Shown here in pieces: positions 1 through 24,000 of a DNA stretch of 24,000 nt; positions within the stretch are counted from its first letter, which is position 1, and every line of letters starts with the position of its first letter. Below the pieces are notes generated by a model that saw nothing but the letters and a program-made list of their open reading frames with translations, was not told the DNA's origin and ran no database searches. A program made the translations under genes and the position numbers. Location: the NCBI GenBank assembly GCA_013287665.1, contig JABDDK010000001.1, forward strand, positions 64,822 through 88,821, read 5' to 3'. The DNA is from Alphaproteobacteria bacterium (GTDB lineage Bacteria > Pseudomonadota > Alphaproteobacteria > UBA9655).

Positions 1-2
1 AT

Positions 3-497
3 ACGTTTCGTAAAACGAATAATGAACTGGTCGAAGATATTCATGGTTCAGCCACAAAAAATGGCGCGCACATTGAAGTGCACTATCAAAAACCGGAGAA
101 CAAGAAGCTGCGGCTTCCTGAAGGGACCCTTTTCCCCATTCAGCATATGACGGCCTATCTAGAGGCGGCACAGAATGGAACACAGATGTTCCCAGGGACT
201 GTCTTTGATGGAAGCTCAACGGAAGGGGCTTCTGAAATTAATACGTTTATCGGAACGAAAAAGTCTGTCGAAGATAACCCCAACAATGCAGCAACCCATC
301 AATTTGCAAACCAACCCTTTTGGCCCGTTAGGTTTGCCGTTTACGGGATTGATAAGACCGATTATGAGCCGGATTATATAACAATCCAAGAATTGTTGCC
401 GAGTGGTATCATCAAACAATATACAATTGATTACGGTGGATTGAAGATTCGCGGTGTACTGGACCGTATTGAATTATTACCGGCATGCGGGTCTTAG
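3..497 (+). CDS. DUF1849/EipB-like envelope protein, C-terminal part (5' end outside the window)
   Basis: Frame 3 is open from the window edge (no stop in codons 3-77) to TAG 495-497, so the GTG at 78 in the ORF track is probably internal. The motifs FP.QH....LEAAQNG...F.G.VFDGSS and FWPVRF.VY recall the alphaproteobacterial DUF1849/EipB family. This is from memory and was not searched. Confidence 0.45.
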   Translation, partial: TFRKTNNELVEDIHGSATKNGAHIEVHYQKPENKKLRLPEGTLFPIQHMTAYLEAAQNGTQMFPGTVFDGSSTEGASEINTFIGTKKSVEDNPNNAATHQFANQPFWPVRFAVYGIDKTDYEPDYITIQELLPSGIIKQYTIDYGGLKIRGVLDRIELLPACGS

Positions 498-499
498 CC

Positions 500-724
500 C
501 AGGGCCACCTCATGAAAATTTGTGAGGTGCCTTCACCTCTCCCCTTGTGGGAGAGGTCGCCCTTTAGGGCGGGTGAGGGGAGGCCGTATGCAGTGTTCTT
601 TGACATTTCTTTAAAGTCATATATCCCCCTCACCCGCCGCTGCGCGTCGACCTCTCCCACGCAGGGGAGAGGTGAAGGACTTCGTCCTTAAGAAAGAATA
701 TACGATTTTCATGAGGTGACCCCG
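500..724. mobile_element. Composite non-autonomous element: outer 20-bp TIRs enclosing an inverted pair of REP-like arms (531-580, 625-678) and a 44-bp remnant of the DUF559 gene 5' end (581-624)
   Basis: TIRs are CAGGGCCACCTCATGAAAAT (500-519) and ATTTTCATGAGGTGACCCCG (705-724), 18/20 complementary. They are flanked by the direct repeat GGTCTTAGCC at 490-499 and 725-734. The arms match copies at 972, 10410, 14056 and 20711. Confidence 0.7.
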
Positions 725-743
725 GGTCTTAGCCAACTAAGGC

Positions 744-771
744 TTGACATCAGCTCTGAAAACAGTATTCT
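744..771 (+). promoter_or_regulatory. Putative sigma-70-type promoter of rpmG
   Basis: TTGACA (744-749), 16-bp spacer, TATTCT (766-771), about 30 nt upstream of the rpmG ATG. Sequence pattern only. Confidence 0.35.
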
Positions 772-801
772 GCCGACAGTTTCAAAGATGGATTAGATAA
801 A

Positions 802-969
802 ATGGCTAAGCAAAACACGATTTCAATTAAGATGGAAAGCACAGCTGGAACAGGCTTTTTCTATGTAAAGAAGAAGAACCCCCGCCAGCTCACAGAAAAG
901 CTCGTCATGCGTAAGTACGATCCCAAGGTTCGTAAGCACGTTGAGTTTAAAGAAACGAAGATTAAGTAA
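802..969 (+). CDS. rpmG: 50S ribosomal protein L33
   Basis: A 55-codon ORF below the 60-aa cutoff of the ORF track: [55 protein letters not shown]. The TGFFY...RKYDP..RKHV.FKE.K pattern is the classic L33 signature. Confidence 0.9.
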
Positions 970-971
970 GA

Positions 972-1166
972 CTTCACCTCGCCCCTTGTGGGAGAGGTCG
1001 CTCGAAGAGCGGGTGAGGGGGCCGTAATTTCAGTAAAACTCTCTGTTCATTAGTGGATATAGATAATCTTAATCAATAATGTCGGTCTGTACTTGTGTTG
1101 ACCACCCCCTCACCCGCCGCTTCGCGTCGACCTCTCCCACGAAGGGGAGAGGTGATGGTGCCTCAC
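972..1166. repeat. Inverted pair of REP-like arms (972-1020 and 1105-1166) with an 84-bp spacer
   Basis: Left arm is CTTCACCTCGCCCCTTGTGGGAGAGGTCGCTCGAAGAGCGGGTGAGGGG. Right arm is its inverted counterpart, ending GGTGATGGTGCCTCAC. The element fills the gap between the convergent stops of rpmG (967-969) and pdhC (1163-1165). Confidence 0.75.
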
Positions 1167-2386
1167 AAAATCATCATGACGGGGTTTTCGATCAGCGACT
1201 TGAATTCCTTGAGATAGACTGCACCGAGGGCTCCGTCGACGACGCGGTGATCTACGGATAATGTGCAGCTCATGATCGTTGCGGCTGTAAGAAGTCCGTT
1301 CTTCACAATAGGCCGTTCTTCTCCTGCGCCGACGGCAAGGATGCAGGCTTGAGGGGGGTTGATGATGGCTGAGAATTCCTTAACGCCGTACATTCCCATG
1401 TTGGAAAGACTAAAGGTGCCACCTTGGAATTCCTGAGGCTTTAGCTTGCCTTCACGGGCCTTTGTTGCTAAGTCCTTCATTTCATTGGATATTTCTACAA
1501 GCCCTTTGGTTTCGGCTTGACGGATAACAGGCGTGATCAGGCCGCCATCCGTAGCGACGGCGACAGAAATGTCGGCTGTTTTGTAGTGATAGACTTGGTC
1601 ATTAATCCATGAGGAATTCGCATCAGGCACGTGCTTCAACGCCAAGGCGCAGGCCTTGATCACGAAGTCATTGACCGAAAGCTTATAGGCGCCATTTGCG
1701 GCTGTATTGATTTGTTTGCGTGCTTTCAACAGCGCATCGATTTCACAATCAACAGTAAGGTAAAAATGAGGGATCGTTTGTTTGGCTTCTTGAAGGCGCC
1801 GTGCAATCACTTTCCGCATGTTGGATGGGTTTGTGACTTCATATTCAGGCTCATATCCGGTGAGGAGAGCTGGGGCAGCGGTCCTTAACCCAGGGGCAGC
1901 ACTTCCATGGGCAAGGGCTTGTTCAACATCGTCCCGAATGATACGTCCACGAGGACCTGAGCCAGAAATGGATCCTAGGTTAAGTTGAGACTCCTCAGCA
2001 ATCCGGCGGGCGAGGGGGGTTGCAAAAACCCGATCCCCGGAAGTAACGGCTTGGGGGATCACTTTAAGATCAGGCTTTTTCTCAAGCGCAGGTGCTGGCG
2101 CTGTCTCCGTTTTCTTAACGGCTTTAATATCAGAAGCCTTTTCACCTTCTTCAAGAAGAATCGCAATTGGCTCATTAACCTTAACGCCTTCCGTTCCTTC
2201 TGGGATGAGGATCTTGCCGATCGTGCCTTCGTCAACAGCTTCAACTTCCATGGTGGCTTTGTCCGTTTCAATCTCAGCCATTACGTCACCGGCTTTGACG
2301 GAGTCTCCCTCTTTTTTCAACCACTTAACGAGGTTTCCTTCCGTCATGGTGGGTGAGAGAGCTGGCATTAAGATTTCGATAGGCAT
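1163..2386 (-). CDS. pdhC: Pyruvate dehydrogenase complex E2, dihydrolipoamide acetyltransferase
   Basis: N-terminal lipoyl domain ([13 protein letters not shown]), a subunit-binding domain ([11 protein letters not shown]) and a catalytic acyltransferase domain with DHRVVDGA. It lies directly downstream of pdhA and pdhB. Confidence 0.9.
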
Positions 2387-2401
2387 CCCTGAATCCTTTT
2401 C

Positions 2402-3424
2402 TTATGATTTATAACAAACAGCTTTAGCTGCTTCGATAATATCGGCAACTTGAGGAAGTGCCAAGTGCTCTAAATTCGCGGCATAAGGCATGGGAACATC
2501 AGCGCCCGTCACACGGAAGACAGGGGCGTCAAGGTAATCAAAGGCGTGTTCCATCATGAGGGCAGCGATTTCAGAGCCGATCCCCGCAAAGGGCCAGCTT
2601 TCCTCAACGGAGACGAGGCGGTTGGTTTTCATGACCGAGCGGACAATGGTCTCTGTATCAAGCGGTCTGATGGATCTCAAATCGATGACCTCTGCGTCAA
2701 TGCCAAGTTCAGCAAGGGCTTCAGCGGCTTCGAGTGCTTTTCCAACCATGATTGAGAAGGCCGTGATGGTCACATCCTTACCCGGACGGCGGATCAGGGC
2801 TTGCCCAATCGGCAGGACGTAATCTGGATCTTGCGAAACATCATCGAATGTATGTCCATAGAGAAGTTCATTTTCTAAGAAGATGACAGGATTTGGATCA
2901 CGAATAGCGGCCTTAAGAAGGGCTTTCGCATCTCCAGCACTATAAGGGCTCACAACCTTGAGGCCAGGGCAATGGGCGTACCAGCTGGCATAACAGTGGG
3001 AATGTTGAGCGCCAACGCGCGACGCTGCGCCATTCGGCCCACGGAAGACAATGGGACATCCCATTTGTCCGCCTGACATATAGAGTGTTTTAGCGGCAGA
3101 GTTGATGATCTGGTCAATAGCCTGCATGGAAAAGTTAAAGGTCATGAACTCCACGATGGGACGTAAGCCCCCAAACGCAGCTCCGACACCAAGTCCTGCA
3201 AAGCCGTGTTCTGTAATAGGGGTGTCCACAATCCGCTTTGAGCCAAACTCATCTAAAAGACCTTGGCTGACTTTGTAGGCTCCATTGTACTCAGCGACCT
3301 CTTCCCCCATTAAAAAGACGGTAGAGTCGCGCCGCATTTCTTCGGCCATACCGTCCCTCAGGGCTTCTCTTACGGTCATTGATGTGAGGCCTGGATTAGG
3401 CAGGGCTGTTTTTTCAACTGTCAT
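2402..3424 (-). CDS. pdhB: Pyruvate dehydrogenase E1 component beta subunit (short form, no N-terminal lipoyl domain)
   Basis: Transketolase-like pyrimidine-binding and C-terminal domains ([24 protein letters not shown]). The ATG overlaps the pdhA stop as ATGA at 3421-3424. Confidence 0.92.
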
Positions 3425-4407
3425 GTAACTGCATTCCCTTCATTCAGGATATCTGTATAAAGCTCGGAAGGATCGGGTTCAGGAGACGTCTTTGAAAACT
3501 CAACGGCTTCCAGGACGACAACTTTGATATCATCCTCGATCTTCTTGATTTTATCTTCAGAGATCTTAAGGGTTTTTGTCATATAAATTCTGAAATGATC
3601 AATAGGATCCCGGTCGACTTTGACGGTTTCAACTTCTTCCTTTGATCTGTATTTAGCAGGGTCTGACATGGAGTGACCGCGGTAACGGTAGGTGTCCATC
3701 TCGAGTATATAAGGCCCTTTGCCGGCCCGTGCATGGTCAACAGCGCGTGCTGCGGCTTCTTTGACAGCGGTGTACACCATGCCATCAACTTTCTCTCCAG
3801 GGATGTTCCAGCCCTGTCCACGACCATAATAATTTGGCCCAGCAGAGGAGCGTTCCTGAGAGGTTCCCATGCCGTAGTGATTGTTTTCAACGATAAAGAC
3901 GACAGGTAACTTCCAAAGGGAGGCCATGTTATAGGACTCATAGACCTGTCCTTGGTTGGCCGCTCCATCACCCATAGATGTGATCGATACACCTTTGTCC
4001 GCTTTGTATTTATGGGCAAAAGCAAGGCCTGTTCCAATAGGAACTTGAGCCCCCACAATACCGTGCCCGCCAAAGAAGTTCTTTTCTCGGCTGAACATAT
4101 GCATGGATCCACCCTTGCCCTTAGAGTAACCACCGCTACGTCCTGTAAGCTCTGCCATAACACCCTTCGGGTCCATACCCGCTGCGAGCATATGTCCATG
4201 GTCGCGGTACGCCGTAATGATGGTATCTTGAGGTTGAAGAATGGATTGAATGCCGACAACAACGGCTTCTTGACCAATGTAGAGATGGCAGAAACCTGCA
4301 ATGAGGCCCATACCGTACAACTGGGCGGCTCGCTCTTCAAAGCGGCGAATGAGGAGCATATCGTGATAAGCTTTTAGAGCCTCATCTTGAGAAATCAATT
4401 TTGACAA
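3421..4407 (-). CDS. pdhA: Pyruvate dehydrogenase E1 component alpha subunit
   Basis: TPP-binding region GDGAANQGQ...VENN and the conserved [11 protein letters not shown] loop. TTG start with a GAGGATGA RBS 5-6 nt upstream. Confidence 0.92.
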
Positions 4408-4441
4408 GTGTCATCCTCTATGTGAACTGATTAATGAGACA

Positions 4442-4470
4442 TGAATACCCAGAAATGATAGGATTGGCAA
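4442..4470 (-). promoter_or_regulatory. Putative sigma-70-type promoter of the pdhABC operon
   Basis: On the minus strand: TTGCCA (4470-4465), 17-bp spacer, TATTCA (4447-4442), about 35 nt upstream of the pdhA start. Pattern only. Confidence 0.3.
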
Positions 4471-4482
4471 CCCAGTTTCGAC

Positions 4483-5109
4483 TTAAAGTAGGCTTAACAA
4501 TATATAAATTGAAAATCCAAATAACATTATTCCTGAAGAACGATTGATCCAAAGCAACTGAGTCTCAGAAAGTTTGTGGTGCATGAGGTGCACAGCGGTA
4601 CTGAGAGAGATCCACCATGTGGTTGCTCCAACGAAAACACCTGCGACAAGAATAGACGCTTGAGATAGAGAGTCATGAACAGGTTTTATGCCCATAGCTG
4701 CAAAGGCCGCTGCAAAAGCGAGAAGGGTGATTGGGTTCGAAAGAGTCAGAAAAAAGGCAGAGGTAAAGGCTTGAATGAGTGACCCTTCACTTGACGAGTC
4801 TTGGCTCAACTCTCGAGGATGGGATCTAAATATTGAGACACCAATCCACGCGATAAGAAATCCACCAAATAAGCGTATATAAAAGTCATAATGATGAATA
4901 AAATCAGAAATACTGGCCAGTCCAAATCCCGCAACCGCCCCATAGAACGTATCGGCAAGACCCGCTCCAAGGCCTGTAAATAGGCCTAAAGCGTACCGGC
5001 CTGAGAGAGTCCGTCGAATACAGAGTATACCAATGGGCCCAACAGGGGCTGCGATCGCAAAACCAATGAGAGTGCCTTTGATGAACAAGATGAGAAGCGT
5101 TGTGGCCAT
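4483..5109 (-). CDS. LysE/RhtB-family amino-acid exporter
   Basis: 208 aa with about six hydrophobic helices. The N-terminal motif GFAIAAPVGPIGILCI is typical of the LysE translocator family. Confidence 0.8.
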   Translation of the reverse strand: MATTLLILFIKGTLIGFAIAAPVGPIGILCIRRTLSGRYALGLFTGLGAGLADTFYGAVAGFGLASISDFIHHYDFYIRLFGGFLIAWIGVSIFRSHPRELSQDSSSEGSLIQAFTSAFFLTLSNPITLLAFAAAFAAMGIKPVHDSLSQASILVAGVFVGATTWWISLSTAVHLMHHKLSETQLLWINRSSGIMLFGFSIYILLSLL

Positions 5110-5190
5110 TCCTGAACTTCTGTCTAATTACGAATGAGTCATTTTTAACCTGGAAGAGAGGATATGTCTAGGGGAGTGGTTTTACACCAC

Positions 5191-5545
5191 GGTAAACGCA
5201 TCTAAATAGTAAAGAAACCCTATCCCCACTGGCGTCGTCCTCGCGAACGAGCCTGTAAAGAAAATAGAACGAACCCACTCACCGGTGTCCTTGGACAATA
5301 AAACCTTTGTTTTCCGAAGGAAAACTCTAGGTTTTATTGATCCGAGGATCTATTAGTGGGTAGCATGGATCCTCGGGCGAAGGAATGCTAGAGTTTTCCT
5401 TCGGAAAACAAAGCATTCCTTCCCCAAGGATGACACGTCTGGGGAGAGAATAGGTGAGTAGGTAATCATTTTCTTTACAGCCTCGTTCGCGAGGACGACG
5501 CCAGTGGGGACGTTAGGTTTTCCCTAAACTGTAGATGCGTTTACC
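5191..5545. repeat. 355-bp near-perfect palindromic (MITE-like) element
   Basis: Left arm 5191-5265 and right arm 5469-5545 are inverted copies. The termini GGTAAACGCATCTA and a 28-nt core CCCCACTGGCGTCGTCCTCGCGAACGAG are identical. Inner inverted repeats (TTTGTTTTCCGAAGGAAAACTCTA / TAGAGTTTTCCTTCGGAAAACAAA) continue to a centre near 5368. Confidence 0.7.
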
Positions 5546-5564
5546 CTGGTTTTACCCTTCGCTT

Positions 5565-6479
5565 TTATTCTTCAAGCATGCGTAGTTGAATGGCGGACGT
5601 CTTGACAGATTTCTGCAGTTTTTCAAAGGCTCGAATCTCAATTTGACGCACACGTTCGCGGGAGATTCCCATCTTTTCGGATAGGGCTTCCAACGTAATC
5701 GGTGGCTCTTTAAGGCGTCTTTCTGTAATAATAAATTGTTCCCGCTCATTTAATGTTTTTAAGGCGGTGGTTAACAGAACATTCTTATGCTTGCTTTCAT
5801 CACGTTCAATGATATGCGTTTCATGGCTGGAATCTTCATCCACAAGCCAATCCTGCCATTCATCGAGACCTTCTTCTTTCAAGGGCACATTGAGGGATTG
5901 ATCTTGCCCGCTCAGCCGTTTGCTCATTTCAATAACTTCTTGCTCAGAAACCTTAAGTTCACCAGCAATATCTTTGATGGTTTGAGCTGAGATGACGGGC
6001 TCATCCAATTCTTGCATCTGGTTTTTAAGCCGTCTTAAATTGAAGAAAAGCTTCTTTTGAGCCGCAGTTGTGCCAATTTTAACAAGGGACCAGGAATGGA
6101 GAATATATTCTTGTATATTGGCCCGAATCCACCACATGGCATATGTCGAAAAACGAAACCCTTTGTCAGGATCAAACTTGCGGAGGGCTTGCATGAGGCC
6201 CACATTTCCTTCTGCGATAAGATCCACAATAGGTAACCCGTAGCCCCTATATCCACCCGCAATTTTAGCCACAAGACGAAGGTGTGAAGCGACAAGCTTT
6301 TCTGCTGCTTTTGGATCTTGTTGTTCTTGCCATCTTTTCGCGAGAATAAATTCTTCCTCTGACTCTAACATGGGGAATCGTTTGATCTCTGCCAAATAGC
6401 GTGTGAGACCATCCCCCATAGAGGGAAGGGCTGCGACCTCGGGGAGGACAGGGAGGTTAGTGTTTTGATCGTCCGACAC
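5565..6479 (-). CDS. rpoH: RNA polymerase sigma-32 (heat-shock sigma factor)
   Basis: Sigma-70 regions 2-4 plus the RpoH box (AAQKKLFFNLRRLK). GTG start. The gene sits 18 nt downstream of rluD, a synteny common in alphaproteobacteria. Confidence 0.9.
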   Translation of the reverse strand: MSDDQNTNLPVLPEVAALPSMGDGLTRYLAEIKRFPMLESEEEFILAKRWQEQQDPKAAEKLVASHLRLVAKIAGGYRGYGLPIVDLIAEGNVGLMQALRKFDPDKGFRFSTYAMWWIRANIQEYILHSWSLVKIGTTAAQKKLFFNLRRLKNQMQELDEPVISAQTIKDIAGELKVSEQEVIEMSKRLSGQDQSLNVPLKEEGLDEWQDWLVDEDSSHETHIIERDESKHKNVLLTTALKTLNEREQFIITERRLKEPPITLEALSEKMGISRERVRQIEIRAFEKLQKSVKTSAIQLRMLEE

Positions 6480-6497
6480 GCATGCTCACTTCAGTTG

Positions 6498-7472
6498 TTA
6501 TTGAGGGGAGTTTAGCATATTTATTAGATTTCGCATATCCTCTGGTAAATCAATTTGAAAATGTAACTCTTCCTTGCTTGATGGATGGATGAACCTGAGT
6601 TCCTTAGCATGGAGGGCTTGCCTGCCGGGCGTCCAGTTTTCTTTCAAATATTCTTTTAGAGGTTCAGGTATAACTTTTGGAGTTTTGCCATAAACAGAAT
6701 CTCCCAATAAAGGATGATTCTTGGCGGTTAAGTGGACGCGAATTTGATGGGTTCTTCCTGTCTCCAAGCGGCATTCGACAAGGCTTGCTGTTTTTCCAAA
6801 GAAGGTGAGAACCTTATAATGCGTGCGAGCAAATCTGCCTCCTTCACGAATGGCCATTCTTTTACGGTTCCGAGGATCCCGCCCTATCGCTCCCTCAATA
6901 ACCCCTTCTTGGGGGAAGAGCATACCCCAAACAATGGCTTGATAGACGCGTCCCATGTCTCGGGTGCTGAGTTGATGGGAGAGGCTCTTGTGAGCTTTAT
7001 CATTCTTAGCCGCAACGAGTAGACCGCTTGTTTCTTTATCAAGCCTGTGAACGATGCCGGGACGTTTAACGCCATTGATTCCTGAAAGACTCTCACCGCA
7101 GTGGTTGAGGAGCGCATTCACAAGTGTACCCTGATAATTCCCAGGTGCCGGATGGACAACCATTCCTGCCGGTTTATTGATAACAATGATATCTTCATCT
7201 TCATAGAGGATCTCAAGGGGGATATCTTCTGGTTGAGGGATTGCTTCAACAGAAGGTGGCACGGTCATTTCAATGGATTGGCCCTCTTTGACTTTGAGAG
7301 ATGCCGTTTGTAACACCTCTCCATTAAGGCGCACATATCCTTTATCGATGAGCTCTTGGAGTCGCGTGCGAGAGATCTCAGGGACCATCAAAGCCAGGAA
7401 TTTATCCAGGCGCAATCCTTGAGTATCTGGCTCGACCATAAGGGTCAGTATTGAGGAAGAGGATGAGAGCAT
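6498..7472 (-). CDS. rluD: RluA-family 23S rRNA pseudouridine synthase (RluD-like)
   Basis: N-terminal S4 RNA-binding domain (RLDKFLA...SRTRLQELI) and the catalytic motif HRLDKETSGLLVAAK. Confidence 0.85.
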   Translation of the reverse strand: MLSSSSSILTLMVEPDTQGLRLDKFLALMVPEISRTRLQELIDKGYVRLNGEVLQTASLKVKEGQSIEMTVPPSVEAIPQPEDIPLEILYEDEDIIVINKPAGMVVHPAPGNYQGTLVNALLNHCGESLSGINGVKRPGIVHRLDKETSGLLVAAKNDKAHKSLSHQLSTRDMGRVYQAIVWGMLFPQEGVIEGAIGRDPRNRKRMAIREGGRFARTHYKVLTFFGKTASLVECRLETGRTHQIRVHLTAKNHPLLGDSVYGKTPKVIPEPLKEYLKENWTPGRQALHAKELRFIHPSSKEELHFQIDLPEDMRNLINMLNSPQ

Positions 7473-7630
7473 AGCATGTCCGTAAATAAATGTGTCTCAT
7501 TTATATTACAATTATAAAAAAATGCAATGGTTAAAATTTAGTAAATATTCAATGGTGTTATTAACTTGATGGTGTAAGTTGTTGAAATCAAACAAAAGAT
7601 CGTTATTGCAAGAATGAGTGCTTATTGTAT

Positions 7631-7663
7631 CTTTTCTTAAGGACGAAGTCCTTCACAAATTTA
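7631..7663. repeat. Solo fragment equal to the two inner flanks of the 500-724 element, joined without the REP pair
   Basis: 7634-7656 (TTCTTAAGGACGAAGTCCTTCAC) is the exact reverse complement of 672-694. The following CACAAATTT matches the reverse complement of 517-525. Confidence 0.5.
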
Positions 7664-7766
7664 GGAATCGACTCCTGAAATTGCGCAGGACCACATTTTC
7701 CCTCTAGCTTTCTGGCGGAACTTTGGCACAATAGCCACCTTAACTTAACTTAGAAAAGGCAAACCC

Positions 7767-8714
7767 ATGGTCTCAGAAGTGTATACAAAAGTTCTTATTA
7801 TTGGCAGTGGTCCTGCGGGATATTCGGCCGCGATTTATGCGGCGCGGGCTAATCTTGAACCCGTTCTTGTTGCTGGGCTTGAGCCGGGTGGACAGCTCAT
7901 GATTACAACGGATGTTGAAAACTATCCCGGCTTTGCGGACGTGATCCAAGGGCCCTGGCTGATGGAGCAAATGCGTCTTCAAGCGGAGCATGTGGGCACT
8001 CGCCTTATCCAAGACCATATTAAGAATGTAGACATGTCCAAGCGTCCCTTTGTGTGTATTGGGGAGAGTGGGACCATTTATACGGCAGAAACACTGATCA
8101 TTTGTACGGGAGCACAGGCAAAGTGGTTGGGACTCGAGAGCGAGATGAAATTCCGAGGCTTTGGGGTCTCAGGATGTGCCACATGCGATGGATTCTTCTT
8201 CCGTGGAAAAGAAGTTGCTGTTATTGGGGGAGGGAACACGGCCGTTGAAGATGCTATTTATTTAACGAATCACGCCTCAAAAGTCACTCTCATCCATCGC
8301 CGAGACCAACTGAGAGCTGAAAAAATACTGCAAGATCGACTATTTAAGAACCCGAAAGTTAATGTGATTTGGAACCATGTTATGGACGAAGTCTTAGGCA
8401 AGGAAGATCCTCTGACCGTGAACGGCATTCGTATAAAGGACGTGAAATCTGGGAAAACCCAAGAGCTTCCCGTAGATGGTTTGTTTGTTGCGATCGGTCA
8501 CGTGCCGAATACAGAGATTTTCAAAGGAAAGCTGGAGCTGGATGCGGAAGGCTACATCATAGGATCTGCTCTCTCGACCGCGACGAATGTGAAGGGTGTC
8601 TTTGCGGCAGGAGATGTTCGTGATAAGATTTACCGTCAAGCTGTCACTGCGGCAGGGATGGGATGTATGGGCGCCCTGGATGTAACAAGCTTTTTGCAAG
8701 AAGAGGGACTTTAA
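7767..8714 (+). CDS. trxB: Thioredoxin-disulfide reductase
   Basis: FAD motif GSGPAGYSAA, NADPH motif GGGNTAVEDA and the redox-active CATCDG. Confidence 0.92.
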   Translation: MVSEVYTKVLIIGSGPAGYSAAIYAARANLEPVLVAGLEPGGQLMITTDVENYPGFADVIQGPWLMEQMRLQAEHVGTRLIQDHIKNVDMSKRPFVCIGESGTIYTAETLIICTGAQAKWLGLESEMKFRGFGVSGCATCDGFFFRGKEVAVIGGGNTAVEDAIYLTNHASKVTLIHRRDQLRAEKILQDRLFKNPKVNVIWNHVMDEVLGKEDPLTVNGIRIKDVKSGKTQELPVDGLFVAIGHVPNTEIFKGKLELDAEGYIIGSALSTATNVKGVFAAGDVRDKIYRQAVTAAGMGCMGALDVTSFLQEEGL

Positions 8715-8723
8715 ATAAACACG

Positions 8724-9638
8724 ATGGATTGGGATAAGCTGCGGGTATTTTATAATGTTGCCGATTCGGGAAGTTTCACCCGCGCAGCTATGCGTCTTGA
8801 CATCACTCAATCAGCCATTAGCCGCCAAATTGGAAGCCTCGAAGAACGCATGGGCGTTCCTCTTTTTCACCGCCATGCGCGGGGTCTTCTTTTAACAGAA
8901 CAGGGGGAGCTTCTCTTCCGAACAGCCCGTGAAGTTTTCTCTGAGCTTGCCATGGTTCAAGCTAAAATTACGGAGAACATCGCTGTTTCCCCTTCCGCCT
9001 TAAAGATTGCAGCAACGGTTGGGTTTGGCACCACCTGGCTTTCGCCTCGTTTACATACATTTTTGGACCTTTATCCCAACCTTCGTGTCACCCTCCTCTT
9101 AAGCGATAACCCAATTGACTTAACGGTTCATGAGTCAGATGTCTCGATAACGTCTTCTGTGACAGAGGATGAAGACCTTATTTATAGAGAGCTGATGTGC
9201 CGAAAACTATTGATTTATTCAAGCCGGGATTACCTTCTTAAATACGGTGTTCCTTTGACACCTGAGGATTTGGATCACCACAGACTTGTTGTCTATAGTG
9301 AGATGGCAATGGTTCCTTCTGATAATGTGAACTGGATTTTAACGTGTGGAACGCCTCCCGGTATTAAGCGAGAGCCCTACCTTGAGATCAATAACTTAAC
9401 AGGGATTACAAAAGCTGTTGAGTATGGGGCAGGTATTGCTTGCCTTCCAGAATATGTAGCGAAAAAGTACAAAGGACTTGTGCAAATATTACCTGAGACG
9501 ATGAGTCCTATTGTTCGGTTTTACTTTGTTTACCCAAAGCAATTAAAGGATTCAACACGGATTACAAACTTGTGGACCTTCTTAAGAGAAGAAAGCCAGA
9601 AGGACGAAGAAGACATCAAACGAGGATCCAAACCATGA
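8724..9638 (+). CDS. LysR-family transcriptional regulator
   Basis: N-terminal HTH ([31 protein letters not shown]) followed by a LysR substrate-binding domain. Confidence 0.85.
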
Positions 9639-10408
9639 CCTATGAATTCATTCTTTTTGAGAAAATCCAGAAGGTGGGGGTGATCACACTCAATCGACCA
9701 CAAGCTCTGAATGCCTTGTGTGAGGGGTTGATTCGTGAATTAACAGCGGCTCTTGATGTCTGTGAGGCCGATCCTGATATTCATTGCATGGTGTTGACCG
9801 GCTCTGAGAAAGCCTTTGCGGCAGGGGCTGATATTAAAGAAATGCAATCAAAGACTTATAGGGAATCCTATATGGAAGATTTTATCTCGAAATGGGAGAG
9901 AATCGATCGTTGCAGGAAGCCCATCATTGCAGCTGTCTCTGGGTTTGCCTTGGGAGGTGGATGTGAGATGGCGATGATGTGTGACTTCATTATAGCCTCT
10001 GATACGGCTAAATTTGGCCAGCCAGAGGTGACAATTGGGACGATCCCGGGGTCAGGGGGCACCCAACGGTTAACCCGCGTTGTCGGCAAGTCTAAGGCCA
10101 TGGAGATGTGTTTAACGGGTCGTATGATGGATGCAGAGGAAGCAGAACAGGCGGGGCTCGTGAGTCGGGTGGTAGCTGTTGCTGAATTACGTGAGGAAGC
10201 CTTGAAGACTGCTCACAAGATTGCCTCATTCTCCCTACCGATCGTGATGATGATTAAAGAATCGATTGGAGCTGCCTTTGAGATGCCCTTGTCTGAGGGC
10301 GTGAAGTTTGAGCGGCGCTTGTTCTATTCGACCTTTGCCCTCGACGATCAAAAGGAAGGAATGGCCGCTTTTCTAGAAAAGCGCCCGCCCGTGTTTAAGG
10401 GGAAGTAA
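9635..10408 (+). CDS. Enoyl-CoA hydratase (crotonase family)
   Basis: Crotonase fold ([36 protein letters not shown]). The start was moved from the track's 9572 to ATG 9635 ([10 protein letters not shown]). The 21 upstream codons lie inside the LysR gene, and ATG 9635 overlaps the LysR stop as ATGA. Confidence 0.85.
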
Positions 10409-10409
10409 T

Positions 10410-10837
10410 CTTCACCTCTCCCCTGCGTGGGAGAGGTCGACCCGAAGGGTCGGGTGAGGGGCATTTAAAATCATCTCCAAAACTCCCTCAATATTACTAA
10501 GCACATCATTATTCCAAAAACGGATAACTTTAAATCCATTCATTTCAAGAATACGTGTCCGCTGATTATCATAGGCTTCTTGGTCAGCATGTTGTCCTCC
10601 ATCGAGTTCAATCACTAGTTTTTTCTTAAGGCAAACGAAATCAACAATGTAGTTTTGCAACATATGTTGACGCCTAAACTTCCAACCATAAAACCTCCGA
10701 TCTCTAAGATGATACCAAAGACGACTTTCGGCGTCAGTTTGATTTGTGCGTAGTGTTTTTTGAAATCTCTTTAGAGTCATATTTCCCCCTCACCCGACCC
10801 TGCGGGTCGACCTCTCCCACGCAGGGGAGAGGTGAAG
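10410..10837 (-). mobile_element. Full-length member of the REP-like family: DUF559 gene enclosed by two inverted about 52-nt arms (10410-10461, 10785-10837)
   Basis: Both arms are near-identical inverted copies (CTTCACCTCTCCCCTGCGTGGGAGAGGTCGACCC-GAA/GCA-GGGTCGGGTGAGGGG). The ORF starts 5 nt inside one arm and terminates inside the other. Confidence 0.6.
10412..10780 (-). CDS. DUF559 endonuclease-domain protein (Vsr-like nuclease fold)
   Basis: The sequence TDAESRLWYHLRDRRFYGWKFRRQH...IVDFVC...LVIELDGGQHA...RFWNNDVL is the DUF559 hallmark. The last 16 codons (NAPHPTLRVDLSHAGER) and the stop are encoded by the repeat arm. Confidence 0.8.
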   Translation of the reverse strand: MTLKRFQKTLRTNQTDAESRLWYHLRDRRFYGWKFRRQHMLQNYIVDFVCLKKKLVIELDGGQHADQEAYDNQRTRILEMNGFKVIRFWNNDVLSNIEGVLEMILNAPHPTLRVDLSHAGER

Positions 10838-10967
10838 AAATTCCATATGGGCAATTAAAAACCCGTCCTCAAATTGACAGAAATCAAAATTGAAATAACC
10901 TCATAAATGTAAAATCCCACCCGTGTGCCTGGATTTTACTCCCCACAATCACGAAAAGGATACCACC

Positions 10968-12134
10968 ATGATGCAGTCAACATCTGCCCTGGAACAGGGT
11001 TCATTTAACTCGCCTCCAAAAAATCGACTTGTTGTTTTACGAAGAGAATTCATGGATCTCACCAAGGATCCTCTTATCGCTATTGTCCTTAATCAACTGG
11101 TGTATTGGTCCCGTCGGGTTCAGGATTACTCCTCCTACTTGCAAGAAGAAAAAGAGAGCAAAACCAACCCTCAATTTGGGTGGATATATAAGGCGTCCGA
11201 CGAGCTTATTGAGGAAACCTTAATCGGTGTGGACCGCGCCACTATGTGTCGGTACCTTAATTTCCTCATTGAAAATGAATGGATCCTGCGGCGGTCAAAT
11301 CCCCATAACCCTTGGGACAAAATTCCTCAATATCGGGTTAACCTCCGAAAACTGGAAACGGACCTCTTTGAGCTCGGACACCCCGTTCCAAGCGAACAAA
11401 ACTCGACGTCGCAAAATGCAACGTCGACGTTGCAAAATGCGCAGTCGACGTCGCAAATTGCAACTTCATATACTTATACAGAGACTACTATCAAAGATGA
11501 CAAACAGAAAGAAGAAGCGCGCGCGCGAATTGTAAAAATGAGGGAAGTTTGGCAATCCCATATGCCATACGATCAATTTGAGCTGACAGAGAGCCGGCTC
11601 CAGCAAATGGAGGCTTTGTTAAAGAGAGAGTTCCGCGATGATCTTGAGGAGTGGGGGCGATTTTGTATTCGTGTGAAGGAGTGCCCTTTCTTGATGGGAC
11701 AAGGCTCTCGTGGATGGCGTATCCGCTTGGATTGGTTGCTCAACTTAGATAATTTTCAAAAGGTTCAAGACGGTCACTACGAGGAATATGATCGGCCCAT
11801 GATGGTTTTCATTGATCCTCCTCAACACCCTAAAGTGACAGAAATCCTTGACAGCATCAAGGATCCCAAGTGGAAAGAGTGGTGCACCAAAATGGCGGAG
11901 GGACTCAAGCTTCCGAGTGGGCAAATGATTGAAAAACGATTGTCAGTGAATGACCTAGAAGTCATAAAAGATGCCTGGTTTATCGAGTATGACGATGACT
12001 TCCTGGTCTGGATTGGAAGCCACGATCAACGCGTTCTCAACAAGATTGAAGACCTACGCGTCAAAATCAACTGGGCCTTTAAAGCGGATTATTTTGAAGG
12101 AAGATCCTTCCGAACACGGCTGATTGAAAAGTGA
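10968..12134 (+). CDS. Orphan protein with an N-terminal winged-helix-like DNA-binding region; possible replication/organizer-type protein of a mobile element
   Basis: ATG 10968 is preferred over the track's GTG 10923 because an AAAGGA RBS lies about 8 nt upstream. The N-terminal region (ASDELIEETLIGVDRATMCRYLNFLIENEWILR) looks like an HTH/wHTH. A Ser/Thr/Gln linker is encoded by the iterons. The C-terminal half has no family I can name. Confidence 0.55.
   Translation: MMQSTSALEQGSFNSPPKNRLVVLRREFMDLTKDPLIAIVLNQLVYWSRRVQDYSSYLQEEKESKTNPQFGWIYKASDELIEETLIGVDRATMCRYLNFLIENEWILRRSNPHNPWDKIPQYRVNLRKLETDLFELGHPVPSEQNSTSQNATSTLQNAQSTSQIATSYTYTETTIKDDKQKEEARARIVKMREVWQSHMPYDQFELTESRLQQMEALLKREFRDDLEEWGRFCIRVKECPFLMGQGSRGWRIRLDWLLNLDNFQKVQDGHYEEYDRPMMVFIDPPQHPKVTEILDSIKDPKWKEWCTKMAEGLKLPSGQMIEKRLSVNDLEVIKDAWFIEYDDDFLVWIGSHDQRVLNKIEDLRVKINWAFKADYFEGRSFRTRLIEK
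11403..11465 (+). repeat. Three tandem 21-bp iteron-like repeats containing an 18-bp perfect palindrome
   Basis: The repeats are TCGACGTCGCAAAATGCAACG, TCGACGTTGCAAAATGCGCAG and TCGACGTCGCAAATTGCAACT. TGCAACGTCGACGTTGCA (11417-11434) is a perfect palindrome. The repeats are in frame and encode STSQNAT/STLQNAQ/STSQIAT. Confidence 0.85.
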
Positions 12135-12138
12135 AGGC

Positions 12139-12166
12139 AAAAAAAATCCCCTGAAATATCAGGGGA
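12139..12166 (-). terminator. Rho-independent terminator between convergent genes (strong on the minus strand, weaker on the plus strand)
   Basis: Stem TCCCCTG (12147-12153) / CAGGGGA (12160-12166), with a 6-nt loop. It is preceded on the plus strand by A8 (12139-12146), which reads as U8 for the minus-strand transcript. On the plus strand it is followed by CTTTAGTTTT. Confidence 0.6.
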
Positions 12167-12226
12167 CTTTAGTTTTCAGTATACTTAAGGAGGGGTACTC
12201 TTTAGTAAACAAACACCGACGTTTAA

Positions 12227-12865
12227 TTAAAAACTCACGTTATCAAAGTTAACGCTTACAGCTTTACCAACAACGTTCGTCACTTTTGAAGCAAGCCAAG
12301 AGAAAGCTGAGCTTACTTTTGATCCTACATAAGAAGCTGCTGATGCAACGGCTGTTTTTACTTTTTGAGCTGTTTCAGACTCAACCGCATCTTTAACGGC
12401 TGCATACGATGTTTTCGCAATGGTTCCAATACCTGTACCGAGCTCTACAACGCCGTCCTTAAAGTTCGTAAAGGCTTCAGGAATATTCTTCAAACCCTTG
12501 CCAGCAGAACTTACAGCGCCTGATGCGTACTTGCCTGCCATATCAAAATGCTTGTCTTTGGTTTCTGCATCAGCATAAACATAACTTGGGAGTGCAACAG
12601 CAGTGTGATAAACAGCACCAGCTGCTTTAAGGAATGCTTCTGCGCCTTTTTTCGTATTATACAAAGTGTTTACAGTGCCAAGACCAAGTTTTTTAGTCCC
12701 ACTACCAACGTTCTGTGCACCTTCCCAAAGTTCAGCTCTATAAACCCTTGGAGCTGCAACTGGAACTTGCGCCTCAATATCACCCTCTAATGGATTATCA
12801 ACAGCTTGCACTGGAGTCATAACCAAAGTGGAAAGCATTAACGCCACTAAAATTCTATTAAACAT
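12227..12865 (-). CDS. Orphan secreted Ala/Gly/Lys-rich protein
   Basis: Signal peptide MFNRILVALMLSTLVMTPVQA. The second ATG (12865) is preferred because GAGGT lies 7 nt upstream, and it lies only 1 nt from the first ATG at 12871. No recognisable family. Confidence 0.55.
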   Translation of the reverse strand: MFNRILVALMLSTLVMTPVQAVDNPLEGDIEAQVPVAAPRVYRAELWEGAQNVGSGTKKLGLGTVNTLYNTKKGAEAFLKAAGAVYHTAVALPSYVYADAETKDKHFDMAGKYASGAVSSAGKGLKNIPEAFTNFKDGVVELGTGIGTIAKTSYAAVKDAVESETAQKVKTAVASAASYVGSKVSSAFSWLASKVTNVVGKAVSVNFDNVSF

Positions 12866-13046
12866 ATACATTACCTCATCAAAACAACGTTAAAATCAAT
12901 CTATTTAAATAGATATAACATTTAAGTAGGTTGTTTATATCAAAATGCAAGAGTAATGTCAAATTTTTTCAACAATAATTTTTAGTTGGCAGGTATGCAA
13001 TTTCGATGTGGCTTGTTATACTTCCTTAAAAACAACGAGGTTTTCT

Positions 13047-14051
13047 ATGAAAGCACAAGTCCTTTATAAGGCAGATGATGTAAAAAACCACCCGTTACAA
13101 TTACAAGATATAGATATTCCCCGCCCATTGCAAGGCGAAATTCTTATTAAAATCAATGTTTGTGGGGTGTGTAGGACGGACCTCCATGTTGTTGAAGGGG
13201 AACTCTCGCTTACAACTTTACCGCTTATCCCCGGCCATCAAGTAGTTGGTATCGTCGAGGAATGCGGTCCTGGTGTTCAGGATCTGCAGTTGGGTGATCG
13301 TGTCGGCGTTGGATGGTTGCAAGCCACCTGCGGGAAGTGCCGTTTTTGCCTATCAGACCAGAACAACCTCTGCGAACAAGCTACCTACACGGGCTGGACT
13401 ACCCAGGGGGGGTATGCGGAGTACATGATCGCCCAAAGCCACTTTGTTTATCCCATCCCTGAAGGATATTCAGATCAAGAGGCAGCCCCTTTGTTATGCG
13501 CGGGCATTATCGGGTATAGATCTCTCAAGTTGATGGATATAGCGGATTGGAAAGGAAAGCGCATTGGAATCTATGGTTTTGGAGCCGCAGGCCACATCGT
13601 CATCCAACTCCTGCGGGCCTGGGGCGCTGAAGTCTACGTCTGCACACGGGAAAAGGCTCACCAAGAGCTCGCTCAAGAGTTAGGGGCCGTGTGGACTGGT
13701 AGCGCCACCGACAACCCTCCCGCCCTGCTTGACGGCGCTGTTGTGTATGCCCCTGCAGGTGAGATCGTGCCCGCAGCCTTGCAAGCCCTCGATCGGGGAG
13801 GGCGCTTGATACTTGCTGGTATTCATATGAGTCCGATTCCTAGCTTCTCGTATGATCTCCTCTATGGAGAGAAGATGATCAAGAGCGTCACCAATAATAC
13901 GAAAGAGGACGGGATTGAGTTTCTAAAGGAAGCGTCACGTATTGGGATCAAAACCCACTTTAAAACCTTTCCGCTGGAAGACGCCAACAAGGCCCTCTGC
14001 GCCCTAAAGAATGATTATATCAAAGGCGCAGGGGTTTTGATGTGTGGGTAA
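13047..14051 (+). CDS. Zinc-dependent alcohol dehydrogenase family protein
   Basis: Catalytic-Zn motif CGVCRTDLH, structural-Zn loop CGKCRFCLSDQNNLC and Rossmann motif GFGAAGH. Start set at ATG 13047 (MKAQVLYK) with ACGAGG 7 nt upstream, rather than the track's GTG 13008. Confidence 0.88.
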   Translation: MKAQVLYKADDVKNHPLQLQDIDIPRPLQGEILIKINVCGVCRTDLHVVEGELSLTTLPLIPGHQVVGIVEECGPGVQDLQLGDRVGVGWLQATCGKCRFCLSDQNNLCEQATYTGWTTQGGYAEYMIAQSHFVYPIPEGYSDQEAAPLLCAGIIGYRSLKLMDIADWKGKRIGIYGFGAAGHIVIQLLRAWGAEVYVCTREKAHQELAQELGAVWTGSATDNPPALLDGAVVYAPAGEIVPAALQALDRGGRLILAGIHMSPIPSFSYDLLYGEKMIKSVTNNTKEDGIEFLKEASRIGIKTHFKTFPLEDANKALCALKNDYIKGAGVLMCG

Positions 14052-14055
14052 ACCA

Positions 14056-14401
14056 TCACCTCTCCCCGCGTGGGAGAGGTCGACGCGCAGCGGCGGGTCA
14101 CTGCCATTAAGTTAAGGAAAATTGTCTCGAGGTGGGTCGTCCCGGGAATGAGAATTTCTTGAGCAAAGCTCAAGATTTCTCATTGCCCGGGATCCAGGAG
14201 CAATACTATTGCGTAAGCAATACAACGCTCCTTTATAAAGAAAATCATTACATTCCTGCGGAATGAATTATTAGCCCTGGATCCCCGATCCGCGCTTCGC
14301 GCTCTCGAGGACGACCCTAGGGGTGGGCAGTTTGCTTAACTTAATGGCAGTGGCCCTGAAGGGCGACCTCTCCCACAAGGAGAGAGGTGAGGGTGCCTCA
14401 C
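14056..14401. repeat. REP-like arm pair (14056-14098 and 14353-14401) interrupted by a nested element
   Basis: The left arm TCACCTCTCCCCGCGTGGGAGAGGTCGACGCGCAGCGGCGGGT is truncated before GAGGGG. The right arm GCCCTGAAGGGCGACCTCTCCCACAAGGAGAGAGGTGAGGGTGCCTCAC lacks the CCCCTCACCC end. Confidence 0.65.
14099..14352. mobile_element. 254-bp MITE-like element nested inside the REP pair
   Basis: Perfect 18-bp TIRs: CACTGCCATTAAGTTAAG (14099-14116) and CTTAACTTAATGGCAGTG (14335-14352). Internal long hairpins are present. It shares a GGGTCGTCCTCG-type motif with the 5191-5545 palindrome. Confidence 0.6.
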
Positions 14402-14431
14402 GTATTCCATTAGGTGCCCTTGATGAGTCGG

Positions 14432-15157
14432 TTATTCCGTTTCTTTCTTACTGTTCATCGGCTCGGGTACAGCAATAAGCATTCTTGCTTCACCATTCTC
14501 AAAAAGGACTCTAGAAATTGCCCTTACATTATCTCTTGCAATTCTAATAGGAACTGTTTCCCTTGGTAGAAGAGCAACCGTATCTCGCAAAGCTGTTACA
14601 AGTTCACTTGCTGATCCTTGAAGCCCCGATCTGAGACCCAGTTCTTCTATATCCTTATATATAACTGCAAGCCTTGATTCTGCAGCTTCCCAATCCTCAG
14701 GCTTCGCCCCATCTTTATTTAATGATTTCATTACCTTAGCGTGTTTTTCTTCCGCACTTTCAGAGTCTGGATATAAATAGAAAATGCACAATTGAGGAAT
14801 CTTAATAATTCTGTTTTCGCCGTCTTGGACTACAAATGCATCTCTTGGAATATATATTTTAGCTTGATTCTGTTGAACACTTTGCCTATCACCTAAATCA
14901 ACTCTCGTAAAATTAGTTTCACTCTCAACAGTTTCATCCTCTGTTACTGGCCCAGCTACAACTGTTGCAGTGGACTGAGGCGGGTCGAAAGTGACCGGAG
15001 ACTTCTTTTTTTTTGGAGATGGTTTTGCTTCATTGCCTCTAACTAAAGGCTTTTTTTCAGGATCTTCTTCACCACCACAACAATTACCAGCATTAATTGT
15101 TTTATTCTCGATCAACATTGAGAATAATAAAAATGCAACAAAAACACTATACTTCAT
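14432..15157 (-). CDS. Orphan secreted protein, immediately downstream of the giant gene
   Basis: AGGAG RBS 8 nt upstream of the ATG. N-terminal signal-like segment MKYSVFVAFLLFSMLI, followed by a Lys/Pro-rich linker. No recognisable family. Confidence 0.55.
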   Translation of the reverse strand: MKYSVFVAFLLFSMLIENKTINAGNCCGGEEDPEKKPLVRGNEAKPSPKKKKSPVTFDPPQSTATVVAGPVTEDETVESETNFTRVDLGDRQSVQQNQAKIYIPRDAFVVQDGENRIIKIPQLCIFYLYPDSESAEEKHAKVMKSLNKDGAKPEDWEAAESRLAVIYKDIEELGLRSGLQGSASELVTALRDTVALLPRETVPIRIARDNVRAISRVLFENGEARMLIAVPEPMNSKKETE

Positions 15158-15253
15158 AAATTAAACTCCTACAATATTACTAAAATTAACAATCTTTGGA
15201 TAATGACATATGTATACATTGCATATGAAAATCATACAATATGCTTCCCTCCC

Positions 15254-24000: not shown

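Follow-up and report, generated by a model that had tools for sequence, protein, structure and literature searches.

Short palindromic repeats that probably descend by internal deletion from a palindrome-flanked DUF559 nuclease gene

Bacterial genomes are strewn with short palindromic repeats, most families of which have an obscure maker or mover; the REPs were explained by RAYT. The locus analysed here raises the question of whether another kind of hairpin repeat can be traced to a gene. It lies in a window of 24,000 nt (the whole stretch of DNA that was analysed) of ordinary chromosomal DNA from a low-GC alphaproteobacterium, among genes for an EipB-like protein, ribosomal protein L33, pyruvate-dehydrogenase E1 and E2, thioredoxin reductase, a LysR regulator, enoyl-CoA hydratase and alcohol dehydrogenase. 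The window holds several non-coding pairs of inverted, hairpin-forming arms, together with a small DUF559 gene set between two such arms (Table 1); the copy numbers of full-length and short forms given for this organism are those of the window. A preliminary description had claimed that the non-coding copies retain the start of the DUF559 gene, and are thus tied to it by descent and not just by adjacency. The answer reached below is solid on descent and architecture, and the mechanism is a proposed one.

Table 1. Arm-bearing elements and related sites in the 24,000-nt window
Feature	Coordinates	Strand	Details
Short non-coding copy 1	526..675	minus	150 nt; both arms and 5' gene remnant; ends set by the unfilled paralogous site
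Copy 1, 5' arm	625..675	minus	outer hairpin CCTCTCCC-N6-GGGAGAGG, inner hairpin, box GGGTGAGGGGG
Copy 1, DUF559 5'-end remnant	586..620	minus	start codon 618-620; 25/29, extended 28/35
Copy 1, junction filler GGCCT between remnant and 3' arm	581..585	minus	common to copy 2
Copy 1, 3' arm	526..580	minus	CCCCTCACCC box, GCCC/GGGC inner hairpin, outer hairpin, 7-nt outer extension AGGCACC
Third arm doublet (972-1166 copy)	974..1162	minus	85-nt spacer; takes up the interval that separates the genes for L33 and pyruvate-dehydrogenase E2
Unfilled paralogue of the copy 1 insertion site	7628..7662	minus	AAATTTGTGA and AGGACTTCGTCCTTAAGAAA continuous
Full-length unit	10409..10838	minus	5' arm 10786-10838; DUF559 ORF 10412-10780 (122 aa); 3' arm 10409-10461
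Arm pair with inner boxes and interior replaced by a different inverted-repeat element (14095-14356)	14052..14401		
Short non-coding copy 2	20709..20859	plus	deletion junction as in copy 1; start codon changed to ATA (20768-20770)
Copy 2, parts	remnant 20768-20800; arms 20713-20763 and 20809-20856	plus	
Solitary degenerate outer hairpin	23947..23985		TTCACCTCTTCC...GGGAGAGGTTGAAG

The start of the DUF559 gene in the short copies

Read directly on the minus strand, the spacer of copy 1 is GATAT-ATGACTTTAAAGAAATGTCAAAGAACACT-GCATACGGCCT and the start of the full-length DUF559 gene is GAAAT-ATGACTCTAAAGAGATTTCAAAAAACACT-ACGCAC. In the orientation of the gene, copy 1 consists of the 5' arm, ATAT, ATGACTTTAAAGAAATGTCAAAGAACACT, GCATACGGCCT and the 3' arm. 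As the preliminary description had it, the spacer agrees with the first 29 nt of the gene at 25 positions, and the agreement extends to 28 of 35. The position relative to the arm is also the same, with the ATG 4 nt past the inner box in copy 1 (where the box, GGGTGAGGGGG, is a Shine-Dalgarno-like site) as in the gene. The second copy, which had been reported to carry the same remnant with its ATG mutated to ATA, does so, with the same junction; it matches the gene start at 24 of 29 positions and is 94-96% identical to copy 1 over about 150 nt. Because the two copies share both the remnant and the junction at this level of identity, the deletion would have occurred once, and its product would then have been copied to a second locus. 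As single-stranded DNA, copy 1 folds into one long hairpin (-51 kcal/mol, z = -9.7).

Both stretches are AT-rich, giving a per-site match probability of 0.33, and an AT-rich spacer might resemble a gene start by chance. The 25/29 match in fixed register has, however, a composition-based binomial P of 4.5e-9, and none of 500,000 shuffles reached it (maximum 21). The second copy matches too, and in tblastn translations the remnants read MTLKKCQRTLHT (copy 1) and ITLKKCQRTLR (copy 2), with L3, L10 and R11 of the family motif kept; the remnant encodes residues 1-11 of helix 1. On these comparisons a chance match is so improbable that we regard it as excluded, and the shared 29-35 nt, in register, tie the repeats to the DUF559 gene by descent, as had been proposed.

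The deletion in copy 1 is in frame and leaves an 18-codon mini-ORF, MTLKKCQRTLHTASPHPP and a stop (586-620, downstream to 564). The Shine-Dalgarno-like box of the arm lies upstream of this mini-ORF, which terminates within the loop of the inner hairpin of the 3' arm; copy 2 has lost the start codon for it.

The other copies are less informative. The spacer of the 972-1166 copy had been likened to the 3' end of the gene; the count of 14/20 identities stands, but in a best-diagonal test it was equalled by 1845 of 20000 shuffles (p about 0.09) and is not above chance. Another internal match, between nt 3-35 of this spacer and nt 114-147 of the gene (25/33), is borderline (9/2000 against shuffles and about 1% against real-sequence decoys). 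Sequence comparison with the gene gave no convincing remnant in either the 972-1166 or the 14052-14401 copy. The element at 14095-14356, which has 26-nt ends (CACTGCCATTAAGTTAAG...) that are 92% complementary, sits in the interior of its arm pair, and both arms have lost their inner boxes to it.

A minimal nuclease gene that runs into its arms

The full-length unit is about 430 bp long, and its 53-nt arms are 98% complementary. Two stem-loops form in each arm. The order from the outside in is TCACC, outer hairpin (CCTCTCCC-N5-6-GGGAGAGG), inner hairpin and terminal box, GGGTGAGGGG; the conserved inner box reads GGGTGAGGGG / CCCCTCACCC. The box that precedes the ATG by 4 nt resembles a Shine-Dalgarno site, and at the other end the last 16 codons (APHPTLRVDLSHAGER) and the TGA stop lie inside the 3' arm. 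The gene takes its ribosome-binding site from the 5' arm and its disordered tail and stop codon from the 3' arm. A promoter scan upstream of the DUF559 gene found nothing, and no Rfam covariance model matched anywhere in the window at gathering score.

Arm sequences can be aligned between the short copies and the full-length unit, except in the inner hairpin. Among four units whose genes differ by dS 0.8-1.5, the outer hairpin and the box are near-identical, which argues that the arms are constrained as DNA. The inner hairpin behaves differently: among 91 arms, in which the stems were not fixed by the search pattern, there are 55 distinct stems, and pairing is kept (5.5 bp, vs 3.8 bp in shuffled sequence). 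This combination of boxes conserved in sequence and a hairpin conserved only in pairing is what we would expect of a structure-forming DNA end recognised by a protein.

The 122-codon ORF encodes a DUF559 protein (Pfam PF04480, E = 6e-44, 148.8 bits against a curated cut-off of 20.6). The Pfam search of this protein returned PF04480 and a sub-threshold PF18741 only, and no transposase family. An AlphaFold2 model is confident for residues 1-110, with residues 2-26 forming the first helix, and the arm-encoded tail is disordered (pLDDT below 50). The best structural matches were, in order, the uncharacterised DUF559 structure 3HRL (matched at E = 1.6e-29), the homing endonuclease I-Bth0305I (PDB 3R3P; Foldseek E = 1.6e-4, TM 0.59/0.72) and Vsr. 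E18 and H64 are invariant, and D47, E58 and D60 are present in at least 90% of sequences. We read the protein as a minimal Vsr-like PD-(D/E)XK nuclease with a 106-residue core between the arms. Low dN/dS values, 0.07-0.13 among the four units (synonymous divergence 0.8-1.5), place the gene under purifying selection. Its closest homologues are found in Caedimonadaceae and in unclassified alphaproteobacterial metagenome bins.

To our knowledge, Caulobacter VsrA is the only DUF559 protein with genetics behind it. It has been read as a mismatch-repair nickase encoded by a stand-alone repair gene, with no link to repeats or mobility described (PMC12907096). VsrA is like the present protein in belonging to Pfam DUF559 and in the exact spacing of its proposed catalytic residues E73, D102, D115 and H119 (PMC12907096), which corresponds to E18, D47, D60 and H64, predicted to be catalytic here. 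Unlike our protein, VsrA appears to be longer at the N-terminus, because these residues are numbered 55 higher (E73 vs E18).

Insertion of the short copies and the direction of descent

At 7628-7662 the two flanks of copy 1, AAATTTGTGA (left) and AGGACTTCGTCCTTAAGAAAGAATA (right), run on without a break, with 33/35 identities across the junction. Comparison with this unfilled site bears out the element that had been placed at 531-678 and corrects its boundaries, which are slightly wider (526-675). What the filled site has beyond the unfilled one is the element and nothing more: copy 1 shows no target-site duplication, and the sole ambiguity is 4 nt (GTGA) belonging to the arm. Because its flanking sequence is continuous at the paralogous site, copy 1 is read here as mobile DNA, a clean and precise 150-nt insertion. 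As is usual for MITEs, the short form is small, non-coding, multi-copy and demonstrably inserted, with further variants besides the two copies, and it has terminal inverted repeats in common with a longer coding partner. Both short copies adjoin an 11-nt motif, GTGA followed by NGGACTT; the window has three occurrences of the motif GTGANGGACTT, where 0.08 would be expected, one at the junction of each short copy and one at the unfilled site. This recurrence points to a preferred target.

The genes directly beside the full-length unit differ among close relatives (mrdA/rodA, a TacAT cassette and a cytochrome bc1 region). Since groESL and recR lie within a few kb of the unit in both L099 and L100, these two sites may not be independent. 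In L100 the last ~20 nt of the DUF559 gene, the 3' arm and ~45 nt of flank are duplicated 1.5 kb upstream (8895-8990 vs 10365-10460), and the duplicated segments bracket a TacA/TacT toxin-antitoxin pair together with the full-length unit.

In our window, copy 1 lies inside an outer inverted repeat (GGGCCACCTCATGAAAAT at 503-522, ATTTTCATGAGGTGACCCC at 703-722; 493-731 overall) bounded by a direct repeat, GGTCTTAGCC, at 493-502 and 722-731, which includes the stop codon of the EipB-like gene. The arrangement looks like nested elements. A similar motif, ATTTTCATGAGGT, stands beside the full-length unit in L099.

Which way the descent ran can be judged from the gene's 5' end. The preliminary description had allowed that this end might itself derive from a repeat insertion, and this was not borne out: the Pfam DUF559 match and the BLASTP alignment with Escherichia coli YcjD both begin at residue 3 (...ARDLRRNLT...), and a similar N-terminal motif is visible in Neisseria gonorrhoeae NGO0050 (...AKAMRQEMS...). 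The 5' end is the gene's own and not repeat-derived, because it is conserved in homologues with a different 5' hairpin (YcjD) or without arms (NGO0050). Derivatives of intermediate length, which had been named as something to look for, are represented by one related metagenomic contig, L117, in which nt 1-61 of the gene are joined to the ...VIRFWNNDVLSNLE region by an internal deletion of ~190 nt. It belongs to a decay series in relatives that came from a second metagenome scan; the first, with the remnant pattern as query, gave no match. The series comprises intact units (L099, L100, L106, L108, L149), a frameshifted one (L115), one in which the gene interior was swapped for unrelated DNA and the arms were kept (L123), and the partly deleted L117.

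The in-register match, the L117 intermediate and the family-wide N-terminus together make descent of both short copies, by loss of the interior of a DUF559-carrying unit, well supported by the sequence comparisons. As the best overall explanation, and with the mechanism that it implies, we consider it probable that the short copies are non-autonomous, internally deleted descendants of an arm-DUF559-arm unit like that at 10409-10838. The full-length copy in the window does not itself appear to be their direct parent, because its inner-hairpin sequence differs and the remnant differs from it at 4 of 29 positions. Against this explanation, most doublets elsewhere have spacers unrelated to the gene and often palindromic themselves. 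Spacers of the form TTCAG...CAGCACTGA in Devosia were considered as a clean parallel and set aside, their similarity being modest (p 0.0005 to 0.5 per copy) and the spacer ends palindromic; this parallel is at most suggestive.

The descent could also have run in the opposite direction, with the doublet first and a homing-type nuclease gene invading its spacer; the 29-35 nt would then be the original spacer and the short copies unfilled targets. The closest solved structure besides the DUF559 protein 3HRL is indeed a homing endonuclease, I-Bth0305I, gene-less doublets far outnumber gene-bearing units (74 vs ~8 among the matches listed), and the arms would supply homology for repair-mediated copying. 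However, the retained codons align with a conserved N-terminal helix, even in the armless NGO0050 and in YcjD with its different 5' hairpin; L117 is a genuine internal deletion of a full-length gene; the spacers of the other doublets are heterogeneous, with no single common target sequence; and the gene depends on the arms for both its start signal and its stop codon, which favours long co-evolution over recent invasion. We therefore think it very unlikely that the gene came second.

I-Bth0305I is encoded within a group I intron. A survey of the PD-(D/E)XK superfamily grouped it (3R3P) with the Vsr and DUF559 families (PMC3424549). It shares the catalytic fold of our protein and is itself a selfish nuclease whose gene spreads by host repair; unlike I-Bth0305I, which has an added DNA-binding region, the protein described here is a bare nuclease core inside a palindromic repeat. 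On the evidence on direction of descent given above, simple homing-type invasion of a pre-existing doublet would be disfavoured.

Spread of the layout and a possible role for the nuclease

In a genome-collection scan, a 29-base arm pattern matched at least 97 stretches, the matches listed coming from Devosia, Bradyrhizobium, Roseibium, other alpha-, beta- and gamma-proteobacteria, Legionellales, Planctomycetes, Myxococcota and Acidobacteria. Most of the matches listed are doublets with spacers of 11-98 nt (74 short vs ~8 full-length), and in the 8 DUF559-holding units among them, which come from distant lineages, the spacer is always 323-358 nt. The signature is also found in the proteins. Among homologues of at least 57% identity, 71 of 97 complete proteins have arm-encoded C-terminal tails, as do ~12 more in degenerate form (~85%); tails such as ...PHPPLRGDLSHKGRG and ...RPLPQGER are examples, and some proteins begin with a translated 5' arm (...SPLVGEV...). 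Among 123 diverse representatives, taken from the 25,106 clusters found at 50% identity, at least 62 have such tails by a strict pattern and more by eye. The same layout occurs in Devosia, on a Deinococcus plasmid (35-nt inverted flanks) and at E. coli ycjD, and a gene inside a palindrome appears, from these sequences, to be widespread across bacteria.

Two variants of the doublets were seen. In a Planctomycetales MAG (L036, 2850-5250) they form a head-to-tail array with a 161-nt period and at least 4-5 units; elsewhere they are dispersed singles. In other metagenomic bacteria (L113, L119, L122, L135, L136, L139, L141) the same boxes form just one symmetric palindrome, CCCCTCACCC-CCTCTCCCC-loop-GGGGAGAGG-GGGTGAGGGG, which amounts to a self-complementary arm. 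Br-REP1 and Br-REP2 of Bradyrhizobium were compared with the arms and rejected, since their sequences differ.

In E. coli K-12, ycjD (b1289; NC_000913.3 1351040-1351830; L153 340-900, L157) is preceded by a perfect 19-bp hairpin that ends GAGGTGA directly before the ATG, and the C-terminus of YcjD, LSPSPQPSP, is encoded with its stop codon by a CCCTCACCCC-AA-CCCTCTCCC-TGAAA-GGGCGAGGG hairpin. YcjD is like our unit in protein sequence (49% identity) and in having its tail and stop codon in a dispersed 3' repeat: the 186-nt 3' flank recurs within E. coli genomes (median 14 places per genome), and may belong to the Box C class of enterobacterial repeats. It is unlike our unit in its different, perfect 5' hairpin and in its fixed locus. 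A search for E. coli short copies carrying the ycjD 5' end found none; the 5' query lies at a median of 2 places, probably because a palindrome is matched once on each strand. Only ~62% of 5,426 complete E. coli genomes have the ycjD locus, and Nissle-type and O157-type strains lack it there. Strains lacking ycjD do not provide a clean unfilled site, since a different gene island occupies the locus; in Nissle, the sole strain inspected, a TetR/RND efflux island adjoins fabI.

These data bear on a further alternative, in which DUF559 is an ordinary host repair nuclease of the Vsr type, the arms are generic REP-like terminators or stabilisers, and recombination between repeats duplicated the 5' edge of the gene. 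In its favour, the VsrA protein of Caulobacter acts like a chromosomal nuclease for repair or damage, the ycjD gene has a single fixed position between fabI and sapF, and all elements in the window are intergenic, mostly just past stop codons, as REPs are. Repeat-mediated duplication does not, however, predict that copy 1 should be a precise 150-nt insertion at the same 11-nt motif that adjoins copy 2. The unit also lies between different neighbour genes in close relatives, and its tight architecture (interior 323-358 nt, ribosome-binding site and stop in opposite arms) recurs in alpha- and gamma-proteobacteria and in Deinococcus. We consider mere adjacency unlikely, and return to the short copies as deleted descendants of the unit.

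REPINs are REP doublets that accompany a REP-associated tyrosine transposase, RAYT. Our system is like REPIN-RAYT (PMC5581495) in that one small gene is bracketed by two inverted hairpin-forming repeats, in its many gene-less inverted doublets, intergenic and near gene 3' ends, in the lack of target duplication, and in a gene typically present at one or a few copies and under purifying selection. It differs in its enzyme, which is a PD-(D/E)XK DUF559 nuclease and not an IS200/IS605-like HUH/Y1 tyrosine transposase; in its arms of ~50 nt, with two hairpins and a conserved box, into which the ORF runs; and in its short copies, which here keep gene sequence, as REPINs are not known to do. With MITEs and their autonomous partners it shares common terminal inverted repeats, a lost interior, multiplication of the deleted form and an intermediate deletion (L117); unlike them, it has no target-site duplication, no recognised transposase in the partner and a unit of only ~430 bp. 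The system would thus work like REPIN-RAYT, or like a MITE with its parent, yet it falls outside both definitions because it has neither an HUH or recognised transposase nor a target duplication.

How might the unit move? DUF559 is not a known transposase, and we know of no experiment that ties any DUF559 protein to DNA mobility. We infer that the nuclease is the mover of the repeats, acting on the arms. It may nick or cut there, its substrate being either the conserved boxes or hairpins extruded from the arms. The unit would then be copied to new sites by the replication or repair machinery of the host, a homing-like or REPIN/RAYT-like route rather than classical cut-and-paste. A nuclease this small, ~106 residues, cannot join DNA strands or integrate DNA by itself. 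For the internal deletions, aborted copying or slippage from one arm to the other would be possible sources. One such event would have left only the first 33-35 nt of the gene, and the resulting 150-nt hairpin element would then have been copied to at least two loci, gene-less short copies with intact arms being served in trans. We put forward tentatively a broader proposal, that DUF559 proteins (>25,000 clusters at 50% identity, YcjD included) could be dedicated partners of pan-bacterial double-hairpin palindromic repeats, a PD-(D/E)XK counterpart of RAYT-REPIN, with the ~430-bp unit among the smallest self-propagating DNA elements, spawning repeats by internal deletion. The idea is directly testable in a model organism, E. 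coli K-12, whose ycjD shares this layout.

A second, very widespread class of hairpin repeats is in this way linked by shared descent to a small nuclease gene, and we found no description of DUF559 genes as residents of palindromic repeats in the searchable literature. If the link is functional, DUF559 and YcjD gain a role, and it would explain the odd proline- and glycine-rich tails of annotated DUF559 proteins as well as the DUF559 genes flagged as inversion targets in genome screens. In one such screen, predicted programmed-inversion targets were enriched 14-fold for "DUF559 domain-containing protein" and 10-fold for "endonuclease domain-containing protein", an enrichment not discussed there (PMC9881135); inverted arms that overlap the ORFs are its likely, and trivial, cause.

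Other repeats occur in the same window. The 430-aa ORF at 19263-20555 had no Pfam match, and on either side of it two very large minus-strand ORFs, 15254-19396 (1380 aa) and 20922-23843 (973 aa), contain extended tandem repeats that stay in frame (periods 96 nt, and 192 and 45 nt). Between the ORFs 4483-5109 and 5565-6479, three concentric inverted repeats (37-, 43- and 66-nt arms) occupy 5186-5550, which we take to be another composite palindromic element, unrelated in sequence to the arms.

Follow-up and report, generated by a model that had tools for sequence, protein, structure and literature searches.

The repeats called BoxC (Bergler 1992), PIT (Hoyne and Maher 2000, 2002) and TM or TMECO (Holder et al. 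2015, PMC4666352) are one and the same family, known since 1992 and defined by an intrastrand triple helix of the purine motif (Holder 2015, PMC4666352). Formation of this triplex has been observed in vitro, and a footprint is present in vivo, the proof by CD, NMR and DMS footprint being for the E. coli sequence only (PMC4666352). Inverted pairs of these repeats combine two arm subtypes with their tails facing each other, local rearrangement has been linked to the repeats, and most of the E. coli copies occupy conserved loci; mobility functions near the repeats were 'never found', and no associated gene was reported (Holder 2015, PMC4666352). As cited in the same paper, PIT elements in vitro stop DNA polymerase (Hoyne and Maher 2002), and RNA does not adopt purine-motif triplexes (Semerad and Maher 1994). 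A further repeat of related layout, whalefall-1 (RF01762, Weinberg 2010), was described as a non-coding RNA and from whale-fall metagenomes only. On the protein side, Pfam groups the DUF559 and Vsr families together, and the homing endonuclease I-Bth0305I (3R3P) is grouped with DUF559 (PMC3424549).

The locus presented here lies within 24,000 nucleotides of alphaproteobacterial DNA, which were analyzed as a whole and are called the window; its nearest DNA and protein matches were the loci L071 and L048 and Caedimonadaceae. The order proposed in a preliminary description of positions 10410-10837 could be read directly from the minus strand, namely, an arm (10837-10786), AAAT, the ATG (10780), an ORF of 122 codons, its TGA (10414-10412) and a second arm (10461-10410). 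The two arms are inverted, 52 nt each and identical in 51 of 52 bases, while 0 of 100 shuffles gave a match; self-comparison of the window aligned them over 53 nt at 98%, and their sole mismatch is in the hairpin 2 loop (GCAG versus GAAG). Both tails point inward. A covariance model (R1) was derived from unrelated arms found elsewhere and used to scan the window and the other loci; it scored 64.4 bits on the arm before the gene (10786-10837, minus strand; DNA fold z = -2.9 to -3.5) and 65.0 bits on the arm after it (10410-10461, plus strand). On the minus strand, the former consists of a first hairpin, CTTC-ACCTCTCCC-CTGCGT-GGGAGAGGT, in which a pyrimidine strand is followed by a purine strand, a second hairpin, C-GACCC-GCA-GGGTC, and a 3' part, GGGTGAGGGG, which is a G-rich tail mirroring the purine strand. 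The end of this tail, GAGGGGG, together with AAAT (10781-10791, minus strand), lies immediately 5' of the ATG and would be Shine-Dalgarno-like, judging from its sequence and spacing; a search of the stretch from arm to ATG revealed no sigma-70-like promoter. The gene itself (10412-10780, minus strand; 122 codons plus TGA) terminates within the second arm, which encodes APHPTLRVDLSHAGER* through 15 complete codons, two bases of the 16th and the stop, its complement being translated as (A)PHPTLRVDLSHAGER*; the earlier count of 16 final codons plus TGA was therefore essentially right. The neighbors of the unit are a gene for an enoyl-CoA hydratase and an ORF that matches no Pfam family, and no cytosine methyltransferase gene stands beside the DUF559 gene.

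The enclosed gene had been assigned to DUF559, and the Pfam search agreed (PF04480; E 6e-44, 148.8 bits against a gathering cut-off of 20.6). The domain occupies residues 3-106, and residues 107-122 are the arm-encoded portion. DUF559 was the only Pfam family above its cut-off (MTES_1575 fell below), and no transposase domain, including HUH Y1 (IS200/IS605-like), was detected by Pfam in this protein. Its closest solved relative is 3HRL of N. gonorrhoeae (E 1.6e-29, residues 14-106). A Vsr-like PD-(D/E)XK core was evident in 30 homologs, which share D47, D60 and D71 without exception and of which at least 90% have E58, Q63 and H64. The NCBIfam model PRK09767 (YcjD family) scored 110.2 bits and did not reach its equivalog cut-off of 218; the protein is thus a YcjD homolog, not an equivalog, and one of 4574 homologs retrieved. 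The gene is under purifying selection, with a dN/dS of about 0.1 (0.06-0.12, at dS 0.8-2.0, against L108, L109 and L077), and hairpin 1 and the tail of the arms were unchanged across comparisons of the same dS range. It is to be noted that PD-(D/E)XK nucleases hydrolyze DNA and cannot rejoin ends as the HUH RAYT does, and hence DUF559 alone is unable to transpose anything. A role as a defense-system protein was rejected, as PADLOC yielded weak matches only, each to a nuclease domain within a far larger protein (DpdF, E 9e-5; mREase_II, E 0.002; Hhe, E 0.003). The name 'Vsr', which many such proteins bear in JGI, is likewise an over-annotation, as the match is to DUF559 (PF04480) and not to the Vsr family.

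The arms had been called REP-like, which does not apply in the RAYT sense, as they comprise two hairpins and a mirrored tail and have no conserved GTAG foot; they are members of the BoxC / PIT / TM "intrastrand triplex motif" family, and not REPs. Of the RAYT-style layout that had been suggested, the gene between inverted arms and the dispersed gene-less pairs were borne out, but neither a REP repeat nor an HUH Y1 transposase is present. The general anatomy is a pyrimidine-purine hairpin, a variable second hairpin and the G-rich mirrored tail. The 9-bp stem ACCTCTCCC / GGGAGAGGT occurs in all 10 arms of the window, and the 3' strand of the hairpin is 97% purine over 146 arms. The tail, GGTGAGGG, lines up with the mirrored purine strand, GGAGAGGG; when G*G-C, A*A-T and T*A-T triads were counted as compatible with a triplex, the same 146 arms were 94.7% compatible in the mirror reading and 88.6% in the direct reading, the mirror reading being superior in 69 arms and the direct one in six. 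Shuffling of the tails among arms reduced the value to 0.871 +/- 0.004, and none of 500 shuffles (maximum, 0.885) reached the observed one. From these sequences, the G-rich tail is predicted to be able to act as a third strand in the groove of hairpin 1. Considering that purine-motif triplexes are absent in RNA, the mirror covariation points to a role in DNA rather than in a transcript. In the second hairpin all 10 pairs covary, and this hairpin, of 11-45 nt (13-16 nt in the window), replaces the 3-nt second loop of BoxC. Since their stem begins with A and the second loop is a hairpin, the window arms do not conform to the published E. coli consensus, CCCTCNCCC-N3-6-GGGNGAGGG-N3-GGGNGAGGG, and are a structural variant of BoxC / PIT / TM rather than TMECO in the strict sense. 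Membership in whalefall-1 was rejected (21.5 bits for the arm at 10410-10461 against a gathering score of 37), and neither the window nor 20 related loci contained any Rfam match at gathering score.

Four further inverted arm pairs had been noticed in the 24 kb, and R1 recovered them all (33-70 bits, E 7e-6 to 3e-15). Two are gene-less pairs of 148 bp, located at 531-678 (minus strand; 69.7 bits for 531-580, plus, and 62.9 for 626-677, minus) and at 20711-20858 (plus strand; 62.9 bits for 20711-20762, plus, and 66.6 for 20809-20858, minus), with DNA folds of -50.9 kcal/mol (z = -10.6) in the former and z = -10.3 in the latter. They are 96% identical over 103 nt and retain, beside one arm, about 40 nt of the 5' end of DUF559: the interior of the first (581-625) consists of what is left of the DUF559 leader and of the first ~13 codons, and that of the second (20763-20808) has the same 5' remnant and the same deletion junction. 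At this place the short pairs read ATATATGACTTTAAAGAAATGTCAAAGAACACTGC and the full copy AAATATGACTCTAAAGAGATTTCAAAAAACACTAC (89% over 89 nt). As the first ~13 DUF559 codons are kept, both are deletion derivatives. The pair at 531-678 is nested in another small inverted-repeat element, and the orthologous site in L071 is empty, lacking the entire 497-745 insertion; since this insertion is a nest of two elements, the boundaries of the arm pair itself are not separable by the L071 comparison. The third pair (972-1166; 972-1020, plus, 61.4 bits; 1106-1157, minus, 63.0 bits) begins 2 nt past the rpmG stop codon, and no DUF559 remnant is recognizable in its 85-nt interior. The fourth (14054-14392; 14054-14098, plus, 41.6 bits; 14353-14392, minus, 33.2 bits) has lost both G-rich tails, and its center is filled by a different inverted-repeat element (14095-14356). 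The pairs at 531-678, 972-1166 and 20711-20858 each combine a GCCC..GGGC-type arm with a GACGC..GCGGC-type arm, as exemplified by hairpin 2 of 531-580 (GCCC-TTTA-GGGC) and of 626-677 (GACGC-GCA-GCGGC); in 972-1020 the former type reads GCTC..GAGC. The arms of the resident gene (GACCC..GGGTC) differ in hairpin 2 from all eight other arms, and the local pairs are therefore not recent products of the resident copy. No consistent target-site duplication was found at the flanks of the five window elements. The tetranucleotide GACT occurs on both sides of the element at 20711-20858, and of that one only.

The relationship between DUF559 and the arms was then viewed across genomes in two samples. In the protein-first sample, 80 metagenome loci were found by DUF559 alignment only and then scanned with R1. 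A correctly oriented arm lay within 130 nt before the start in 54 of 77 loci, and an arm overlapped the 3' end or lay just past it in 44 of 75, whereas the background arm density (0.072 per kb, measured more than 300 nt away) predicted about 0.4 of 77; the bracketing of DUF559 genes of the resident clade is thus ~130 times above the background prediction. Several of the loci with no R1 match bear other arms of the same logic. The distance from tail to ATG ranged from 0 to ~100 nt, and the tails faced outward at about 10 of the 77 loci, as well as in E. coli, Deinococcus and Synechocystis; arm polarity is therefore not fixed, which is awkward for a view of the arms as fixed transposon ends. An arm-encoded tail was read in the PHP frame in 62 of the 76 homologs having such a tail. 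In the arm-first direction, 10 of 121 arms from genomes had a DUF559 core on their tail side and one or two had it on their outer side, and a DUF559 ORF was present in four of 107 arm-seeded loci, in all four within 62 nt of the arm. Remnants were counted with core-only queries, because full-length queries mostly matched their arm-encoded tails to the partner arm; by this count most arm-seeded loci, e.g., those of Bradyrhizobium, had no DUF559 remnant, while L094, L021 and L029 contained graded ones. Pairs with inward tails were spaced by 90-190 nt or by ~410-430 nt; they enclosed DUF559 or nothing, and never another gene. The same layout was met at E. coli ycjD and in Deinococcus, Synechocystis, Azospirillum, Sinorhizobium and N. 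gonorrhoeae. Similarity of the resident locus to L108, L109, L077 and L110 covers 10414-10833 only, the flanking genes being unrelated; gene and arms are thus inherited as one piece, with similarity stopping at the outer arm ends. Overall, the DUF559-arm pairing is systematic and not peculiar to the resident locus. In a searchable library, no paper was found to tie DUF559 or ycjD to these repeats, so that the association, earlier thought undescribed, seems new.

E. coli offered a separate view of the same relationship. The C-terminus of ycjD is encoded by a decayed arm, and nearby lie a duplicate remnant of the 3' end and BoxC copy no. 9; this copy (29.2 bits with R1) is listed in Table 1 of PMC4666352 and lies 170 nt from ycjD, and the paper names neither ycjD nor DUF559. 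The gene is single-copy at a fixed locus, and ycjD-like DNA is missing from 2048 of 5426 complete E. coli genomes (38%), where the negative allele bears the eef efflux operon and no empty arm pair. The ycjD-negative genomes listed nonetheless retain further matching places elsewhere, which are probably BoxC copies. Among the 30 genomes listed, extra matches averaged ~3.2 with ycjD and ~1.7 without, a difference confounded by phylogroup and by the 28-nt word of megablast. The preliminary description had held that arm-rich genomes devoid of DUF559 would speak against a link; in E. coli, over a third of the genomes have no ycjD and those listed keep their probable BoxC matches, which counts against the role of DUF559 proposed below. 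The E. coli copies, mostly at conserved loci (Holder 2015), are not visibly mobile.

These sequences most likely reflect a relationship of the RAYT/REPIN kind in which a Vsr-fold nuclease takes the place of RAYT. More specifically, we propose, with somewhat less than even confidence, that the locus is the protein-coding form of the BoxC / PIT / TM repeat and that DUF559 is the repeat's own nuclease, much as RAYT is for REPs. DUF559 would recognize the arm when it is folded on single-stranded DNA as hairpin plus triplex, and would nick it; host replication and repair would then copy or keep the arm pairs. By analogy, a single-copy RAYT gene flanked by REPs would sustain REPIN pairs in the same manner. 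Both the gene-less pairs in this window and those of BoxC in other genomes would be shortened derivatives or relatives of the gene-bearing form, and gene-less pairs indeed far outnumber gene-bearing ones. Binding and cleavage of the arms by DUF559, and its part in their spread, are what we infer from this arrangement. As the gene-between-arms pairing recurs across many bacteria, DUF559 may be the missing protein partner of BoxC. In its widest form, which we regard as a shade more speculative, BoxC / PIT / TM would be the gene-less progeny of a DUF559-encoding element, a second REPIN/RAYT-like system with a triplex-recognizing nuclease. The resident unit had been proposed as the autonomous parent of a repeat family; some gene-less pairs are indeed deletion derivatives, but a hydrolytic nuclease and the lack of target-site duplication argue against DUF559 moving the arms.

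Two other explanations leave the arms with an origin of their own. It is conceivable, although we consider it unlikely, that the gene is a homing-type selfish gene, in which case the arm pairs came first and spread otherwise, DUF559 cuts gene-less pairs at or near the spacer between the tails, and repair with a gene-bearing copy as template and the 50-nt arms as homology copies the gene in. A hydrolytic nuclease would suffice for this, the Vsr-like fold already occurs in the homing endonuclease I-Bth0305I (3R3P; PMC3424549), and the DUF559 segments of Legionella are recombination hotspots, like the GIY-YIG homing endonucleases there (PMC12308824). The gene also sits exactly between two tails, albeit with the outward tails at ~10 of 77 loci, and the center of an arm pair takes other inserts too, such as the foreign element at 14095-14356. 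However, an active gene should fill the dozens of target pairs in a genome, and gene-bearing copies are rare, amounting to one of five pairs in the window, four of 107 arm-seeded loci and one copy in E. coli; moreover, the 148-bp pairs of the window are deletion derivatives that were later duplicated and not empty targets, and the spread of the arms is left unexplained. Rather less probable still is that gene and arms have no enzymatic relationship, either because fragile triplex repeats gather inserts, or because the arms control expression of a potentially toxic nuclease, with the tail as ribosome-binding site and the arms pairing in the transcript to hide it. The repeats have been linked to local rearrangement (Holder 2015, PMC4666352), a toxin-antitoxin cassette adjoins an arm in L108, no promoter was found inside the element, and the whole transcript is predicted to fold into a ~55-bp panhandle that would bury the GAGGGGG-AAAT-ATG region. 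A fragile site should nonetheless collect many kinds of genes, and tail-inward pairs enclose DUF559 or nothing; the conserved frame of the gene-arm junction and the span of the association over several phyla also speak against it, while control through the transcript is at odds with the absence of purine-motif triplexes in RNA, the mirror covariation and the variable tail-ATG distance.

The remaining explanations assign the gene or the arms to known kinds of host function. We find it improbable that DUF559 is a host-beneficial repair nuclease that removes or nicks replication-stalling intrastrand triplexes, its linkage reflecting either regulation by the arms or a gene that simply travels with its substrates. 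The in vitro block that PIT elements pose to DNA polymerase (Hoyne and Maher 2002; cited in PMC4666352), the strong purifying selection on the protein, the single copy of ycjD at its fixed E. coli locus and the fold of the repair nuclease Vsr would all suit this role; yet the gene is dispensable, being missing in 38% of complete E. coli genomes, and two-sided bracketing, similarity that ends at the arms and differing neighbors indicate a mobile unit and not a housekeeping gene. That recombination between the arms flips the gene on or off, as a programmed inversion switch, has a published enrichment in its favor, in which 'DUF559 domain-containing protein' stood out among predicted targets (odds ratio 14.3, corrected P 3e-5; PMC9881135), but an inverted-repeat scan is expected to pick up arm-flanked coding sequences. 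As no invertase gene is nearby, a segment flipped between arms that are symmetric would stand to them just as before, and no promoter outside the element is placed where inversion would matter, we give this switch hardly any credence. Equally far-fetched in our estimate is a reading of the arms as whalefall-1-like genes that encode a small structured RNA and have nothing to do with the ORF. The RF01762 match has the same two-hairpin layout and covers the whole model, also in the arm at 10786-10837, with a local E of 6e-4; it nevertheless stays well below the gathering score, which nothing in the window or the 20 related loci attained, arms are found in either orientation and also as inverted pairs, one arm lies within coding sequence, and the mirror symmetry of the tail suits a purine-motif triplex of DNA.

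If the proposed relationship is true, two long-standing orphans would explain each other: DUF559, a large family of many bacterial phyla that includes E. coli YcjD and the solved structure 3HRL, and BoxC / PIT / TM, which for more than 30 years has been an orphan in origin, function and mobilizer, and which marks unstable loci. It would provide a first function for the widespread DUF559, YcjD included, a triplex-specific DNA nuclease would be new biochemistry, and the RAYT/REPIN way of life would have a second, independent case. E. coli is a ready test bed, with its single-copy ycjD, 23 BoxC sites in K-12 and natural ycjD-negative lineages. Three annotation artifacts are also explained by the arms: the extensions that they encode at the N- and C-termini of DUF559 proteins, the naming of these proteins as 'Vsr', and the over-representation of DUF559 in predictions of 'programmed inversion' targets. 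The whalefall-1 similarity, treated here as a resemblance only, suggests that the members of this Rfam family may be DNA repeats and not sRNAs.

Set against the known systems, the window arms share with BoxC / PIT / TM a hairpin of pyrimidine tract, loop and purine tract, a G-rich third block that mirrors the purine (the class II purine motif), and a multi-copy, intergenic occurrence, often as inverted two-subtype pairs with facing tails; they differ in the stem, CCCTCNCCC/GGGNGAGGG in BoxC and ACCTCTCCC/GGGAGAGGT in the window. Whalefall-1 (RF01762) has the same order and the same mirror logic, with a hairpin CUCUCC/GGAGAG, a variable second hairpin and then GGGUGAGG. Vsr belongs to the same fold superfamily as DUF559, but the window protein has no adjacent cytosine methyltransferase gene. 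As with I-Bth0305I (3R3P) and free-standing homing genes, a conserved sequence is interrupted midway by a small gene for a nuclease of related fold, and the spread of this gene could depend on host repair; the presumed target, however, is a dispersed repeat, whereas homing genes have a unique site within one conserved gene, and the DUF559 gene fills few of the pairs on offer and has no intron or intein context. The terminal inverted repeats, the short, internally deleted copies that outnumber the coding copy, and the identical deletion derivatives at separate loci (531-678 and 20711-20858) recall MITEs and their parent IS, from which the locus is set apart by the absence of a DDE, serine or tyrosine transposase and of target-site duplication, and by inverted repeats that are conserved folded motifs common to several bacterial phyla. 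RAYT is an HUH Y1 transposase, whereas the window protein is a hydrolytic Vsr-fold PD-(D/E)XK nuclease; REPs are simple imperfect palindromes with a GT[AG]G foot, whereas the arms combine a hairpin with a triplex element and have no GTAG foot, the stop codon and C-terminal tail lie within the repeat, and arm polarity differs between clades. Nonetheless, the locus resembles REP/REPIN-RAYT in its rare or single-copy nuclease gene flanked by inverted, short, structured repeats, in the scattered gene-less pairs, the lack of target-site duplication and the purifying selection on the gene, and in a repeat that acts as folded single-stranded DNA, as we propose for the arms.

The preliminary description of this window had placed a gene between two inverted repeat arms at 10410-10837, and this layout was indeed found: on the minus strand, from 10837 to 10410, a 52-nt arm is followed by AAAT, ATG, 122 codons and TGA, and the second arm contains the final 50 nt of the ORF. 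The ORF (10412-10780) belongs to Pfam DUF559 (E 6e-44), and the closest solved relative of its protein is 3HRL of N. gonorrhoeae (E 1.6e-29). The two arms (10786-10837 and 10410-10461) are inverted copies with 1 mismatch, a match absent from all shuffles of the window. The four further arm pairs named in that description are equally real (here placed at 531-678, 972-1166, 14054-14392 and 20711-20858); a covariance model, R1, built mostly on arms taken from other genomes, recovered all 10 window arms at 33-70 bits. Hairpin 2 of the resident gene's arms is unlike that of the other 8.

A scan for the hairpin-1 pattern, using one genome per species, returned at least 107 loci, the sources among the matches listed being Bradyrhizobium, Mesorhizobium, Xanthomonadales, Legionellales, Coxiellaceae, Cysteiniphilum, Paracaedibacteraceae and others. 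Alignment of 89 distinct arms gave the consensus TTC-ACCTCTCCC-CTTGT-GGGAGAGGT-C-[hairpin 2]-GGGTGAGGGG, the last part being a G-rich tail. Hairpin 2 is free in sequence and length and keeps its pairing: 10 of 10 pairs vary on both sides, 90% of cells are paired, and covariation scores 0.228, a value that fell to 0.036 or less once the partners were slid. At more distant DUF559 loci the arms have no hairpin 2, and it is hairpin 1 that covaries instead (CCCTCTCCCC/GGGGAGAGGG, CCCCCTCCC/GGGAGGGGG, CCTTCCCCC/GGGGGAAGG, CCTTCTCCCCC/GGGGGAGAAGG), its 5' side always consisting of pyrimidines and its 3' side of purines. The tail tracks these changes as the mirror image of the purine strand, such that purine GGGGGAGAAGG, for example, is accompanied by tail GGATGAGGGGG. 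Over 146 arms, compatibility with G*G, A*A and T*A triads was 94.7% in the mirror reading and 88.6% in the direct reading (0.871 +/- 0.004 for the mirror reading with tails shuffled among arms), 69 arms favouring the mirror and 6 the direct. A mirror repeat is meaningless both to Watson-Crick pairing and to a duplex-reading protein; on sequence grounds, we take the mirrored tail as the hallmark of a predicted intramolecular triple helix of the purine-motif type.

Systematic arm flanking of DUF559 genes, which the preliminary description had asked to have checked, was borne out in a protein-first sample of 80 metagenome loci retrieved by DUF559 alignment alone. An arm with its tail facing the gene lies within 130 nt upstream of the start in 54/77 loci, and in 44/75 such an arm overlaps the 3' end or comes after it; arm density away from the gene is 0.072 per kb, at which chance alone would give about 0.4 of 77. 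Of the 72 loci whose flanking sequence was long enough in both directions, 34 have both arms and 52 have one or more (model matches at E <= 0.01); tail-outward arms add about 10 loci on each side, and loci without a model match often bear other arms of like logic (e.g. CCCCGCCC/GGGCGGGG plus GGGGGCGGG in L162). Approached from the arms, a DUF559 ORF was present in only 4 of 107 arm-seeded loci among the matches listed, each within 62 nt of an arm; of 121 arms, 10 have DUF559 core sequence on their tail side and 1-2 have it on the outer side. Among these matches, tail-inward pairs are spaced 90-190 nt apart when gene-less and about 410-430 nt with the gene, and no gene other than DUF559 was found inside any of them. 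Tails encoded by an arm, such as TPHPPLRGDLSHKGRG or TPHPxxxRPLPQGER, occur in many homologs at 50-85% identity, some of which also have arm-encoded N-terminal extensions; the PHP frame is used in 62 of 76 tailed homologs, which shows the gene-arm junction to be inherited and not re-created. The DUF559-arm link is thus systematic. Repeat and protein family are each known, and their association appears undescribed, as had been supposed, in the searchable literature, a scope outside which lie many subscription articles, including the original BoxC/PIT ones, so that an earlier mention is possible.

Similarity of the window to its nearest relatives (comparison loci L108, L109, L110 and L077) spans 10414-10833 and ends at the outer arm ends, and the flanking genes are unrelated. 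DUF559 has a dN/dS of 0.06-0.12 at a dS of 0.8-2.0, which places synonymous sites near saturation; hairpin 1 and the tail are nevertheless unchanged. The element behaves as one piece, with gene and arms both under selection. The 148-bp pairs at 531-678 and 20711-20858 are 96% identical, have one common deletion junction and retain the DUF559 leader with the first ~13 codons; they are deletion derivatives, later copied to a second locus. DUF559 remnants of graded length occur also in L094, L021 and L029. No consistent target-site duplication was found at the flanks of the five window elements.

Other repeats adjoin the arms. The 531-678 pair is hosted by a second small inverted-repeat element (487-745; terminal repeats ~GGGSYCACCTCATGAAAAT, 506-524 and 705-723), bounded by the 11-nt direct repeat GGGTCTTAGCC (489-499, 726-736); the orthologous intergenic site in L071 is without the entire insertion. 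Within it, a 29-nt GTGAAGGACTTCGTCCTTAAGAAAGAATA adjoining one arm (672-700) recurs inverted 7 kb away (7628-7656), with no arm there, and in L048 a truncated arm is followed by a similar stretch. In another arm pair the centre, 14095-14356, consists of a foreign inverted-repeat element (arms GGGTCACTGCCATTAAGTTAAGGAAA) that has replaced both G-rich tails, which suggests that the centre of an arm pair is an insertion hotspot. The outer extension GGTGCCTCAC is common to 3 of 10 window arms (519-530, 1157-1169, 14396-14408), and the minus-strand ORF 1163-2386 has its stop codon inside one copy; at four outer arm ends, the stop codon of the adjacent gene is 0-6 nt away. In L108 (2820-4430), a TacA antitoxin/GNAT toxin cassette, its junctions marked by three copies of CTTAAACATCAATTTTTTTACCAAAAAAAGATAYATAAAATTTTAT, lies between a DUF559 3' remnant plus arm and a full DUF559 element. 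Elsewhere in the window, 5186-5550 is a palindromic element of three nested inverted repeats (5186-5222/5514-5550, 5223-5265/5468-5510, 5288-5353/5365-5430), of which 5368-5436 recurs in L079 and L001; the minus-strand ORFs 15254-19396 (1380 aa) and 20922-23843 (973 aa) contain coding repeats in tandem, 96 nt and 192 nt long; and ORF 10923-12134, without Pfam match, has 21-nt repeats (11403-11467).

Arm polarity varies between clades. In cultured organisms, arms flank the gene on both sides with tails outward in Deinococcus aetherius and Synechocystis sp. B12, a one-sided arm stands beside it in Azospirillum, Sinorhizobium and N. gonorrhoeae, and in Picosynechococcus the motif occurs as arrays, in C5/G5 versions. 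On a plasmid of Picosynechococcus sp. PCC 7003 (L193, 930-1060), tandem C5-loop-G5-TTA-G5 hairpins, a minimal all-G/C triplex motif, follow the DUF559 gene. In E. coli K-12 the C-terminus of the DUF559 protein YcjD (RSPSP*) is encoded by a decayed arm, and downstream (L188, 1351200-1351420) lie a duplicated ycjD 3' remnant and then BoxC copy no. 9. The gene is single-copy at a fixed locus. The preliminary description had set arm-rich genomes devoid of DUF559 against its proposal, and these were encountered in part: ycjD is missing from 2048 of 5426 complete E. coli genomes, and the ycjD-negative genomes listed still show matches at other sites, which are probably copies of BoxC. In genomes lacking ycjD, similarity to K-12 breaks ~40 nt from BoxC copy no. 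9, the intervening stretch being taken up by the eef efflux operon, as in O157:H7 (L195), where it stands in place of ycjD. Repeats can persist as fossils after gene loss, and arms without ycjD are also compatible with a RAYT/REPIN-like model.

DUF559 and the triplex arms are probably coupled functionally in some way, a judgement that roughly sums the three readings that have the protein acting on the arms. The gene-to-arm ratio and the deletion derivatives are best fitted by the RAYT/REPIN-like reading, which we hold tentatively: a putative cognate nuclease, a coding master copy and gene-less derivatives. DUF559 is a hydrolytic nuclease, unable to rejoin DNA. Homing-type colonisation, in which arm pairs pre-exist and the gene enters them, is rather unlikely, and a passive hotspot, or arms serving in expression control, slightly more so; a host nuclease that processes triplexes is improbable. 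An inversion switch is very unlikely; DUF559 is enriched among predicted programmed-inversion targets (PMC9881135), which is probably a by-product of the arms. It is just as hard to credit that the arms are a small RNA.

Among known repeats, the window arms are a variant of the family described as BoxC (1992), PIT elements (Hoyne and Maher 2000, 2002) and TM or TMECO (Holder et al. 2015, PMC4666352), a hairpin replacing the 3-nt second loop, and BoxC copy no. 9 of E. coli is still recognised by model R1 (29.2 bits). K-12 has 23 BoxC copies, five inverted pairs are each always made of a type A and a type B arm, the triplex has been demonstrated by CD, NMR and in vivo footprinting, and RNA does not form purine-motif triplexes; the words endonuclease, DUF and ycjD are absent from that paper (PMC4666352). 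The arms do not reach the 37-bit threshold of Rfam whalefall-1 (RF01762; 21.5 bits for window 10412-10461). The consensus of that 'sRNA' family, which may be a triplex-type DNA repeat instead of a small RNA, has the same plan as the arms, namely a hairpin, a second hairpin and a mirrored G-rich tail.
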